Shown: positions 1-64,000 of the stretch, one piece after another
Layout of the letters: the number at the start of each line of letters is the position of its first letter
How positions within the stretch are numbered: the stretch's first letter is position 1
Origin: a virus
Reading direction: 5' to 3' (one strand)
Length of the DNA stretch: 64,000 nt
IMG/VR virus record: IMGVR_UViG_3300006329_000001
Coordinates: 1-64,000 of that record
Notes under the pieces: generated by a model
What the model was told of the DNA's origin: nothing
Seen by the model: only the letters and a program-made list of their open reading frames with translations
The model's database searches: none
Translations under genes and position numbers: made by a program

Positions 1-1
1 T

Positions 2-211
2 CTTAGAACAGAATCATCACTTACATCATTTAGTTTTCTAGAACATGAAACTCAGGTGAATGATGCGAAAAGAAATATTAATGTTTTAAGACAGGAATAT
101 CTAAGTGTCTTCTTAGAGAATTTTGCAGAGATTATGGAATATAAACCATCAAATCAATTTGTGAGAGAGAACCTCAAGAAAACAGAGAATCCAAGATTAA
201 TTTCGCCATAA
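2..211 (+). CDS. gp53: 3' end of baseplate wedge protein gp53 (partial)
   Basis: My frame-2 translation LRTESS...EHETQVNDAKRNINVLRQEYL...MEYKPSNQFV...LKKTENPRLISP* resembles cyanophage gp53 C-termini; it converges on gp32 as in T4-like cyanophages. Confidence 0.7.
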   Translation, partial: LRTESSLTSFSFLEHETQVNDAKRNINVLRQEYLSVFLENFAEIMEYKPSNQFVRENLKKTENPRLISP

Positions 212-238
212 AAAAAGAGGTCACTTTGAGCGACCTCT
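210..238 (-). terminator. Rho-independent terminator downstream of gp32
   Basis: Minus strand AGAGGTCGC-TCAAA-GTGACCTCT followed by a T-run; a second hairpin CCCGAAA/TTTCGGG lies at 253-270. Confidence 0.75.
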
Positions 239-277
239 GGCGTAAAAAATGGCCCGAAATTTTTTTCGGGGTATTTT

Positions 278-1177
278 CTAATTTTCAGCTAATTTTGCAA
301 AATAGCTAAGTGCATCTTCTTCATCCTCATCTGTATTAACAGAGGATGGAGTTGTGTCAACAACAGCACGACCTTCACTTAAGTCCTCTAAGTTATTATC
401 TTCATCAATAACTTCGGGGTCTTGTCTTTTTGGTGCAACAGTGAGACCAAGAACATAATCAAGTCTCTTCTTGAGATCTTCATATGACTTGAACTGATCT
501 GGAGCAATAAGTTCTGCAAGAGAATATTCGTTCTTCCAAACTGTTTCCATTGCATCGTCATCATCTAGAAGTGGAGCAGGAGCAGCAAACTCAGATGAGT
601 CATAGTTCCAGTATCCAGCAACCTTTTTGATTTTGATTTTGAAGTTTGCACCAGCCCAGAAATCAAATGGGTTGATTGCCTGTTCATCTTCAAACTCAGG
701 TTGCATTGCAGCAGTTATCTTATCAAAGATTTTCTTTCCGTATCTAAACAAGAATACTTTACCTTCATTCGCTGGGTTTGAAGGATCTTTAACAACATAA
801 ACGTTACTGTAATAAGATAACTTACGTTTCTGTTTTCTTGCGACTTCTTTATCGGAATCAACACCTGAGTTCCAGAGTTGTGAATTATGCTCTGATACTG
901 GGTCTTTCTGACCAAGTGTTGTTAATGAGTTCTCAATATACCAACCACCAGATGCTTGGAAAGCATGAGTATAAAGTTTTGCCCAAGGCAAATCTTCTCC
1001 GTCTGGTGCAGGGAGAAATCTGATTACTGCGTAACCGTTACCTGCTTTATCTACTTCTGGTTTCCATAAACGATCATCTACACCGTTTGAACCTTTGTTC
1101 ATTTTTTCCACCTGACTAACAAGTTTTGCTGTCAGAGAACCAAGTGAGGATTGTTTTTTAAGATTAGAAAAAGACAT
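278..1177 (-). CDS. gp32: single-stranded DNA-binding protein
   Basis: DDRLWKPEVDKAGNGYAVIRFLP, WYIENSLTT, NPFDFWAGANFKIKIKKVAGYWNYDSSEF, acidic tail ending DALSYFAKLAE. Confidence 0.97.
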   Translation of the reverse strand: MSFSNLKKQSSLGSLTAKLVSQVEKMNKGSNGVDDRLWKPEVDKAGNGYAVIRFLPAPDGEDLPWAKLYTHAFQASGGWYIENSLTTLGQKDPVSEHNSQLWNSGVDSDKEVARKQKRKLSYYSNVYVVKDPSNPANEGKVFLFRYGKKIFDKITAAMQPEFEDEQAINPFDFWAGANFKIKIKKVAGYWNYDSSEFAAPAPLLDDDDAMETVWKNEYSLAELIAPDQFKSYEDLKKRLDYVLGLTVAPKRQDPEVIDEDNNLEDLSEGRAVVDTTPSSVNTDEDEEDALSYFAKLAEN

Positions 1178-1260
1178 TAGATTTTATTAGATTAATTTTT
1201 ACTTTGTGTTAGAGAGACCATCTGCCCGACTCATAGAGTTGCATCTTAGGTCAAAAAAGA

Positions 1261-1427
1261 GGGAGGTTGGATTCCTGTGTACCAACAAGAGAAGGGCATT
1301 TCTACAGTTTAGAAAAACTTCTCTGCCTGAGACCCGACTGGTAAGTCGATTCTCCTTTCGGAGCAGCACCACCTGTGTCTCATCACCTTAACCAGCTATA
1401 TGCCAGTAAGTTTATTCAGTCACTCCC
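1261..1427 (-). ncRNA. structured RNA, probably the cyanophage manA RNA motif
   Basis: GC-richer intergenic tract; 5' GGGAG pairs with 3' CUCCC; internal helices (CGACU/AGUCG, CUCC-GAAA-GGAG, GUUGG/CCAAC, GAGAC/GUCUC). The family name is from recall of the manA motif, not a covariance search. Confidence 0.7.
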
Positions 1428-1454
1428 ATGTGAAGTGGCCTTCTTCACCCTTTT

Positions 1455-1483
1455 AATATACTACCCTTCTTCTTCCTTGTCAA
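1455..1483 (-). promoter_or_regulatory. sigma70-type promoter driving the ncRNA and gp32
   Basis: TTGACA-17 nt-TATATT on the minus strand. Confidence 0.8.
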
Positions 1484-1805
1484 GCTCAAATATTAAATCT
1501 TTATATTTTCTCCATAATTCACCCACTCTCTCCTCAGTTGCACGTGACTTCCATAGTTGAGCAACGATGTCTTTCATATCATCCATTGGTACCACAACGG
1601 ACAGACTACCATGTGTCTCCACCTCTGGTGGTGCAACTAGGTCATCACCTGATAATCTATCTAACTTCCTATGCAATTCATCTATCTTATTGTCCATAAC
1701 ATAGAGTAATTCTTTTGAGGAAGCATCCCTATTGGCAGATGACCAGAAGGCTGCTATCTCTTCTTCTGGTCTAGGATTTATATCGTCTGGTATTAATGAT
1801 ATCAT
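1461..1805 (-). CDS. hypothetical protein
   Basis: 114-aa ORF coupled to mazG by an ATGA overlap. Confidence 0.75.
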   Translation of the reverse strand: MISLIPDDINPRPEEEIAAFWSSANRDASSKELLYVMDNKIDELHRKLDRLSGDDLVAPPEVETHGSLSVVVPMDDMKDIVAQLWKSRATEERVGELWRKYKDLIFELDKEEEG

Positions 1806-2455
1806 ATGTCCCCTGGTGCTCTATTCTCTGAGTATCCTACCTCAAACATTTGATTAGGATAACGTGCTGCTAACTTAAGAGTATTAGTATAGATAACCTC
1901 ATCTAATCTAAGGTCTAATGCTAGTGCTGCCTGTGCAACGTACCACATGATGTCACCCAACTCTTTCTCTAAGTGCTCTTTGTTTGCTCTGTTATATGGT
2001 TTGCCTTGAAACTTTAACTTCTTAACTATCTCCATAAACTCACCTGCTTCAGAGCACATACCTGATGCAGCAGTGTCTAGACGAGAGATGTTACACTTAG
2101 CATCATGTAACTCTTTGTATCTGTCTATTAAGTCAGGGAAATTCTTACTAGCCTTTGATGTAACTCTATCTACAAATGCCATGTAGTTATCTAAGTCAAT
2201 CTCAAACTTCTCTTTCTTACCACCTTTCTCTTTTGATTTCTTTTTCTTATCTTGTAGTACTTTACGAGCAGCAGGAGCACTACCCATACGCTCGTCAGTA
2301 TCATAGTCATCAGCACTCTTTGGTGCATCATCAGCCATCTTTTTGGCTTGGTCTTTATTAGAGTCTACTTTATCTTGACTAGCATTCGACAACTCTTCAG
2401 CAGCTTTATCCTGTTCTGGATCAGAAGGTGCTTGGTTGGTTAAATTCTCTGCCAT
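1802..2455 (-). CDS. mazG: MazG nucleoside triphosphate pyrophosphohydrolase with N-terminal charged extension
   Basis: SEAGEFMEIVKK...EKELGDIMWYVAQA...N..KL..RYP MazG motifs; typical position after gp41. Confidence 0.93.
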   Translation of the reverse strand: MAENLTNQAPSDPEQDKAAEELSNASQDKVDSNKDQAKKMADDAPKSADDYDTDERMGSAPAARKVLQDKKKKSKEKGGKKEKFEIDLDNYMAFVDRVTSKASKNFPDLIDRYKELHDAKCNISRLDTAASGMCSEAGEFMEIVKKLKFQGKPYNRANKEHLEKELGDIMWYVAQAALALDLRLDEVIYTNTLKLAARYPNQMFEVGYSENRAPGDI

Positions 2456-3825
2456 TATACTTTAAATCCCTCGAATTGTTTCTTAGTATCTGTTGTTGGT
2501 TCGATATCACCTGCGTCAATGATATCATCTTGTGCACTTTGCTCACAATCATACAGCCTCATCTTCGCTCTGTCAATACCCACAACGAATCTCTTATACA
2601 TTGTAGGATCATTATAGCGATTCTTCAACTGCTTGACCATTATTTGTCCGAGTTGTTCCATATCTTCTGTACTAATGAGAGCAAGCATAAGGTCAGCAGT
2701 GGCGGGAAGACCGAATGACTCAGAGGTATCAGTAAGATCGACATCACTGTTAGCAAACCCACTACGAGTTGTTTGGGTTGCGGATACGATTGGAACATTA
2801 AACTCCACTGCCAATCCCCTGAGTTCTTCTGCAATCGCTTTGACATAAGTGTAACTATTAACTATAGTCCCTTTATATCTAGCAGAAGCACATATATTTA
2901 AGTAGTCTATGAATATAATATCAGGACTAAATCCTTTCTTCATGGACAACTCATTTAAGAGTGCCTTGAAGTGACCCACATGTGCTGATGCTGTGGGATA
3001 CTCCTTAATGATTAGTTTACCTTGAGTCTTCTTCTTTAATTGAAGCAACTTGGAGGAGTATTTTTCTTTTGTGAGGAGTGGGTCGTTGAGTGATTGGATT
3101 GGGATGTCCAAGAGGTTGGCATCAACTCGCTCTGCAATTTTCTCCTCTGCCATCTCCATTGTAATGTAGAGAACGTTCCTCCCTTGGAGCAACACGGAGC
3201 TAGCAACATGGCACATGAATAAAGACTTCCCGACACCTGTACCAGCAAGTGCGATGTTAAGAGTCTTATTAGGTAAACCACCTTTGGTAATTTTGTTAAG
3301 ATACTCAAGATCAAATGGTATCTTCTCTTCCTTCTTGTGATAGAAGTCATATCTTTCGTCAGAGTCCTGTATGTAATCGTGTCCTACATGATCATCAAAA
3401 CACACACCAAGGGCTTCAGACATGATAGATGGTATCGCATCTTTGGTACGTGTCTTGTCTTGTCCGTCAGCTATTTTGACAGACTCCATTAGAGCAAGAT
3501 AAATTGCTCTTTCTTTACACCACTTCTCAGTGGTTTCGACAAGCCAGTCCTCGTTATACGCTTCCCTATCTAAATTATTAAGAAACTGCTCGACCTCCTG
3601 ATATATTTCCTCGGAGATGTCCCGACGTTTCTCTACTTCTATCTTTAGGGCATTTGGTTCGGGGGTAGCCTCAAATTTATTTACATAATCTGATAAGGCA
3701 TTAAACAATACCTTATGAGTATGAGTATCAAAGTACTCATCCTTTATAAATGGTAAGACCTTCCTAGTATATGTCTCATTAAATATGAGATTACTTAAGG
3801 TGATCTCTTCTATCTTTAAACTCAT
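2455..3825 (-). CDS. gp41: replicative DNA helicase
   Basis: Walker A AGTGVGKS, IFIDYLNIC, SATQTTR, SESFGLPATAD, QLKNRY. Confidence 0.97.
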   Translation of the reverse strand: MSLKIEEITLSNLIFNETYTRKVLPFIKDEYFDTHTHKVLFNALSDYVNKFEATPEPNALKIEVEKRRDISEEIYQEVEQFLNNLDREAYNEDWLVETTEKWCKERAIYLALMESVKIADGQDKTRTKDAIPSIMSEALGVCFDDHVGHDYIQDSDERYDFYHKKEEKIPFDLEYLNKITKGGLPNKTLNIALAGTGVGKSLFMCHVASSVLLQGRNVLYITMEMAEEKIAERVDANLLDIPIQSLNDPLLTKEKYSSKLLQLKKKTQGKLIIKEYPTASAHVGHFKALLNELSMKKGFSPDIIFIDYLNICASARYKGTIVNSYTYVKAIAEELRGLAVEFNVPIVSATQTTRSGFANSDVDLTDTSESFGLPATADLMLALISTEDMEQLGQIMVKQLKNRYNDPTMYKRFVVGIDRAKMRLYDCEQSAQDDIIDAGDIEPTTDTKKQFEGFKV

Positions 3826-4388
3826 GTATAATGTAAGTAGGTTATAAGAGAATACTTATCCTGCTCTTTCGGTGCTCTATATGAATGAGCAAACGTCCAT
3901 GTCGCAGGGAACATTACTATTCTACCACGTTTTGCAGGGATAGCATAGTCAATATCATCAAAGTGTATGTCTCCATCCTCAAAGTCATCGTTTAAAAACA
4001 TGTGATAGGTAACAAAGCGTCTAGCAGATGCATAGTCACCAACATCTATGTGACGATTGAAGTGGTCAGCAGTCCTGTGCTGAAACTTCATCATCTTAAC
4101 TTGCTCTAGTGAGTTTTGTCTAGGCCAGTAACGTTCACAATCCAAATCTTTCATATACTTCTCACCACATGACTTGATGGCAAGTAAGCACTGTTGATGT
4201 ACAGGATTAAACTTTACATTCTGATTCTTTTCTACTTCCTCTGTGACATTTAACATAGAGAAACCACACAAATCAGTATCCTGACGAGTTATCTTATCAA
4301 TCTCGTTATCGAATAAGTCGATAGCATTCTTGCAAAAGTTTGCATCGAGAACATCATCATAGGTGATGATATAATCTTTAAGATCCAT
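3822..4388 (-). CDS. 2OG-Fe(II) oxygenase (prolyl-hydroxylase-like)
   Basis: HxD (RHIDVGD), [28 protein letters not shown]; start moved to MDLKDY. Confidence 0.85.
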
Positions 4389-5385
4389 ATGAAAACTCCT
4401 TCTGAGCACACTCATCTAGTGCTTGTAAAATTTCTGACGAGAAGTATTTATCTGGGTCTTTATATACAACGGATGGGTATACCGATTCACCATTGATGAC
4501 TATTCGATTACCTTTACGCTCGAAGACTCCATACTTCTCTCCTAATTCTATCAAACCATAGTAACGATCCAATCCTCTTTCATCATAATATAAACGGATC
4601 GCAACGAGAGCATTCTCTTTAGCAAGTCGAGACTTAGCAAGTTTTGCTTTAATAATATTACCGATAACCTCTTTACCATCCTTCTCCTTAGACTTACTAA
4701 GGTAGATGATATTAGTTGCAGCATATTTTAAACCACTACCTCCACCCATCTCTTTAGTAGGTACATAAGCACCCACCACATCATATGTATGGTTGGTAAC
4801 TATTAAAGGAACATTTGCTTTACCTAGTTTGAGGGTTAGCACACGGAAGATAGATTTAACTACCTGTGCCCTTGTCATATCTCTTGTTTCTTTACCTGCT
4901 TCACTGTCTTCCATCTCCTTAGAAGTGGATAGCATACCTAGTGAATCAAGTACCATCATCATAGGAGGTTGATTCTTATCCTTCATATAAGTATCAAGAA
5001 TCTTAATTGCTTGTGTCCGAAACTCCTGCACTGTAGTGACAGGTACTATAATCATACGCTTGGAATCAATATTCCTAGACTCGATCATATCTTTACTTAA
5101 TGCACTCTCAGACTCAAAGTAAATAACCCCACCATCAGGATTAGATTCGAGGAAATGACGTACGATACCAAGACAGAAAAACGTCTTTCCTGTACTTGAT
5201 TCACCTGCAATAGCAGTGATTTTGTTTCCTGGAACCCCTTTGTAGATTGAACCTGAGACAAGTCCGTTAAAGATGTACGAGCCCGTATCGATAAACGAAC
5301 CAGTATCACCAGCTGCAACACCATCAGCAACGATAGTAGCATATTCATTATCTATTTCCTTTACTATATCCTTTAAAAAACTCAC
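4378..5385 (-). CDS. uvsX: RecA-like recombinase
   Basis: [28 protein letters not shown]; GTG start (MSFLKDIV) in a GTGA overlap with the gp43 stop. Confidence 0.95.
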
Positions 5386-7871
5386 GACCAAAGTGCCTCT
5401 AATGTATTCATTTTCTCTGCCTTCCACCCTATGCAATCAAGTATAGCCTGTAAGGGTGCAAGAAAACTCTTCTCAAATTGTAGGTCATAATCAATAGAAT
5501 TGTCAAGCCCAAATTCTGATGGAAGAGTCTGGAAGAATGAGATTATATTCTCATTAATCTTATTTGGGGTGCGAAGATGTAAGTATTTAATCTTCTCACC
5601 CTCTTGTATGATGGGATACTTGTGCTGTAGTTTCTTCTTCTTGATGTGATAATTATACATCAATGCACCACGCACATGCATCGGACACCCCTTACCATAT
5701 ATGGTAGCAGTGGATGTATTCTTTGCAATATTATTACAACCACGAGGGAATGCTACCTCTTCTGGTGACATCTTCTCAAACTTATCACGGAAGTCCTTGA
5801 TATATTTCTGAGTATCAGTCTCACTACCTGTCATTATAACATTAAGTGCTTCCTTAATAGCATTACGACATGGCATAGGTGTAGATGACTTCACTGCTTC
5901 GATACCCATCATCTTTAGTTTAGGTTTCTCATACTGGACACCCTCACTATTCCATACGTTTAAAATATATCTCTTCTTCGCTGTCCATATACCTTTGTTG
6001 GCAATGTTTTCTCTCTTCATTACCATCTTCTGCTCATAAGCATTTACAACGGTTGCCATTTCTTCATAAGCACCCTCAATATAGCGATCAAGTTCCACAT
6101 CACACACCTTTTTAAGGAACCTAAGTGTACTCTGATCGTCCTTCTCTCCACTGGGGAATACAGCTTGTACCAGAGGACCAAGATTAAGGTAAATACTATC
6201 AGTGTCACTAGCAATAACATAATCAGTCTCCTCTGTTTTTAATACTTTGTTTAAATAATTGTTTACTTTGTTTTCAATCCATCGGATTGCTACTTGTCCA
6301 GACAATGTGATCGCTTCAGCGTTCGCAAGATTGTAATATCTGAAGTATTGGTTACCGATAGCACCATAGGCAGAGTTAAGTTGTATCTTTCTTGCCATCT
6401 GGATGTTGTTGAACTTGGCGATGTCTCGCTTGAGTTGTGCTGTTGGTTTCTTTTCATACTCACTCTTTGCCTTAAGCATTTTCTTCTTATAGATTGTCCT
6501 CTCATCGTAGATGCGTTGCATCATCTCAGGTAAGAATCCGTGGATGTCCTTGCGGTATTGGGCTCCGTTGGCACACACTGCAAAGTCTTCATCGATCCGA
6601 ACGTCTCCACTGAGCATTCTCTCAACGGTGGCGGTAGGGTGTCTTCGCTCGACGAGGGTTTCGGGGGAGATGTTGTACTGCATGATAAGGTGAGGGTATA
6701 GACTGTTAAGGTCAAAACTGACCACCCAATCATAGATGCCAGGCTTCGGCTCTTTGACGTATGCTCCTGCGTATTTGTCATCTTTTCTAGTTGAACTCCT
6801 TGGTGGTACTACAATATTTCTTTTACTAAGGTCATTATATATGAGAGTGTCCCATACTTTAACCTGAGAATACACATCCTCAAAGTTAACCTTGGCATCG
6901 TATGCCATAGCAACACACAACTCCACCAGTTTCATCTTGTCTTCCAGTTGGTCAACAAGTTCAACGTCATGGATGTTATACTCTACAAACCTATCCCAAT
7001 CATTAGTATAGAAGTCTTTAAAGTTTTCATACTGAGAGTGATCTAACTTCTTATCATCTAACTCAACCATTGCAATGTGGTCTAGTCTATATGACTCTTG
7101 GTTTGTATAAGTAAACTTCTTATAGAGGTCAAGGTAGTCAAGAATACTAACACCAGTAAGATCATAAGCAATGTTCCTACGTCCTTGAATGACAATCTCC
7201 CTGTCATGTACCCTTTTCCAAGGAGACAGAGATTTCTTCCACTTCTCACCTAGTATCCTCTCTACTCTACGACAGATATAAGGGATATCATATAAGTTAC
7301 AGTTCCATCCTGTAATAATGTCAGGGGTATTCTTTGCCCACCACTCAACAAAGTCTGCAAGCATCTTATCTTCCGACCAGAATACTCTATACTCATGCTG
7401 AGATTGAAACTCTCGTGTACCCCACGTGATTATCTTCTTAGTATTGAAATCCTTTATAGTAATGCATAGCATCTGCTCTGCACATGCTTCTACATCAGGG
7501 AATCCATTCTCACATGCAACCTCAATGTCAATCGTATAGATTTTCATCTTGGTCATATCATAATCTATGTCACTAGGATATTTCTCAGCGATATGCTGAT
7601 ACAAATACCTCTCATAACCATGGACTTCCATACCCGCAGCATCTTCATACTGCCTAAGAAACTCTCTTGCTTCTCTAGCACCATCAAACTTCTTTGGGTA
7701 TGCTTTCCTACCATCTAAAGTCTTATACTTAGATGGTTTCTTTTGTGCATCTGGTACCAGATACAATGTTGGTTGTGACTTCTCTCTGTATTGTACAGGT
7801 TGTCCATTCTCATACCCACGGTAGAGAATATCATTTCCTAATAGACATAAATTTGTATAGAAATCACTCAT
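5382..7871 (-). CDS. gp43: family B DNA polymerase
   Basis: Exo [35 protein letters not shown]; no intein-sized insert. Confidence 0.98.
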
Positions 7872-8121
7872 TAATTTCAGAACCTACTGCTTCTCCATAT
7901 TTCTCTGCAACAACAGCAGAGGGATCCAGTATAGTCAAGACCTGGTCAGATGTCAAGAACAAATCTCGTTGGTCTGTATGTAATGGAAATGTATCCAACA
8001 CACCTTCAGGTCCAACAGAATAACAATTCTCAATCAGTAGACTCGGTTCCTCGTCCAGTTCCGTTATCTTCCCCAACAAATACAGCTGTGGGCGGTGTTT
8101 GAGTATGATCAACTTTAGCAT
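7864..8121 (-). CDS. conserved hypothetical protein upstream of gp43
   Basis: 85-aa small beta-rich ORF in operon context. Confidence 0.7.
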   Translation of the reverse strand: MLKLIILKHRPQLYLLGKITELDEEPSLLIENCYSVGPEGVLDTFPLHTDQRDLFLTSDQVLTILDPSAVVAEKYGEAVGSEINE

Positions 8122-8464
8122 CGTCTTTCTTTATCTCTTTATATTTTTTTATTGCCTGTTGCCATCCGTCAACGACGTTGGAATGTGGCTCTGAAATTGC
8201 CACTACTGAATATAGTGTAACAATATTTCTTCCAGTTGACAATGGTGACCACGGAAAGAATTCTAATTCTATATTACCAAGAGACTCCATGTCAACTTTA
8301 TCACCCTCTTGAAACATATCTTCAACTTGTCTCAAGATTGTCACGGTGAATGCATCAATGAATTCATATGCTATAGCAGTTTTACCTGTAGCATCAGGAC
8401 GTATCTCCTTGATATCAGCTATTACGTCCTCTCCGTTTTGCATTCTTGCGACTCTTACTGACAT
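8030..8464 (-). CDS. conserved hypothetical protein (Sm-like fold suspected)
   Basis: MQNGEDVIADIKE...FPWSPLS motif typical of the cyanophage gene preceding gp43. Confidence 0.75.
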   Translation of the reverse strand: MSVRVARMQNGEDVIADIKEIRPDATGKTAIAYEFIDAFTVTILRQVEDMFQEGDKVDMESLGNIELEFFPWSPLSTGRNIVTLYSVVAISEPHSNVVDGWQQAIKKYKEIKKDDAKVDHTQTPPTAVFVGEDNGTGRGTESTD

Positions 8465-8675
8465 ATCCTTGACCCTCCATTAAATTATAGTAAGTACCTC
8501 TAACTAAATCACCGAATGCTTTCCTAGCAGACACGTTTCGTTGGTCAGAAAGCATATGCACCATCTGCATAAACTCTTCTGATAACTCTGGCGGTAGGTC
8601 TAACGTCAGTGTATCTTTCTTTTCATTGGACTCTGGACATATATTAACATACATGTTCATAATAATCAACTCCAT
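8415..8675 (-). CDS. hypothetical protein
   Basis: ORF in operon context; start uncertain. Confidence 0.6.
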   Translation of the reverse strand: MELIIMNMYVNICPESNEKKDTLTLDLPPELSEEFMQMVHMLSDQRNVSARKAFGDLVRGTYYNLMEGQGYVSKSRKNAKRRGRNS

Positions 8676-8676
8676 A

Positions 8677-8703
8677 TAAAAAGAGACCTCTGAAGGTCTC
8701 TTT
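8677..8703 (-). terminator. Rho-independent terminator
   Basis: AAAGAGACCT-TCAG-AGGTCTCTTT plus T-run on the minus strand. Confidence 0.8.
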
Positions 8704-8725
8704 GGTTGTTAAATTATATAGGTGT

Positions 8726-8947
8726 CTAAACATCACCTGTTACTTTACCACTCGGTACCTTAGCAGGAGGATCTAATTGAATAGTTCCTGTATAAGATTG
8801 ATGTGCATGCTCTAACAAATGATCTAACTTAGCGTTAATCTCATCTAGTTTTTCCTCTATGCTTGTGTCTGGGACATATGCAAGAGGGTCATTAGCATAC
8901 TCTGGTGGTGTTATTATCGGGTCACTCATTAGTAATACCTGTTCCAT
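8726..8947 (-). CDS. hypothetical protein with short coiled coil
   Basis: IEEKLDEINAKLDHLL heptads; late-type ACTAAATA box at 8955-8962. Confidence 0.65.
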   Translation of the reverse strand: MEQVLLMSDPIITPPEYANDPLAYVPDTSIEEKLDEINAKLDHLLEHAHQSYTGTIQLDPPAKVPSGKVTGDV

Positions 8948-8957
8948 TGTATATTAT

Positions 8958-9137
8958 TTAGTAATCATCATTTGTCTGTGACTCTACCCACTCAGCATTG
9001 TTTCGACAGTATGCATCAGCATCTATCTCCATCCTCCAGTGGGTGAGGGTATGAAGGGTCTGTATCATGACCATCATACCCAGTATCAGCACAGGTCCTA
9101 TCCATAAGGGGTGCATCACGACATCTTCTGTCTTCAT
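8958..9137 (-). CDS. small membrane protein (59 aa, not in ORF track)
   Basis: MKTEDVVMHPLWIGPVLILGMMVMIQTLHTLTHWRMEIDADAYCRNNAEWVESQTNDDY; ATGA-coupled to the hsp20 stop. Confidence 0.7.
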   Translation of the reverse strand: MKTEDVVMHPLWIGPVLILGMMVMIQTLHTLTHWRMEIDADAYCRNNAEWVESQTNDDY

Positions 9138-9565
9138 GTTAGGTAGTCCTTACGAGCATGATGCTCAGGTACTATCTTACCTAACTTGATAACGAGGAGT
9201 CCGTTGTCGAAGGCAACGTCTGTGACGTGGGTGTCTTCTGCGATTGTCCACGACCTCTTGAAAGTTCGCTTAGCCAATCCCCTGTGGATAAACGTCTCTT
9301 CCTCATCTGGTTCAGATTTGGTTCCTTCGATATGAAGTTTTCCATACTCTGTGAAGACATTGACTTCCTCCTTTGTGAAACCTGCTAGTGCTACTTCTAA
9401 TCTAGACTCGTGATTGTTTATGTGAACAATATTAAAGGGTGGATAGTTCGAAGTTTCCATAGCGTTGAAACTCTCGAAGTAATCATCCAGCCCTAGCGAG
9501 TTAGTAAAAATCTTATCCATCAACTGATTCAAATCAGCTGCACGGTATCTCTGTATCTTAGACAT
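9134..9565 (-). CDS. hsp20: small heat-shock protein
   Basis: NYPPFNI, LEVALAGF, HRGLAKRTFKRSWT, FDNGLLVI, VPEHH; strong SD AAAGGAGG. Confidence 0.95.
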   Translation of the reverse strand: MSKIQRYRAADLNQLMDKIFTNSLGLDDYFESFNAMETSNYPPFNIVHINNHESRLEVALAGFTKEEVNVFTEYGKLHIEGTKSEPDEEETFIHRGLAKRTFKRSWTIAEDTHVTDVAFDNGLLVIKLGKIVPEHHARKDYLT

Positions 9566-9598
9566 AATAGTCCTCCTTTAGTAAGCGAGTGTTAATTG

Positions 9599-9628
9599 GT
9601 GTCCCCGAAGGCGACACTATTATTTATA
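9599..9628 (-). promoter_or_regulatory. T4-type late promoter and leader hairpin of hsp20
   Basis: TATAAATA at 9621-9628 followed by GTGTC-GCCTTCGGG-GACAC stem-loop. Confidence 0.75.
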
Positions 9629-9692
9629 ACACATACTCGGCCATTGTCAGTAGGGGTATCCGAAATAGTACATTTGTTACAATACTTTATTT

Positions 9693-9712
9693 GCTAAATA
9701 GAAGTACTTCTA
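9693..9712 (+). promoter_or_regulatory. late-type promoter of the plus-strand operon with overlapping 14-bp palindrome
   Basis: GCTAAATA at 9693-9700; TAGAAGTACTTCTA at 9699-9712; AGGA SD before the ATG at 9723. Confidence 0.55.
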
Positions 9713-9722
9713 CTTAGGATAA

Positions 9723-10232
9723 ATGAAAAGAGCGTTATTGCTTTTTGGTATGATTTTGATGAGTGGCACAGCAGCACGTGCCGATCTGACTCATAGACTT
9801 AGTAGCTCGACACAACTCCAAGTGGATGCGGGTTATACTTCAGTTTCTAGAGCAGCAAATACATATAGTACCAGTGGATCTGGTGTCAGCACAACTATTA
9901 CACCGTCAGGTGGTAGTGCAGCTAGTAATCTAGGCGGTATATCTGCTGTCAGCACAGCAGGTGTAGCAACTTTTGCACTTCCTGACGTGGCACAGACGAC
10001 CCAAGGAAATGCATACAGCTTTACACAATCAATAAGCACAGGTGACGCTATCGTTACTACTGCTGCTGATGTAGGTGATGTAAATGGTTATAGTAATACA
10101 GTATCGACTGCCCCTGGTACCGCTGGTTCCTTGGCTGGTACCATTAGTTCCGCTGGAGCGATGGCACTAACAGCTGGAGGTTCAGGTACATCGGCTACGG
10201 GACAGTTTGTCACAGAAGTGACCATACGATAA
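9723..10232 (+). CDS. exported Ser/Thr/Gly-rich beta protein (Sec signal peptide)
   Basis: MKRALLLFGMILMSGTAARA signal; C-terminal alternating strand GQFVTEVTIR. Confidence 0.85.
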   Translation: MKRALLLFGMILMSGTAARADLTHRLSSSTQLQVDAGYTSVSRAANTYSTSGSGVSTTITPSGGSAASNLGGISAVSTAGVATFALPDVAQTTQGNAYSFTQSISTGDAIVTTAADVGDVNGYSNTVSTAPGTAGSLAGTISSAGAMALTAGGSGTSATGQFVTEVTIR

Positions 10233-10244
10233 GGATGCTACATA

Positions 10245-10712
10245 ATGAAACGAGTTTTAGTACTACTACTGCTTAGTTTCGGGGGTGCTGCTGCAAACGC
10301 AGTGCCCGTGGTACCAAATTTTCAGCAGGGATCTATGACATCCCACACGGAGACTGAAAGTACGGTCACGGAGACCATAAATTCGATTGACATGAGGACA
10401 GGATGGGAATACACAGTGAGTGGGGTAGGCGTTTCAAACGATGGAGCAGCACTAAACCCCAACGTGAATACATCAACGGTGACAGTCTCACCAACAGTAG
10501 GGTCGGGAGAAGGAGCATTAACAGGCACCGTAACCTCTCAATACGACAACTTAGACTTCAACACTCAGGGGACGTTCACAATAACGACTCCAGGGGATGC
10601 CTTCCAATTCGTACAGAGTTACCAAGGACCAGGGATGACCAACCAGACTTTAATACAAAGAGTAACCACCATCCGAAGCGTAACAGACACAACAAGTACG
10701 TTTACCCAGTAA
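10245..10712 (+). CDS. exported Thr-rich beta protein (Sec signal peptide)
   Basis: MKRVLVLLLLSFGGAAANA signal; long alternating Thr/Ser strands at both ends; SD AAGGA. Confidence 0.85.
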   Translation: MKRVLVLLLLSFGGAAANAVPVVPNFQQGSMTSHTETESTVTETINSIDMRTGWEYTVSGVGVSNDGAALNPNVNTSTVTVSPTVGSGEGALTGTVTSQYDNLDFNTQGTFTITTPGDAFQFVQSYQGPGMTNQTLIQRVTTIRSVTDTTSTFTQ

Positions 10713-11617
10713 TTGCAGCACTTCTCGGCATCCAAATCTTACCTGCAAGAGCAGAAGTTGGTGGAGTTAGTGCTACTGCAAACCCGATAGCGAATAGTTC
10801 GGGCTCAGTAACCAACCAGGCAATACAAGTTTTACAAGGTCCATACATAACCAACACCTATGGTGGTGGTGTCCAGTGTCAGGGTGCTACGTTTAACCTA
10901 ACACCCTATGTGCAATTTGCCGATTCAAGAAAAGATCCTTGGATCGATTTTTATGATGAACCACAATATAATATGACTGATACCAGTGGTAAGATGACTC
11001 CTACTACAGTGACAGTTAAAAACTATCCTTGGGAGACATGGTATGACACCAGAACCAAGTCAGATGGTAGTAGATGGTTTGAAGATGGTGCTGACATGCA
11101 GATCACAATGGATCTAGATGGTCCTGATGGTGTGCCTGACGTAGTAAGCAATCAAACAATGACTCCTACTTGGTTTAAACCAGTGAGGACTGACATGTCT
11201 GCTAACCAGTCATTCAATGCTGGTCTCTCTGCAACACTATCAATCCCTCTTAATAGAAAGTTGATGAAGCAATGCCATGAGGCAGCTGCTGCTCAGATTA
11301 ATATGCAAAACCAGTTAGTATCTAATAAGAGACTGGACTTTGAGTTAGCTCGTCTTAAAAATTGTGGTGAATTAAAAAAAGCTGGTATATTTTTCCACCC
11401 AGCTAGTCCTTATCATTCTGTTTGTGCTGATGTAGTAGTAACAGCACCAGGTGGTACTTTAGTACCTCACGAGCATCAGTTACCTAAACCTAATTGGATT
11501 AACCCTTCTACTTCTTCTTCTTCAACGTCTTCTTCAGTGGAAGTAACCCCTTCTTCAAACGGTACTGGTCTGCCAACACTTCAGATCGGGACGGTCTCCG
11601 AGTCTGACGACCCATAA
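10403..11617 (+). CDS. exported, possibly outer-membrane protein; start uncertain
   Basis: Signal-like segment KRNRHNKYVYPVIAALLGIQILPARA; NAGLSATLSIPL followed by a helical region; four Cys in the mature part; the first ~100 codons overlap the preceding gene. Confidence 0.8.
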   Translation: MGIHSEWGRRFKRWSSTKPQREYINGDSLTNSRVGRRSINRHRNLSIRQLRLQHSGDVHNNDSRGCLPIRTELPRTRDDQPDFNTKSNHHPKRNRHNKYVYPVIAALLGIQILPARAEVGGVSATANPIANSSGSVTNQAIQVLQGPYITNTYGGGVQCQGATFNLTPYVQFADSRKDPWIDFYDEPQYNMTDTSGKMTPTTVTVKNYPWETWYDTRTKSDGSRWFEDGADMQITMDLDGPDGVPDVVSNQTMTPTWFKPVRTDMSANQSFNAGLSATLSIPLNRKLMKQCHEAAAAQINMQNQLVSNKRLDFELARLKNCGELKKAGIFFHPASPYHSVCADVVVTAPGGTLVPHEHQLPKPNWINPSTSSSSTSSSVEVTPSSNGTGLPTLQIGTVSESDDP

Positions 11618-12389
11618 TAGAGTTAACCTTAGTCATAACCTTCTTAACCACTGGTTTGATCACCTTCAATAGGAGATCTGCCAGTGGTTTTGCAAATAAA
11701 GCAGAGGTAGTTGCAACTGTTGCTATGACTGCTGTAGTTGTTACCACTCCTGCTGTTGGTAGAAACTGTTCCACTGCTGGTACAGGCTCCCAGATAGTCT
11801 CACAGATTTTACCGTCAGGTGTTAGTTTATATTCTTTTACTTGCTCATCACCCTTCTGATTCCTATCACCTATACGTCTAGCATTAGGTGGAGGACATTC
11901 TATTTCTTTGTCAGTAGGGATGTTTGTATCAGGAGTTGGTGTATCTGGTGCATCAACATTAGGCTCTTCTAAATTCAAACCTTCATCACCCTCCTCTTGG
12001 TCAGGTGTTACTGTCTGCCATGTCAATTCTCTAGCATCATAGTCTGGTGGCTCATAGTATGGCATACCTGCATCACATAATACTACGTTACCTTTAGGGT
12101 CATCGTTAACTAGATTCTTATTACTAGATGGATCTCTCTTAGCATTCTCTTTGTGTACCTTGACACAACCAGGCATGTCAACGACAGGTGTACCTACAAC
12201 TGTCACCACTGGTGGTGCTAGAGGTGTAGTAACATGAGTTTGTGCTTCCCAAGGACGTATCTCACTAACAAACACACCACGGACAGGGTATATACCAGTG
12301 CCTTGTGAACGTATTAAAGGTATCCCAGTAGCATTTACATAGATGTTTGGGATACCTGTGTTGTTTATATTAATATGAGGGATAGTCAT
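11508..12389 (-). CDS. Cys/Pro-rich protein with C-terminal membrane anchor
   Basis: Cys pairs, acidic Pro linker, hydrophobic VVTTTAVIATVATTSALFA then basic tail; start moved to the ATGA-coupled MTIPH. Confidence 0.8.
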   Translation of the reverse strand: MTIPHININNTGIPNIYVNATGIPLIRSQGTGIYPVRGVFVSEIRPWEAQTHVTTPLAPPVVTVVGTPVVDMPGCVKVHKENAKRDPSSNKNLVNDDPKGNVVLCDAGMPYYEPPDYDARELTWQTVTPDQEEGDEGLNLEEPNVDAPDTPTPDTNIPTDKEIECPPPNARRIGDRNQKGDEQVKEYKLTPDGKICETIWEPVPAVEQFLPTAGVVTTTAVIATVATTSALFAKPLADLLLKVIKPVVKKVMTKVNSIMGRQTRRPSRSEVLADQYRLKKGLLPLKKTLKKKK

Positions 12390-12547
12390 CGCCACAACCT
12401 AGTTAATTGTCTAACATCAGTGACACCATAGAGTGCCTTTACTGTTGCTTCTGCATCCTCTCTAAGATTAGATGGACAGAAGAATTCTACTTTGGTTAAT
12501 CTATTTGAGTTGAGTAATATTTGTGCTGACCATTTAGTTTCGATCAC
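12386..12547 (-). CDS. small hypothetical protein (53 aa, not in ORF track)
   Basis: GTG start; MIETKWSAQILLNSNRLTKVEFFCPSNLREDAEATVKALYGVTDVRQLTRLWR; 4-nt overlaps at both ends. Confidence 0.7.
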   Translation of the reverse strand: MIETKWSAQILLNSNRLTKVEFFCPSNLREDAEATVKALYGVTDVRQLTRLWR

Positions 12548-12804
12548 TGTGATATCTCATCATAAGGTGGTTCCCATACTGGGACAATCTCATGCTTGCT
12601 TGTATTGATCTTCTCATCTTTCAACATCTCTTCCAATTCTTCAACGCTCAGAGTATGAGCTACCACCTCTGATTTCTTATCATATACGTGAAAGAGTATG
12701 TCGCTCATTGATTGATCCCTTTTATGTTGTTTTAAAATTTGCTTTGTCACAGTCATCTCTTCACTATAGAAGATTAAACTCTGATCTCTTTGATCTCCAC
12801 TCAT
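12544..12804 (-). CDS. hypothetical protein
   Basis: 86-aa ORF with coupled overlaps. Confidence 0.7.
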   Translation of the reverse strand: MSGDQRDQSLIFYSEEMTVTKQILKQHKRDQSMSDILFHVYDKKSEVVAHTLSVEELEEMLKDEKINTSKHEIVPVWEPPYDEISQ

Positions 12805-13055
12805 TTTGGTAGTTGCTCCTTGTAATCCTTCGGGTTCGGCAACGTCTTAACTGGGCCACTAGTAGTCGGCCATGCGTTGACTAGCTGATGATATAATTCT
12901 TCTCTGATTATCTCCCTCAGTCTAACCTCCTCAGCATTAGCTCTCTTCTCAGGTCCACCTTTAAAGTTATCAACTATGGTACCACCACCTATAGTAGCAC
13001 CAGTACCTATGACTGCTGCTGCTGTGACTCCTGTTGTTACTTTCTGAAGGTCCAT
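12801..13055 (-). CDS. small protein with N-terminal Gly-rich hydrophobic helix
   Basis: VTTGVTAAAVIGTGATIGGGTIV. Confidence 0.7.
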   Translation of the reverse strand: MDLQKVTTGVTAAAVIGTGATIGGGTIVDNFKGGPEKRANAEEVRLREIIREELYHQLVNAWPTTSGPVKTLPNPKDYKEQLPK

Positions 13056-13726
13056 TAGAGATACGTTACTACTAATATTACACGTCTTCCTTTCTTAGGA
13101 GGCACCATACAATGTAGTCCATCAAAGACTACTATATCATCCTCTTTAGGTGTGAAGACATGCTTCTTACCATGCTCATCGAATGCAATTGTGTCTCCAC
13201 CTACATCAGTGAAGTATACAAGTAGATTCTTATGAGGGAATTCATGATCATAATGCGGTACTGTTAATACATTACCGTCAACTGGATGCACCGCATTAGC
13301 ATTAATACGGTAGACAACCTGTGGGTTAATTTTATTTATCTCAAAGATTTGTCCAATAACAGGCTCGACATACTCCAGATATTCAGAGTTAGGGTTGGAA
13401 TAAAACTTGTGCATAGGACTTGGTCCTTGCAAAAACCCATGAGAATAGAACGCTAAGTCCCCATTCGACTGCTGTCTCATCTGATAGCCAGCGTGGTTGG
13501 TCTGCTCTTTGATTAATTGATCGGCAGCACTAAGTGCCTCTTGTCTATCTCCTTCGTCTAAGTCTTCTTTATTACTTTCTACGGATCGATTGACATACTC
13601 TGTGTAACCAGGTGTTGCCTGATCATTGTAGGACCAACCGAAGTTTGGTCCTAAAATAAGTTCTTTAAATGATGAATATTCACGTGTATACTTAGTCTCC
13701 ATAGGAGACTTCAACTTAGTAAACAT
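13055..13726 (-). CDS. 2OG-Fe(II) oxygenase-like protein
   Basis: PHYDH (HxD), GGDT, FDGLH, RRVILVVTY. Confidence 0.75.
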   Translation of the reverse strand: MFTKLKSPMETKYTREYSSFKELILGPNFGWSYNDQATPGYTEYVNRSVESNKEDLDEGDRQEALSAADQLIKEQTNHAGYQMRQQSNGDLAFYSHGFLQGPSPMHKFYSNPNSEYLEYVEPVIGQIFEINKINPQVVYRINANAVHPVDGNVLTVPHYDHEFPHKNLLVYFTDVGGDTIAFDEHGKKHVFTPKEDDIVVFDGLHCMVPPKKGRRVILVVTYL

Positions 13727-13734
13727 GATTAAAT

Positions 13735-14007
13735 TTAAAGTTCGATAGGTCCAGTAGAAGGAACAGGTAATGAAGGAGCATCAGGTGCTGACATATCAGG
13801 AATTGAATCTAAAGCACCACCAAGAGCACCACCACCAACTCCACCAGCACTACCAAGTCCACCAGGTAATCCGATAGATCCTAGTGCCTTCTGGGTTACT
13901 GACTCTATGATGGCATCCTTTTGAGTATAAAGATATACCCCACCACCAACAACGGAAAGAGATACAACACCAGACGCAATAGCAATGATGTTAACAATTT
14001 TCTGCAT
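13735..14007 (-). CDS. small membrane-anchored protein
   Basis: N-terminal TM IVNIIAIASGVVSLSVVGGGVYLY; Gly/Pro-rich tail. Confidence 0.75.
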   Translation of the reverse strand: MQKIVNIIAIASGVVSLSVVGGGVYLYTQKDAIIESVTQKALGSIGLPGGLGSAGGVGGGALGGALDSIPDMSAPDAPSLPVPSTGPIEL

Positions 14008-14009
14008 AA

Positions 14010-14420
14010 CTATAATTTATAGGTTTTATCATCAGTCTTACCAGGATCCACAGCAATGATCTTCAATGGTGCTTGCTCTATTCTTAGAGTTTGCACAGGA
14101 CCAGGTGAACCAGCACCAACTCCTCCACCATTCTGCATCTTCATGGTACCATCCCCCTTCTTAGAAGCGGTTTGAATGCCAAAGCTAGCTAAAACTCCTG
14201 TAAAAACCGAAGCTATGAAAGTTGGATCAATTTTCTGTTGTTCTAAACCTGGTACAGTAACATAGTTTAACGTCAAGATCCCTCCCGACCAAACTAGTAC
14301 ACCAAGTCTCACAAAAGTAGAGAAGATTGCAGCTGCATCCTCCTCATCTGGTAATACTTTGTCCTTTATTGTACCAATAATACCTTTCTTTGTCAAGTCT
14401 TCTTCTTTTTCCTTAGCCAT
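14010..14420 (-). CDS. two-TM membrane protein of a cyanobacterial/cyanophage family
   Basis: VRLGVLVWSGGILTLNY and IDPTFIASVFTGVLASFGI. Confidence 0.8.
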   Translation of the reverse strand: MAKEKEEDLTKKGIIGTIKDKVLPDEEDAAAIFSTFVRLGVLVWSGGILTLNYVTVPGLEQQKIDPTFIASVFTGVLASFGIQTASKKGDGTMKMQNGGGVGAGSPGPVQTLRIEQAPLKIIAVDPGKTDDKTYKL

Positions 14421-14421
14421 A

Positions 14422-14841
14422 CTATTTCACCTCCTGTGGTGTTTTCTTTTTACCGATATTATATTTGGACTCTAATGTCCATTCACCTTTATCTTTAAAT
14501 GATAAAACTTTTATCTGGTTAAGAGGTGCTAAGTCTTCTATATCCCCACTAGTATCTATTAGGCCCCAGTCAGATAGTAGTTTTGCTATACGATTGCGAC
14601 GTTGCACATCGTTAGGGGTTATGTTAGTAGGTTTACCATCAAGAGCAAACAACTCTTTGAAATGTACTATGTAGTACTTACCACGTTTGTGTAGAATGTG
14701 ACAAGACTGATACAGCTTACGCTCTTTACGAGATGCTACACCTATACGAGTTAATGTCTCTCTCACTTTGAGAAAATCATCGGGTTCCTTTAGGGTAACT
14801 TCTAGCATCATGTCTTGAGACCACGAGATCTCATCACTCAT
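14422..14841 (-). CDS. regA: translational repressor RegA
   Basis: PDDFLKVRETLTRIGVAS, LYQSCHILHK, HFKELFALDG. Confidence 0.97.
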   Translation of the reverse strand: MSDEISWSQDMMLEVTLKEPDDFLKVRETLTRIGVASRKERKLYQSCHILHKRGKYYIVHFKELFALDGKPTNITPNDVQRRNRIAKLLSDWGLIDTSGDIEDLAPLNQIKVLSFKDKGEWTLESKYNIGKKKTPQEVK

Positions 14842-15224
14842 TGTCTTCCTCCAGTATCTAATTTAGATCTAATAACTTCAATTTGATCTTGAGTCAAAAT
14901 TCTCATCGCTTGCTGAGCTTTCTCAGTGTTATAACCATAGTATCTTTTCACTAAGTCGAGGTCACAGTCTTTAGACTTCTTATCCCAAGGAGAAAATCGC
15001 TTAGATTTCCTAACACTATGTATATAATATTGATACTGAAGATCTTTATCTAAATGTGAAGAGGCATTCATCTCATTTGCATGCATCACAGTGTCTATAA
15101 AGGAAGACAGACACTTGTTCACAACAAAAGCAGGGTATTTTTGCATTGCTCTCTCATCTTTAGAGAGATCTCCCTGCTTTAGATTGATGCTGTTAAGATA
15201 ATCCTTTAACGGATACTCATGCAT
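14838..15224 (-). CDS. gp62: clamp loader small subunit
   Basis: YPAFVVNKCLS, ANEMN, KRFSPW, YYGYN.EKA. Confidence 0.93.
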   Translation of the reverse strand: MHEYPLKDYLNSINLKQGDLSKDERAMQKYPAFVVNKCLSSFIDTVMHANEMNASSHLDKDLQYQYYIHSVRKSKRFSPWDKKSKDCDLDLVKRYYGYNTEKAQQAMRILTQDQIEVIRSKLDTGGRQ

Positions 15225-16053
15225 ACATTACCTCTAGCGGTGTTGTGCTTACATCGTAGTTAACTACTAACAATTCTTTCTTTAGTTTGTTGTCTGGCCT
15301 ATGCTTCATACCATAAGTGATTTTAAATTCTTCTTGATGATAATCTTTATACATTTCCTTTAGGTCATCATCATTATTATAAGTGACAAACCAATCATGC
15401 TTACATATATTACAACTCTCATGGAATTCCTCATGCTTAAAGTTCTTATGTAACTCAGCGTTACTACCATATAGGTATGTCCCTATTTTATAGGGTGGAT
15501 CTAAGAAAAGAAACACATTGTTACCATTCTGTTGCATAACCTCAGAGTAATCTAGGTTAGTGATCCTCCAGTTACCTATTAGATTGGAAATATTAAGGAG
15601 GTTCCTAGCCCCTTTAATGGTAAAATTCTGTCTACTTGCTGTTGCACTAAAGGAACTATTCTCGGTAAGTCCACTATAACTGCACTTATTAAGAACCCAA
15701 AAAAGCACAGCTTGAGTATAAGAATCTTCTTTGTGTATTTTATCTTTGGCATCTTTAAACAACTCCTTAGCCTTATCTTCTGTAGAATTATCTGTCTTAA
15801 TACTTACAAGATCGTCTGATAATTTCTTGCCATCCTTCTGGAGATGCACCCAGAAATTATACAGGTATGTATATTTATCATTGACCCACACTGGTACATC
15901 AGGATACATCTGTGTGAATAGTAGTGCTACACTACCACCACCTAAGAATGGCTCACGATATTCACTAATATTATTAGGGAATTTAGGAATAAAATCTTTA
16001 GCAACCCTAGACTTACCGCCTGGATATCTTAATGGTGTCTTCAAATACTTCAT
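15217..16053 (-). CDS. dam: Dam-family DNA adenine methyltransferase
   Basis: PLRYPGGKS, EPFLGGGSV, FLDPPY. Confidence 0.9.
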   Translation of the reverse strand: MKYLKTPLRYPGGKSRVAKDFIPKFPNNISEYREPFLGGGSVALLFTQMYPDVPVWVNDKYTYLYNFWVHLQKDGKKLSDDLVSIKTDNSTEDKAKELFKDAKDKIHKEDSYTQAVLFWVLNKCSYSGLTENSSFSATASRQNFTIKGARNLLNISNLIGNWRITNLDYSEVMQQNGNNVFLFLDPPYKIGTYLYGSNAELHKNFKHEEFHESCNICKHDWFVTYNNDDDLKEMYKDYHQEEFKITYGMKHRPDNKLKKELLVVNYDVSTTPLEVMYA

Positions 16054-16697
16054 AATACTTTAACCTCTAATTGTGGCATCTGGAATGGCCCTGTGTTACA
16101 TTTACCCTCTGGAAATGCATTGAAACTTATAGTCCATCTATCAAAATTGTCTAGATGTCTACCAGAGAAGTGTCTTAACCATGATGGGAAAAGAATTAAC
16201 TTACCTTCCTCTGCCGATACTGTCTCGCAAATACCCCAGTCATTAGCCATCTTATCCTGCTGATGTAATTCTAGTGTATCATATACTCTAGGTGTGCATG
16301 GATCATCGAAGGCAGTGGGTGCACCTTCTGTCATATAATATACAGCACTCACATAAGACATGGGATGTCTATGGAGTGGATGACCTACCCCACTCTGAGC
16401 AGGTGCCTTGTTAAACCAACACATACTGATCTTAAGTCTATCACAGTACAGTTGATATTCGTTACGATACTCATCAAGACAAGCACCAAACCATCCTACC
16501 AGATTTCTTACGTCCTCATTGTCACACTTGTGTAGATCAGGTCTACTAGTGATAACACCCTCTGGAAAGTTAGATAACTGTTGAGGGTAGGTCTCAAAGA
16601 ATTCAATAAGATGCTTGTGTATATCATCCTTTGGTTTACGATACTCCCTTATTTTAACAGGGAATAAATTAAGTTCGTTGCTTGCTTCCCAAACCAT
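16050..16697 (-). CDS. 2OG-Fe(II) oxygenase (TIGR02466-like)
   Basis: HPLHRHPMSYVSAVYY, LILFPSWLRH, RWTISFN. Confidence 0.88.
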   Translation of the reverse strand: MVWEASNELNLFPVKIREYRKPKDDIHKHLIEFFETYPQQLSNFPEGVITSRPDLHKCDNEDVRNLVGWFGACLDEYRNEYQLYCDRLKISMCWFNKAPAQSGVGHPLHRHPMSYVSAVYYMTEGAPTAFDDPCTPRVYDTLELHQQDKMANDWGICETVSAEEGKLILFPSWLRHFSGRHLDNFDRWTISFNAFPEGKCNTGPFQMPQLEVKVL

Positions 16698-17371
16698 TAG
16701 TTTTCCTTGACATAACTTTTCAAATCTAGTGGTCCTAGATCATCCCATGCTTGCTCTACCTTAATGTTAACCATAGACTGTCCCCAACCACCACCATTAA
16801 CATTACCCGAAGGAAATGTATTGAAAGAGATAGAAAATCTATCCGTGGTAGAGAAATTAGGATCAGAAGAATGGATAAGGTAACTAGGAAAGATATATAA
16901 TCCTCCTGGTATAGGATTCACAAACTGAGTGGCATCACTAATAGGTCCGCCATCCAGTTGAAACTGTGCCCACTCTCGCTGTGCAATTGGATCAACAAAT
17001 ATAGTTGGTGGTCCTTCAGTAAGATAGAAGATAGCACTCAACCATGACATAGGATGCCTGTGTGGTGCATGGTGATGACCACTACCAGCATCTGATCTAT
17101 TAATCCATGACTTATTAACTACCACTCTATCACAGTTCCAGCCATTGTCAACATGTAACGTGTCAACACACTTCTGAAACCATGACATCAAGTCACGATA
17201 GTCGGGGTTAGCACAGATATCAGGACAAGTACCAACTCCATACTCAGCATTGTAATTCCGATACTCCATCTTATGTGCTTTTGCTAGAGTATCTTTAACC
17301 AATGCTTTAGGTGCCTTAAAACTAAAGCACCTTACAGGAAACATATTAACTGTCTGATAATCTTGTCTCAT
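16697..17371 (-). CDS. 2OG-Fe(II) oxygenase (TIGR02466-like)
   Basis: HAPHRHPMSWLSAIFY, IFPSYLIH, RFSISFN. Confidence 0.88.
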   Translation of the reverse strand: MRQDYQTVNMFPVRCFSFKAPKALVKDTLAKAHKMEYRNYNAEYGVGTCPDICANPDYRDLMSWFQKCVDTLHVDNGWNCDRVVVNKSWINRSDAGSGHHHAPHRHPMSWLSAIFYLTEGPPTIFVDPIAQREWAQFQLDGGPISDATQFVNPIPGGLYIFPSYLIHSSDPNFSTTDRFSISFNTFPSGNVNGGGWGQSMVNIKVEQAWDDLGPLDLKSYVKEN

Positions 17372-17451
17372 TTTTTAAAGACACCTAATTTAGTTAGCAA
17401 GTAAATTGTTAGTACTGTCCAGAATACTACTTCTAATCCTATGTTATTCAT
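17368..17451 (-). CDS. 27-aa single-TM microprotein (not in ORF track)
   Basis: MNNIGLEVVFWTVLTIYLLTKLGVFKK; ATGA overlaps with the gp44 stop and the next start. Confidence 0.7.
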   Translation of the reverse strand: MNNIGLEVVFWTVLTIYLLTKLGVFKK

Positions 17452-18380
17452 TTGTATTCACACCTCATCATTAACTCTGTCATAAATGCAACCAGATTAA
17501 CCTCCTGATCTACCACAAAGGATGACTTGTATTGATACTCAGAGATAATCAATACTGCCTCTGGAATAGACTTGGGGTCAAAGTAATTGTATAGGTTATC
17601 ATAGATCTTACGCATGATAACTTGTGGTTCGTTGTCCATATTCTGAGCAACCCACTTCTTCATGTTAGTAAACTCCTTCTTACGAAGGTGGCCAACTACC
17701 TTATCTATACTAAATTCATTACCTGCTGATAGTATACCAGAATCTATGACACCTGTAGCAGAATATCTCTGCAACTCATTAAGAGTCCTACGAAAGTCTG
17801 GGAAGTACTTTGTAACTACTTCTGCTACTACCTTCCCCTCATACTTAATACTCTCTTTAGTGAGTATCTCACACACTCTATTGAAGAATGATGCTGCCAA
17901 CTTCTGCTTATCTTTTTTAATATTAAAATCAATAACAGAGCATCTACTATGCAGTGGTTGTATTATTTTATTCTTATAGTTACACGTGAAGATGAACCTG
18001 CAGTTCTTTTGAAACTCCTCAATCGACGCACGTAGTAATAGTTGTACGTCTGGTGTTGTATTATCTGCCTCATCCACAATGATAACTTTGTGACGAGATT
18101 CAGATGTAAGAGAAACAGTACTAGCAAAGGTCTTTGCCTGATTGCGTACAGTGTCCAAGAATCGACCCTCATCAGACCCATTAATGACATAACTATCTGC
18201 TCCTAACTCTTCACATAATGCCTTCGCTATGGTAGTTTTACCAACACCCGCAGACCCAGAGAGCAAGAGGTTTGGAATCTCCTCTTGCTCTAGAAATCCT
18301 TTGAATACTTTCTTAGTATCTTCGGGTAGTATGCATTCATCAATAGATTTAGGTCGATACTTCTCTACCCATAGAAACAT
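17448..18380 (-). CDS. gp44: clamp loader large subunit
   Basis: LWVEKYRP, GSAGVGKTT, DEAD, LHSRC. Confidence 0.97.
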   Translation of the reverse strand: MFLWVEKYRPKSIDECILPEDTKKVFKGFLEQEEIPNLLLSGSAGVGKTTIAKALCEELGADSYVINGSDEGRFLDTVRNQAKTFASTVSLTSESRHKVIIVDEADNTTPDVQLLLRASIEEFQKNCRFIFTCNYKNKIIQPLHSRCSVIDFNIKKDKQKLAASFFNRVCEILTKESIKYEGKVVAEVVTKYFPDFRRTLNELQRYSATGVIDSGILSAGNEFSIDKVVGHLRKKEFTNMKKWVAQNMDNEPQVIMRKIYDNLYNYFDPKSIPEAVLIISEYQYKSSFVVDQEVNLVAFMTELMMRCEYK

Positions 18381-19160
18381 TTAGTTTGGCTCCAATGCTA
18401 TAAAGTAATTCATATTGTTATGTGACAATGAATTGAAGTTAGCAATGTTTTTATTACTAATTGTCACATGATAAGTTGCGTCTATCAACTTAAGATTCTC
18501 CACCTTAAAGCAGAAACAGAATGTCTTACGCTCTAGTGTCAACTTGTATGGTGCATCATCAAGTTCACCCTTACCTTGGTTAAAGATAACCTTTTTAAGA
18601 GGTAATGAGAATACATTAGAAGTAGTATTCTTCTTGTCCCTTACACAGACACTATACTCACCTTCAAATCCATTGATACATAGATCCTCCACACCATATA
18701 CCTTAGCAGCTTGCATCAACTGAGTGATATCATTCTGAGGTAGATCAAACATTAACTCTACGTCTGGAAGTTGAGGGTTAAACTCTGGTGCAGTTACAAT
18801 GATCTCAGGATCACTGTAATAGAATGTTGTCTTACCTTTAGTTTCCTCATCATATATGATGACCTTCTTCTTATCTGGGAAGAATAACCATGGCTTCTTG
18901 AATAGTGACAGTGCACCTAAGAATAATGGTAGATCATAGATCGCCATCTGCTCAGGAATATGCTCAGTAATCTGTGACTGTCCAATAATATTCTTATTGA
19001 CTGACATAGTTTGAATAAACTTACCAGGTTCAATAAGTACTGACTTATTAATGGTACTGAAGTTACGAAGAATATCAATAGTCTTCTTACTCAGTTGAAT
19101 ATTGGTCTTGAAATCTACTTGACCACCTTGTTGAATACCTGTTGGTGTTGCACTAATCAT
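18381..19160 (-). CDS. gp45: sliding clamp
   Basis: LSKKTIDILRNFSTINKS, IYDLPLFL, FKVENLKL, YFIALEP. Confidence 0.93.
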   Translation of the reverse strand: MISATPTGIQQGGQVDFKTNIQLSKKTIDILRNFSTINKSVLIEPGKFIQTMSVNKNIIGQSQITEHIPEQMAIYDLPLFLGALSLFKKPWLFFPDKKKVIIYDEETKGKTTFYYSDPEIIVTAPEFNPQLPDVELMFDLPQNDITQLMQAAKVYGVEDLCINGFEGEYSVCVRDKKNTTSNVFSLPLKKVIFNQGKGELDDAPYKLTLERKTFCFCFKVENLKLIDATYHVTISNKNIANFNSLSHNNMNYFIALEPN

Positions 19161-19470
19161 AATCTAAAAACTGCTCTGGAGTTGGGACATTTTCTGGTTT
19201 ATCGTCAGGATAAGAGGTGCCTGAGAAATAATATAATAGTATAGCATAGTGAATGATTTTTAGCACGTCATCCTTATGCTTACCTTTCTTTCTATAACGT
19301 GAAGCATACTTAATAATATTAGACTGACAGAAATGCTCTGCTGTCCCTATTGCTTCAAGGAGATCCAGTGTTTGGACCCCCTTCTCTTCGTTACTGTAGT
19401 GAGACCGATAGGTCTGGGAGATATAATCTTCCACGACCTTGATCGTCTCGTTTTCCTTATACTTCATCAT
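19153..19470 (-). CDS. DUF3310-like protein (T7 gp1.7 nucleotide-kinase family)
   Basis: HY...QTLDL...FCQSNIIKYASRY.KKG...D..KIIHYA. Confidence 0.75.
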   Translation of the reverse strand: MMKYKENETIKVVEDYISQTYRSHYSNEEKGVQTLDLLEAIGTAEHFCQSNIIKYASRYRKKGKHKDDVLKIIHYAILLYYFSGTSYPDDKPENVPTPEQFLDYD

Positions 19471-19494
19471 ATCAGGATCCTAGTACTGTGTCAA
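19466..19494 (-). promoter_or_regulatory. sigma70-type promoter
   Basis: TTGACA-17 nt-TATGAT. Confidence 0.65.
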
Positions 19495-20599
19495 GTGATT
19501 CAATGTCAACCTCGTTATCTATCTTATCATATAATTCTAAGAAAGACTGCTTTGTTTCATCATCGAAACGATTCAAGCATACCTTGATTGCTTTAACCCT
19601 ATCAGAGAATATAGCATATGCTCTGATGATGTGCACAAGTCTACGTGTTGAGATAACCTCATCTGTGCCACCGTCATTGAATGTTTTACGGATAATCTCT
19701 GCCCATGTGGTGAGATTAGCAATGTATTTATCATCACAGCAATCCAATTCCTTACAGTAGTTGTTAAGCATTCTGATCTCTGTTTTAGCAGCAGGATAAT
19801 CTTGCTCAAATGTAATTGGGAATCTCTCTAGGAATGCTTCATTCAATACATTAGTACCAATGAATCTACCATCCTCTGATCCTTTACCCTTAGTGTTAGC
19901 AGTAGCGATGACTGTGAATCCTTCAGCAGGTGTTACATACTTGCCAAGTTTCTTGAGGAATACACCCTTGCCTTCCAAGATTGATTGAAGGCATAAGATC
20001 TTGTTACTGGCGAGGTCAAGCTCGTCGAGTAGTAGAACTGCTCCACGTTGGAGTGCTTCGATAACTGGACCGTTGTGCCACACAGTGCTACCATCCACGA
20101 GACGAAAACCGCCAATAAGATCATCTTCATCAGTTTCAATTGTAATGTTTACTCGGATAAGATCCCTCTTTGCTTGAGCACATGCTTGCTCTACACCAAA
20201 TGTTTTTCCGTTACCTGATAGACCAGTAATGAATGTTGGATAGAAGATCTTAGATGCTATAACTTTCTTAAGATCATTAAAGGCACCGAATGGTACGAAG
20301 TGATCATCTCTATCTGGTACCAGATCCTTACCTGTTAGGTAGGCAGGGTCAAATGAATCTACAATCTGTGTCTTTGCTTGTGAATACACTTGCTCTAGTT
20401 TCTCTTTGGTCTCTGCTACTGTTAAGTTCCAGACTCCACGTTTAACTTTGTATTGACTGATGTATTTTGATACGGTTTGATATGCAAGACCGAAATGGTC
20501 ACATGCATTTTGTAACTCAGGAGTTGTAACGTTGACTCCGAATTCTCCGATAAGATAATCTCTTATTTGCTCTGGAGTAACTTGTAATTTAACAGGCAT
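19472..20599 (-). CDS. cobS: CobS-like MoxR AAA+ ATPase
   Basis: GLSGNGKT, LLLDELD, TANTKGKGSEDGRFIGTNVLNEAFLERF, ISTRRL. Confidence 0.93.
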   Translation of the reverse strand: MPVKLQVTPEQIRDYLIGEFGVNVTTPELQNACDHFGLAYQTVSKYISQYKVKRGVWNLTVAETKEKLEQVYSQAKTQIVDSFDPAYLTGKDLVPDRDDHFVPFGAFNDLKKVIASKIFYPTFITGLSGNGKTFGVEQACAQAKRDLIRVNITIETDEDDLIGGFRLVDGSTVWHNGPVIEALQRGAVLLLDELDLASNKILCLQSILEGKGVFLKKLGKYVTPAEGFTVIATANTKGKGSEDGRFIGTNVLNEAFLERFPITFEQDYPAAKTEIRMLNNYCKELDCCDDKYIANLTTWAEIIRKTFNDGGTDEVISTRRLVHIIRAYAIFSDRVKAIKVCLNRFDDETKQSFLELYDKIDNEVDIESLDTVLGS

Positions 20600-20625
20600 T
20601 TGATTTTGTTTTGTTTATACTATTA

Positions 20626-21162
20626 TTATAACCCTATATCGAGAGGTTGTGTAGGTAACCATGACGGTTTCTTATCTGGCACACGGTAGTTATCTAATGC
20701 CCACTTTTTAGTGCTGAGGTACATCCTATATGCAGTGATAGTATCAATGGTAGTATCATACTTTAATGTATCAGGCATTGCTCTAACAAATGGAGTGTGT
20801 TTCTCTGGACATCCATTATCCATTTGTGTTAATGCAGCTAGTCTAATACTATTCTCACATGCATGTTTCTTACCATACCTATCAGTATACTCTTGACATA
20901 ATGATATCCCATGCTGAAATAACCATTGTAGATTGTCAGCATTCTCTGCTGCCCACTTAGTGCATGGATGATTCCTAAAGGCACCCCTCTCTGTCTTGTA
21001 TGCAGTGCCATCTAATTTTAATACTGGTCCTACATTCCAATACCACTTACTAAAGACTAATGCAATCATTTGAGTAGTCTCTAGTGGCATCTTAACAATA
21101 TGCTTATCAGGTAAAGCGAATGCTGCTAGTGCAGGATCTTCATCTACTGCAAATATATTCAT
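20626..21162 (-). CDS. pyrimidine-dimer DNA glycosylase-like protein
   Basis: MNIF...DKHIVKMPLE..QM, NHPCTKW, L..EYT.RYGK.H, TPF..AMP, AYR.Y. Confidence 0.7.
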   Translation of the reverse strand: MNIFAVDEDPALAAFALPDKHIVKMPLETTQMIALVFSKWYWNVGPVLKLDGTAYKTERGAFRNHPCTKWAAENADNLQWLFQHGISLCQEYTDRYGKKHACENSIRLAALTQMDNGCPEKHTPFVRAMPDTLKYDTTIDTITAYRMYLSTKKWALDNYRVPDKKPSWLPTQPLDIGL

Positions 21163-21272
21163 AGTATTGTTATCGTTTGAGACCCATCTTTATTATCAGT
21201 TACAGTTATCTTTTTACCTGGAAATGATTTTGATAGTAAACGTTTTAATCTTTGGTGTTTAAATAAATTCAT
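21159..21272 (-). CDS. 37-aa basic microprotein (not in ORF track)
   Basis: MNLFKHQRLKRLLSKSFPGKKITVTDNKDGSQTITIL; ATGA overlaps at both ends. Confidence 0.65.
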   Translation of the reverse strand: MNLFKHQRLKRLLSKSFPGKKITVTDNKDGSQTITIL

Positions 21273-21727
21273 AATAAACCGAAACTTACTGTTGCTCTAG
21301 GACTGTGGACAGTAGGGTTATGATAGACTCCCTTTGGTATAAAAATACTATCACCAGGATCCAACACATATAATTTCCCATCGTCAAATCCATACTCCAT
21401 TCGACCTATTGCTTGTACAATTAAAACATCCTTATCATCACAGTGTCTACCATGATTGCATGCATCTTTACAAAATGAAACGTACACATCAACATCACAG
21501 TAATCATATTTAGATTCCAGATCAGGTTGTACTAACCTTACTAGATCATTAAGAGTACCAGGAAAATAATTGTTGTGACATACAACCCCAACTCTCGGAT
21601 GAAAGTCTGATGGTCCTCCAGAAACTTGAAGATAGTGAGACCCCTCAGTGAACTCACTATCTAGCTTCTTTATTACATCATCCCAAGAAACCCATGAGGG
21701 GTAATGGTTTTTCTTGTATAGTATCAT
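21269..21727 (-). CDS. JmjC/cupin-type oxygenase
   Basis: HGRHCD.KDVLIVQAIG, LDPGDSIFIPKGVYH. Confidence 0.8.
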   Translation of the reverse strand: MILYKKNHYPSWVSWDDVIKKLDSEFTEGSHYLQVSGGPSDFHPRVGVVCHNNYFPGTLNDLVRLVQPDLESKYDYCDVDVYVSFCKDACNHGRHCDDKDVLIVQAIGRMEYGFDDGKLYVLDPGDSIFIPKGVYHNPTVHSPRATVSFGLL

Positions 21728-23916
21728 GCTATCTGTTGGATGAATGATGATAAGATCTTCTTATTGTTTGACTTACCCTTAAGAGATTTACTGAATGCTC
21801 TCTTAATGTCTGCCTTAGAGTCAGACTTAGGTTCGAAGTCAGTAGAATCATTTAGATTCTTAGAATTCATGAAGTATATCTCTTGATAACCCATGATCTT
21901 AGCAGCACATGACTTGTTTTTAGTCCACTGATTCTTGTAAGGTGCTTGCTTTTCATAGTCAATCTCGTTAGCAAGATATCTATTGAAATCTCTAGCAACA
22001 CATAGTCTGAAACCTAAGAAGTTACACTGTGGGAATTTACCTTTAAGGTATTGTAATATTTGCTTAGTAAGTCCCTGTGACTGACTGTATCTTTGAGGTG
22101 CAAAAGTCCTACCACTTTTTCTATCTCTGATATGAGTATTAGATCTGATAGAAGATCTGTGTAACCTTCTCTTACCATTCCACTCAGTCTCTACGTACTG
22201 TGCAGAGTATGCAGCTTCACCATCAGTTAAGATAGCAACGTGTACTTTCTCTGCCTTAGTCTTCGCTTGGAATTGTGGGATAAGAGATTGAAGACAAACA
22301 ATTGCTTCATTCAAAGGAGTACCACCCAACTGTAGATGTGGTGGAATAGCATCAGGGACAGTGCAAGGATTCTGCCAATTCCATTGCTTTCTCAACTCAC
22401 CATATCTTGCGTTATACATGTATGTGATTCTCCACATATCTCTTGCATACTTATCGAAGGTTGAATTGTTTAACTTGTTATTCAATAAGTTAAGTAGGAA
22501 GAAATGATCTGGGATGTGGAATGTATCCTTACGTCCATTCTCTTCCCACTTCTCTCTATCATGTCCTTCGGGGAAGAAGTATCCATCTTGCACGAATGCA
22601 TACACATCGAAAGGAATGTTTGACTTACGACAGAAGAGACACAATGATAAGAGTTGCTTGTATGTGTCATGGATAATGTCTGCCATTGATCCAGACCAGT
22701 CTAGTAGAAATATCATTCCATGATTCTTACCATCAGGGACAGAGGTAATCTTCTTAAAGATATCATCGTTAAACTTATACTGGTGAAGTTTGTTAGTGTC
22801 AATAACACCAGTCTTTGCTACTGTTGCTCTTACATATGCAGTTGCTGCCTTCTTCATCTCAAACTCTTTGCAGAGATAGTTTACTTCACGAGAGCACTCT
22901 CTCTTAAACTTACGATACTCAGCATCAACATCAGTGAAATCTAATTCTCTGAAGTAATCAGAGTCTTTAACAGTAAATCTCTCACTATTCCAGAATTCTT
23001 GTGACTCTCTGTTGATTCTATGAGCATCTACAACATGATGACCTAGGTCAGCATTTGTAATCTCCATATACTGAGGACGCTCATGCTCATTCTTACTCGC
23101 TTGCTCTGCTAGATTCTCTGCTAATGCTCTGTCAGTAAGAGAATCTAAGTCACCTGCTTCCTGACCACCTGACTTCTCGTAGTCTCCATATTCGTCATCA
23201 TCTTCATCTTCATCTTCACCATCACCCTCTTCAGATCCTTGAGGTGTCTTATTTTTCTCACCATCACCATCCTCTTGACCACCAGCATTACCTTCATTCT
23301 CTCCATCTGGTGACCAGTCTATATTAATGTCTGCTGTGTCCTTATCTCCTTTGATAGCAGAGACTTTCTCCTCTTCTTTTTTATTCTTTTCGTATGCATA
23401 AATTGCTTCTGCAACCTCTAATGCCTCTTCAAAGGTTTCTGTCTCTCCTGTAGCGTCTCTGAGGGGTATCTCAGCGTCAGTAAATGGGATGATTGCATAT
23501 GATCCTACCTTATAGTGTAGATTAATTCTATCGATGAGGTTTAGTTTCTCAATCTCCATGTCACCTAGACCAAAGAAGTCCTGATCATTGAGTTGAGAGT
23601 ATCCTTTGAAAAAATCCTTAGCAAGACCAGGAAACTTTCTCTTCATTAGTTTCTCAATCCTTGCATCCTCTGTAATATTGATGTAAGACTTAGGTACTGG
23701 TATGTCTGCCCAGTCTGTGTTGGGTGTGAATAGTGCATGACCTACCTCATGACCCACTAGCATATTATATACGGTGTTAGACACATCCCAGATAGGAAGT
23801 AGCAAGACTCTACGATCCACATCGAATGATGCTGTCTCTACTACCCTATGCTCAACGATTAGGTTCTCTGTTGCGAGTAGTTTTGCTAGGTTTCCTTTAA
23901 CTTCTTGATTCTGCAT
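21724..23916 (-). CDS. metallopeptidase-motif plus vWA domain protein (CobT-like partner of CobS)
   Basis: GHEVGH and EDARIE; acidic linker; MIDAS LLDWSGSM, GGTPL, LTDGE; start moved to MQNQEVKG. Confidence 0.88.
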   Translation of the reverse strand: MQNQEVKGNLAKLLATENLIVEHRVVETASFDVDRRVLLLPIWDVSNTVYNMLVGHEVGHALFTPNTDWADIPVPKSYINITEDARIEKLMKRKFPGLAKDFFKGYSQLNDQDFFGLGDMEIEKLNLIDRINLHYKVGSYAIIPFTDAEIPLRDATGETETFEEALEVAEAIYAYEKNKKEEEKVSAIKGDKDTADINIDWSPDGENEGNAGGQEDGDGEKNKTPQGSEEGDGEDEDEDDDEYGDYEKSGGQEAGDLDSLTDRALAENLAEQASKNEHERPQYMEITNADLGHHVVDAHRINRESQEFWNSERFTVKDSDYFRELDFTDVDAEYRKFKRECSREVNYLCKEFEMKKAATAYVRATVAKTGVIDTNKLHQYKFNDDIFKKITSVPDGKNHGMIFLLDWSGSMADIIHDTYKQLLSLCLFCRKSNIPFDVYAFVQDGYFFPEGHDREKWEENGRKDTFHIPDHFFLLNLLNNKLNNSTFDKYARDMWRITYMYNARYGELRKQWNWQNPCTVPDAIPPHLQLGGTPLNEAIVCLQSLIPQFQAKTKAEKVHVAILTDGEAAYSAQYVETEWNGKRRLHRSSIRSNTHIRDRKSGRTFAPQRYSQSQGLTKQILQYLKGKFPQCNFLGFRLCVARDFNRYLANEIDYEKQAPYKNQWTKNKSCAAKIMGYQEIYFMNSKNLNDSTDFEPKSDSKADIKRAFSKSLKGKSNNKKILSSFIQQIA

Positions 23917-24085
23917 GTGATTTCGTTTGTATATACACATTATAATAGGAAACCCTCCGCTTGGGAGGGTTTAGTAGACACTTTTTCAACTGTCTAGTCC
24001 TTTTTCGTGCTTGTCGGAGTGCTTGCGGTTTAAGATGACGCTTTGCCTCCTTCTTGCTATGATGCTGCCAGTTTGGAAAAATCAT
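23897..24085 (-). CDS. small basic hypothetical protein
   Basis: MIFPNWQHHSKKEAKRHLKPQALRQARKR, a motif typical downstream of cyanophage gp46. Confidence 0.6.
   Translation of the reverse strand: MIFPNWQHHSKKEAKRHLKPQALRQARKRTRQLKKCLLNPPKRRVSYYNVYIQTKSHAESRS
23939..23993 (-). promoter_or_regulatory. probable early promoter with hairpin in place of a -35 box
   Basis: TATAAT at 23939-23944; stem-loop AAACCCTCC...GGAGGGTTT at 23950-23972. Confidence 0.45.
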
Positions 24086-25718
24086 TGGTCTTGCTGAATC
24101 GGAGGGTTTTCTCAAATTTATCAAGAAGTAGCTCCCCTTTGTGAGAAATGACAAATAAATTAACATTGTCACCCAATCCCCTTAGAATCTTGAGTAATTC
24201 GTCAGTTGCTTGGTCATCCAGAGAGGAATCAAACACCTCATCTAGTATGAGGAGGTTGGTAGCAGCAGAGTTCTTGAGTGTAGCGATGTCTCTCCATGTA
24301 AAGAGCAACGATAGGTCAATTTTCTGCTTCTCACCCTCTGAGAAGGATGCATAAGAGAAGTCGTCTCGATATCTGGACTTGATTACTTCATTGAACTCAT
24401 CATCAAGTGTGAAGTTGAAGTAAGTGTCCATACGTTGTAAGTATTTATTTATAGATTTGTTAATAATTGGTACAAATTTGCTAATGATCTTACTTTTTAT
24501 ACCAGAATCCCTCAGTAAGGTACCAACCACCTTTAAATTGTCATGGTCCTTGTTAACTTCTGAACACTCGATAGAAATGGCCAGGTTCTTGTCCCTATAC
24601 TCCTTTAATATTTCCTTCTCAGCATCTATGTTAGGTGTCTCTCTATTAACATCCTTAAACAATCTATTTCTCTCTGCGGTTAGTGCCTTTGATTGATGGG
24701 TACTAGCATTAATCTTGTCTGCATACTCCTTTAACTCCTTAATCTGCTTGTTTCCTCTGTTAAGTGAGTCAGTAATGACATTCAATCCATTTAAAAATCT
24801 TGCCTTCCTTGTCTGTGCACCATCAATCAGTGCTGTTTTGTCTGATACTACCTGATTACAGGTAGGACACTCATCATTTTCCCAATAAAACTTTAAATCC
24901 CTCTCTGCCTTGTCAAGATTGCTCTGAATCTTAACTCTCATGTCTTTCATCTCATCATACTTCTCTTGTATGTCTTGCATTCGATCAATCTTCTTGGTGA
25001 ATAATTCTACCTCAGCATAATTTTCTTGAATCTTACCATCAATCTCTTTAATCCTTGCTTGCATCTTACCTGTATGCTTTGCAGACATCTTTTCCATCTG
25101 TTCAATGGTTTTCTTCTGTGTTGATACGTCCTTCTCGGACATCGCTAACTTATGCTCACAGTCTTTAAGGATCTCTCTTGCATCTTTCATCCGATCCTTA
25201 AGGATATTATTCATTCTTGAGAAGATCTGGATGTCCAATAGATCTTCGATAACTTCTCTCCTGACAGGAGCGTTGAGTTGCATGAAGGGGACAAATGTGG
25301 ATGAACCAAGGATGACAACCTGTGTGAAACTCTTGAAGTTGAACTTAAGGACGGACTGCTCAAGATACTTCTGTTGATCTTTGGAAGCAGCGTCTTGGTC
25401 AAGTATGTTACCGTTTCTATGAATCTCAAATACATTTGGTTTAATACCCCTAATAACTTTGTAATCTGTGCCACCGATACGAAATTCTATTTCTACTACC
25501 GTCTCTCTTTCATTTATACTATTAACTAACTGACTCTTACTAATCTTTCTGAATGGTCTGTTGAACAACACAAAGCACAGAGCATCTAACATTGTAGATT
25601 TCCCTGCACCGTTAGGTCCTACGACCAAATGTGATTGAGCATCAGTAATATTCACATATGTGAAAGAGTTCCCTGTAGATAAGAAATTCTTCCAACGAAT
25701 CTTTTCAAAAACGATCAT
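24057..25718 (-). CDS. gp46: recombination endonuclease, SbcC/Rad50-like subunit
   Basis: WKNFLSTGN, GPNGAGKST, CPTC hook, FSEGEK, LILDEVFDSSLD. Confidence 0.97.
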   Translation of the reverse strand: MIVFEKIRWKNFLSTGNSFTYVNITDAQSHLVVGPNGAGKSTMLDALCFVLFNRPFRKISKSQLVNSINERETVVEIEFRIGGTDYKVIRGIKPNVFEIHRNGNILDQDAASKDQQKYLEQSVLKFNFKSFTQVVILGSSTFVPFMQLNAPVRREVIEDLLDIQIFSRMNNILKDRMKDAREILKDCEHKLAMSEKDVSTQKKTIEQMEKMSAKHTGKMQARIKEIDGKIQENYAEVELFTKKIDRMQDIQEKYDEMKDMRVKIQSNLDKAERDLKFYWENDECPTCNQVVSDKTALIDGAQTRKARFLNGLNVITDSLNRGNKQIKELKEYADKINASTHQSKALTAERNRLFKDVNRETPNIDAEKEILKEYRDKNLAISIECSEVNKDHDNLKVVGTLLRDSGIKSKIISKFVPIINKSINKYLQRMDTYFNFTLDDEFNEVIKSRYRDDFSYASFSEGEKQKIDLSLLFTWRDIATLKNSAATNLLILDEVFDSSLDDQATDELLKILRGLGDNVNLFVISHKGELLLDKFEKTLRFSKTNDFSKLAAS

Positions 25719-25979
25719 TCAATCTTGGGGTGGTGGTATAACGAAGTCGTCAGGTCTGATAAAACTGAATGCATATCCATGCATTGTGCAGTTTTCTTTC
25801 ACTTGATCCTCTTCTATCTCTTGGACAGATAATTTACGAGGATAGTTATCAGCTCTCAACAGTTGATAATAACGTACAGCATCATCCTTGTCAAGAAATA
25901 TCTGCACCACACGCTCGGTATGGTTGTCATCTCTTACAGCATATACACCACCTGTCTTTTTGTCAAGTAGCACAAACAT
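25719..25979 (-). CDS. conserved hypothetical protein between gp47 and gp46
   Basis: GVYAV...F.DKDDA.RY...DDFVIPP; start moved to MFVLLD. Confidence 0.75.
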   Translation of the reverse strand: MFVLLDKKTGGVYAVRDDNHTERVVQIFLDKDDAVRYYQLLRADNYPRKLSVQEIEEDQVKENCTMHGYAFSFIRPDDFVIPPPQD

Positions 25980-27006
25980 CTGATGCCTCCATGTATAAGG
26001 ACTTAAGTATCTTAAATATTCCTTCCTTATTTTCAAAGTCAGAAACACACTGCTCTAGTATAGTTAAAGTATCTGCTATCTCCACGTCGTCATCTACATC
26101 ATCCAGATCATATGCCATGTCCTCAATTATCTTGAGGTCTGCTAAGTCAGCAGCCTGTAATCTACGGACTAGACTATCAAATTTAAGTTGATCATTCTTT
26201 TCTTCTACTATAACCTTTACATACATTCCGTCAAGGTTTTTAATATCTACTGGAGACAAAGATGTCTCATCAGTATAGTATATTTTATGGAATGTCTCAA
26301 AAGGATTCTCATAAAATTTAAGACTTCCTTTACCCCTAGTATTTAGAATATGAAACCCTCTTTTCTGACCGTAGTCATTCCAGTAGAGTTGGCATGGGTT
26401 ACCTAGGTAAGTAATGTTTGATTTAGTACTCTTGACATGATAGTGACCAGTGCATACCATTTTAAATTTTTGTAATGGAGTAGGGTCATCACCATGTGTC
26501 ATAGTATATCCAGGTATGGGATCAAATCCATTCAATTCAAGATGACCCATACAATAATCAGCATCTGTATCTTGTATTGCTTCCCATGTGGTTTCCCTAT
26601 TCTCATCACAGATCCAAGGGACAAGCATCATCTTCTTACCACCTATAAGTCTTTCACCTGGACAATAAATGATCTCAATATTATCAAACTCCCCAAGGAG
26701 AAGCTCAGGAGAATTAACCCTGAGAGTATTCTTGAAATAGATGTCATGATTCCCTAACAGCATTGTCATTTTAACTCCTCTGTCTTGTAGAGGTCGGAAC
26801 CACATCTCTTTGGCTGCCTCTAAGGAAGCGAAGTTAACTCCCTTTCTTCTATCAAACGTATCACCTAGACATAATACCTCTGTGATACCTTCTTCATCAA
26901 TTTTAGGTAGGACTACCTCAGTATAAAACTTACGATACCTCTCAACATAATGCAGATTATCATTTCGGACACCGAAATGCTGATCAGTTATTAGGAGTAC
27001 TTTCAT
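25963..27006 (-). CDS. gp47: recombination endonuclease, SbcD/Mre11-like subunit
   Basis: ITDQHFG, LGDTFD, GNHD, GHLE, GHYH. Confidence 0.97.
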   Translation of the reverse strand: MKVLLITDQHFGVRNDNLHYVERYRKFYTEVVLPKIDEEGITEVLCLGDTFDRRKGVNFASLEAAKEMWFRPLQDRGVKMTMLLGNHDIYFKNTLRVNSPELLLGEFDNIEIIYCPGERLIGGKKMMLVPWICDENRETTWEAIQDTDADYCMGHLELNGFDPIPGYTMTHGDDPTPLQKFKMVCTGHYHVKSTKSNITYLGNPCQLYWNDYGQKRGFHILNTRGKGSLKFYENPFETFHKIYYTDETSLSPVDIKNLDGMYVKVIVEEKNDQLKFDSLVRRLQAADLADLKIIEDMAYDLDDVDDDVEIADTLTILEQCVSDFENKEGIFKILKSLYMEASDVCAT

Positions 27007-27596
27007 ACAAGATTACCGTTAAAGTTTATACTTATTGCTTGCCTTTGTCCAGTTGCAAACTCTGTGCGATGACGTATCCATCCAGGAAATAACAGGAAGT
27101 CTCCTGTCCTAGTTGGCACCGTCTCAGTTATGATAGCATCACCGTGGTCATCCTGCAAGGGGGTCAACCTACGAATGTAATCTAATGGATCACAAAGTTG
27201 AATGTCACCACCCTCACCCTTCTCCAAATAGTATACAGATGCTATATGACATCCAAACTTACCATTACAATGGGAATGCTCACCAGTGTTATCACCTTCC
27301 TGATGTATGTTAGACCAACATGCAGTAGGTTCTATTTGAGCAGGTGCAAACTTAAGATGTTGATCCCAATACTCACACACAGATCCCATCATATTCTCTA
27401 TAAGTCCAGCAACTAGAGGTTCAGTCATATGAAGTTCAAGATCAAATTCTCCCGTAGAATATCCCGTCTCAGATGCCCATTCACCTCTCTTACATTTCTT
27501 ATATCTCTCCTCTAGTACTTCTATAAGACCTTCGGGAGGATCTATATGTCCCTGCCAAACAGGTATAGAAAATAGATTATGTAATTTTCGGTTCAT
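27003..27596 (-). CDS. 2OG-Fe(II) oxygenase (TIGR02466-like)
   Basis: WSNIH...EHSH...ASVYYL, FPGWIRH, RQAISINF. Confidence 0.85.
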   Translation of the reverse strand: MNRKLHNLFSIPVWQGHIDPPEGLIEVLEERYKKCKRGEWASETGYSTGEFDLELHMTEPLVAGLIENMMGSVCEYWDQHLKFAPAQIEPTACWSNIHQEGDNTGEHSHCNGKFGCHIASVYYLEKGEGGDIQLCDPLDYIRRLTPLQDDHGDAIITETVPTRTGDFLLFPGWIRHRTEFATGQRQAISINFNGNLV

Positions 27597-28263
27597 CGAA
27601 TAATACCTCATTCATATACATGTCTGCAAAGGATTCATCAAACCATTGCTTTAATATACCACGTGTCTTATCGTTTCTCTTCTGCTGTTTACAATACCAG
27701 ATCTGATCATCCAATCTCTTCATAGTATTGACCCACTTGTCATCCTTTTTAGAGTCTAACACACCCTCTTTAAAGAAGGTAAGGTAGTGGAGTATAACAC
27801 AATAGAAGTTTGCTATATCTATCTCCTCTTTCAACCGTGTAAACTTACAGTATGGTGAGAAGATCTCATCACCCCATAGTGGTAATGGTCTCTTATGTTG
27901 AAAGTGATACTCATTACTTACTTCTCTTATACCACTCCAGAAATTATCTGGGACTCCATGCACAGGAGATACATCAACGATAGCAGCAGTGACTTGTTCC
28001 TTACTAGCAACTACATCACACCCAAAAATAGGTAGAGGATAATGAGGATCGGGAAACAATACACAATGTAGTATTCTCATCTCATTAATCTCTGCCAACT
28101 CAAGGTGCATCTTCCTTAAGACAGGTGATTTATACATGGTATTCTTAATTATCAACCCTTCCTTCTTCACCTCATGTAGAGGACACTTTACCTTCTTCAC
28201 GTCAGGTAGATCCTGCATAGCATAGGTTAATAAGACTGCTACATCTTCTACAAAATCACGCAT
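27577..28263 (-). CDS. pcyA: phycocyanobilin:ferredoxin oxidoreductase
   Basis: RKMHLELA, ILHCVLFPDP, LPIFGCDVV, AAIVDVSP, LPLWGDEIFS, YCKQQKRNDKTR. Confidence 0.93.
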   Translation of the reverse strand: MRDFVEDVAVLLTYAMQDLPDVKKVKCPLHEVKKEGLIIKNTMYKSPVLRKMHLELAEINEMRILHCVLFPDPHYPLPIFGCDVVASKEQVTAAIVDVSPVHGVPDNFWSGIREVSNEYHFQHKRPLPLWGDEIFSPYCKFTRLKEEIDIANFYCVILHYLTFFKEGVLDSKKDDKWVNTMKRLDDQIWYCKQQKRNDKTRGILKQWFDESFADMYMNEVLFDEPKIT

Positions 28264-28897
28264 AACTAAAAAAGAATTCCTTTATTATTTGTTCCGACTC
28301 TTCTTTACCGAAGGCACTACCCAGATACCCTGAGATAGGATCTAACTTGATCATATACTTATCAAAGTCATGGTAGTAACTACCATCTTCCCCAGTAGGT
28401 TTTCCTTCGTCTATTAAATGCTTATACCAAATTAGATATGTCTTAAACATTGGTAGAAAATCATCTACCTCTGATGCTTTACAGTATCTAACGTAAATAT
28501 TCTTTGAAAAATGATTACCCTTCTCAAAGAATCTATAATCTTTCTCTGCAAATGGTAGACTGTCTACCTCATACAGATAATTCTCTATTGGATGTTGGAA
28601 ATCAAATACTATTATAACTTTCTTCTCACTAAATCCCATCAAGTCCATACCAAAGCAAGGGATTATCTCGTCTCCTACCTGTGGTGTCTTAGGATATATT
28701 ATATTGTTGTGTATATTAAGATTTTTTCCATCCCATATATCTACATGCCTAGACTTGAGGAAGTATTTACCACTGTATAAGTCAGCAGTTAACTTAACTC
28801 CTTTCTTATTCTCCCACGTTGCATGATTAGATTCAAATGTTAGGTCAGGAAACGCATCAAAGACTGCTGATCTATAACCAGCCCATAAATCAGTCAT
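28256..28897 (-). CDS. pebS: phycoerythrobilin synthase
   Basis: PCFGMDLM.FSEKKVIIVFDFQHP, YRFFE.GNHFSKNI.VRYC, YM..LDP. Confidence 0.92.
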   Translation of the reverse strand: MTDLWAGYRSAVFDAFPDLTFESNHATWENKKGVKLTADLYSGKYFLKSRHVDIWDGKNLNIHNNIIYPKTPQVGDEIIPCFGMDLMGFSEKKVIIVFDFQHPIENYLYEVDSLPFAEKDYRFFEKGNHFSKNIYVRYCKASEVDDFLPMFKTYLIWYKHLIDEGKPTGEDGSYYHDFDKYMIKLDPISGYLGSAFGKEESEQIIKEFFFSYA

Positions 28898-29376
28898 TAT
28901 CCTCTCATATTAGTTTCAATACGACCCTTAATCTGATTCATCTCAGAGTGATCATCATTATTATCTGAGTGGAAGACTTGCTCATACCCACTCTTTTCTA
29001 TTATCTTGTCTCTTATATCCATCTGACGCTTCTCTTTAGCAATACGTCTGAGAAATGCGTAGTAAATTATTTGTGTGAAATAAGCGAAGGGATTCTTTGA
29101 CTTGGCAGGATCAAAGTTATCAATATACTGGACACAATTCTCTACTCCATCAGATATCATGTCCTCTTTATACATGTAGTTGATAAAGTTAGGTCTGTAT
29201 GATAGATGTGTTGCTATCTTTAGGAAACATTCAGCAAGATAGTGTGTGATCCTCGGTTTATCTTTATCTAAACGACGAGCTTCATCAACAGCCGCACGAT
29301 ACGCAGTTATCTCAGCTAAAAATTTCTTATTATCAACGTAATGTTGTTTTTGTTTCCTTGCCACCTTTCTTGCCAT
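28897..29376 (-). CDS. gp55: late-transcription sigma factor
   Basis: HYVDNKKF, FLKIATHLSYRPNFINY, NPFAYFTQIIYYAFLRRI. Confidence 0.97.
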   Translation of the reverse strand: MARKVARKQKQHYVDNKKFLAEITAYRAAVDEARRLDKDKPRITHYLAECFLKIATHLSYRPNFINYMYKEDMISDGVENCVQYIDNFDPAKSKNPFAYFTQIIYYAFLRRIAKEKRQMDIRDKIIEKSGYEQVFHSDNNDDHSEMNQIKGRIETNMRG

Positions 29377-29397
29377 ATCCTTATCTCACCTGAATTC

Positions 29398-29426
29398 ATT
29401 CTATAGCATTGTTTACTTCTTGTCAA
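29398..29426 (-). promoter_or_regulatory. sigma70-type promoter of the gp55-pebS-pcyA unit
   Basis: TTGACA-17 nt-TAGAAT. Confidence 0.8.
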
Positions 29427-29856
29427 TGTTTGTACGTTTCCAGAAGTCTTCTAATTGGCCTCTGAAGTTTGATACTTTACCGACAAGTCCCATATTTTTA
29501 TTGATTTGAATCTCCACCTCAGAATTGTTACCACCCTTCTCTTTTCTTACCCACATTTTATACATGAGTACAGACTCCATAGACATAGGTGCCACAGTGA
29601 CAACATCATCTTCATTAACCATATAGAATTCTTCATCAGAAAACATCATCCATTTCAGAAGACCGACTGCCATACCAGCTTGACCATCCTTTTCAACAGG
29701 ATGATTGTGTGGACATGCAGGGTCTTGTATATAAAAGACCGTTTTGTCTGGTGCATTCTCTTCTTTGGTAGCGATCATGGATCCAAGAATGGTTTCCCCT
29801 GACTTCAGTTTGACAACACCGAAGAATTCTTGTTCATGTCTGATATAATTGATCAT
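29413..29856 (-). CDS. conserved hypothetical protein between uvsW and gp55
   Basis: FFGVVKLKSGETI...KWM motif and conserved position. Confidence 0.8.
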   Translation of the reverse strand: MINYIRHEQEFFGVVKLKSGETILGSMIATKEENAPDKTVFYIQDPACPHNHPVEKDGQAGMAVGLLKWMMFSDEEFYMVNEDDVVTVAPMSMESVLMYKMWVRKEKGGNNSEVEIQINKNMGLVGKVSNFRGQLEDFWKRTNIDKK

Positions 29857-31310
29857 CTCTTAAGGTTGACTTTGGTTATTTCATAATCGAAACTCTCTTC
29901 ATCATATATCTTGATCCTTTCGGCAAGATGACGAAGTGTATAGTTGTATTGATGATCCTTGGAGCAGTCATCAGCAATGTCATACAACGTTGCCTGTGCT
30001 TTGTTATCACCCTTCCTTAATACCCTTCCAATAGACTGGAGATTTCTCACCCTAGACTTGCTAGGAGATGCGAAGATAACATTATGTAGATTCTTAATGT
30101 TAATACCAGTTGAGAAGGTTCCATACGATGCTAATATTATAGCATCTTTTTCACGTTCGCATATAGCACGTGCTTCTTCCCTCTCGACAGCATCAACACC
30201 GCCATGTATGAAAAAGATCTTTCGATCTTTACTTACCTTATTATTTATCATTTCCCATAAAGGTTCTCCGTGCTTCTCTATGTAATTAAAGAGGACTAGT
30301 GTGTTACCCTTTAGATCTTGTGCTAGATTACAGATAAAGTTACTACGTCTGGTGTGCATGCATAAGTAATCCATCTCCTGTTGATAGTGATCAAAGGGCA
30401 CCCAACCATGTCGAAGTAGTACAACCCGCACCTTAAGTGGTGTTAGGTGTCCCTTCTTCATCAAGTCAGCTGTCTTGGTTACCGTATCAACCCTACCAAA
30501 CAATCCTTCTAGTACCAGTTGGTGTGCTTCCATACCATCTAACGTACCAGTTAATCCTACCTTATACTTCGCATCATAGCACTTCGTAAGGATGCTCGTG
30601 AGTGATTTAGCTTTATAAAGATGTGCTTCATCCCCGATAACGACATCAAAACGTTCAAAGAACTTCTTGGATTCCTTGTAAATGCTCTGCCAAGTTGATA
30701 TAATGACAGGATTCTCGACATATTTCTCTTCACCTGCACTGATCTTATGAACTTCCCTGACATTCCAACCATAATCTATAAAATCCTTATACAATTGTTC
30801 TACAAGAGAGACAGTAGGAACAATAATTAATATCTCCCTCTTCTTAAGTAGGTGCCAACGCACCAATGCATATATTATTAACGATTTTCCCGAGCCCGTG
30901 GGGGATAGTAAAAGCTTGCGACGAAATTTAATCGCAGAGTAAATTCCCTTGAGTTGGTAATCTCTGATCTTAAAGGGGATCCTAAGAGCACGAATAAAAG
31001 CCGCTGTGCCTTCAGGTGTGACATACTCTTCTACCTCATTAGGTCTTCCAAAGTATTTATCTTTAAGTACCTCATATTCATACCCATGTGTCTCTAGGTA
31101 GTCAGTAAGGTAATCAAATAGACCAACATATATCTCACCAGTACCAGGTGAATACAATCTTATCTTTCCATCCCAGTATCTTCGTTTGACTGCTGGCATA
31201 TACTTAGCACCAGGCACTTCAAACTGAAAATGCTCACTTAATTCTTTATGAAGATGAGGTTCTGCCTCCACCTTGAGGAAGATCTCATTCTTCTTTATGA
31301 TGGTGGTCAT
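29853..31310 (-). CDS. uvsW: SF2 helicase UvsW
   Basis: WDGKIRL, SPTGSGKS, DEAH, GLTGT, QSIGRVLR. Confidence 0.97.
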   Translation of the reverse strand: MTTIIKKNEIFLKVEAEPHLHKELSEHFQFEVPGAKYMPAVKRRYWDGKIRLYSPGTGEIYVGLFDYLTDYLETHGYEYEVLKDKYFGRPNEVEEYVTPEGTAAFIRALRIPFKIRDYQLKGIYSAIKFRRKLLLSPTGSGKSLIIYALVRWHLLKKREILIIVPTVSLVEQLYKDFIDYGWNVREVHKISAGEEKYVENPVIISTWQSIYKESKKFFERFDVVIGDEAHLYKAKSLTSILTKCYDAKYKVGLTGTLDGMEAHQLVLEGLFGRVDTVTKTADLMKKGHLTPLKVRVVLLRHGWVPFDHYQQEMDYLCMHTRRSNFICNLAQDLKGNTLVLFNYIEKHGEPLWEMINNKVSKDRKIFFIHGGVDAVEREEARAICEREKDAIILASYGTFSTGINIKNLHNVIFASPSKSRVRNLQSIGRVLRKGDNKAQATLYDIADDCSKDHQYNYTLRHLAERIKIYDEESFDYEITKVNLKR

Positions 31311-31750
31311 CGAATCCCATAATACTTTACAATTTCGATAGTATTCTTAATAGCAAATCCTCTATTATGGATCTCCTTAAGTATCCTATCAATAGAATTT
31401 ATACAAGTTTCAAGGTAGTCTATTTTCTGCTTAGCTCGGCACACCTCATCGTCACTATCAATGAACATATCAAGATCACCCTTCAATACCTTGAGATCAA
31501 ATGGTTTCTCTGCGTACACATATGATGGTGCCTTCCCATTGTAATATAACCACTTCTCTTTATATAACTTACTATACTTTGTCTGTGCATCAGACATCAT
31601 AAGTTTAAATTGATTATGTAATTGCAAGTATTTTGCATGGAGTCTAGGAGTTTCCATACTATCGTTGGCAAGCAACTCAGGTAACTCTCTGTGATCAAAA
31701 AATGCTTCAGCATCCTTTGCCCATAACTCCTCAATCTTTTCTAAATTCAT
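31307..31750 (-). CDS. uvsY: recombination mediator UvsY
   Basis: LHAKYL, YYNGKA, PFDLKV, NRGFAIKN. Confidence 0.9.
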   Translation of the reverse strand: MNLEKIEELWAKDAEAFFDHRELPELLANDSMETPRLHAKYLQLHNQFKLMMSDAQTKYSKLYKEKWLYYNGKAPSYVYAEKPFDLKVLKGDLDMFIDSDDEVCRAKQKIDYLETCINSIDRILKEIHNRGFAIKNTIEIVKYYGIR

Positions 31751-32370
31751 AGGTAATCACCACAATCATTAACTGTTACATCACATCCATACTGTCCACC
31801 AAATTCTCCTTGAGGAAACGTATTGAATGCTATACTAAACCTATCCACCTCATAGTTTGGTTCCGATCCGTGGATAACATAACTAGGAAACACTATCAAC
31901 CCACCTGGACCTAGTTGAGTAAACAGTTTACAATCCTTATCAGGGTATCCATCAAGATGGAATTGACCCCACTCCCTATCCTTTACAGGATCTATAAAGA
32001 TAGTAGGTGCTCCTTTAGTAAGATAGAATATACCACTGAGATATGACATAGGATGACGATGAAAGTCATGTCTGTCTCCTGTGTTAGCATCAGATCTATT
32101 AGCCCAAGACTTATTAACTACTAATCTATCAGTGTGCCACCTCTCCTTCTTATGAAGAGAGTCAATACACTCTTGAAACCACTTATGAATGGGGAGAAAC
32201 TCCTTTCTATTCTGTATAGCACCACTTGTTCCGACACCAGCAGGTTCATTCTGTCTGGTGAATTGTAATTTCTTTACTTCCTCTAGTGTAATGGTAGTTA
32301 GTTCTTCTGAAGCACGAAACTTGAAGAACCTCACAGGGAATGCAGGACATTCCTCATAATAAATTGTCAT
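31747..32370 (-). CDS. 2OG-Fe(II) oxygenase (TIGR02466-like)
   Basis: HDFHRHPMSYLSGIFY, VFPSYVIH, RFSIAFN. Confidence 0.88.
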   Translation of the reverse strand: MTIYYEECPAFPVRFFKFRASEELTTITLEEVKKLQFTRQNEPAGVGTSGAIQNRKEFLPIHKWFQECIDSLHKKERWHTDRLVVNKSWANRSDANTGDRHDFHRHPMSYLSGIFYLTKGAPTIFIDPVKDREWGQFHLDGYPDKDCKLFTQLGPGGLIVFPSYVIHGSEPNYEVDRFSIAFNTFPQGEFGGQYGCDVTVNDCGDYL

Positions 32371-32925
32371 TTATTCCAACTGCTTATTACGTTTAGTGTC
32401 TTCCTTAGATCTGATCTGATATGCAAGGTATCTGAATGATACAGTTGCCATAGCATACTCTGTACCATCTACTGTAGCATTAAATTCCAATGCATTCAAC
32501 CCTATAGGTATAAGGTCTTCAAATACTACATCAAAGTTATGTTGGAAGTTACTATTCAACACCATTAAAGTAGCATCAGCATATAGATCGTTGTTACCAA
32601 ACAACTGCTGCATCTTTAGCACAAAATCTTTTCTCTCAGTAGTACTATCAGGAGTACCTAGTGCACGGATCCAGTTGTGTAGTATCAAATAGTTTTCTAG
32701 GTTTTCATCTACAAGAAATGACAAAGTTAATGGGTCATATTCAATGAAACCTTCCAATGGTAGTGATCTAAATGGTGTGGACTGCTGCTGAATACTAAGA
32801 TTCATGCTAGGTATGTTAGCAGTCTGACAAAAGTAAGACACCTTTGGATATTTTGCGAGAGCAAACTTGAACCCTATCGGAGATAGGAAGTTTCTATTCT
32901 CTATTTGCTTGTTCCAGGTTGTCAT
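32371..32925 (-). CDS. gp3: tail completion / sheath stabiliser
   Basis: NRNFLSPIGFKF, FCQTANIP, FLVDENLENY..HNW. Confidence 0.9.
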   Translation of the reverse strand: MTTWNKQIENRNFLSPIGFKFALAKYPKVSYFCQTANIPSMNLSIQQQSTPFRSLPLEGFIEYDPLTLSFLVDENLENYLILHNWIRALGTPDSTTERKDFVLKMQQLFGNNDLYADATLMVLNSNFQHNFDVVFEDLIPIGLNALEFNATVDGTEYAMATVSFRYLAYQIRSKEDTKRNKQLE

Positions 32926-33079
32926 ATCTATACGTTAGTCGTTCCCAGATTCCTCTGGCATGATTGTTATGCTCAACTAATTTCTGAGCCCAAATCCTAT
33001 CTTCCAGACTGACTTCCCTGTTAAGTTTAGTTTTACAGGCAATGATTGTCAGTCTAAGTCTATAGTCCTTACTTAACAT
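32894..33079 (-). CDS. small hypothetical protein
   Basis: MLSKDYRLRL...V.LEDRIWA.KL; TATAAATA box at 33079-33086. Confidence 0.65.
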   Translation of the reverse strand: MLSKDYRLRLTIIACKTKLNREVSLEDRIWAQKLVEHNNHARGIWERLTYRYDNLEQANRE

Positions 33080-33081
33080 AT

Positions 33082-33408
33082 TTATATCCTTGGTATATAT
33101 CCTTTATACTTTTGCACTTGTGGTAAAATATCTTCCTCTACTCTCTCTACAATCTTATCTATTATATCAATATCAATGTGCATAAATGGTGGGATGATTC
33201 CTAACATTCTGAGTGTACCATCTAAGAATAAAGCAAGAGTAGTAAAACCTAAGATCATACTAATGATAGTTGCTTCCCTATTATGCTTACGCATCGACTC
33301 TTCATCAATTGCCCTTGCTTCTGCAACTGCAATCTCGACTGCCTGAGCAATCATCCTATCGACCTCCTCCTTTGTATAGGAGATCTTTTTGATCATTTCT
33401 TCGGTCAT
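33082..33408 (-). CDS. membrane protein with coiled coil
   Basis: HNREATIISMILGFTTLALFLDGTLRMLGIIPPF. Confidence 0.75.
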   Translation of the reverse strand: MTEEMIKKISYTKEEVDRMIAQAVEIAVAEARAIDEESMRKHNREATIISMILGFTTLALFLDGTLRMLGIIPPFMHIDIDIIDKIVERVEEDILPQVQKYKGYIPRI

Positions 33409-33423
33409 AAACCCATTGTAGCA

Positions 33424-33588
33424 TTACATCCAATATTCGTCTAGTACGTCAAATGTTCTGTTTAGATAATCATTCGCACCTTTACACTCCCACTCACCCT
33501 TCTCTCCGATCTCACACTTGTAGTGCAATTCTCTTTTGAGTTGCATAAGTCTAGTGGTCATAGCAACTTTGTCCAATCTGCCGTTCAT
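33424..33588 (-). CDS. small hypothetical protein
   Basis: Start moved to MNGRLDK, downstream of the terminator and the CCTAAATA box (33611-33618). Confidence 0.65.
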   Translation of the reverse strand: MNGRLDKVAMTTRLMQLKRELHYKCEIGEKGEWECKGANDYLNRTFDVLDEYWM

Positions 33589-33627
33589 GGCTATACCTAT
33601 TCTACTTAAGTATTTAGGTAAATCCAT

Positions 33628-33653
33628 AAAAAAAGAGACCCCGAAGGGTCTCT
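33628..33653 (-). terminator. terminator after gp23
   Basis: AGAGACCC-TTCG-GGGTCTCT plus T-run. Confidence 0.9.
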
Positions 33654-33676
33654 CTGTCTGTATATCGTAACGATAT

Positions 33677-35044
33677 TTACATTAGGTTTGTTACCTTAAC
33701 ACGTCTGTAATAACGGTTAGCGTTAGCAGTAAGAGCACCTTGACCTTGTGTAAGACCCTCAGCGAATGGGTTTGCAACCATTCCGTAACGAGTCTTAAAG
33801 CCAATTTTAGGTTGGAATGTATCCTGACCTACGGCTCTGACCATCTGTAGAGGCACATAAGGACAATAGAATAGTCCTGCGTCATATGCAGATGATCCCT
33901 TGTATCCAGAAACATAGAAGTGATTGTCACTTACGTTTGCTGAGTAAGGGTCAACGTATACCTTGATACGTCCGTTAAGGGTACCAACTAGAGTAGAAGA
34001 GTTGTCATCTACGTTTCCTAGAGGGTTAACTGCACTAGCTAATCCAGAAGAATAGTCAAGCACACCAGCCATAGAGAGAGCAGATGCCACATCAGCAGAG
34101 CAGATGAGGATGTTGCCCTTCCCACGACGAGTTTCATGCCCGATAGCATTCATGTCTCTTTCGATCTGGAAAAGAAGTCCCTTAAATTTTTCAACTGACC
34201 ATCTACCGTTTGAGTCAACATCTAAGTCGAATACTCCAGCAGTAGCTGTGTTGTTTTGTGCACCTGGGCGAGCGATCTTGTAAACAGTTCTAACAACTTC
34301 TCTGTTGATCTCAGCGAGAACTTCAGTAGAAAGAATGTTTGCAAGCTCAGACTCAGCGTCTAAACCGTGCACTGCTTTCAAGTCTTGAGCAAGCTCTAAA
34401 CTGTACTCTGCCTTTAGGGCTCTTGACTTAGCAGTAACAGTAACCTTCTCAATCGAGAATCCCATCTCGTTGAAGTGGTTAGTACTACCATCACCAAGTG
34501 CTTCAGACTGAGCAGTAGTCATACCTTGACCACCGATTGTGTACTGTCCAGCACCATCGGCAAGTAGACCTGGGTTAGATCCAGTCTGAGTATTAGATGC
34601 TAAACCATTAGCACTGTTCTCAGATGAATGCTCGGTATCAACTTCGTTGAAGAATGTTTCAACTGCACTGTTGTTGATATCTCTGTTTGTGCCTTTTGTG
34701 GATCTCATTGCAAAGATAAGTCCAGTAGGACCTGTCATTGGTTGAACTCCGCAAATGTCGTAAGCGATTAGCTTAGGCATACTACGACGAATTAATGAAA
34801 TTAGAACTGGGTCGAAACCTGCAACAGGACCTGTAGCGGTGCTACCACCTGAGTAACCAGTACCACCAAGTGAGTTGGTAGGTGCTGCTTCAGTAACGAG
34901 ACCACGCTCTTCTTTCAAAAACTTTTCTTGGTTTTCCAAGAGGACTGATGTAACCGCTTTTCTGTAGGTATCCTTAATAGGATCGAGCTCAGAGTGCTCA
35001 AGAATAGGGTTCCACTTCTCTTGGAGTGATTCTGCGTTAAACAT
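33677..35044 (-). CDS. gp23: major capsid protein
   Basis: CGVQPMTGPTGLIFAMR, AKSRALKAEYSLELAQDLKAVHGLDAE, FQPKIGFKTRYG. Confidence 0.99.
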   Translation of the reverse strand: MFNAESLQEKWNPILEHSELDPIKDTYRKAVTSVLLENQEKFLKEERGLVTEAAPTNSLGGTGYSGGSTATGPVAGFDPVLISLIRRSMPKLIAYDICGVQPMTGPTGLIFAMRSTKGTNRDINNSAVETFFNEVDTEHSSENSANGLASNTQTGSNPGLLADGAGQYTIGGQGMTTAQSEALGDGSTNHFNEMGFSIEKVTVTAKSRALKAEYSLELAQDLKAVHGLDAESELANILSTEVLAEINREVVRTVYKIARPGAQNNTATAGVFDLDVDSNGRWSVEKFKGLLFQIERDMNAIGHETRRGKGNILICSADVASALSMAGVLDYSSGLASAVNPLGNVDDNSSTLVGTLNGRIKVYVDPYSANVSDNHFYVSGYKGSSAYDAGLFYCPYVPLQMVRAVGQDTFQPKIGFKTRYGMVANPFAEGLTQGQGALTANANRYYRRVKVTNLM

Positions 35045-35082
35045 TTTGTTAACTGACTCCGTTTAAGAATAGAAATTGTGGA

Positions 35083-36123
35083 TTATTTTGCCCAACGTGC
35101 AATTGCTTGTGAATATGCATCCATAGCACTGCCAGCTTCAGGGGCGTTCTCTACTTGGACATCCTCAGAGACCGTAGTCTTCTCAGGCTTCGTAGAGAAA
35201 TAGGATTCACGTAGTGTAGAAACCTTTGCTTTAAAGGATTCTTCATTTTCAAACTCAACAGCTTCTGCGAGGGAGACTAGTTTCTCCTTCTGAGAGAGAC
35301 TTAAGCCCTCTGCAATCTCTGTCACAATCCCATTCTTAATATAGCCGCCAACTTTCTTAGAAAGTCCAACGTTTTCTTCAATTGATTCGTTGAGTTTAGA
35401 CTCCATGTTATTGAGTTGCTCTTGTAGACCATCTACAAGGTCAACTTTCTCGTCGGGAAGGTCAATGTAATTCTCGACGAAAACTTTTTTAAGACCTGTT
35501 AATACAGACTCACCCATCTCAGCTTTAATACCACTCTCGATCTGTAGAGAATTCTTCTCCATCCACTGACCGACAGCATAAGATAGATAGTCGTCAACTT
35601 TCTCAGAAAGTTCTGTTTTAACTGTCTCAATTTCTTTGTCTAGTGCCTTTGCATAGTCTTCATGCATTCGCTCTAGCTCTTCGTTTAGCTTAGAAACTAC
35701 CGCAGCTTCAAAGATAGTCTTTGCTTTCTCTTTGAATTCTTCTGATAGGTCTTCACCTTCAGTAAGTGCAGCAACGTCAGCAGATAAATCTACTTCGATG
35801 ACGCTTTCTTCAGCAGGGGTTTCAGCAATCACGTCGCCTTCGGGCTCGTGTCCTGCTTTCACATCACCTTTATCAGCGAAAGTCTGAGTAGATGCGGAAG
35901 CATCACTTGGTTTCGTTGTAGGTGCTTGTGCGTTTCCACCAGCGATAGTTTTATACTTGTTACTATCATCTGTTGGTTTGGAATTAAAAGGTGTAGGTCC
36001 ACCTAAATCTTGTACACCACCGAGACTACTACCATCTGCTCCAAGTTTACCTTGGGGTTCTGCTGGCTTTGCTCCTGCGGTTACACTTGATTCATCCAGA
36101 GTTTTAGTATTCTCTTCTGACAT
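35083..36123 (-). CDS. gp22: prohead core scaffold protein
   Basis: LSEEFKEKAKTIFEAAV, KVDDYL.Y...W; TCTAAATA late box at 36162-36169. Confidence 0.93.
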   Translation of the reverse strand: MSEENTKTLDESSVTAGAKPAEPQGKLGADGSSLGGVQDLGGPTPFNSKPTDDSNKYKTIAGGNAQAPTTKPSDASASTQTFADKGDVKAGHEPEGDVIAETPAEESVIEVDLSADVAALTEGEDLSEEFKEKAKTIFEAAVVSKLNEELERMHEDYAKALDKEIETVKTELSEKVDDYLSYAVGQWMEKNSLQIESGIKAEMGESVLTGLKKVFVENYIDLPDEKVDLVDGLQEQLNNMESKLNESIEENVGLSKKVGGYIKNGIVTEIAEGLSLSQKEKLVSLAEAVEFENEESFKAKVSTLRESYFSTKPEKTTVSEDVQVENAPEAGSAMDAYSQAIARWAK

Positions 36124-36180
36124 TGTAGTCTCCGTTACGACAAATTGCGATTGCTATAGATTATTTAGACAAGTTTGATA

Positions 36181-36828
36181 TTACAAACCTTGTAAATACT
36201 GTGAAAATGCGGAAAGTTTTACCTCTTCCATCTGATTTAGTGCAGCATTATCGATTCTTTTCTTAATCTGCTCCACTTTTTGCTCTTGAACTGACCCATT
36301 ATTATAGATCCATTCCTTTCCTTCCATGATTCCATTGACGAAAGCATCGGGTGCGGAAGGGTCTGCCACTATATCAGCAGCAGTTGCGAGCATAAAGTCA
36401 TCCATGACAACTTTAACACCGTCTCTTTCTCTTATAGTACCAAGTCCACGTGATGAAACACCTAACTTGACACCCTCATCAATGAGGTTTTTAGCAATGT
36501 TACCCATTGGTGTATCCAATAGTCTTGCTTTACCCACATAGTTATTACCCTCTTGCTTAAGAGAAGTAATTAGATGTGACACTCTATCTAGGTTGATAGT
36601 AGGACCATCTGGATGACCTAACTCACCAAGAGCACGTCCTTTTTCGATGTACTTCTTGTTGTAGTTAACCGCCTCACGTTGAAGAGTCGAAATGGGATAC
36701 ATCCGACCATTGCGGTTTTTGATTTCGCCCTGCAAAAATACACCCTCGATAAAATGGTTTTTCTTACCATTCTTACCTTCGGTGATTGTTACCTTAGCGG
36801 TTTCAATTTCCTCCCTGATCAGTTTCAT
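36181..36828 (-). CDS. gp21: prohead protease
   Basis: MKLIREE start, NRNGRMY, ALGELGHP, GVSSRG, DIVADPSAPDAFV. Confidence 0.96.
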   Translation of the reverse strand: MKLIREEIETAKVTITEGKNGKKNHFIEGVFLQGEIKNRNGRMYPISTLQREAVNYNKKYIEKGRALGELGHPDGPTINLDRVSHLITSLKQEGNNYVGKARLLDTPMGNIAKNLIDEGVKLGVSSRGLGTIRERDGVKVVMDDFMLATAADIVADPSAPDAFVNGIMEGKEWIYNNGSVQEQKVEQIKKRIDNAALNQMEEVKLSAFSQYLQGL

Positions 36829-37069
36829 CTTTTGGTTCCTCGGTTTCGGTTTCAGTTTCAGCAGATGCTTCGGGTGCTGCATCCTCAGGTTGCTCGGTGT
36901 TTTCAGGACCGTCTTCCTGTGGTTTGAACATGGTTTTACCCAACTCTTTCTTCTGTGTCTCTATGGCATCTAATGCTTTATCATTCATACCTTGGACAAC
37001 ATAATCAGAAAGATCTTTCTTACCCGCAAACAATGCGTTTACGATATCTCTTGCTACATCTGTTGGCAT
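36803..37069 (-). CDS. small acidic prohead core protein (gp67/68 position)
   Basis: Lies between gp20 and gp21; acidic tail; TCTAAATA at 37091-37098. Confidence 0.65.
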   Translation of the reverse strand: MPTDVARDIVNALFAGKKDLSDYVVQGMNDKALDAIETQKKELGKTMFKPQEDGPENTEQPEDAAPEASAETETETEEPKDETDQGGN

Positions 37070-37093
37070 AATGTTACTTATCAATATTACTAT

Positions 37094-38704
37094 TTAGATA
37101 TCTCCTTTTTTATAATCCGCAGGACTAATACCTAAGGTTGCGGGATCTGGTTCTGGAGGTTGTAATGCCATCTCCATCTGTTCTACTTCAAGTTTTTGAA
37201 GCTCAACAGGTGAAACTAACTTACCCTCTGCTATTTCTGCATCCATCTGTGCTTGAATCTCATTGAATTCAACCTCAGTCTGACGTAACACATGCCTACG
37301 CATGTATTCTATAGAGAAATATTTACCAGTTAGCGGATCCATTTGAGCGACTAGATTCATACGCTCATTCATGATCTCCTGCTCTTTCAACTCAGCAAAG
37401 TAGTTGTCAGCAATGAAATCAAACTGGATGTGCTCCTTAACTAAGTCCCACTCATCAAGAGTTAGGACACCTTTAAGACAAATTTGTGTCTTAAGTAGGT
37501 CAAGGAATAGGTCAGAGAATCTCTTACGAAGTCTGGTTACAAACTTTTGGAATTTAACTTCATCACGTGTGATTTCTGCACTACGTCCTACATTAAAGGA
37601 GCTGTCAGATTCTAAACGTGACTCAGGTACATTCAATGCACGGTAGAGTTTCTTCTGGAAGTACTTAATATCTTCTAATTCACCTAGGTTTTGTCCACCT
37701 GGTAAAGTAGAAATTTCTGTACCTCTTCCACCCTCACGTCTTGGTAGCCAGAAGTCTTCTAGCATAGACATGAATTTCTTATCGTCTCTTATTTCACCAG
37801 TGTCAGCATTATATACTAACTTATTCCTATAACGAGACATAACCTCACGGAGATATTGCTCCGCTTTTTGCTTCGGTAGGTTACCCACATCTATATAGAA
37901 GATTCTACGCTCTGGTGCACGAGACATACGGTAAATAACCAGTGAATCTTCAATCATTCTCAACTGGTTAGTTGCCTTAATAGCTTTATGTAGATGAGAT
38001 AGCACATAGTTACGCTGCATATCTAATTGTCCTGAGTGGACAAAGCATACTGCGTCAGGTGCAATTTTTATTCCGTGGTTCTCATACCCACGTAACCCCT
38101 TAGGTGAATAAATGAAGTACTCTACACTCTTTGGTATTAAAGTATTAACTTCTGGGTCTGCGGGGGAAACCCTGTCTTTTGGTTTATCATATTCAATCAC
38201 CTTTTTAATCTTTCTAGGGTCGATATACCTGAGCTCAGTCATACCTTCCTGAGGATTATCAGGATTAATCATCTTATGATAAAAAAGTCTTCCGTCGATG
38301 TACCACCTACGGAAGATATCATATGCTTTCCTATCAAAATCTAGTAGAGTTAATACATTTTCAAACTCTTCACGAATTCTTGTCTTAACTGAGTTACTAC
38401 CAGGAAAGTTTTCTAAATTAATTTCTATTGTTTTATCGTCTAAGTCACCTGCAATGGCTTCATTAACTATATCTCCGACTGCTTGATCTACCTCTGGATG
38501 TAAAGACATCTCACGGTATCTACCAATCAAATCTACATCACTTGCTTTATTAGCAGCATCACCTAGATCTACGTACTGTCCAAAATAACCACCAGCTACA
38601 ATGGGTTGTGCTGCGTCATCTGAATCTTTCGTTACGAAAGAAGGGCCTAAACCTTTAGACCCCTTCTTCTTTCGATCAAGTGAATAACCAAATAACTGTG
38701 CCAT
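37094..38704 (-). CDS. gp20: portal vertex protein
   Basis: FRRWYIDGR, RAPERRIFYIDVGNLP, EDFWLPRREGGRGTEI. Confidence 0.98.
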   Translation of the reverse strand: MAQLFGYSLDRKKKGSKGLGPSFVTKDSDDAAQPIVAGGYFGQYVDLGDAANKASDVDLIGRYREMSLHPEVDQAVGDIVNEAIAGDLDDKTIEINLENFPGSNSVKTRIREEFENVLTLLDFDRKAYDIFRRWYIDGRLFYHKMINPDNPQEGMTELRYIDPRKIKKVIEYDKPKDRVSPADPEVNTLIPKSVEYFIYSPKGLRGYENHGIKIAPDAVCFVHSGQLDMQRNYVLSHLHKAIKATNQLRMIEDSLVIYRMSRAPERRIFYIDVGNLPKQKAEQYLREVMSRYRNKLVYNADTGEIRDDKKFMSMLEDFWLPRREGGRGTEISTLPGGQNLGELEDIKYFQKKLYRALNVPESRLESDSSFNVGRSAEITRDEVKFQKFVTRLRKRFSDLFLDLLKTQICLKGVLTLDEWDLVKEHIQFDFIADNYFAELKEQEIMNERMNLVAQMDPLTGKYFSIEYMRRHVLRQTEVEFNEIQAQMDAEIAEGKLVSPVELQKLEVEQMEMALQPPEPDPATLGISPADYKKGDI

Positions 38705-38726
38705 TCAACTTATCTCCATTTAATTA

Positions 38727-38734
38727 TATTTATA
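38727..38734 (-). promoter_or_regulatory. T4 late promoter
   Basis: TATAAATA upstream of gp20. Confidence 0.8.
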
Positions 38735-38738
38735 GACC

Positions 38739-39431
38739 CTATCTTAAAGAGGTAGAATTACCTGTGTTTCTGTCAGAGTCGTATGTCCAGTACTGAACCT
38801 GGAACTCAACTGTATACTCTTCTGGAGTATCGTTACTATCCCATGCAAGATCAATTGCGGAAATAGTTGAAGGCCATATACCCTCAAACTTATAAGTCTT
38901 AATGACTTGTCCTTGTCTTCCTAATTGTCTTACCCAAGCATTAGTCTGATATTTTCTAATCTCATTTGTGGATTGCTTGTTCTGATGAAGTGCTTGAATC
39001 TTAGTAGACCATTCTTCAAACTTATTCCTAAGTGCAAAGTTTTGGTCGTTAAGGACAGTAATTGTCCAAGGTTCAAACGTCCTGTCTCCTGCAATCTTAA
39101 GTGTCCTACCTCTATAAGGAACTTCAATAACACCCACTGTTGCTGCGGGTATATTTGCTGCCTTAATCAAGAAACTTGCGAAACTTGATGAAGATGCATT
39201 AGTTCCAAGTGTAGATGCACCACTCTTAGACTCATTGTCTTGTGCAGTAGATCCAGGATCAGCACCAGGATCAGGCTTACCATCTGATGTTACCACATCA
39301 GGCCATCCTAAGTCAACCTGAAACAGGTTAGGACGGGCTAAATCGCCAATTTTGTCCCTAAAAGTAAGTATTGGTGTGGAAACTCTAGCATTGGTTTCCT
39401 GACCAGGGAGTTTTTCTACTTCATTTGCCAT
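38739..39431 (-). CDS. gp19: tail tube protein
   Basis: ARPNLFQV, VPYRGRTLKIAGDRTFEPWTITV, EEYTVEFQVQYW. Confidence 0.96.
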   Translation of the reverse strand: MANEVEKLPGQETNARVSTPILTFRDKIGDLARPNLFQVDLGWPDVVTSDGKPDPGADPGSTAQDNESKSGASTLGTNASSSSFASFLIKAANIPAATVGVIEVPYRGRTLKIAGDRTFEPWTITVLNDQNFALRNKFEEWSTKIQALHQNKQSTNEIRKYQTNAWVRQLGRQGQVIKTYKFEGIWPSTISAIDLAWDSNDTPEEYTVEFQVQYWTYDSDRNTGNSTSLR

Positions 39432-39484
39432 TTTATTTGTCTCCTATTTGAGGTTGAGCACGAAGACGTGCCACGGTTTACTCA

Positions 39485-42256
39485 TTATGATACTAACTCA
39501 CTGAAGCTTGCTCCAGATCTTGTTGCTGTGAATGTCAATGTGATGAAGTTGATACTACGTGTTGGCTTCACGAAGATTTCAGCATAGAATTCACCACGGT
39601 CAATAGACTCGGCAGGGTTGTTAGTGCTGTCGCAGACTACTAAGAAGTCAACGATACCACGACGTGCTTGCACACTGCGTAGGAAAGGCTCAACTATGTT
39701 CTTGAATTGTGCACGAGTAAACTCGTCATTTAATTCAAAGAGTTGTGTCTTAGCAGCAGCAGAAATTGCTTCCTCTATGACTAAGAATAACCTTCTTACG
39801 TTAATTCTATCGAATGCAGACTGATAAGAAAGTGCAGTCTTATCTCCGAAGAGGACTAATCCTTCTCCAGGGAATGCTACGATTGGGTTAACTCTTGAAG
39901 CATAAAGTGTGTCTCTATGATCTTTAAGAGGTGAGTAAGCAAGTTTGATTGCATTAAGTAACTGTCCTCTGTTGAAACCAGCTGGTGAATACCAAGGTTC
40001 TTGGTTGATAGTTGTGCTTAATACAAGTCCTGCAACGTCTGCGTTACATGGGATGTAACGATAAACATCATTATACTTGTCGTAGATATACTTGTAGTTG
40101 TTATCAAATACAGCATATGATGAGCTTGATAACTGGTCGTAGTAGTTAACTGTTCTTGTTACGATATCAGAAACTCTAGGTTGACCAATAATATCACCAC
40201 GATAAGGAGATACGAAAGCAATACAATCTTTTCTAGCAGCAGCAATAGAAATTATGTGCTGTGCTTTAGCGATTGTATCATCAACACCACTCATTGATGG
40301 ACCCATTAGAATGTAGTCTACATCAACTGTCTCAGCATCGTTGAATAGATCGTATGCAGCGAGTGAGTTTGGCCTTGAAACTGTATATCCGTCTACACCA
40401 CCTTGTAGACTATACTTAAGTGTTGCTCTATGCTTTGTACCAAGTAGAGCGAGTGATAATGGATTTGTACCACTTGGGTCATCCATGTTATTCAAGGATG
40501 AATCTGATTTAATAAGGTCAAATTCCTTATTAATACCTGACACACCCCATGATCCAGCAGCGTTAGTATCTTTATCATATACCTGTGCTGTTTCGTGACT
40601 ACCCCAATAGAGATACTCAGAGAAATTCTTAATTACATCTTTGTAATAGATGTTATCGCCTTGAGGTGACTTAGCATCTGTTGCTTTAGAAACATTAAGA
40701 TGCTTCTCAATAACTGATCCAGGAACTCCTGTTACTGCTCCATCTCCATCGATGACTAAGATGTGCATTAAGTCATTGTGTCCACCACGGTCAGCAGTCC
40801 ATGCTGAAGTAGTAGGTCTTGCAGCTAAGTTAATCCACTTAGCATTTTCTCCGTAAATTCTTGACTCATAGTCAGACTCTACGTTAGCAACAGCGATTGT
40901 TGTAGTATTTTTATCAACAACTGTCTGGTTTGCTTGGAACTGAGGTGACCCTTGATTAAGAGCAACACGCAATTCACGAGTTACAGACTCAACAACTCCT
41001 GCATCACCAGTGGCAGAGCCAGGTGTGTTAGAGTTATTTGCTAACTCAGAAATTGTGTCTCCAACTTCAATGATGTCAGCAGATGTAGAGTCAACAGTTA
41101 TTTCTAACTTGCGATGCTCTTCATCATATCCAACAACACGTCCAGTAACACCACCACTAACAGCAGTGATATAGTTGTCTGTCTGGAATTTACCTATTAA
41201 AGTTGCAGCATCAGCGAAAGTAACAGTAACTGTGTATGAATATACACGACCATATACGTTAGCAGATGAATAGGAAACTTCAGCGTTATTATCGAATTCC
41301 CACTCAGCACTTGTTGGTTGAGCAAGATAAAGAATTTGGTCAGGACCAGCGTCTGTTACAAGAACTCTTAGTGAGTTACCGTAAATACCAGCTGTTTTAG
41401 CACCCCACTTCCAGTTGTTAGAAGCAGTCTCTACATTAGATTCGTAAGCATCAAGATTCTTAATGAGAGGTGAAGCAACACCAGTAGCAGTTTGCTCATT
41501 GATTGTTGTCTTCTGTGATGTAACATTCTGTAGGGTAACAGTAGATCCATCGGTATGAGATGTAGCAGTTGTGCCTAGCTGTGCTCTTACAACTGTCAAA
41601 TCATTACCTGCAACACCAGAAATTTGTAGGATTTCATCGTCAATTCTGATGTAACTGTTAGTACCACCACCTAGTGCAGCAGCAGATGTTACAGTCAGAG
41701 TTGTATCAGAATCAGTAAAGGTTGACCCTTCATTGATTGTAGAAGATGTACCAGCAGCTTCGATTAGAGTAATTGGTGCTGATGCAGCGTGACTAACAGC
41801 AGAAGTAGAAAGTTGACCTCGTAATACAACTACGTCGCTACCAGATACACTCTGGATAACTAATAATTCTGAGTCGATTAGTAGTACGTCTGCTACGTCG
41901 AAATCTGTTGATGAAGTAACAGTTAAAGTAGTGTCATTTGCACTAAAACTTGTTACTGTATACTGTGCAGTATCTATTGCGTTCTTTAAAGAATCGTTAG
42001 TTGCACGAACTATCTTAACGGTACCACCGTAAAGTAAGAACTGTGCTGCACTAAACCAATACTCGTAGTTATAGTCGGTAGGTTTACCAAATATGCTGAG
42101 AAGTTCCTTCTCGCTAGTTACATTTGTTATTTCCTCGACAGGACCTTTCTCAAACGCACCAACGATTGCAGCAATATTATCTACTGTTGCATTTGCGACG
42201 GTGGTCAGATCTCTCTCAAGAACAACAACTCCTGGTGAAAGCTGTGTCGAAGCCAT
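39485..42256 (-). CDS. gp18: tail sheath protein with large inserted domains
   Basis: LSPGVVVLERD, PWYSPAG.NRG, SAFDRINVRRLF, KPTRSINFITL; 923 aa. Confidence 0.96.
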   Translation of the reverse strand: MASTQLSPGVVVLERDLTTVANATVDNIAAIVGAFEKGPVEEITNVTSEKELLSIFGKPTDYNYEYWFSAAQFLLYGGTVKIVRATNDSLKNAIDTAQYTVTSFSANDTTLTVTSSTDFDVADVLLIDSELLVIQSVSGSDVVVLRGQLSTSAVSHAASAPITLIEAAGTSSTINEGSTFTDSDTTLTVTSAAALGGGTNSYIRIDDEILQISGVAGNDLTVVRAQLGTTATSHTDGSTVTLQNVTSQKTTINEQTATGVASPLIKNLDAYESNVETASNNWKWGAKTAGIYGNSLRVLVTDAGPDQILYLAQPTSAEWEFDNNAEVSYSSANVYGRVYSYTVTVTFADAATLIGKFQTDNYITAVSGGVTGRVVGYDEEHRKLEITVDSTSADIIEVGDTISELANNSNTPGSATGDAGVVESVTRELRVALNQGSPQFQANQTVVDKNTTTIAVANVESDYESRIYGENAKWINLAARPTTSAWTADRGGHNDLMHILVIDGDGAVTGVPGSVIEKHLNVSKATDAKSPQGDNIYYKDVIKNFSEYLYWGSHETAQVYDKDTNAAGSWGVSGINKEFDLIKSDSSLNNMDDPSGTNPLSLALLGTKHRATLKYSLQGGVDGYTVSRPNSLAAYDLFNDAETVDVDYILMGPSMSGVDDTIAKAQHIISIAAARKDCIAFVSPYRGDIIGQPRVSDIVTRTVNYYDQLSSSSYAVFDNNYKYIYDKYNDVYRYIPCNADVAGLVLSTTINQEPWYSPAGFNRGQLLNAIKLAYSPLKDHRDTLYASRVNPIVAFPGEGLVLFGDKTALSYQSAFDRINVRRLFLVIEEAISAAAKTQLFELNDEFTRAQFKNIVEPFLRSVQARRGIVDFLVVCDSTNNPAESIDRGEFYAEIFVKPTRSINFITLTFTATRSGASFSELVS

Positions 42257-42296
42257 GTGTGATCTCCTGAATGAATTCCAATTCGGATGCTGAAAT

Positions 42297-42304
42297 TATT
42301 TATA
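42297..42304 (-). promoter_or_regulatory. T4 late promoter
   Basis: TATAAATA upstream of gp18. Confidence 0.8.
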
Positions 42305-42315
42305 GAAATGTATAT

Positions 42316-43974
42316 TTACGAGAGGTAGTCCCACATATATGCCTTATCTCCGTACTCATCTGTCTTCCAAGTGTCGCCTTCCGCATCCGTGAAGGTCTCC
42401 TCGTACTGAACTCCGTCATCGATAAAACCAAACGGAGCCATGTCCGCTTCTATACCATCTTTTTGCTCCTGATACATGCGGAGACGTACGTCATCGTCAT
42501 GTAATTCTCTGAAGTAATCTGTGGTTGCTAACCATGCAAAAATAACTAAGCACATTGCTAAGTCATCGTTACATCCTTCCTCAGCTTCCCATGCTGGACC
42601 TCTCTGAATGAATGTAGTTAGCTCTGCCATAATATCATAGTCCTTAAAGATGAGTTTGTCATCTTCAATCAACTGTTTTAGGTTAGAGCAACCAGTCTTC
42701 TTGACTGTTGTGCTCATCTTAACCCCTAGTTGTACCTTGGTACCACTAAATCCTTGTCCTACTACCTGACCTGCCCTACCTCTCATGGCACACATGAGTA
42801 AATTCTCGTATTCTAGGTCAAATTGTATAATATCTGCTACCTGTCCACCAATATCATTAACTTCTATCATTATATACGCCTGGTTATATGCAGTGGCGAC
42901 CCTATGAATGATATCTGGGAATAATAATGGTTTAATCTTATTGTTTCTATACTTTGCTACCACCATATAGGGTATTTCTGTGGTATCTACCACTGTAAAT
43001 GCAGAATAATCCTTAGTTAGACCCCTAGCAACGTCAACACAGATGTGATATGAGTGTCCTTGCACTGGATCTTCATAGACTGACAGTCCTGCTTCCTTCT
43101 TAATAGGTTCTTCGTATATTAATGTCTTTAATTTAGTACTACTGATGAGAGTATTAACAGATCCTAGGAATTCACACTCAAATTCTTGGTTGAATTGCTC
43201 CTCTGATGTGTTTCGTATCGTCTCTTCTTTCCACTTTGCATCTCTACCTGGTACCTGTTGCCAGTGTACCTCTGTTGTGGTGTATTCATTCTGTCCTTTC
43301 TCTGCATCATGCCACAGTTTATAGAACATATTCATACCCTTGGGGGTAGATATGATTATAACTTTAGTGCTCTTACCAGAAGATATAGTAGGATAGACAG
43401 AACTAAAGAACTCGTCAGCAATATGCGTCGGAATAAAGGCGAATTCGTCCAGAAATATAATGTTAAAGGACATACCCCGAACAGCACTTGCAGAAGTAGA
43501 AGCAGCCAAGATCTTACTTCCATTCTCCAACTCCAAGGAGCCCCTGTTCCAGTTGACCACACCTTGTTGAAGCCATTTAGGGAGATTTTCGTAAGAAAGT
43601 TGTAACCTTCCCAACATTTCTCTTGCAGTGGCTGCTTTGTTTGCGAGGATTGCGATGTTGACATTATCATTAAAGATTGCGTACCACAGTAGATATGCAG
43701 TAACCACTGTAGATTTACCTGACTGACGTGGTAGCTTTGCTATATTGAATCTATTCTCATGGAATCGATTCACCATGTCTTCTTGGAAATCGTACAGATC
43801 AAAACCAACTATACCTTGATCGAGGTTAACGATCTTAATATAGTTGCGAATAAAATAAACAGGATCCTGACTACACTTTATAAACTCCTTCACCTGTTTA
43901 GGTGTGAAGTTAGTGTTAACGTTAGCCCGTTTGAGATTGGGGTTACCTAGATATATCTCCTGCTTTTCTGGCAT
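42316..43974 (-). CDS. gp17: terminase large subunit
   Basis: YLGNPNLK, PRQSGKST, FLDEFAF, STPKG, DVARG, DDLAM. Confidence 0.98.
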   Translation of the reverse strand: MPEKQEIYLGNPNLKRANVNTNFTPKQVKEFIKCSQDPVYFIRNYIKIVNLDQGIVGFDLYDFQEDMVNRFHENRFNIAKLPRQSGKSTVVTAYLLWYAIFNDNVNIAILANKAATAREMLGRLQLSYENLPKWLQQGVVNWNRGSLELENGSKILAASTSASAVRGMSFNIIFLDEFAFIPTHIADEFFSSVYPTISSGKSTKVIIISTPKGMNMFYKLWHDAEKGQNEYTTTEVHWQQVPGRDAKWKEETIRNTSEEQFNQEFECEFLGSVNTLISSTKLKTLIYEEPIKKEAGLSVYEDPVQGHSYHICVDVARGLTKDYSAFTVVDTTEIPYMVVAKYRNNKIKPLLFPDIIHRVATAYNQAYIMIEVNDIGGQVADIIQFDLEYENLLMCAMRGRAGQVVGQGFSGTKVQLGVKMSTTVKKTGCSNLKQLIEDDKLIFKDYDIMAELTTFIQRGPAWEAEEGCNDDLAMCLVIFAWLATTDYFRELHDDDVRLRMYQEQKDGIEADMAPFGFIDDGVQYEETFTDAEGDTWKTDEYGDKAYMWDYLS

Positions 43975-44204
43975 TATAGTACCTGTACAACTCCTTTAAC
44001 ATCTGGAATATCTTCCATCAGTTTACGTTCAATACCTTGCTTCAAGGTCATAGTGCTCATAGCACATGTAGAACATGCACCACCTAATCTAACTTTAACA
44101 TATTTATCTTCTGTTTCAACATACTCTAAGAAACCACCATCAGCTTCGATGTATGGTGCTAATTCGCTGAGTACATTTATCACATTAGAATCATTAAGTT
44201 CCAT
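43974..44204 (-). CDS. nfuA: NfuA/NifU C-terminal-type Fe-S cluster carrier
   Basis: PYIEADGG...VKVRLGGACSTC..STMTLKQGIERKL...VVQVL, the single-domain cyanobacterial NfuA layout with CxxC. Confidence 0.92.
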   Translation of the reverse strand: MELNDSNVINVLSELAPYIEADGGFLEYVETEDKYVKVRLGGACSTCAMSTMTLKQGIERKLMEDIPDVKGVVQVL

Positions 44205-44388
44205 TGGCTTCTTTTATTGCCTCTACGATAGTTCTCTTCAGTTGATTCTGTTTCTTTCTACCGATACCAACAGATGCATCTATCTTTACTTTAACCCAGT
44301 AAAGACCTATTATTACTAGAGTAAATGGAATAGCATCAGCCCAACTGATCTCATTCCATGCCTCTACGACATTTAACATTCCAAACAT
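44194..44388 (-). CDS. small membrane protein
   Basis: WNEISWADAIPFTLVIIGLYWVKV. Confidence 0.7.
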   Translation of the reverse strand: MFGMLNVVEAWNEISWADAIPFTLVIIGLYWVKVKIDASVGIGRKKQNQLKRTIVEAIKEANGT

Positions 44389-44930
44389 TAGTATAATCCA
44401 GGTAAGTTTGCAGCAGTAGTAGACTGTAATCCGTCTCCTACTTCGGGTAAGGGATCACCCTCGTCAGGTGCTTCGGGTAAGGTACCTTGTGCTCTACGAA
44501 TCTCTCTTAACTCTCCGAAGTTTTTATTCTTCGTACCTCCATCATACTCCCAAGCATATCCCTCAGCAATCATTTGTTCGTTGAGTGATGTATCATCATC
44601 GCCAACGTATAACCAACCAAGAAGCCTACCATACTTACCCATGCCACCTTTAAGTTCAGTTCTGATAGTAAGTTCATTGTCTCCTTTAATTGTATCTTCT
44701 AACGTTCCTTTCATCCAGTTAGTAGCATCTATTCCCAGTGCCTTCTCTTCTAAATCTCTAGTCCTCTTCTCAGGAGTATCGATACCAGCTATTCTAACAC
44801 GTTCGTGCTTATAGATATCAAATCCTAAGTCTATTACCACGTCAATGGTATCTCCATCAACTACTTTTGTTACTTCCGTCACTCGGAAGTTGTAACAACT
44901 CTTCCGAGATGGTGGTGTCATCTTTCCCAT
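44388..44930 (-). CDS. staphylococcal-nuclease (SNase)-like protein
   Basis: VVDGDTID, RVRIAGIDTPE, GKYGRLLG, N..MI.EGYAW.YDGG. Confidence 0.9.
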   Translation of the reverse strand: MGKMTPPSRKSCYNFRVTEVTKVVDGDTIDVVIDLGFDIYKHERVRIAGIDTPEKRTRDLEEKALGIDATNWMKGTLEDTIKGDNELTIRTELKGGMGKYGRLLGWLYVGDDDTSLNEQMIAEGYAWEYDGGTKNKNFGELREIRRAQGTLPEAPDEGDPLPEVGDGLQSTTAANLPGLY

Positions 44931-45027
44931 TTGGATACCAATCATCATACTTAAATATGTATACGATTACCACCCCTACCGCAATGAGTAGTATTGCGAT
45001 CATCCAGATAACACCCCAGACTACCAT
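44857..45027 (-). CDS. small single-TM protein (56 aa, not in ORF track)
   Basis: MVVWGVIWMIAILLIAVGVVIVYIFKYDDW...; TAATG coupling to the upstream ORF. Confidence 0.6.
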   Translation of the reverse strand: MVVWGVIWMIAILLIAVGVVIVYIFKYDDWYPNGKDDTTISEELLQLPSDGSNKSS

Positions 45028-45140
45028 TAAACGTATGCTTCTGCTGCTAGTCTAAATGCTAACCCTAGAGATGTGCCCATGATGGTGAGACGACTCATCC
45101 ACCACATTATCTCGTGCTTGTTTTTAGTGATGCGGCTCAT
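45027..45140 (-). CDS. 37-aa microprotein (not in ORF track)
   Basis: MSRITKNKHEIMWWMSRLTIMGTSLGLAFRLAAEAYV; coupled at both ends. Confidence 0.6.
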   Translation of the reverse strand: MSRITKNKHEIMWWMSRLTIMGTSLGLAFRLAAEAYV

Positions 45141-45304
45141 AGCTCCATCCCCATAGTGCAGTAGTCAATAAAATGAGGATGCTCCCTTAGACCAGGGACA
45201 TCCTCCTTGCTGTGCTGTATTGCTTCATATGCATCTGTGGCATACTCACAGATTTCATAGTGGTTGCGGCTTGTATCGTGGTAGCCAACCGTATAGTGGG
45301 ACAT
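45137..45304 (-). CDS. 55-aa His/Tyr/acid-rich protein (not in ORF track)
   Basis: MSHYTVGYHDTSRNHYEICEYATDAYEAIQHSKEDVPGLREHPHFIDYC; GGAG upstream; CATAAATA box at 45340-45347. Confidence 0.75.
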   Translation of the reverse strand: MSHYTVGYHDTSRNHYEICEYATDAYEAIQHSKEDVPGLREHPHFIDYCTMGMEL

Positions 45305-45342
45305 GATAGTTTCAACTCCACTGTGTCAAACGACATAAGTAT

Positions 45343-45483
45343 TTATGCCTTTTTGGTATCAGATGCTTCCTTTTTTAAGGCTTTCCTAACCTGCTTTGCA
45401 TAGTATACTTCTGCTTTAGTATACTGCTCAGGATGTTCTTTAGATCTCTTAATTAATAATTTTGCTGCTTTTTTGTCCTTCAA
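45343..45483 (-). CDS. 46-aa basic protein (not in ORF track)
   Basis: TTG start in a TTGA overlap; MKDKKAAKLLIKRSKEHPEQYTKAEVYYAK. Confidence 0.65.
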   Translation of the reverse strand: MKDKKAAKLLIKRSKEHPEQYTKAEVYYAKQVRKALKKEASDTKKA

Positions 45484-45716
45484 GAATTGAGTTGCGACGG
45501 TGCTTTGAAATACTTATTTATAACTTCTACTTGATCATGGTACCTTGAAATCTTATCTAACTCAACACCGATTGCTTCAGTGATGTCAGAGTGCTCTCCA
45601 ATACCTGCTGGATGTTCCAGATAAACTTCTACATTTGCTCGATGCTTTGCGATTTCACCTTGAGCATGTGCTAATACTGCACGTAATAATTGCTCTCTCA
45701 TGTGTAACATTCCCAT
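45480..45716 (-). CDS. conserved marine-phage hypothetical protein
   Basis: ANVEVYLEHPAGIGEHSDI; TGTTATAAT extended -10 and a TTGACA upstream (45738-45756). Confidence 0.8.
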   Translation of the reverse strand: MGMLHMREQLLRAVLAHAQGEIAKHRANVEVYLEHPAGIGEHSDITEAIGVELDKISRYHDQVEVINKYFKAPSQLNS

Positions 45717-45757
45717 AGTTTACTTAATCCTAGATTAATTATAACACAAATGTCAAA

Positions 45758-45883
45758 CTATTTATCTTTGTTACGAAATGCACAACGCAGTTCATGCTTC
45801 TCTATCCATGTGTATGGACGTGCATGACCTATTGGTGCTGTCAGTCCACAATACTTGCAGACTTTTCTTCTTTCTTCAACCAT
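45758..45883 (-). CDS. small zinc-finger-like protein
   Basis: CKYC...HELRC; start moved to MVEERRK. Confidence 0.6.
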   Translation of the reverse strand: MVEERRKVCKYCGLTAPIGHARPYTWIEKHELRCAFRNKDK

Positions 45884-47777
45884 AGTGATAACTCGGTTTG
45901 TTGGTCTTCTTAGATAGATTCTTACTTCTGACCTTTGTGCCAGATGTCTCACCATATCCTTTAGGATGCTTACCAGGTTTTGTCTTACCTAACTTCTCAG
46001 AAGGTTTTGGCTTCTTCGATTCAGTGTCATGTAATCTTGCTGGCTTATCCTTATCTTTAGTTATAACACTTTCTTGTCCATGTTTGCGACCCAATCGTCG
46101 CATAACTTTACCAAAGCGACGCTTACTCATTCCCTTACCTGGAGAGGTTTGGTATGATACTTCACGTCCTTTAGATCCATCATCATATTTGTATTCACCG
46201 ACACCCTTCTTATATCCGATGCCTTTCTTCTTGAGGTCTTTTTCGAGCCCCTTGCGGGACTCTTTATTCTTTTTTGCGTCTGTACCTCTGTCTGCACTAA
46301 TGTTACCAGTCTGTTGTGACTTAGACTTTTGCATCATACGAGTAGTAGGGTTACCTTCCTTAAGGAAATCACTGAATCTCTTCAGTCCATCCTTCTCATG
46401 ATACTCCCAGTGACCTTCTTTCACATGGTCAGCAGCTTTGTATAGAGGTTTGCCTGTCTTGGCATTCTTCTTACCTGACTTGTATCCTTGCCATGCAGGT
46501 GTGTTACCTTTCTTGTCAGCATTAGTAACAGTATACTCTTCCTTTGTTTCTGTCTTTCTCTTAGCAGCAGATGCTTTGTATAGTCTTACTGCTTGAGCAT
46601 TCTTCTTCTTAGCACCTTCCTTATCACCAGCATGTGCTAGTTTACCACGCTTCTTATCTGCTTCCTTTGAAGCTGCTAGTGCAGTATCAGCAGAGATCTC
46701 ATGTAATGTTTCTTCATTCTTGCTCTTAGCATTTGAATGATGTGATGAATCACCGAATGCAGGATTATTTTTATATTCTGGTTTTTGTTTTTTCTTTTCG
46801 TCTGATAATTTCTTTGCTTTCTTATCAAGATAATCCTTCATCGCACCTTTAGGTTTACCATCTCCTTTATAGAGACCATAAGATGTGCCTTCGTTGGTAT
46901 CCTCTTCTTTAGGACCAGCAGCTTTTCTAACTCCTTTTTGCACATGGTCAACAGCAGCATCTTTGGCACCTTCCTTAGCAGCATTGCCCAGTCTCTGCCC
47001 AAAACCAGCAGTCTTAGTACTACTACCAGCAGTGGTACCAGCAACGGATGCTTTCTTAGCAGCAGCACCTCCGACAGCTTTGGTTGCTCCAGCAGCAGCA
47101 CCAGCACCTTTGACAGCAGCAGCACCTTTCCCAGCAGCAGCAGCACCTTTCGCAGCGACAGCACCAACTTTGGCAGCCTTAGCACCAACTACCGCAGCTT
47201 TTGTTGCGAGAACCGCAGCAGTTACTGCTTCTTCATCTACTACTTGCTTAAAAGATTTAAGGACAAATGATTCCTTTTTAGTACTCATAATAGCTCCCTT
47301 GCCATGTTTCTTTTCAATGTTTTTCTTAACAATATCAAGTGCGGTAACACCTTTACCGTGCTCTTTTTCAGCTTGCTTTTGGTAAACAGTTTTACCTTTG
47401 GTTTTCTTTCCACTACTTCCAGAAGATGATCCACCACCTCCTTTCCATGTGCCTCTCTCTAATTGCTTATCCCTCCAGTGATCATAACCCTCTTCACCAA
47501 AGACTTCTTCATTGGTGTGTGCAAATGCTTTTCTCATTTTACCAATAGCATCTCCTCTAAGATGAGGTGGATACTTTGAGTCATCCTTCTTCTTCTTTTT
47601 CTTAACAGCATCACCCAGTTTACTATGTTCAATCTCTGGTTGATACCCTTTACCTTCTGCAGCTAGACTTCCTTCACCATGTTGTCTGGTGTTAAGTCTA
47701 TCTATAGCAGGATTCTTCTTCTTGACGAAGGATCTATGAGCTGCGGATTTGCCTTTAGGGTTTGACACGTTAGCCAC
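45876..47777 (-). CDS. Lys-rich modular protein, probable internal head protein
   Basis: Basic modules separated by Glu-ending motifs; LKSFKQVVDEE and LKRFSDFLKE resemble the T4 capsid-targeting sequence. Confidence 0.65.
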   Translation of the reverse strand: MANVSNPKGKSAAHRSFVKKKNPAIDRLNTRQHGEGSLAAEGKGYQPEIEHSKLGDAVKKKKKKDDSKYPPHLRGDAIGKMRKAFAHTNEEVFGEEGYDHWRDKQLERGTWKGGGGSSSGSSGKKTKGKTVYQKQAEKEHGKGVTALDIVKKNIEKKHGKGAIMSTKKESFVLKSFKQVVDEEAVTAAVLATKAAVVGAKAAKVGAVAAKGAAAAGKGAAAVKGAGAAAGATKAVGGAAAKKASVAGTTAGSSTKTAGFGQRLGNAAKEGAKDAAVDHVQKGVRKAAGPKEEDTNEGTSYGLYKGDGKPKGAMKDYLDKKAKKLSDEKKKQKPEYKNNPAFGDSSHHSNAKSKNEETLHEISADTALAASKEADKKRGKLAHAGDKEGAKKKNAQAVRLYKASAAKRKTETKEEYTVTNADKKGNTPAWQGYKSGKKNAKTGKPLYKAADHVKEGHWEYHEKDGLKRFSDFLKEGNPTTRMMQKSKSQQTGNISADRGTDAKKNKESRKGLEKDLKKKGIGYKKGVGEYKYDDGSKGREVSYQTSPGKGMSKRRFGKVMRRLGRKHGQESVITKDKDKPARLHDTESKKPKPSEKLGKTKPGKHPKGYGETSGTKVRSKNLSKKTNKPSYHYG

Positions 47778-48303
47778 CTACGACTTGGACTTGCTCTACT
47801 ACTACATCAGCACTACCAGCAGTCAGTTTAACTGCTCTATTAACTAGAGGAGTTTGACCTAGGATTAATTGTGCATCAGCATTAGCATAGTTTCCACCTG
47901 CACTAGATGAATCTATGTTGGTAGTTATGGTACCATCAGTTGTTGAAGCAACTGCTTTCCCACTACCTACAGCAGAAACAAATGCAGCAGCGTAATTTGT
48001 GTCACCACCATTCTGAGTAGAGATATAGTCTCCAGTCACAAACTTATGACCAGGAGTACCACCACTTTCTACAGTGATAACTTGAGGATTAGCACCAGTT
48101 GCAGAAGCAATTCGTGCATTTGCAGGTTTGCCACATGAGATTAACTCAGGGACACCAGCAGCGAGGGTAATTGCAGGTCCAGCATTGACTTGTATTGAAG
48201 ACGCTGAAGTTGCAAGGACACGCAATACACCAGATTTAACTGTGATGTAGGCAGTACCCGAACCACTTACTGTTTGCGTATCAATAACATTTAATACTGA
48301 CAT
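47770..48303 (-). CDS. probable virion structural protein
   Basis: Ala/Gly/Thr-rich beta protein ending EQVQVVGG; GATAAATA box at 48328-48335. Confidence 0.65.
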   Translation of the reverse strand: MSVLNVIDTQTVSGSGTAYITVKSGVLRVLATSASSIQVNAGPAITLAAGVPELISCGKPANARIASATGANPQVITVESGGTPGHKFVTGDYISTQNGGDTNYAAAFVSAVGSGKAVASTTDGTITTNIDSSSAGGNYANADAQLILGQTPLVNRAVKLTAGSADVVVEQVQVVGG

Positions 48304-48326
48304 TTTTAAAGAATACCTTTACTAGA

Positions 48327-48755
48327 TTATTTATCTTGCTTTTGTTTTAAAAACTTAGCAAGTTCTGCTGTGCTACCAACAAACATGGTGTTGTTGGTGA
48401 CTTGTTTATCAGATGAAGATCCTTTCGGATTCTCTATCTCATTAACTTTTTTATGAAGGTCTGCAAGTTTATCAGCAACGTCACCGACATGTTTGATAAG
48501 TTGTCCTGCTACTTCATATGCTCTTGGTTGGTCTGACTCTTGTGCTAACTCAAGTATACCATCAACTGCTTCTTGACCTTTTTCTATTAGAGAATATAAA
48601 TTACCTCTTGTATAGTCATAGTCTTTCCTCAGTTGTTTTTTAGTATCTTGTGCGACCTCAAGTGCCTTATCACTGCGTTTAACGCAACCACCTTCATTTT
48701 CAACAATGGAAGTGTCCACGTTCATTGCATTTTCAATAGCTTCAAAATCACTCAT
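48327..48755 (-). CDS. gp16: terminase small subunit
   Basis: DYDYTRGNLYSLIEKGQEA, PRAYEVAGQLIK, FVGSTAEL. Confidence 0.95.
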   Translation of the reverse strand: MSDFEAIENAMNVDTSIVENEGGCVKRSDKALEVAQDTKKQLRKDYDYTRGNLYSLIEKGQEAVDGILELAQESDQPRAYEVAGQLIKHVGDVADKLADLHKKVNEIENPKGSSSDKQVTNNTMFVGSTAELAKFLKQKQDK

Positions 48756-49545
48756 CTTGTCCTGTCACTGGGTTATACTGTTTAGCATCTACAAACTCAC
48801 TGGTTAACTCATTGAATCCAAAATCATCATCTGCATCAGCAGTGACTGGATCAGGTGTTACCTGATATCTAATCTCACGTGGTGCATTAGGTGCATTCTT
48901 AGTATCAGCAGTGTAATCAACAATAGCCTTCTTGATAACCTCTCCAGACTTGTCTTGGACTGGACCGTATAAGTAAGTCTTAGCAACAAACTGTAAAGTA
49001 TATACCAGTGTCCTACGAGTATCGTAGTCACCTTCATATACATCCTGATAATCTATAGATGTTAATGTAATTGGATAGTCCTTCTTCTCATCCATAGTAG
49101 GCACAAGGTTTAGTGTGATACTAAAACTTGGTTGAAAGTAAGGTAATATCTGCTCAAGAATCTGAAGACCATCGTCTTGATTCTTTGCCATGATTGCCAA
49201 TTCAAAATTCAAATTATATGGTATTGGCATAAAGGATTTAAACTCTTTACCATCAGCTTGAGTAGACCTTAAATACTGAGTAGGAGATACCTTACGAGTA
49301 GCATCATAATTAAACCCTTGTATCTCAAAGGAGATACGAGGTAGAGTAATTTGAGTTGTAGTCTTATTAAGACCTACCTGTTGCAGACGTTGTAGAAATT
49401 TCTGACGAGGACCATATGCCAGAGGTACTTTCATAACTTCTGTTTTACCAGATGTTACCCTACGAAGTTCAATATTATTAAACAGTGTACCGAAACCGAC
49501 CACCGTCTTCTTAATAATTTCGTGATATGAATAAGTTCCTAACAT
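48748..49545 (-). CDS. gp15: tail sheath stabiliser / completion protein
   Basis: FGTLFNNI, VPLAYGP, LPRISFE, QILEQILPYFQP. Confidence 0.95.
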   Translation of the reverse strand: MLGTYSYHEIIKKTVVGFGTLFNNIELRRVTSGKTEVMKVPLAYGPRQKFLQRLQQVGLNKTTTQITLPRISFEIQGFNYDATRKVSPTQYLRSTQADGKEFKSFMPIPYNLNFELAIMAKNQDDGLQILEQILPYFQPSFSITLNLVPTMDEKKDYPITLTSIDYQDVYEGDYDTRRTLVYTLQFVAKTYLYGPVQDKSGEVIKKAIVDYTADTKNAPNAPREIRYQVTPDPVTADADDDFGFNELTSEFVDAKQYNPVTGQDE

Positions 49546-50420
49546 TAGATACTACTTCCTTTATTTCCAAACTCACCAAAGGGATTACCTTCAGTGAAAT
49601 CAATGATACCATCTGCCTGAGTCTCTATGACAAAGTTGGCTTGAGATTCGTCATTCACATTATTTAGTGTATTATATGTAGCACTTGTCCACGCAGCACT
49701 AGATGTATTACCAGTAAGAGTCTCAGGTATACTGAAGATTCCTGACCTATTGTATACAACTAACTGACGTGTAGCACTATTCCAAGACTTAACAGTAGCA
49801 GTGACATTAGAGTTACCACCTGTTACAATCTCCTCGGCAACGAAGTCTCCACTACCACCATCTGCAACGTTAACACTTATTGCATTGGCATAATTGACCT
49901 CCACTGCATCAACTTCTGTGATTCCTGTGTCGATATCTTCGTCGCTGTACTGGAAGAGTTCACATCGTAGTCCCCAAGTATATTGTTTACCCAACGTGAA
50001 AAATGGTACTTCATACTCGACAAACTGGATCTCAAAGATCTTATTTGCCATCGGGAAGTATACGAGATCGCCTTCATTTGGTCTGCCCTCCACTATTAAG
50101 GTTGCGTTATCATCTACCGCAGTAGTGAATCTTGTTCTTGAGATAACAAACGTTGCCTGATCAGCAATTTGGACTCCGAATTTGGAGAACATATCACCGT
50201 CTCCTCGGAATCCTGTGTTGTCTTCAATGTATGCTTCTATCTCAAATGCTCCCTCAAACTTCGACATTGTATCCTCACCGAATACACTATCAGTTTTAAC
50301 TAAAGTCCTTGGGATATAATAAACATTCTTACCGTACATCTTAATCTGCTCAATGACAAGACTTTCATGCATGTCTTGCTCACCTGTAGTTCCTTGAGTA
50401 AAATAAGGGTTAGTAGCCAT
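49545..50420 (-). CDS. gp14: neck protein
   Basis: EQIKMYG..VYYIPR, SKFGV, RPNEGDLVYFP, FTEGNPFGE. Confidence 0.95.
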   Translation of the reverse strand: MATNPYFTQGTTGEQDMHESLVIEQIKMYGKNVYYIPRTLVKTDSVFGEDTMSKFEGAFEIEAYIEDNTGFRGDGDMFSKFGVQIADQATFVISRTRFTTAVDDNATLIVEGRPNEGDLVYFPMANKIFEIQFVEYEVPFFTLGKQYTWGLRCELFQYSDEDIDTGITEVDAVEVNYANAISVNVADGGSGDFVAEEIVTGGNSNVTATVKSWNSATRQLVVYNRSGIFSIPETLTGNTSSAAWTSATYNTLNNVNDESQANFVIETQADGIIDFTEGNPFGEFGNKGSSI

Positions 50421-50421
50421 G

Positions 50422-51228
50422 TTATCCTATCATGTCTAATGGTGGAGTTTCCCACTGTTGTCTGAGTTGCTCATCCAAATCTTTTAACTCTTGGACTGCA
50501 TCATTATAAATCATCTCACCGTTAAGGGTAACACCACCAGGCATCTGGACGTTTTGGAATTTTGTCATATTACTACCCCACTGCTTCTTAATCTTAGCAG
50601 AAACATAATCTTTGACCCACATGTTGTCATATATCTCTGTCCATGTGAGAGGATCCAATGCTCTCCAACATTTAATAACAAAATACTGATCTAATAATAC
50701 ATCTGCTTGCCAATCCATATCAAGATATAATCTATTCTGAGTAGCAATATAACGAGTAGGTTTGATTCCTTCTAATAGAAAATCAATTGTACCCAAGTGT
50801 TGCTGAATCATATAGTAATGATAGAACTGTGTAGATGTAAAATCATACAAGTCATTCAAACGCATTTGATATCTAATATCAAACATGTTTGCAGTACCCT
50901 TATCAGTGAAAGAGAATAGTCCTTCAACAGATAGTATATGTTGTGGTATTTCTATGTAAGCATTCCTTTCACGCCACTCAGAATTACCAGCAGATGATGT
51001 AGTTAAAGTGTCCTGTGCAGTTTCAGCTCTATCAATATCTGCCTGAGTTATCTTATGCTTTAGGTAGACTCTCTCAGCACCATCATAATGGAACTGTTGA
51101 AACTTCTGTATCGTATAATCAATAGCATCATCGCACTGATCATCAGAGACATTGATCTCTAGTACAGGTTTACCTAACCTGCGTAAAGCATATTCTTTTA
51201 ATTCAGATTTAGATGTTGGTTTTGCCAT
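50422..51228 (-). CDS. gp13: neck protein
   Basis: YALRRLGKPVLEINV, KKQWGSN..KF, PGGVTLNG, PPLDMIG. Confidence 0.95.
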   Translation of the reverse strand: MAKPTSKSELKEYALRRLGKPVLEINVSDDQCDDAIDYTIQKFQQFHYDGAERVYLKHKITQADIDRAETAQDTLTTSSAGNSEWRERNAYIEIPQHILSVEGLFSFTDKGTANMFDIRYQMRLNDLYDFTSTQFYHYYMIQQHLGTIDFLLEGIKPTRYIATQNRLYLDMDWQADVLLDQYFVIKCWRALDPLTWTEIYDNMWVKDYVSAKIKKQWGSNMTKFQNVQMPGGVTLNGEMIYNDAVQELKDLDEQLRQQWETPPLDMIG

Positions 51229-54200
51229 TATGCTACAAGTACGTAGGTGTTAGAAGTGGTATTGAAATACATCTCTCCAGATGCAAGACCAGAGCCAGCA
51301 TCGTTAGCTGCTGATACAATACCAAGAGCAGTGCGAAGCAATGCAGCAGTTAAGTTAGACTGTACAAATGCTGTGGTAGCAACTTGAGTTGTGTTAGTTG
51401 CTTGAGCTGCAGTTGGAGCTGTTGGAGTTCCAGTTAATCCAGGAGATGCTAATGGTGCTGCGTTAGTAGCAAGTGTACCTTGTGCAGCAGTGGCGAAATC
51501 ACCTGTAGCAGCTGCAGCAGCAGTTCCTAGAGTAGGTTTGTTGCTTAGGTCATCATAGTCTCCACTGGTAGCTACAGTTGACAAGTCGCCTGGTTGTGTA
51601 GCAGAATCAGCAAGTGTACCTTGTGCAGCAGTTGCATATGCAGTTGCAGCAGTGGTAGCAACAGTGCCAAGTCCAAGAGTGGTTCTGGCAGCAGCAGCGT
51701 CTGCGTCATCAATTAGAGTTCCACCGAAGGTGCTAACAGCAGAAGCATCAAGTTTTCCAGTGATACCTGCTGTTACACGAGCATCAGCACGAGCGTTAGT
51801 GAAGTATAGATTGGTTGATCCTTCAGATAGATCATCGGTATCCGCAGCAGCGATTCTTGCATCTGCAAGAGTATTAACCTCAGCATCAGTTCTCTCAGTA
51901 AAGGAGATAACACCTGTGCCACTATTGTATGCTAGGTCTCCACCAACAGAGATGTGTCCTCTAGTGCGAGCAGCAGTTGTGAATAGATTTGTAGATCCTT
52001 CAGTTACATTGTCTGTATCAATATCAGATTGAGTAACAGAAAGAGTTCCACTACTGTGTGTAATACCAGTTCCGTATGTGAAGTGAGTTCTAGTTCTAGC
52101 AGCAGTTGTAAAGAGGTTAGATGAACCTTCAGTTACATTGTCTGTGTCAATGTCTGCCTGTGTGACAGATAGAGTACCACCAGAGTGAGTGATACCTGTG
52201 CCATATGTAAAGTGTGTTCTTGTTCTGGCAGCAGTAGTAAAGAGATTAGTTGATCCCTCAGTTACATTGTCAGAATTAATATCTACCTGAGTAACAGATA
52301 ATGTATATGTGTTAGCAGCGTCATCATAGACCTTAGTAACACCAGTACCTGCAACGATAACAGCATTTAATCTATCATCAACTCTCTCATCAGTATAATA
52401 CTTGTTGGTTGATCCTTCTGCTACATCATCTGTATCATGGTTAGATAGAGATGCAATAGTAGTTGGAGTTGTGTATGAGAATACACCAGTAGAAGCATTA
52501 TATGCTAGTGATCCAGTTGCACTGAATGATGCACGACCTCTAGCGTCTGTATAGAAGAGGTTGGTTGATCCTTCAGTTACGTTGTCTGTGTCTATATCTG
52601 CTTGGGTTACAGAAAGAGTTCCACCACTGTGTGTGATACCAGTTCCATAAGTGAAGTGTGTCCTTGTGCGTGCAGCAGTTGTGAATAGATTTGTAGATCC
52701 TTCAGTGATGTTGTCAGTATTGATGTCTGCCTGAGTAGCACTCAAGGTCAACATATTACCTGCGTCATCATAAGTTGCAGTAATACCTGTACCACCTGTG
52801 ATTAGAGCATTAACTCTATCATCAACTCTTTCTTCAGTGTAGTATAGATTGGTTGTGCCTTCTGATAATGCATCAGTGTCATGGTTCGCAATACTACCAA
52901 CCTGTGACTGGTTGTACTGAATGTTACCAGTAATAGTTAAGTTACCCTGAACTGTAAAGTCAGTTGTTGAGGTAAAGTTATTAACTGTTAAGGTGTTTGT
53001 ACTTGGGTTGTATGTAAGGTTACTTGAGTCAGTTCTGATTTCAGTGTTTCCAGTAGTTGCAGAAACGAAAGTAGGATAGTAAGTAAGGTTAGAAGATCCA
53101 GTCTCAGTAATATTAACTAGAGTTGCAGTGTCTGCATTACCTGTCAACGCACCAGTTACGTTACCAGTGATCTGTCCCGTTACACCGAGTGTGCCACCGA
53201 TAGTAGTGTTACTTGTTACGTCAAGAGTATTTGTTGTTGTTAATCCTGCGAATGTTGCAGCACCAGAAGTAGAGTTAAGAGTAATCTTATCTGTGCCAGA
53301 TCCATTCTGAAGTTTTAATGTCTTAGTAGATCCTCTTAATACAATATTATCTTTAAAGAGTGATGTACTGTTCTGTGTGATAGTTCCACTGAAGGTTGAG
53401 TTACCATCTACATTCAGAGTAGTATCAAAATCAACTGCACCTGTTACAGTAAGATTGTCAGTGATATTTGTAGCACCGTTGACATCCAATGTACCGTCAA
53501 CAGCAGTGTTACCAGTAGCACCTGCAACTGTAAATTTGTTGGTGTTGATGATTAGAGAACCATCCATTGTGACACCTGCAGAAGTTGTCAAACTTGTAGC
53601 AGAGATCGTTGTTAATGTTGTCTGTCCAGTAACATCTAATGTTCCACCAAAAGCACCATTACCAGTAGCACCGTTTAAGGTGATCGTAGTACCTGCGTTA
53701 GGACCAATGAATAGATCAGAACCAACATATACATCTTCATCAACAGTCAAACCACCCTGAGTAACCATCAAAGCAGCGTTGGCAGATAGAGATGTTGGGT
53801 TAGTATTATTTGTAAGAGATGTAAGTCCTGTTACTCCTAATGTGTTGGTGACATTTGTTGCCCCGTTAACATCAAGAGTTCCTTGTATATCTGTATTACC
53901 AGTTGCTGATTGGACTGTAAACTTGTCAGTGCCATCATCTAACTGTATTGCAAATTCTTTATTATCAGCGTTTAATACTACATTGTTTTGGAAAGTAGCA
54001 ACACCATCAACATTTAGAGTGCCATCTAGATCAGTTGCCTGAGTGACATTAAATGTATCGTCAATAGTTGTCGCACCCTCTACATTAAGAGTACCCTGTA
54101 TATCAGTGTTACCGTTGTCAGTATCAACACTGAAGATAGTAGCAGCAGATCCAGTCTGTACAGAGAATAATTTATTGTCTGCCTTAACTGTTAGAGCATC

Positions 54201-57200
54201 AGTAACCGTTGTTAACGCATCAACATCCAATGTTCCGTTGACGGTTAAGTTATCATCAATGATAGTCTCACCAGTATTAGAATCTAAGGTAAGAGAACCA
54301 GAGGTTGTATCAATCTCAGATGAAGCAGCAACACCAATTCTGATGTTGTCAGCAGTAATATCTGTAGAAGTGATTGCCTGATTAAATGTTACAGTACCAG
54401 TGAATTCATGTTGATCACCAGAGTTGTCACCGATAGTAGCATTGCCATCTACCTGTAGAGTTCCATCTATCTCAGCATTATCTGTGATATGAACCTTACC
54501 ACCATCAGAATCTAATATTAGATTTCCAGAAGTAGTACTAATTTCATTAGCAGCATCAACACCGATCTTAATATCATCAGCAGTGATGTCTGTAGATGTG
54601 ATTGCTTGGTTAAACTGAACTGTACCAGTAACAGAGTGTGAATCTCCAGATGCGTTACCAATAGTTGTGTTACCATCAACTGTTAATGTTCCATCTACCT
54701 TAGTATTTCCATCAACATTAAGGTTAAGATCAACATCTAAATCATCAGTTACATTAACTGTACCACCCGCAGAATCAAGAATTAAGTTACCAGAAGTTGT
54801 ATCAATTTCTGTTGCACCAGATACACCGATCTGAATGTTATCAGCAGTGATATCTGTAGAAGTTATTGCTTGGTTAAAGAGGACTGTACCTGTAATAGTA
54901 TGCTGATCTCCTGATGCATTACCTATAGTAGCATTACCATCTACCTGAACAGTTCCCTGAATGATTGTGTTACCAGTTCCTGCATCAACAGTAAATTTAG
55001 ATGTGTTGACAGCTAAGTCATCAGTTACATCAAAGGTTCCTGTAACTTCTAAATTACCACCAATAGCAGCATCATCAACAACCTGAAGATCATCTCCAAC
55101 CCAAAGGTCTAGACCAATACCTGCACCACCACCAACGATTAAAGTACCTGTAGATGAGTTTGTAGCATTAGTTGTATCAAATAGTTTTAGGCTACCTGCA
55201 TCAATACCAGATCTTGTTCCTGAAAATACTTCTGAAGAATTAGTAGCATCGTCATATAATGCAAATCTACTTACATCATTATCCCAACCAAACCATCCTA
55301 GTTTAGCAGAACCACTATAATATCTGAACTCTACACCACGATCCTTACCATCATCAGAACCAGGAGCAGTGTCGCCACCCAATGTAATGATCGGATCATC
55401 TAAAGTAACTACTGTAGAATTAACTGTAGTTGTAGTTCCATGAACTGTGAGGTTTCCATCAACGATTGCGTTACCAGTAACTTGGAAGTTATTAGTACCT
55501 GCGATTGTTACATCTGCATTAAATGTTGACTCAGAGTTGACAGTTAATGTATCTGTGTTAGCATCACCTATAGTGGTGTTTCCATCGACTGTCAAGTCAC
55601 GGTTAAGTAGAGTGTCACCGTGAACTGTAAGGAGACCTACTGCATCAGTACCTAGACCTGCTCTACCTATGACAGTGTTACCATTGTCAGAATCGATAGA
55701 GAATTGGGTCTGGGCACTAGCGTTATTAATATTAAATACTTCGTTATCAGACTGAATAATTACTGAATCATAGATTGTAGTTTGTCCATCTATAACTACA
55801 GTGCTATTAAAGTCTGCTTGACCATCTACATTAAGTGTAGTGTCGAAATCAACTGTACCATTGACTGTGATATTATCGGTGAATGTTGTGACTGAATTAA
55901 CAGTAAACACATCAGTATTTGCATTACCGATAGTAGTGTTATTTCCGTTCGCATTAAAGTTATTTTCGAATATGACTGCAGAACCTACATCTAAGGTTCC
56001 TCTTATATCTGTATCACCATTAGTTGATAGTACTGTGAACTTATCATCAGATCCATTAGTGATCTTAAAGTACTTCCCAGTAGTATCAAGAGTGATGTCA
56101 TCATGAAATGTAGCATCTAAATCAACATCAAGAATGTCATTGAGGGTAGTAGCACCGTCAACATCCAATGTATTGTTTAGAGTTGTTCCACCATCTACAT
56201 CAAGAGTACCATCTGCGTGAGTGTTTCCGTTGTCAGTATCTACATCAAATACACTGACACCTGCAGCAGTTTGGATATCAAATTTCTTATTATCTGCTTT
56301 TATAATAAGGTTATCTGTGATTTCAGTTTCTAACTGAATATCAACTGTACCTTGTATTACTGTATTACCATTATCATAGTCAACAGTAAACTTATCTGCT
56401 CCTGCGTTATTTTGTATATTAAATGACTTATTGTCTGCTCTGAAGATTACATTATTATTAACTTCTGACTGTCCTGCAATAGTAACAGTTCCACCAATAT
56501 GTGCGTTCTCAGAAAGACCTAATCCCCCCGTGACCACCAACGTGCCCGTCGTGGTTGAGGTTGATCCTGTGTTGGTTGTGAGCCTGAGGTTACCAACAAT
56601 GAGAGGAGCGTCAGTACCAGAGAAAACTTCAGAGGTGTTAGTGGCGTTGTAGAGGAGCCTATACCCGCCAGTGCCAGACCATATGTTAGAGTCTGCATAA
56701 TCCTCGTCCCACCCGAAGAACCCGATCCTTGCTTGTGTGTCATAATATCTAAATTCTATACCACGGTCTTTATTATCGTCTGAACCTGGAGCAGTATCAC
56801 CACCCAGTGTGAATATAGGATCATCAATGGTAACAACAGTAGAATTTACCGTGGTCGTTGTACCATCTACCTGTAAGTCTCCACGAATCTGAACCTTACC
56901 TGTTACAGCGTCATCATCGTTAGGATCCAAGATCATTGTAGCAGCAGTGCTACTTAAAGTATCATCTTGGAATTGGAATCCTTCTACATTAACTCTATTA
57001 CTTACGTTACTAGCAGATATTGTAATATCATTTTCAGCAGTAATAGTAATGTTAGCATCTCCACCACCTGCATTGGTAGAAAGAATACTTAGATTTCTAG
57101 CAGCAGCATTGTTCTGTGTTAGTTGGAATGTTAAGTTACCATCACCTGTTTTATCAAGTATTTGTGCAACTGATCCATCTAATGTAATATCAGGGTCACT

Positions 57201-58550
57201 AAAGTATGACCTTACATTAATATCAATTTCTCCACTGCCAGAGTCGCCAGTATTATTAGCACCGAATAAAAGATTCCCTGAAGTATTGTTAATTTTAACA
57301 TAGTTTAAATAATTAAATCCTCTGTATCCTGTAGTAGCAGTTAATTCTTGATCAAGATCAAAGTTCTCTACTGTATTACCATCAGCAAAACCTATACGAG
57401 AGTTCTGTAATTGATCATTGTCAACACCTGCTTGAGCAATGGTTACAAAACCACCCTCATAGTTACTACCTGCATCCCATTGTGATACATCAAAATCTTC
57501 TTGATTAAATGATGCTAAACCTTTCTGAGGTGCTAGAGCAGATCCGAGATATCTCCAAGATCCTGTATCACTGGTGTCCGTGTGTGTAGGCTCACCGCCC
57601 CCAGAGTTAATAGGAAGGATAGCCTGATACAACTTATCAGACGTATTCTTAACCTTGTCATTTCGTACATAGTTTGTTCCATTGTTATATGCTGCTATCT
57701 CACTACCTTGTGTTGCAGTGGCAATAGCGGATGTGCTTGCAGCAGTCAGACGACCATATCTGTCAACCGTAAAGTTAGTTGTGTTAACAGTTTCATCACC
57801 TGTCGTTACAGATACTAATGGTGTGTCTAGGTTGCCTACAGGGTTGTAAGAACCAACAACAACAGGAGTATCAGCAAGGTCTAGTAATGGGTTACCATTA
57901 ACTCCAGTACCATTAGATACTAAAAGTCTACCTGCAGATACAGCGATCTGTCTGTTTGCTAAGGTACCAGCTCCAGTACGAGAGACGAGACCAAAACCTG
58001 TCATGTCTGCTAATGCTTGTAGCTCTGCATCAGCAGGCTGAGCATCAGCAATACCATAAGCAGCAAGAGTCGTGGGGTTGTCACCAGTAGTAACACGACC
58101 ACGAGAGTCAATAGTTAGACGAGTGTATTGTGCAGTGGCAGTTAGATTATTAGGATCGTAGTGTGGAAGACCTGGTTGATAGTTTAGTTCAGCAGTGATG
58201 TTAATGTTTGCAGATCCGTCAAAGGTTGCAGATCCTGACATGTCACCTGTTAGGGTGAATGATCTAGCGTTGGCAAGTCTTGTAGCAGTAGCAGCGTTAC
58301 CGATAATTGACGCAGTAATGGCACCTGCCTCAAAGTTACCGTCAGCATCACGCTTTACAAGAGTATTTGCAGTATTACTTTCTGTTTCTAGTGGACGTTC
58401 GTACTTAAGTGAGTTCCATGGAGTTACACCATCTCCTATCTTGATTCGTGAGGTATCAAGTTCGATACCCAACTCACCCTGAGCGAGAATGGGATTGATG
58501 TTTGCCCACTGTTGAGCACCATCACGTCGTAATTGTAATCTATTTGCCAT
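51228..58550 (-). CDS. giant repeat-rich fibre protein
   Basis: N-terminal QLRRD...W...NPILAQGELGIELDT.RIKIGDG..W..L.Y (hyaluronidase/Mtd N-terminal type), many L.VDG.T repeats, C-terminal SP.LTGTPTAPTA...TTQVATTAFV. Confidence 0.9.
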   Translation of the reverse strand: MANRLQLRRDGAQQWANINPILAQGELGIELDTSRIKIGDGVTPWNSLKYERPLETESNTANTLVKRDADGNFEAGAITASIIGNAATATRLANARSFTLTGDMSGSATFDGSANINITAELNYQPGLPHYDPNNLTATAQYTRLTIDSRGRVTTGDNPTTLAAYGIADAQPADAELQALADMTGFGLVSRTGAGTLANRQIAVSAGRLLVSNGTGVNGNPLLDLADTPVVVGSYNPVGNLDTPLVSVTTGDETVNTTNFTVDRYGRLTAASTSAIATATQGSEIAAYNNGTNYVRNDKVKNTSDKLYQAILPINSGGGEPTHTDTSDTGSWRYLGSALAPQKGLASFNQEDFDVSQWDAGSNYEGGFVTIAQAGVDNDQLQNSRIGFADGNTVENFDLDQELTATTGYRGFNYLNYVKINNTSGNLLFGANNTGDSGSGEIDINVRSYFSDPDITLDGSVAQILDKTGDGNLTFQLTQNNAAARNLSILSTNAGGGDANITITAENDITISASNVSNRVNVEGFQFQDDTLSSTAATMILDPNDDDAVTGKVQIRGDLQVDGTTTTVNSTVVTIDDPIFTLGGDTAPGSDDNKDRGIEFRYYDTQARIGFFGWDEDYADSNIWSGTGGYRLLYNATNTSEVFSGTDAPLIVGNLRLTTNTGSTSTTTGTLVVTGGLGLSENAHIGGTVTIAGQSEVNNNVIFRADNKSFNIQNNAGADKFTVDYDNGNTVIQGTVDIQLETEITDNLIIKADNKKFDIQTAAGVSVFDVDTDNGNTHADGTLDVDGGTTLNNTLDVDGATTLNDILDVDLDATFHDDITLDTTGKYFKITNGSDDKFTVLSTNGDTDIRGTLDVGSAVIFENNFNANGNNTTIGNANTDVFTVNSVTTFTDNITVNGTVDFDTTLNVDGQADFNSTVVIDGQTTIYDSVIIQSDNEVFNINNASAQTQFSIDSDNGNTVIGRAGLGTDAVGLLTVHGDTLLNRDLTVDGNTTIGDANTDTLTVNSESTFNADVTIAGTNNFQVTGNAIVDGNLTVHGTTTTVNSTVVTLDDPIITLGGDTAPGSDDGKDRGVEFRYYSGSAKLGWFGWDNDVSRFALYDDATNSSEVFSGTRSGIDAGSLKLFDTTNATNSSTGTLIVGGGAGIGLDLWVGDDLQVVDDAAIGGNLEVTGTFDVTDDLAVNTSKFTVDAGTGNTIIQGTVQVDGNATIGNASGDQHTITGTVLFNQAITSTDITADNIQIGVSGATEIDTTSGNLILDSAGGTVNVTDDLDVDLNLNVDGNTKVDGTLTVDGNTTIGNASGDSHSVTGTVQFNQAITSTDITADDIKIGVDAANEISTTSGNLILDSDGGKVHITDNAEIDGTLQVDGNATIGDNSGDQHEFTGTVTFNQAITSTDITADNIRIGVAASSEIDTTSGSLTLDSNTGETIIDDNLTVNGTLDVDALTTVTDALTVKADNKLFSVQTGSAATIFSVDTDNGNTDIQGTLNVEGATTIDDTFNVTQATDLDGTLNVDGVATFQNNVVLNADNKEFAIQLDDGTDKFTVQSATGNTDIQGTLDVNGATNVTNTLGVTGLTSLTNNTNPTSLSANAALMVTQGGLTVDEDVYVGSDLFIGPNAGTTITLNGATGNGAFGGTLDVTGQTTLTTISATSLTTSAGVTMDGSLIINTNKFTVAGATGNTAVDGTLDVNGATNITDNLTVTGAVDFDTTLNVDGNSTFSGTITQNSTSLFKDNIVLRGSTKTLKLQNGSGTDKITLNSTSGAATFAGLTTTNTLDVTSNTTIGGTLGVTGQITGNVTGALTGNADTATLVNITETGSSNLTYYPTFVSATTGNTEIRTDSSNLTYNPSTNTLTVNNFTSTTDFTVQGNLTITGNIQYNQSQVGSIANHDTDALSEGTTNLYYTEERVDDRVNALITGGTGITATYDDAGNMLTLSATQADINTDNITEGSTNLFTTAARTRTHFTYGTGITHSGGTLSVTQADIDTDNVTEGSTNLFYTDARGRASFSATGSLAYNASTGVFSYTTPTTIASLSNHDTDDVAEGSTNKYYTDERVDDRLNAVIVAGTGVTKVYDDAANTYTLSVTQVDINSDNVTEGSTNLFTTAARTRTHFTYGTGITHSGGTLSVTQADIDTDNVTEGSSNLFTTAARTRTHFTYGTGITHSSGTLSVTQSDIDTDNVTEGSTNLFTTAARTRGHISVGGDLAYNSGTGVISFTERTDAEVNTLADARIAAADTDDLSEGSTNLYFTNARADARVTAGITGKLDASAVSTFGGTLIDDADAAAARTTLGLGTVATTAATAYATAAQGTLADSATQPGDLSTVATSGDYDDLSNKPTLGTAAAAATGDFATAAQGTLATNAAPLASPGLTGTPTAPTAAQATNTTQVATTAFVQSNLTAALLRTALGIVSAANDAGSGLASGEMYFNTTSNTYVLVA
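51775..52880 (-). repeat. eight DTD.V.EGSTNL repeats (about 43-60 aa) in the fibre
   Basis: DIDTDNVTEGSTNLFTTAARTRTHFTYGTGITHSGGTLSVTQA and variants, counted in the translation. Confidence 0.9.
54280..54945 (-). repeat. three copies of a DGN.TIG..SGD.H..TGTV.FNQAITSTDITAD module
   Basis: Seen in the translation. Confidence 0.85.
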
Positions 58551-58583
58551 TTTCTAATAAGACATACACTGCGGTCTCTTGTT

Positions 58584-58591
58584 TATTTATG
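58584..58591 (-). promoter_or_regulatory. late promoter of the fibre gene
   Basis: CATAAATA immediately after a terminator. Confidence 0.7.
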
Positions 58592-58594
58592 CAC

Positions 58595-58619
58595 AAAAAA
58601 GAGACCCCAGAGGGTCTCT
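58595..58619 (-). terminator. Rho-independent terminator
   Basis: AGAGACCC-TCTG-GGGTCTCT plus T-run. Confidence 0.85.
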
Positions 58620-58624
58620 AGGTT

Positions 58625-58834
58625 TTATTCGGCTGGTACCTCTGCAGGTTCTGCAGGAGGTGGGTTAAGATATTCCAGAGTTTCTATGGCACCCAAGAGT
58701 TTAAGTGCGGTAGATTCATTCTCTCTAATCTTTGCTTGGAGTTGATTAGTTTCTCCTTGTATTTTTTGGTATCGATCCTTAAATTCTTGCAGAAGTACTG
58801 CAGGATCTTTATTTTCGGTCACATCAGCTGGCAT
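58625..58834 (-). CDS. small coiled-coil protein
   Basis: KIRENESTALKLLGAIETLEYL; start moved to MPADV. Confidence 0.75.
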   Translation of the reverse strand: MPADVTENKDPAVLLQEFKDRYQKIQGETNQLQAKIRENESTALKLLGAIETLEYLNPPPAEPAEVPAE

Positions 58835-59087
58835 CAGTTTTCTCCTTAACAAGTTGCAATAGTAGACTTTTAATGTCGGTTACATCAGATTTTAATGCAT
58901 TTACCTGATTTTGTAAAGAGGTAAATTCAGTTTTCTTACGTTGCCTTTCATTATAAGACTGCATGTATTTAGAATATTCATCGCCATCGGTCATTACGAT
59001 AGCGTTGGATTCTGTATCTCTATAGAATCCTTTGTTTTCATCCCCTTCTACAGGGATAAATCTCTTTCCAGTAAAATTATAGTCCAT
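58824..59087 (-). CDS. small virion-associated hypothetical protein
   Basis: VEG...YRD.ESNAIV...Y..Y, then coiled coil LKSDVTDIKSLL. Confidence 0.8.
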   Translation of the reverse strand: MDYNFTGKRFIPVEGDENKGFYRDTESNAIVMTDGDEYSKYMQSYNERQRKKTEFTSLQNQVNALKSDVTDIKSLLLQLVKEKTDAS

Positions 59088-62000
59088 TATGAAGCAAATG
59101 CAATAGCTCGCATATCCTTAACAAGAGGTACCTTCGCTTGGTTAGTACCTGTCATGACAATTTTGATCTGGAATGCTTGGAATTCCTCACCTGTAACAGT
59201 GTATTCGAAGTCTTCCCATTCTTCCTCACCTACATTGGTAGCACCAATTTCGGGAAGTGGAATAGAAACCCAACCAATCTCATCCATTACTTTATCAGAT
59301 CCTGGTTTCTGTATTCTGTAGTAAAGTTTGATATTGGAATCTCCAAATCTCATCATTGCTATCATAATACGAATAGATCGTGATAAGTTAGACAGTCTAG
59401 CAGTCTTAGTGATGTAGACTGCTTCGTTCTGATCACCTGAAGGTAATAGTGAAACATCAGCAGTGGTATCAATATCAGCTTGTAGTCCTAGGACTTGCTG
59501 ACCACCTGGCCATCTGTTGATTCTATTACTTGTTGTGATAGCAGAAACCCTATCAAGGTCAACAACAGGAGTCAGATTATCTTTCTCCGTTGACATGTCA
59601 ATACGCATGGTAAATGACTTGTTACCTTCTAGTTTATTGTCCTCATTAATCTGAGAACATATAATTCTAGGATTATTAAAGTAGTTCTCTTCATTAATCT
59701 GAATTATATCATAGGTACCATTGTTAACAAAGGATGCTTGGTCAACAATAGTTCCACTGGTACCGATAGAAGTACCAGAAGTAGTATTGATAGATGCTAC
59801 TATATCAGTTTCCTTAAAGTTCATTACCTGTATTGTTGGAGTAATGAGTTCGAAAGGAACGTTCTGGGTTGCGGTCACGCCTGGACCACCAGTACGGATA
59901 CCCACACTAGCAGTGGATGTTGTTGGTAGAGTGTATGAATCTAATGTTGGATCATCAATAGCAGTATGTGTCTTATTGATTTCTGTTAGTGGTATACCAT
60001 CAAGGTTATAACACTCAACAATAGATCCTGCTGGCCATTCTCTTGCAACAGTTCCTGCTGCTGCTCTACCAGAAGTTGCTACAGTAATAGTAGTACCAGT
60101 AGAGTTAATTGCACTATAAGCAACTATCTCATGTACTGGATCCCAACCTGCCCATGCTTCAGTTGCTTCATCTTCACCAGGTATAGATCCTACAGCAGAA
60201 GGGAATTCTGCAGCATAGATCTTAAGATACCCTTGGTTGGTATTACTAATAGATTGTCCATTTATAATCTTATGGAATGTACCTGCTTCCTGTACTGCTA
60301 TAGATGTTGCAGTGGAAGATAGGGTTGTGTTAAGAACAGTAGATGGAATCTCTGATCTTACACCTGTAATTGTTACGTTGTTTGAGCGATTATGCATTCC
60401 ATGATTAGGATGGAAGACATGTAATTTCTTATCAACTGCCCTAGCAGTGGGTGTTAAAGCTGGATAGGCGGTATAGCTGTCACCACTGTAGGAAGCACTA
60501 GACATAGTACCAGAAACTCCGCCAGGCTCTGATAAGGTGTCGTTCGATACATCAAACTGACTGTCAACATAATTCGCTGTAATAGTGGTTGTTCCTGCAT
60601 TGTAATCCGTTACTACTGCTGTTGCTCCTGAACTAGATCCAGTAATTACATCCCCTGCTGAGAATGTACCGTTGTTCACTGTGGACATCACAATAGTCAC
60701 TGAGGACTGTGATGACTTAAGTGCTTGGAATGGATCTCCATTACCATCGATGAAACCTTGAGCAAACGTTCCGACTATATCGGTAACGGTAAGGATCTCT
60801 GGGTTTGCAACAGAATCAAATTCTACCACAGTTCCTTCTGCATTGGAAGGGGTCTGTTTGACTCTTGCACCAACTGTAAAGTTATAATTGTTACCAGTTG
60901 GTAAGGTAATTTGTTGTTGAGGTTTAATTGTTGTTACAGGATTATTTACCAAACTTAATATTCCATCGTTGGCAAGACCTAATTTCGTATTGTTAAATAC
61001 TGCTCTTCCTGTAACTCCTGTGTCAAATGTTGCACGATATAATGTGAATTTAAGGTCTTCGTATTGGTCTGCAGTCCATGTAGATGCGTTCTGTGATTTA
61101 AAGAGAACACCTGCATATGGCTGCTCTGATATAGTTCTAGTTCCTGTGACATCAATGTCACCCATTCTTGAGATCCATACTTTATATTCGTTAGAGTCAG
61201 AGAATAGAACAAAGCAATGTTCTTCTGAAGCAGGAATATAAACTGGTGCAGGGAATGTGAACCTAGTTGCGATAGATGCATTCTCAGATACCTCAACACC
61301 TGATGGTTCTATAGTAACATCAGAGAAAGGTAAAATGTCTTTAGTTGGATATCCATTCTCCATAGGACGTATCTGCATAGAGATAGGAATATTAGTGTCC
61401 TTAGTACCGAAGAAGATATCTACAGCAGTAACAAATGTACCACCTTGCTGTTCTAACAAGAATGATTGAGCAAGTGGATCCCACCAACCAACCTGTCTTG
61501 TATTAGTTCTAGTAGAACGAACTGTCCTTCTATCAGTAACAGTATCACGAACAACTGAAGCATTTCTAACAGCAAGAATATTTTCCTGAACTGTATTTAA
61601 TGTACCCCTAGCTGTATATTCTGCCTCAGCAGCTGAATCAACTGCACCAGGGAGTCTGCTATCGGTCTCTGAGGATGATAATCTGAATACTCTGGAACCA
61701 GTTGCCCAACGTGGATTGGAACTATTCTGAGGGTTAGGTATAAAGAATACACCCTTCATGTTTCCAATCAAGTCAGATATTAATCTACGATCTTTAACAA
61801 CGGCCCGTGCACCTGAAGTTTGACCGACGAGAATTTCTCCAATTCTTGCGTTACCATAGTAGTCAGGTGAAATGGTTTGTGCCATTACAACTGTGTCTAT
61901 GTTTAGAATTGCAGTCTGTGATGCATAAGAGTCTGGGAGGTTAGCATTAGTCTGACTATATGGGTCAGTTGCTAAACCATCATTAGGTGCTGCAACTCTA

Positions 62001-64000
62001 AATCTTGATCCAGATTGTGCACCAATTACAGTCTCACCAATAACAAATGGTGTCTCATTAGTTCTAGCATCTTCAGATGAGTTCTTAACGATCTCAATCA
62101 ACTTAGGTGTAATGTAAGTCATTATATTATCACCATCAAAGAATGCGTACATTCTGGTCTTAGGTTTGATACGTTGTACATCAAATCCAACGTTCCTAGA
62201 CCTGATCCATGGTATAAATGTACTATCAATAACACTGTCTCCTAGAGATCTTCTATCAATCCTAGGTACAACACGAGTTCTAATACCACTTCTTACCTGA
62301 CGACGTGTAGTGGTAATAGTCTGAGTCGCCATGATTCTTCTAGGCACACCACGAGAGAATGAATGTTCTCTCCATCTTCTTGTGTTAGTTCTTCTAGTAC
62401 CTGTCCAAGTAGTTCTCCATGCTCTCCATTGTATAGGAGCAAAACCTTGTTGGTTTACACGCAATCTTCTACGAGTTGCTTGGAAGTTACCTTCTATATT
62501 TGTAATTCTTGCAGGAGCACGACGTGTGTCAGTCCAGTCATCAGATGCAGGTGTAAGATCAATACGACCAATGAATGTGAAGACGTTAAATGGGTTAACG
62601 TTCTCCATTCTAGAAGCATATGGTTGTATGATTAACGCATCAGATGTGTATGGAAGAGTGATTAAGTTAGCAACTGCTTTCTGTACATTAGTAGAAGAAG
62701 TTGAGTTCCACTGTAATGCTACGTTAGTAGTATAATGCTGTGGACGTAGATTACCTTCTGTGAAGTCTAATGAACACTTATAGTCTAAGTTCTCTGTAGC
62801 AGAAGTTCCATGAGATGTAAAGTCATCAACCATGAATCCATTCTTAAGACGATCAAATCCATCATCATCATATGCTTTAACATTTCTAGCATCACTCTCA
62901 AGAAGAGATAGAGAAGTATAGTACTCAACGTCTTGTAAACGTCTGTCCATGTTACCTATGTCTTCCATAGTGTAACGACGTTGTTGGTGTAGAGTAATAA
63001 TTACATCTTCATCTACATCATAAACATATGGTTGGTAGCTAATCTTGGCAAGTAACATTGCATTGTCAAGATCATCTGCTTCAGGAGGATCTTCTGAAGG
63101 TATACCTTCAGATAATTTTAGATCACCATCATGTGTCATGAATAGTTTATCACGACGTGGTAGATAGTATTCGTAGTCAGCACGGAATTCTTCTTCTACC
63201 TTAGGTACGTTAAAGATAGTAGAACCACCTGCACCACCAGTGCTTGTGAATACTCTTGAGTCAAAGTCTAAACTTACACAGTTTGTGTAGTATGGTTGCT
63301 CAACTGTACCAGATCCAGATGCTAGTTCTCCAACAGCAGGTCTGAAGTCTACAGTATCAGTTAAGTACTTACTATTGTTATTACCTCTCCATCTAGGAAT
63401 TTCAGAGAAGTCAATACCAGAGTAAGATTGGTTAGCAAAGTAGTCACCTGACGCTTCATGAATGAAGTAGTCAAATACAACTGCTAATTTTCTACGAGGT
63501 TCAGCAGTTCCACCTTTTCTAAGAAGTTTGGAAACACTATAGTAGTAGGAATTTAAGCTAGCGTCTAAGTCGAAGTTCGCTGTGATGTTTTTTGATCCTC
63601 TTTCGAGTGATCCATCAGCATCATCAACGACACCAACCAAAGCATTAAGATCGTCATCAAAGCCATCGATGGTCTCTCCTGAATTAAAGAATTCTGAACT
63701 TGTAGGTACAAGATATAATCTAAGATTGTTAGAGTTAAATGATACAACTCTTGCACGAGCACCACTTGTTCTACCAACAACAATAGATCCTGGATCGAAG
63801 AATACATTCTCCGTTAGAATCACATAAGGTACTTGAGCATCACCATCATCTTCTGATTCATATACAGCATGTAGTTTGTATACATCATTCAGTGCGAATG
63901 AAATCTCTTCATCCTCAATACGAGTACCATATAAGTTACCGTATGTTAAACCGTAGTTCTGTACATCAGTATTGTTTCTAGTACGAACAACTTTCATCAC
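59087..64000 (-). CDS. giant virion structural protein (VrlC/DUF4815-like), 5'-truncated
   Basis: YTMEDIG..D.R...VEYYTSLSLLE, DRLKNGFMVDDF, ENVNPF, WDPLAQSF, GVLFKSQNASTW. Confidence 0.88.
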   Translation of the reverse strand: MMKVVRTRNNTDVQNYGLTYGNLYGTRIEDEEISFALNDVYKLHAVYESEDDGDAQVPYVILTENVFFDPGSIVVGRTSGARARVVSFNSNNLRLYLVPTSSEFFNSGETIDGFDDDLNALVGVVDDADGSLERGSKNITANFDLDASLNSYYYSVSKLLRKGGTAEPRRKLAVVFDYFIHEASGDYFANQSYSGIDFSEIPRWRGNNNSKYLTDTVDFRPAVGELASGSGTVEQPYYTNCVSLDFDSRVFTSTGGAGGSTIFNVPKVEEEFRADYEYYLPRRDKLFMTHDGDLKLSEGIPSEDPPEADDLDNAMLLAKISYQPYVYDVDEDVIITLHQQRRYTMEDIGNMDRRLQDVEYYTSLSLLESDARNVKAYDDDGFDRLKNGFMVDDFTSHGTSATENLDYKCSLDFTEGNLRPQHYTTNVALQWNSTSSTNVQKAVANLITLPYTSDALIIQPYASRMENVNPFNVFTFIGRIDLTPASDDWTDTRRAPARITNIEGNFQATRRRLRVNQQGFAPIQWRAWRTTWTGTRRTNTRRWREHSFSRGVPRRIMATQTITTTRRQVRSGIRTRVVPRIDRRSLGDSVIDSTFIPWIRSRNVGFDVQRIKPKTRMYAFFDGDNIMTYITPKLIEIVKNSSEDARTNETPFVIGETVIGAQSGSRFRVAAPNDGLATDPYSQTNANLPDSYASQTAILNIDTVVMAQTISPDYYGNARIGEILVGQTSGARAVVKDRRLISDLIGNMKGVFFIPNPQNSSNPRWATGSRVFRLSSSETDSRLPGAVDSAAEAEYTARGTLNTVQENILAVRNASVVRDTVTDRRTVRSTRTNTRQVGWWDPLAQSFLLEQQGGTFVTAVDIFFGTKDTNIPISMQIRPMENGYPTKDILPFSDVTIEPSGVEVSENASIATRFTFPAPVYIPASEEHCFVLFSDSNEYKVWISRMGDIDVTGTRTISEQPYAGVLFKSQNASTWTADQYEDLKFTLYRATFDTGVTGRAVFNNTKLGLANDGILSLVNNPVTTIKPQQQITLPTGNNYNFTVGARVKQTPSNAEGTVVEFDSVANPEILTVTDIVGTFAQGFIDGNGDPFQALKSSQSSVTIVMSTVNNGTFSAGDVITGSSSGATAVVTDYNAGTTTITANYVDSQFDVSNDTLSEPGGVSGTMSSASYSGDSYTAYPALTPTARAVDKKLHVFHPNHGMHNRSNNVTITGVRSEIPSTVLNTTLSSTATSIAVQEAGTFHKIINGQSISNTNQGYLKIYAAEFPSAVGSIPGEDEATEAWAGWDPVHEIVAYSAINSTGTTITVATSGRAAAGTVAREWPAGSIVECYNLDGIPLTEINKTHTAIDDPTLDSYTLPTTSTASVGIRTGGPGVTATQNVPFELITPTIQVMNFKETDIVASINTTSGTSIGTSGTIVDQASFVNNGTYDIIQINEENYFNNPRIICSQINEDNKLEGNKSFTMRIDMSTEKDNLTPVVDLDRVSAITTSNRINRWPGGQQVLGLQADIDTTADVSLLPSGDQNEAVYITKTARLSNLSRSIRIMIAMMRFGDSNIKLYYRIQKPGSDKVMDEIGWVSIPLPEIGATNVGEEEWEDFEYTVTGEEFQAFQIKIVMTGTNQAKVPLVKDMRAIAFAS

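Follow-up and report, generated by a model that had tools for sequence, protein, structure and literature searches.

A probable same-strand overlapping gene in T4-like cyanophages, starting at a conserved ATG inside its upstream neighbour

Where does translation begin in a gene whose signal peptide has no start codon beside it? The question is raised by the third gene of a trio in a T4-like ocean cyanophage (positions 1 to 64,000 of IMGVR_UViG_3300006329_000001; this stretch of 64,000 nucleotides is called the window hereafter). Between the ATG at 10403 and the GGVSATAN motif at 10760, we found no in-frame ATG, GTG or TTG, as an original prediction made from the window had stated for the surroundings of the signal peptide. 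The same prediction held that the frame stays open for about 103 codons, back to that ATG inside gene 2, and that three stops occupy the roughly 50 codons before it; both points were confirmed. The gene 3 frame, which is the -1 frame of gene 2, is open from 10403 to 11617 (404 amino acids) and overlaps gene 2 over 310 nt, or 103 codons, and the 52 codons preceding the ATG contain TAG at 10274 and TGA at 10355 and 10388. Three explanations had been put forward: an overprinted, Arg-rich N-terminal extension, a -1 frameshift that fuses genes 2 and 3, or a non-canonical initiation event that would fix subunit stoichiometry. Only the overprinted extension fits our observations, and we consider it likely, on comparative grounds, that gene 3 (T4-GC235) is a real same-strand overlapping gene translated from ATG 10403 within gene 2 (T4-GC236).

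Table 1. Features of the locus, in window coordinates
Feature	Position	Strand	Remarks
Gene 1 of the trio (T4-GC237)	9723..10232	+	169 aa, N-terminal signal peptide; ORF; phrog_564, E 2e-45
Gene 2 (T4-GC236, DUF6322)	10245..10712	+	155-aa exported protein; phrog_650
Last TGA in the gene 3 frame before the start	10388..10390	+	5' edge of the stop-free zone, four codons upstream of the ATG
Gly-Trp dicodon GGA TGG of gene 2	10401..10406	+	Bases 3-5 form the gene 3 start codon, ATG 10403-10405
Dual-coding overlap, 310 nt	10403..10712	+	Gene 2 in frame 0, gene 3 in frame -1
Leader, gene 3 precursor residues 1-91	10403..10675	+	Basic, low complexity; from translation
Signal-peptide-like segment, residues 92-117	10676..10753	+	Basic n-region, hydrophobic core, Ala-Arg-Ala at -3 to -1
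Predicted mature gene 3 protein (T4-GC235) and stop codon	10754..11617	+	First ~30 residues nearly invariant
Convergent gene (T4-GC234), C-terminal membrane anchor	11508..12395	-	ORF; phrog_570; context only

The genes of the locus (Table 1) are known mostly as families. Gene 2 matches DUF6322 of Pfam (PF19847) along the whole profile (positions 1-100 of 100; E 7e-34; 116.8 bits, for a cut-off of 30.6). GC237 genes are syntenic in P-SSM2, S-SSM7 and P-SSM7, and T4-GC234 is syntenic in relatives, these three being among those compared; its 3' end shares 110 nt with the 3' end of gene 3, and a Pfam search with this convergent gene gave no match. Gene 3 itself matches phrog_848 and phrog_1755 and has relatives in 426 phage records, with invariant columns from G120 on in the alignment. 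Searching Pfam with the 404-aa precursor (E up to 1) returned no family for the mature protein, and a search of the ESM Atlas returned only cyanophage hypothetical proteins. The AlphaFold2 model of gene 3 is of low quality (mean pLDDT 59); used as a query, it gave no match at E<=0.001 with Foldseek against the PDB, and in a wide VIA-align search the best Z was 4.0, on the long helix only. These profile and fold comparisons, which also addressed a possible similarity to outer-membrane factors of the TolC family, assigned no fold.

Taken by itself, the open frame in this window is only marginally unusual. When the codons of the window's gene 2 were shuffled among synonyms, 2.6 stops were expected in the -1 frame and none is observed (P(0) = 0.04); the +1 frame of the same overlap contains 14 stops. 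The base composition of gene 2 had also been thought peculiar there, with fewer codons ending in T, and this proved correct: T-ending codons amount to 12 of 102 in the overlap, versus 13 of 52 upstream in gene 2, 71 of 169 in gene 1, 123 of 300 in gene 3 past the overlap and 286 of 829 in the DNA polymerase gene. Before AA, AG or GA, none of the gene 2 codons in the overlap ends in T (0 of 19).

Across relatives, the absence of stops becomes overwhelming. Among 178 unique loci of T4-like cyanophages, all but one (177) have a gene 2 whose -1 frame is free of stops from a single internal ATG, located 55 to 115 codons within gene 2, to the signal peptide. These loci fall into two start classes, with overlaps of 292-325 nt (class 1, 72 loci) and 166-178 nt (class 2, 105 loci). 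The same layout is found in the isolates P-SSM2, S-SSM7, P-SSM7, S-RSM4, S-RIM8, S-RIM2, S-SM1, P-RSM6 and S-RIM12; the overlap of S-SKS1 is 172 nt, and the records of P-HM2, P-TIM68 and Syn19 already annotate overlaps of 172-178 nt. Synonymous-codon shuffles of gene 2 predict 4.5 stops in class 1 and 2.4 in class 2, for an observed number that is always zero (mean P(0) of 0.006 and 0.078, respectively), and the +1 frame holds 11.5 stops in relatives. Summed over 47 mutually divergent loci, and if these are treated as independent, log10 P(0) reaches -87. The stop avoidance that the original prediction proposed to look for in aligned homologues is present in 177 of 177 overlapping loci, instead of frequent -1 stops and a conventional start next to the signal peptide.

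This recurrence also bears on the most trivial explanation, a sequencing or assembly indel in the window that would hide a conventional start. Nothing speaks for it beyond the absent start codon itself, and the layout is shared by 177 of 178 loci, cultured isolates included. Moreover, contigs from other runs match positions 10285-10840 and 10374-10634 with no difference and no gap, so that the indel considered in the original prediction is not seen across 10285-10840. We hold the probability of such an error to be practically negligible. Contigs from RNA libraries cover the overlap region as well.

The open zone has a sharp border, and this border is the ATG in both classes. In 57 of the 72 class 1 loci, the nearest upstream stop lies 2-4 codons before the ATG, and stops are present 2-15 codons upstream of it in most loci. 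Class 2 loci contain on average 4 stops in the 50 codons preceding their own ATG, and most of those 50 codons correspond to gene 2 sequence in which class 1 has no stops. Gene 2 codons that would make a stop if they ended in T never do so within the overlap (0 of 1251 and 0 of 945 in the two classes), whereas upstream of the ATG 36-37% of them end in T. The third-base usage of gene 2 shifts where the overlap begins: at four-fold-degenerate codons of the homologous middle stretch, the frequency of a third-position T is 0.11 in class 1, whose overlap covers this stretch, and 0.33 in class 2, whose overlap does not (chi2 86). Another canonical start 14-45 codons before the mature N-terminus exists in only 8 of the 178 loci. 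Conservation of the open frame and of its ATG, as well as avoidance of stops, are read directly from the loci compared, and the conserved ATG bounding the stop-free zone in both classes, with the third-base shift at the start of the overlap, is what supports an overprinted N-terminal extension over the other proposals.

Of the two frames, that of gene 2 is the older, strongly conserved one, and it is open in all loci. Measured on the same bases, amino-acid identity is 0.77 in the gene 2 frame and 0.45 in the leader frame, and 57% of differences fall at gene 2 third codon positions. The constraint thus appears asymmetric, the gene 2 frame being conserved and the leader frame evolving fast. A reduction of synonymous variation in the overlap, which the original prediction also proposed to look for, was hardly found: synonymous codon entropy is only slightly lower there than upstream, 0.68 versus 0.74, and the difference is not significant (p=0.16), a point against the preferred reading.

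The start codon itself is always formed by an NNA-TGG dicodon of gene 2, in which TGG encodes Trp. Among unique sequences, the first codon is GGA in 65 of 65 and the second TGG in 65 of 65, although GGA accounts for only 49% of the Gly codons of gene 2; the Thr codon before GGA is ACA in 64 of 64. The gene 3 ATG is therefore fixed through a synonymous site of gene 2. The genetic code explains the choice of place. Read in its -1 frame, a gene can yield an xTG triplet only before a TGN codon, so that in a Cys-free protein a start is possible only before Trp, and the single Trp of mature gene 2, following a codon that ends in A, is therefore the only available start. The two lineages use different Trp codons, which give leaders of ~55 or ~100-115 codons, and the length of the leader looks like an accident of Trp position in gene 2.

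The GAGGA noticed before this ATG is indeed present at 10394-10398, but it varies among relatives, and only ACAGG-ATG-GGA is invariant around the start. The conserved AGG is too near the ATG for a classical Shine-Dalgarno site, which counts against initiation at this codon. Local folding energy in class 1 has a clear minimum of RNA structure at the ATG; the same minimum exists at the homologous class 2 site, which has no ATG, and we therefore do not count it as specific support for a start. An internal late promoter was also considered, in view of a conserved ATAAAT 21-26 nt upstream of the ATG, and rejected: the stretch reads TAAATT and not a TAAATA-type box such as the one present before gene 1, and it encodes a conserved Ile-Asn of gene 2.

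Shine-Dalgarno sites are probably of little importance in marine picocyanobacteria and their phages, a point that can be counted in favour of non-canonical initiation beside the signal peptide. In the window, the candidate codon is ATT 10712-10714, whose first base is also the last base of the gene 2 TAA; it might be used through termination-reinitiation coupling, and the long open frame would then be incidental. However, the codon at this junction varies (ATT, ATA, AGC, GGT, CCG and others), no near-cognate codon being conserved, and a start at the ATT would lose the conserved basic n-region, which lies upstream. Nor does this proposal account for 55 to 115 codons of stop avoidance in a zone bounded by an ATG, for the fixed GGA or for the shift in third bases, and we judge it very unlikely, even though a short presequence may suffice in one exceptional contig described below.

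Fusion of the two gene products by programmed -1 ribosomal frameshifting, towards the end of gene 2, would agree with the -1 position of gene 3 and with its lack of a nearby start. The arrangement recalls dnaX or the lambda G/GT cassette, where the downstream frame is likewise -1 and without its own nearby start. Unlike in those systems, no slippery site is conserved here: an X_XXY_YYZ heptamer is absent from the entire overlap in 53 of 65 loci, and the 12 others have it at varying positions. RNAalifold, run on alignments of 28 and 37 sequences for the regions that follow the ATG and surround the gene 2 stop, found no conserved pairs, hence no conserved stimulatory structure in these regions. 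Frameshifting needs neither 55-115 open codons nor an ATG bounding them on the 5' side, as it does in all overlapping loci, and the fusion would place an exported domain ahead of an internal signal peptide. This second proposal of the original prediction is extremely improbable.

With initiation at the internal ATG as the preferred reading, we infer the following steps from sequence comparison. Ribosomes would start at ATG 10403 and translate some 91 gene 2 codons in the -1 frame, producing a basic, hydrophilic and disordered leader of 90-115 residues. A normal Sec-type signal segment would follow, with its basic n-region, hydrophobic core and Ala-x-Ala, and signal peptidase would cut after Ala117, so that the mature protein, which is highly conserved, is set free in the host envelope. 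The leader may then be left without any role of its own.

The segment preceding the mature protein has what is expected of a cleavable Sec-type signal (signal peptidase I), judging from its n-region, its core and its residues at -3 and -1. The n-region KRNRHNK is encoded across the last 12 codons of gene 2, a helix is predicted at 100-112 in the AlphaFold2 model, and the stretch without charged residues has 17 residues in the median. Ala occupies position -1 in 173 of 178 loci, and A, V, S or T is present at position -3 in 167 of 173, so nearly all loci follow the (-3,-1) rule of signal peptidase. One feature counts against the preferred reading: with ATG 10403 as the start, the hydrophobic core begins near residue 100 and not at the extreme N-terminus of the precursor, and a signal peptide starting some 90 residues in is atypical for Sec substrates.

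The leader, as translated and modelled, is basic, probably disordered and fast-evolving. The 103 overlap codons of the gene 3 frame specify 22 K+R for 9 D+E, pLDDT is below 50 for residues 1-43 and 50-97, and identity between relatives is low. The extension had been described as Arg-rich; the overprinting stands, but the Arg-rich character comes largely from reading the Thr/Gly/Ser/Asn-rich gene 2 in the -1 frame. Because the net charge of the leader is mostly matched by stop-free synonymous shuffles (most differences are not significant), its basic charge is largely a by-product. To this, third-base choice adds modestly, a composition bias that is directly observed: in overlapped stretches, basic residues are gained in the leader frame (observed/opportunity 1.26-1.56) and hydrophobic ones lost (0.65-0.86). 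The exceptional contig, L198, has an endonuclease gene inserted between genes 2 and 3 (a Pfam search with the inserted gene gave no match) and a conventional short start for gene 3. Since a short presequence of conventional type seems to be enough in this contig, the leader sequence itself is probably dispensable.

Could the leader nevertheless be functional, while being translated from the same ATG? It might form the cytoplasmic basic domain of an uncleaved signal-anchor (type II) membrane protein, time or target export, or set the ratio of gene 3 to gene 2 product. The bias just described, which favours basic and disfavours hydrophobic residues beyond what stop avoidance needs, points in this direction, as do the fact that 177 of 178 loci keep 55 or more leader codons and the agreement of its charge with the positive-inside rule for a segment that stays cytoplasmic. 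Against this stand its poor conservation relative to gene 2 on the same bases, a length that differs two-fold between lineages, a charge that shuffles largely reproduce, the lack of folded structure in the model, the Ala at -1 and small residues at -3, which argue for cleavage, and the leaderless L198. We regard a functional leader as rather unlikely. A more elaborate form, which we find equally doubtful, makes the internal start a regulatory device: with gene 2 ribosomes crossing the ATG, gene 3 output would fall as gene 2 translation rises, which would set the subunit ratio at a low value, and the basic presequence of 55-115 residues would delay or direct export in a host with thylakoid as well as cytoplasmic membranes, the leader bias being the footprint of this role.

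Overprinted same-strand genes are known in phages, such as B within A and E within D in phiX174, L in MS2 and Rz1 within Rz in lambda. As in these cases, an alternative frame of an older, conserved gene is used from an internal start codon, and the newer frame is stop-depleted, fast-evolving and predicted to be disordered. Here, however, overprinting is confined to the N-terminal leader of the downstream gene and does not extend to a whole protein, the overprint precedes a signal peptide, two lineages use different internal starts, and the phages have dsDNA genomes of ~170-250 kb, on which there is little pressure to be compact. In autotransporters, extended signal peptides (ESPR, PF13018) likewise place an N-terminal extension before a normal n-h-c Sec signal peptide, but theirs is a conserved motif of ~25 residues, whereas the leader here spans 55-115 poorly conserved residues and derives from out-of-frame reading of a neighbouring gene; the Pfam scan of the precursor at E up to 1 gave no ESPR match. 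Finally, stop-start coupling (ATGA, TAATG) also joins adjacent genes of one operon, and here too some bases belong both to the 3' end of gene 2 and to the 5' part of gene 3; the overlap, however, is 166-325 nt instead of 1-4 nt, with no canonical start at or near the stop. A literature search returned no paper that deals with this overlap, with DUF6322 or with cyanophage infection studied by ribosome profiling, and no proteomic data bearing on translation of the overlapping frame.

Long same-strand overlaps in the genomes of large dsDNA phages and bacteria are usually dismissed as annotation errors. The present one has unusually clean comparative support and comes with two natural controls, namely lineages with different overlap lengths and a variant in which an endonuclease gene separates genes 2 and 3. 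It illustrates how the genetic code limits where overprinted genes can start, since a canonical start in the -1 frame requires that a Trp or Cys codon follow. Existing records also call for correction: that of P-SSM2 starts gene 3 within the signal peptide, gene 2 is omitted in S-SSM7, P-SSM7, P-RSM6 and S-SKS1, and gene 3 is omitted in S-RSM4. If gene 3 is translated as we propose, the true precursor of a core, exported cyanophage protein would now be defined, which is needed for expressing or deleting these genes.

The best DNA matches of the window are P-SSM2, S-SSM7 and P-SSM7, at ~70% identity, and its source is a T4-like cyanophage of the Kyanoviridae type. Three consecutive genes on the + strand are flanked there by hsp20 and by a convergent membrane-protein gene. 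The frame of gene 3 lies at -1 relative to that of gene 2, and the overlap between them does measure 310 nt, as originally predicted. The conserved mature part of gene 3 starts at ~10754. Leading up to it are, in order, a basic stretch (KRNRHNK) whose coding bases fall in the final 12 gene 2 codons, then a hydrophobic segment, then Ala-Arg-Ala.

Features of the gene 2/gene 3 locus in the window and of the insertion in a relative, contig L198
Feature	Position	Strand	Family or match
Gene 1	9723-10232	+	T4-GC237, phrog_564
Gene 2	10245-10712	+	T4-GC236, Pfam DUF6322 (E 7e-34), phrog_650
Gene 3 frame (open)	10403-11617	+	T4-GC235, phrog_848
Convergent gene	11508-12395	-	T4-GC234
Inserted endonuclease-like gene	L198:855-1388	-	phrog_3322

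The claim that no start codon stands by the signal peptide was borne out, ATG, GTG and TTG all being absent between 10403 and the mature part. Also as described were GAGGA ahead of the ATG (at 10394), three stops in the gene 3 frame within the 52 codons upstream of it, and the scarcity of T-ending gene 2 codons in the overlap (12 of 102, versus 13 of 52 in the part of gene 2 before the overlap and 34-42% for the genes nearby). By itself, the open frame of the window is only mildly unusual: from synonymous-codon shuffles within gene 2, 2.6 stops are expected, and P(0) is 0.04. An indel error, named in the original prediction as a refuting case, is itself refuted: contigs from other public runs are identical to the window over 10285-10840 and 10374-10634, and in diverged strains the net frame across the junction is unchanged.

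Related loci were gathered from IMG/VR by three queries (240 loci) and from 13 annotated phage records, of which 178 loci with enough upstream sequence were kept after duplicate removal. All but one of these (177) have a gene 3 frame that stays open between a single ATG within gene 2 and the signal peptide; only 8 of the 178 offer another canonical start at an ordinary signal-peptide distance. Two classes are distinguished by the gene 2 Trp that supplies the ATG. Class 1 comprises 72 loci, including the window, P-SSM2, S-SSM7, P-SSM7, P-RSM6 and S-RIM12; overlaps there span 292-325 nt, with a Gly-Trp dicodon forming the ATG. In class 2 (105 loci, including S-RSM4, S-RIM8, S-RIM2 and S-SM1), they span 166-178 nt and a more downstream Ser-Trp or Thr-Trp dicodon is used. 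P-HM2, P-TIM68 and Syn19, with annotated overlaps of 172-178 nt, and S-SKS1, with one of 172 nt, fit the class 2 layout.

A stop arises in the -1 frame when a T-ending codon is followed by one beginning with AA, AG or GA. Counting stops in the overlapped -1 frame after shuffles that leave both the protein and the codon usage of gene 2 unchanged, we expected 4.5 per locus in class 1 and 2.4 in class 2, and observed 0 in every locus (mean P(0) 0.006 and 0.078). For comparison, 11.5 stops occur in the +1 frame, and 3.3 occur in the -1 frame over the 52 codons preceding the ATG. T-ending codons in stop-making contexts numbered 0 of 1251 and 0 of 945 inside the overlap for the two classes, whereas ahead of the ATG they account for 36-37% of the codons that could be used. 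Over 47 loci with pairwise third-position identity below 60%, the summed log10 P(0) is -87, a figure that overstates their independence. That stops are avoided beyond chance is not in doubt.

In each class, the ATG marks the edge of the stop-free zone. Going upstream from it, the first stop is met after 2-4 codons in 57 of the 72 class-1 loci and after 5-10 in most loci of class 2. Over the 50 codons ahead of the class-2 ATG, stops average 4 per locus and never number fewer than 1; this region largely corresponds to the gene 2 segment left stop-free in class 1. All 65 unique class-1 sequences use GGA for the Gly codon that contributes the first base of the ATG, while GGA makes up 49% of gene 2 Gly codons; the Thr codon before this fixed GGA is ACA in 64 of 64. 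For xTG to occur in the -1 frame, gene 2 must have a TGN codon (Trp or Cys), and therefore the gene 3 start sits at the Trp of gene 2. Neither residue occurs in mature gene 2 ahead of the start-Trp in 172 of 177 loci, nor after it in 150 of 177. Since the last 12 gene 2 codons, which are conserved, contain no Trp or Cys, no start is possible beside the signal peptide.

Three options had been offered for this layout: an overprinted Arg-rich N-terminal extension, -1 frameshifting joining genes 2 and 3, and non-canonical initiation that would fix subunit stoichiometry. Frameshifting is not supported, and we rejected a frameshift cassette as the identity of the overlap: an X_XXY_YYZ heptamer is missing there from 53 of 65 loci and sits at varying positions in the other 12, and RNAalifold predicts no conserved base pairing either downstream of the ATG or near the stop codon of gene 2. 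Moreover, frameshifting requires neither an ATG nor 55-115 open codons. Non-canonical initiation at the junction cannot explain the data: the codon that overlaps the stop of gene 2 reads ATT in the window and varies among relatives, the conserved basic n-region would be lost, and stop avoidance would be left unaccounted for. The overprinted extension is supported by stop avoidance and by the conserved ATG at the zone edge, and on sequence grounds an overprinted same-strand overlap is well supported.

At the predicted cleavage site, 173 of 178 loci have Ala at -1, 167 of 173 have A, V, S or T at -3, and +1 is mostly Glu or Gln; the uncharged stretch ahead of it has a median of 17 residues. This fits a predicted cleavable Sec signal, except that the signal begins ~90 residues (class 1) or ~45 (class 2) from the N-terminus. 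The first ~30 residues of the predicted mature protein (10754-10850) are almost invariant among phages otherwise 40-50% identical, a conservation far above that of any other part of the trio, and AlphaFold2 confidence is low there (pLDDT <50, residues 111-151). Fold searches with gene 3 yielded no fold assignment.

Upstream of the signal, the leader is read from gene 2 bases. Gene 2 is the constrained, older frame, because over the same bases amino-acid identity is 0.77 for gene 2 versus 0.45 for the leader, and 57% of differences fall where a gene 2 third position coincides with a gene 3 first position. In the AlphaFold2 model of the precursor, pLDDT is <50 at residues 1-43 and 50-97, with a helix at 100-112. 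The leader charge is +13 in the window, and stop-free shuffles still yield +7 to +14; the strong positive charge is thus largely a by-product. Third bases of four-fold-degenerate gene 2 codons shift from A 0.36 and T 0.28 upstream to A 0.53 and T 0.14 in the overlap, and T3 of the homologous middle stretch is 0.11 when overlapped (class 1) versus 0.33 when not (class 2; chi2 86). This shift is larger than stop avoidance alone demands, and the leader is not fully neutral. In the leader frame, the observed/opportunity ratio is 1.26-1.56 in overlapped stretches and 0.95-1.10 in non-overlapped ones for basic residues, and 0.65-0.86 and 0.75-1.12 for hydrophobic, aromatic or Cys residues. Such a composition would fit a translated, hydrophilic, positive segment kept on the cytoplasmic side, where it would have to avoid competing with the real hydrophobic core. 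A Pfam scan led us to reject an ESPR-type extended signal peptide.

Elsewhere in the locus, gene 3 and T4-GC234 overlap tail to tail over 110 nt (11508-11617); among relatives, its length is 215 nt (P-SSM2), 221 nt (P-SSM7) or 101 nt (S-RIM2), and S-SM1 and Syn19 lack it. The Ser/Pro-rich gene 3 tail ends in a conserved motif kept in many class-1 relatives. In X3, an oligo-dT RNA-seq run, summed contig depth was 40,000-63,000 over a Ser-rich low-complexity stretch (11446-11587) and 10-50 elsewhere, probably through cross-matching by unrelated abundant transcripts and not phage expression. A CTAAATA sequence (9693-9699), a candidate late-promoter box, lies 24 nt ahead of the start codon of gene 1, within the spacer between that gene and the divergent hsp20.

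Small-phage overprinted genes and lambda Rz/Rz1 likewise use an internal out-of-frame start within an older gene; here, in contrast, only a leader is overprinted, ahead of a signal peptide and in a large genome. GenBank lists both overlapping ORFs as automatic calls in S-RIM8, S-RIM2, S-SM1, S-RIM12, P-HM2, P-TIM68 and Syn19. Other records disagree: P-SSM2 places the gene 3 start at a GTG inside the signal peptide, gene 2 is unannotated in S-SSM7 (where a 29-aa ORF, GC1368, is given in its stretch), P-RSM6, P-SSM7 and S-SKS1, and S-RSM4 omits gene 3, giving a 39-aa opposite-strand ORF within it. Our literature search found no paper discussing the overlap; this analysis adds the overlap statistics, second start class, Trp rule and controls.

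The single exception to the layout is L198, one metagenomic contig and so of limited weight, in which an HNH/endonuclease VII-like gene (E 9e-31) lies between genes 2 and 3 on the opposite strand. Gene 2 retains its normal C-terminus, a ~25-30 nt remnant of the old junction persists ahead of gene 3, and gene 3 starts at an ordinary ATG 33 codons ahead of the mature motif. From its sequence, this looks like a homing-endonuclease event that separated the overlapping pair. If the L198 phage is viable, the sequence of the leader would be dispensable, and a start codon alone would be needed.

Follow-up and report, generated by a model that had tools for sequence, protein, structure and literature searches.

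A Predicted Exported Hairpin-and-Helix Protein of Marine Cyanophages and Its Possible Place in a Late Envelope Module

Introduction

What is the role of the third protein encoded by a small phage operon of exported proteins, and is it, as a first-pass annotation had proposed, a TolC-like protomer of an outer-membrane channel? The question is raised by gene 3 of an operon located in the window, that is, the whole stretch of 64,000 nucleotides analysed here (positions 1 to 64,000 of IMG/VR record IMGVR_UViG_3300006329_000001). The gene has been met before under another name. A five-gene cassette of hypothetical proteins (T4-GCs 218, 219, 234, 235, and 237), possibly mobile, was reported in 15 of 16 cyanomyoviruses, S-PM2 being without it (Sullivan et al. 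2010, PMC3037559). T4-GC235 of this cassette is the same gene as gene 3, and the report gives it no function, fold, export signal, or overlap. No functional study of the gene 3 family was found in the literature. What is new here is the wider range of the cassette, which is followed into T7-like cyanophages and a third phage lineage, and the description of the protein's architecture.

The Operon and the Start of Gene 3

Gene 3 is preceded on the plus strand by two genes for small exported proteins. Gene 1 (9723..10232; phrog_564, T4-GC237) encodes a Thr/Ser/Gly-rich protein, and gene 2 (10245..10712; phrog_650, T4-GC236) a protein with a DUF6322 (PF19847) domain. Both products are Cys-free and contain few charged residues. 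A T4-type late-promoter-like motif, CTAAATA, lies at 9694..9700, 22 nt upstream of the gene 1 ATG. It is the sole plus-strand copy among nine in the window, the other eight being on the minus strand, which is the main coding strand. Of 59 related loci, 39 have [AC]TAAATA at 29-37 nt before the gene 1 start codon, and in most of the remaining ones the variant CTATATA stands there. Late expression of the operon is suggested by this promoter motif, whereas the scan for sigma-70 promoters and terminators was uninformative.

The full coding sequence of gene 3 (10403..11617, plus strand, as are all the gene 3 features given below) specifies 404 aa and belongs to the phrog_848/phrog_1755, T4-GC235, “gp165”, P-SSP7 gp45 family. 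Its true start is the ATG at 10403, which lies within gene 2 in the −1 frame. The context of this ATG, ACAGGATGG, is invariant in 29 distinct sequence contexts, and GAGGA is present at 10394-10398. The last 310 nt of gene 2 thus double as coding sequence for the gene 3 leader, of which the Arg/His/Asn/Lys-rich N-terminal extension (10403..10696) is overprinted on gene 2. In 67 unique loci, with 103-133 overlapping codons each, the gene 3 frame over gene 2 contains no stop codon, against 4.7 per locus expected when gene 2 is shuffled synonymously (per-locus median P of 0.003 for the absence of stops). That in 67 loci this frame has stayed free of stops for over 100 codons, as far back as an ATG in an invariant context, favours independent initiation of gene 3 and disfavours both a −1 ribosomal frameshift and a restart at a non-AUG codon where gene 2 stops. 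In a subset of the phages, a GTG also overlaps the stop codon of gene 2. Genes 2 and 3 are translationally interlocked in every lineage, and the 100-codon leader in the −1 frame of the upstream gene represents an unusually well supported case of overprinting.

The Export Signal

The extension is followed by an export signal (10697..10753) made of a hydrophobic core (YVYPVIAALLGIQILPARA) and an ARA↓E site, at which cleavage is predicted. The layout KRNRHNK-YVYPVIAALLGIQILP-ARA↓E, with a positive n-region, a hydrophobic core, and an AxA site, is that of a Sec signal; the basic extension of about 100 residues that precedes it in this phage is unusual. An AxA↓[EQ] site equivalent to ARA↓E is kept in all loci. 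Distant relatives from the third lineage possess an ordinary ATG start and canonical M-K-R/K...AQA signal peptides (MKR/MKK), and these M-K-K...AxA signals bear out the earlier view that the protein is exported. A Tat signal was rejected, as the twin arginine is missing in most members and the mature part has conserved Cys. The four conserved Cys also fit with an oxidising compartment, in favour of export. By its sequence, the gene 3 product is a Sec-exported protein, and the mature form would begin at the Glu encoded at 10754, directly after the ARA site.

Architecture of the Mature Protein

The mature protein begins with an uncharged stretch, residues 2-56 (10757..10921), in which 55 residues pass without Asp, Glu, Lys, or Arg. 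Across the family this run measures 55 to 87 residues. Residues 2-56 are the most conserved sequence of the family and yet are disordered in the AlphaFold2 monomer model, with a pLDDT of 42-53 for residues 1-30. That an uncharged N-terminal segment of 55 residues is unstructured in the monomer suggests folding only within an assembly.

The first of two amphipathic strands lies near the end of this stretch. Strand β1 has the sequence GATFNLTPYVQF at mature residues 44-55 (10883-10918), and its amphipathic part is ATFNLTPYVQ at residues 45-54 (10886..10915). It offers only about five lipid-facing positions, plus a conserved Pro. A distal polar ribbon with a hypervariable hairpin-tip insert occupies residues 55-151 (10916..11206), a region that includes a small β subdomain with strands at residues 82-89 and 114-121. 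Between the two main strands lie anywhere from 9 to 106 residues in family members (97 here), a spread that an exposed loop would be expected to show. Strand β2, NQSFNAGLSATLSIPL at residues 151-166 (11204-11251), ends in a Pro-Leu-Asn/Asp junction, and strand and junction together cover residues 152-167 (11207..11254). In this segment G157, P165, and L166 are each at least 90% conserved.

The two faces of the hairpin differ markedly in a 65-sequence alignment. Mean hydropathy is +2.4 versus −1.2 for the faces of strand 152-166 and +1.5 versus −0.7 for those of strand 45-54. Charged residues (Asp, Glu, Lys, and Arg) account for only 2-3% on either hairpin face versus 21-34% in the distal ribbon of the same sequences, and the small-polar face of the hairpin is strongly conserved. 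The persistence of this hydropathy contrast and low charge throughout the alignment makes a chance pattern unlikely.

The junction leads into a single amphipathic helix of 42 residues, residues 168-209 (11255..11380), which contains MKQCHEAAAAQINMQNQLVSNKRLDFELARL and is modelled with a pLDDT of 93-97. The helix is charged, and its hydrophobic positions follow a heptad-like spacing. The mature protein has exactly four Cys, namely C42 (10877), C174 (11273) and C204 (11363) in the helix, and C224 (11423). Among 65-70 relatives C204 is invariant and the other three are each at least 90% conserved. The disulfides predicted from them would join C42 to C174 and C204 to C224. C224 belongs to a conserved GIxFHPxSPYxxxCADVVV loop (11381..11440), after which a poorly conserved Ser/Thr/Pro-rich tail with a pLDDT of about 50 extends to the stop codon (11441..11617). 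The last 110 nt of the tail overlap the 3′ end of an opposite-strand gene (11508-12395), and the same convergent overlap occurs in P-SSM2 and P-SSM7.

In AlphaFold2 models the long paired strands and the 42-residue helix are predicted with high local confidence, whereas pTM is only 0.39 and 0.33. This combination indicates a fold that is not globular but consists of an extended β-ribbon and a single long helix. The elements that the first-pass annotation had read from the sequence at 10750-11450, i.e., a strand, a long variable loop, a second strand ending in IPL, a long helix, and four Cys, are all confirmed. The compact soluble monomer fold that would have spoken against its membrane reading did not appear.

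Comparison with TolC and Other Known Folds

The same annotation had taken the pattern G-x-S-x-x-x-S-x-P-L for a signature of TolC-family outer-membrane factors. The likeness is real in a local sense. In both cases an amphipathic strand passes through a Ser-x-Pro-hydrophobic junction into a long helix, the protein is exported to the envelope, and, if the gene 3 hairpin were membrane-embedded, a barrel would lie in the outer membrane with helices in the periplasm. The stretch GLSATLSIPL(D/N)(G/R)(G/K), with the long helix next, resembles the TolC strand-to-helix junction (GLSFSLPIYQGG). However, the resemblance does not extend beyond this junction, and kinship failed in every search for it. Pfam OEP (PF02321) gave no match at E up to 1 to either the 301-aa or the 404-aa form of gene 3, the two forms searched against Pfam. 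A six-frame OEP search of the whole 162.7-kb phage record returned nothing, versus matches in 7 of 14 control genomes. The 65-sequence family alignment compared with E. coli K-12 TolC by hhalign reached a probability of 0.5% (E 0.13), with 25 helix columns aligned. The model shows a single hairpin and a single helix of 42 residues. Neither Foldseek nor VIA-align lists TolC among its matches, although for a monomer model of low pTM such an absence is not proof.

The overall plans also diverge. About 230 residues of the gene 3 protein make up one hairpin and one helix, whereas TolC has about 430 residues with four strands and long helical hairpins in an internal repeat. The gene 3 protein further differs in its four Cys, its large variable tip insert, and its restriction to phages. 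A diverged TolC/OEP factor is effectively refuted, and membership of that family is given a negligible chance. What survives of the TolC-like reading is an analogy of architecture, namely a non-globular hairpin plus helix with charge-free faces and a variable tip, whereas homology does not.

Other known families gave no better counterpart. The family assignment itself is firm: gene 3 gives a full-length profile match and shares synteny with the DUF6322 partner (phrog_848/T4-GC235/P-SSP7 gp45). Its matches among PHROGs, phrog_848 (E 3.5e-98) and phrog_1755 (E 1.8e-69), are all to families of unknown function. In Pfam only a chance 20-residue match to a synphilin motif was found, the profile search of PDB sequences produced one chance row (E 1.1), and the ESM Atlas returned only the viral clusters of gene 3 itself and no named cluster. 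Foldseek against the PDB, with the full mature model and with the β part alone, gave a best E of 0.16. Its weak rows include aerolysin/parasporin, cytochrome f, and phage collar/tube proteins, with TM-scores of 0.05-0.21 that are taken as noise. VIA-align recovered only generic long helices and coiled coils for the full model (Z about 5), and the β part had no match with a Z of 2 or more. The PDB includes structures of TolC, CsgG, and secretins, but none of them was among the profile, Foldseek, or VIA-align matches. Similarity to CsgG, FapF, secretins, or ushers was likewise found in none of the Pfam, PDB-profile, Foldseek, and VIA-align searches. In the comparison with solved oligomeric channels (CsgG, secretins, and Wza), Pfam had no match, and the best row of any kind was E 1.1 in the PDB profile search and E 0.16 in Foldseek. 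The gene 3 family is phage-specific and in these searches matches no solved structure or curated family of assigned function. No host homologue appeared in one pattern scan of 185,579 species genomes, a scan whose pattern drew a blank among viruses too.

An analogy in design may also be drawn with the stems of β-pore-forming toxins (α-haemolysin and aerolysin) and with the DUF680/Phage_OMP half-barrel. These also have one short amphipathic hairpin per protomer with a Ser/Thr/Asn/Gly polar face, and as with them the gene 3 monomer is predicted not to be globular and would need assembly to close a barrel. For cyanophage DUF680/Phage_OMP proteins, the predicted outer-membrane barrel arises when two incomplete ones pair up (bioRxiv 10.64898/2026.10.24.761521). 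Aerolysin-family chains occur among the weak Foldseek rows at E 1.5-3, which is not significant. Unlike these systems, to which there is no significant fold or sequence match, the gene 3 protein would insert from the periplasmic side and bears a long helix and a putative disulfide loop.

Distribution and Gene Neighbourhoods

Relatives of gene 3 number at least 7,330 in a protein set clustered at 90%, and 426-455 phage records carry a match to the family. It is accompanied by a recurrent module, composed of a DUF6450 two-TM protein, a phrog_570 protein, the DUF6322 protein, and the gene 3 protein, which corresponds to P-SSP7 gp42-45. In the window the phrog_570 member is the convergent partner gene (11508..12395, minus strand; T4-GC234), whose Cys/Pro-rich product has a membrane anchor at its C terminus as well as a basic tail. 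The DUF6450 (PF20048) member of the same module is a small two-TM protein (14010..14420, minus strand; T4-GC218). The phrog_570 gene is co-inherited with gene 3 in T7-like phages and in a lineage of 43-kb phages (52 of 56 loci), and the DUF6450 gene directly adjoins the module in the former and is present in all 56 loci of the latter.

In the T7-like cyanophages NATL1A-7, P-GSP1, and P-SSP7, the module has the tail fibre gene on one side and the gene for the small terminase subunit on the other. In T7, the holin and spanin genes occupy that same position. These cyanophages retain one small partner, the gene 2 homologue, and two inner-membrane proteins. Such a set at the T7 lysis-gene position argues for a late envelope or lysis role and not for fibre secretion. 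In the third lineage, phages of about 40-43 kb of which four records were checked (92-100% complete by CheckV), the module has a flanking gene in 56 of 56 loci for a membrane-anchored C39-like peptidase, and this peptidase gives a match to phrog_10051, an endolysin family of PHROGs (E 9e-54). Since the 56 loci belong to one lineage, they count as essentially one observation. The C39-like endolysin is absent from the window's own genome record, which is 87% complete. Gene 3 is also a neighbour of tail-fibre genes in podoviruses and the 43-kb phages. A holin or spanin is annotated in none of the cyanophage records examined. As for the virion, the “YES” that marks proteins detected by experiment in virions is missing for T4-GC234, 235, and 237 (Sullivan et al. 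2010, file S1), and the gene 3 family is not flagged in the virion proteomes of S-SM1, Syn9, or S-PM2.

The position of the module invites comparison with spanins. The gene 3 protein is predicted to share with Rz/Rz1 late timing, envelope targeting, Cys residues, and a periplasmic coiled-coil-like helix. Like Rz/Rz1, gene 3 overlaps the gene of its partner in another reading frame. In T7-like cyanophages it occupies the place of the T7 lysis genes, and in the third lineage an endolysin-like gene lies beside it. Unlike spanins, the gene 3 product has a β-hairpin. There is no Cys at +1 of the cleavage site, where an o- or u-spanin would have its lipobox Cys, and in all lineages a short core is followed by AxA. 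The protein is not an o-spanin because it lacks a lipobox, and it is not an i-spanin because its signal is of the cleavable kind and not a stable N-terminal anchor. Spanin PHROG and Pfam families and the lysis-category PHROGs gave no match to gene 3.

Possible Modes of Action

The gene 3 product could plausibly be located in the host outer membrane. The reading preferred here, held tentatively and judged short of an even chance, is that of an oligomerising outer-membrane hairpin protein that acts late, probably in outer-membrane breaching. It proceeds from the export signal, the start and overlap, the late motif, the architecture, the conservation, and the neighbourhoods, which are read from sequence and prediction, to signal cleavage, disulfides, an oligomer, membrane insertion, and a lysis role, which we infer. 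The mature layout would comprise the uncharged 55 residues, a charge-free hairpin, the Pro-Leu-Asn/Asp junction, the 42-residue helix, and a Cys-stapled loop. The protein would oligomerise through the helix and the conserved uncharged segment. Entering from the periplasm, the hairpins would bury themselves in the outer membrane of the host and make up a small β-barrel or ring of several subunits, with the variable insert turned outward and the helix left in the periplasm. Together with the DUF6450 two-TM, phrog_570 anchored, and DUF6322 proteins it may cooperate, late in infection, in a step at the envelope, for which the outer-membrane stage of lysis is the most plausible candidate.

Some observations count against this reading. 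In a soluble assembly the amphipathic hairpin could just as well lie against the helix or a partner protein. Strand β1 would present few positions to lipid and includes a conserved Pro. Nor does the protein possess a C-terminal aromatic β-signal, a lipobox, or a pilotin-like partner that would account for entry into the outer membrane. The argument for a lysis role of the module is one of gene neighbourhood, the window's own genome record lacks the C39-like endolysin, and S-PM2, which is cassette-free, still lyses its host.

The first of these points leads to a distinct possibility, regarded as rather unlikely, in which the protein is a soluble oligomer on the periplasmic or peptidoglycan side, its hairpin packed against the helix, or else against the gene 2 protein or phrog_570 as a partner, and not spanning the membrane. 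It would act through host envelope components, by receptor masking, superinfection exclusion, guarding of progeny from debris, or loosening of the tether between outer membrane and wall. The evidence of export, late timing, and module is the same for this oligomer, a charged amphipathic helix with heptad-like spacing is typical of soluble coiled coils, and the lack of a β-signal or lipobox is in keeping with it. A precedent may be lambda Lom, which blocks the phage receptor LamB according to a recent study cited in bioRxiv 10.64898/2026.10.24.761521. Such an oligomer is at odds, however, with hairpin faces that are both charge-free in 65 relatives and with the conserved small-polar face, which are unusual for a solvent-exposed sheet, and with the uncharged N-terminal run of 55 to 87 residues and the non-globular monomer model.

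It is improbable that the protein forms an outer-membrane secretion channel or base that exports the gene 1 and gene 2 proteins into a curli- or Fap-like surface fibre. Three exported proteins in one late operon, the interlocking of genes 2 and 3 in every lineage, the Cys-free and charge-poor nature of the small proteins, and the hairpin-plus-helix architecture would suit such a channel, which was also the function first proposed for this locus as an outer-membrane base for the two smaller proteins. The proposal found no support. T7-like cyanophages keep one small partner only, along with two inner-membrane proteins at the lysis-gene position. Moreover, the searches brought up nothing similar to CsgG, FapF, secretins, or ushers, the pore built from one-hairpin protomers with small polar residues in the lumen would be narrow, and the benefit of late fibre building to a lytic phage is not obvious. 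Still less credence is given to a virion or assembly component (e.g., tail or fibre associated) or to a thylakoid-lumen protein acting on the photosynthetic apparatus. Late expression and the adjoining tail-fibre genes in podoviruses and the 43-kb lineage would accord with the former. The weak top Foldseek rows include phage tail/collar proteins and cytochrome f, although at E 0.16-1.4 these are not significant and stand at chance level. In cyanobacteria, Sec signals serve the thylakoid lumen too, so that the signal itself would be compatible with the latter. Both ideas are countered by the predicted cleavable signal peptide together with the conserved Cys, and by the unflagged status of the family in the S-SM1, Syn9, and S-PM2 virion proteomes.

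In its most far-reaching form, which is unlikely as a whole, the preferred outer-membrane reading would make gene 3 the outer-membrane part of an unrecognised, lipoprotein-free breaching system with DUF6322, phrog_570, and DUF6450 holin-like partners, supplying the missing last step of lysis in marine T4- and T7-like cyanophages. The system would act by a small β-barrel pore formed from the periplasm or by a spanin-like bridging to an inner-membrane partner.

Biological Significance

The gene 3 family is among the commonest unexplained genes of ocean cyanophages, with more than 7,000 clusters at 90% identity and about 450 phage records. It is found in three unrelated phage architectures, always with the same set of small membrane and exported proteins. 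If the hairpin is membrane-embedded, the protein may represent a new building plan for the outer membrane, with one hairpin and one helix per subunit. The lysis of Prochlorococcus and Synechococcus by cyanophages drives much of the turnover of carbon and nutrients in the sea, and no report of how marine cyanophages lyse these hosts was found in the literature searched. The gene 3 module may be part of their lysis or envelope machinery. Given a module of late, exported proteins that sits where T7 has its lysis genes, and an endolysin-like neighbour in another lineage, this gap in the understanding of lysis becomes a testable set of four or five genes.

Genome Setting and Expression of Gene 3

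The source record, of which the window is a part, is that of a T4-like cyanomyovirus (162.7 kb, 87% complete by CheckV) whose closest isolates, about 70% identical at the DNA level, are P-SSM2, P-SSM5, and P-SSM7. The minus strand carries nearly all genes of the record, apart from a plus-strand operon of three genes, flanked by hsp20 and by a run of small membrane-protein genes, of which gene 3 (10403–11617) is the third. A T4-type late-promoter motif, CTAAATA, occurs at 9694–9700 (+), 22 nt upstream of gene 1 (9723–10232), and is the sole plus-strand copy in the window. Among 59 related loci, 39 have [AC]TAAATA 29–37 nt 5′ of the gene 1 ATG. On the minus strand, the T4 late-promoter consensus is represented by TATAAATA at 9620–9632, about 60 nt ahead of hsp20, which starts at 9565. 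As the consensus is present on both strands of this intergenic region, the two appear to be divergent late promoters for hsp20 and the exported-protein operon.

No ATG, GTG, or TTG lies near the signal-peptide-like segment of gene 3. The frame, which is −1 relative to gene 2 (10245–10712, DUF6322 protein), is open back as far as an ATG at 10403, inside gene 2, so that about 103 codons of the overlap (10403–10712) are read in the −1 frame. Over the 103–133 overlapping codons this frame contains no stop in any of 67 distinct related loci, whereas synonymous reshuffling of gene 2 gives an average expectation of 4.7 stops per locus (median P of no stop, 0.003 per locus). The start context ACAGGATGG is invariant across 29 distinct sequence contexts despite covering two four-fold degenerate gene 2 codons, and the same overlap arrangement is found in T7-like cyanophages. 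The open frame and the invariant start context thus indicate that gene 3 is made as a 404-residue precursor, whose first 100 or so residues, basic and overprinted on gene 2, are followed by a hydrophobic core and then by ARA, with E as the next residue. Third-lineage relatives have an ordinary ATG overlapping the gene 2 stop and textbook signal peptides (MKRVIATLLLLTAPAQA, then Q); therefore, the mature domain is predicted to be an exported protein, the long leader being peculiar to some lineages.

The start of gene 3 is annotated inconsistently: in P-SSM7 the far ATG is used and gene 2 is omitted, in P-SSM2 a GTG leaves no signal peptide, and in P-SSP7 the gp45 CDS begins downstream, which removes the signal peptide. 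In the NATL1A-7 record, the DUF6322 homologue is a 123-aa ORF (3381–3752) that has a signal peptide and is left unannotated; the “gp165” CDS, as annotated, encloses it entirely in a different frame.

At the opposite end, gene 3 and the convergent phrog_570 gene (11508–12395, minus strand) share 110 nt (11508–11617), and a convergent overlap is also present in P-SSM2 (about 215 nt), P-SSM7, and the 43-kb lineage. On the strand of gene 3 the shared stretch encodes a poorly conserved Ser/Thr/Pro tail and on that of the partner a conserved basic tail; given its poor conservation, the former may have been overprinted on the latter.

Sequence Features and Predicted Structure

All elements listed by the first-pass annotation were recovered in the frame 10403–11617. 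With the E that follows the ARA site (at 10754) counted as residue 1, GATFNLTPYVQF occupies residues 44–55 of the mature protein and NQSFNAGLSATLSIPL residues 151–166, and the helix containing MKQCHEAAAAQINMQNQLVSNKRLDFELARL spans residues 168–209 (AlphaFold2, pLDDT 93–97). There are exactly four Cys, of which C204 is invariant and C42, C174, and C224 are each at least 90% conserved. In a 65-sequence alignment, whose members are 28–91% identical to the window protein, the Kyte-Doolittle averages of the two faces are +2.4 vs −1.2 for strand 152–166 and +1.5 vs −0.7 for strand 45–54, and charged residues make up 2–3% of either strand face vs 21–34% of the neighboring ribbon. Ser, Thr, Asn, and Gly form a conserved ladder on the polar face of the hairpin (G157 in 64/65 sequences). 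Strand amphipathy is therefore a family property and not chance in one sequence. The inter-strand segment is 97 residues long in the window protein and 9–106 in the family as a whole, and hypervariability of this kind at the tip is what exposure on the cell surface would predict.

AlphaFold2 was run on the mature protein with the 65-sequence alignment (mean pLDDT 76.7, pTM 0.39) and on the beta part alone with 70 sequences (mean pLDDT 69.9, pTM 0.33). In both models residues 46–71 and 140–165 pair in a long ribbon, with a small beta subdomain in the tip insert. A single long helix directly follows the Pro-Leu-Asn junction; a short loop that contains Cys comes next, and then a Ser/Thr/Pro tail modeled at low confidence. 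Confidence that is high locally alongside a low pTM points to an extended, non-globular chain, and the compact soluble monomer that would have refuted the first-pass reading is absent. The first 30 mature residues, uncharged and part of a 55-residue uncharged run, are the best conserved of the family yet disordered in the monomer, and the model suggests that their ordering may require an assembly.

Comparison with TolC and Other Known Proteins

In the searches made, the gene 3 protein resembles nothing known. The Pfam search gave no real match and the sequence-profile search of the PDB none; Foldseek with the full mature model and the beta part reached a lowest E of 0.16; VIA-align paired the full model only with generic long helices and gave no match at Z ≥ 2 for the beta part; and the ESM Atlas contained only the protein's own viral clusters. 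The TolC/OEP-like signature noted at first reading is not borne out as membership. TolC homology is effectively excluded by the lack of an OEP HMM match to the protein, by an hhalign probability of 0.5% for the family alignment against E. coli TolC, and by predicted topology, one hairpin and one helix as opposed to the repeated strand pairs and helical hairpins of TolC. The OEP HMM also found no match in six frames of the whole phage record, while the same search returns matches in seven control genomes. The likeness is local, at the strand-helix junction, and what survives is an architectural analogy: a charge-free hairpin with apolar and small-polar faces, joined by a proline to a putatively periplasmic helix.

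Neighborhoods in Three Phage Types

T4-GCs 218, 219, 234, 235, and 237 have been described as a cassette of hypothetical proteins that may be mobile and that occurs in 15/16 cyanomyoviruses (Sullivan et al. 2010, PMC3037559). Gene 3 is T4-GC235, and none of these T4-GCs is flagged there as detected in virion proteomes. T4-GC219 (13055–13726, minus strand) matches phrog_274 (“DNA endonuclease V”) with E 6e-28, and its HxD...H pattern could fit a 2OG-Fe(II) oxygenase-like fold.

The partners of gene 3 recur in two further architectures, T7-like cyanopodoviruses and an uncultured lineage of roughly 40–43 kb. In the former (NATL1A-7, P-GSP1, and P-SSP7 gp42–gp45), the order is tail fiber, phrog_570-like anchored protein, two-TM DUF6450-like protein, DUF6322 protein, gene 3 protein, and small terminase subunit. 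In T7, the interval from tail fiber to small terminase houses the holin and spanin genes. In the uncultured lineage (four records checked, 92–100% complete by CheckV), one border of the full module is formed by a C39-like cysteine peptidase whose N-terminus carries a membrane segment (2632–3351, minus strand, in record L127; phrog_10051, a PHROG endolysin family, E 9e-54). This endolysin-like neighbor is present in 56/56 loci with sufficient flank, which, coming from one lineage, is essentially one observation. An 84-aa protein with a TM segment and then a coiled coil (3550–3804, minus strand) precedes the module, and the peptidase, this protein, and the two-TM DUF6450 protein look like a lysis cassette. 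The other flank has tail-fiber genes and, in 38/56 loci, a 120-aa Phage_OMP protein (PF24653, formerly DUF680) ending in LGLKYSF (6737–7099, minus strand). The predicted dimer of this family is a 12-stranded outer-membrane barrel (2026 preprint, bioRxiv 10.64898/2026.10.24.761521); the window's own genome record yielded no copy.

Interpretation

The gene 3 family and its cassette are already on record as hypothetical proteins. What is new is the architecture, matching no solved structure or curated family, the evidence on export and late timing, the conserved overprinted leader, and the tracing of the module, with its lysis-type neighborhood, into T7-like phages and a third lineage.

Composition, conservation, and neighborhood lead us to prefer, tentatively, a protein which oligomerizes with its hairpins in the outer membrane and acts in the outer-membrane stage of lysis. 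Against the outer-membrane part stand the shortness of strand β1 and the absence of a beta-signal and a lipobox from the protein, which leaves no known route into that membrane. A soluble assembly in the periplasm, serving in binding or exclusion, is rather unlikely by itself, and nearly as likely as the preferred reading. Against the lysis part, no recognizable C39-type endolysin is found in the window's genome record (87% complete), and S-PM2 has been reported without the cassette (Sullivan et al. 2010, PMC3037559). The channel or base for two smaller proteins of the first-pass annotation, that is, a secretion channel for fibers, is possible and quite improbable; it is less favored because podoviruses retain a single small partner and the module keeps company with lysis-type genes.

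Taken together, the data support an envelope protein that is late, exported, and putatively disulfide-bonded, that matches no solved structure, and that is inherited in three phage types along with a few membrane proteins. In the preferred reading of an outer-membrane oligomer, the hairpins would enter the outer membrane from the periplasm and lie buried there, with the helices kept in the periplasm and the insert facing outward, and the assembly would then participate in the outer-membrane stage of lysis.
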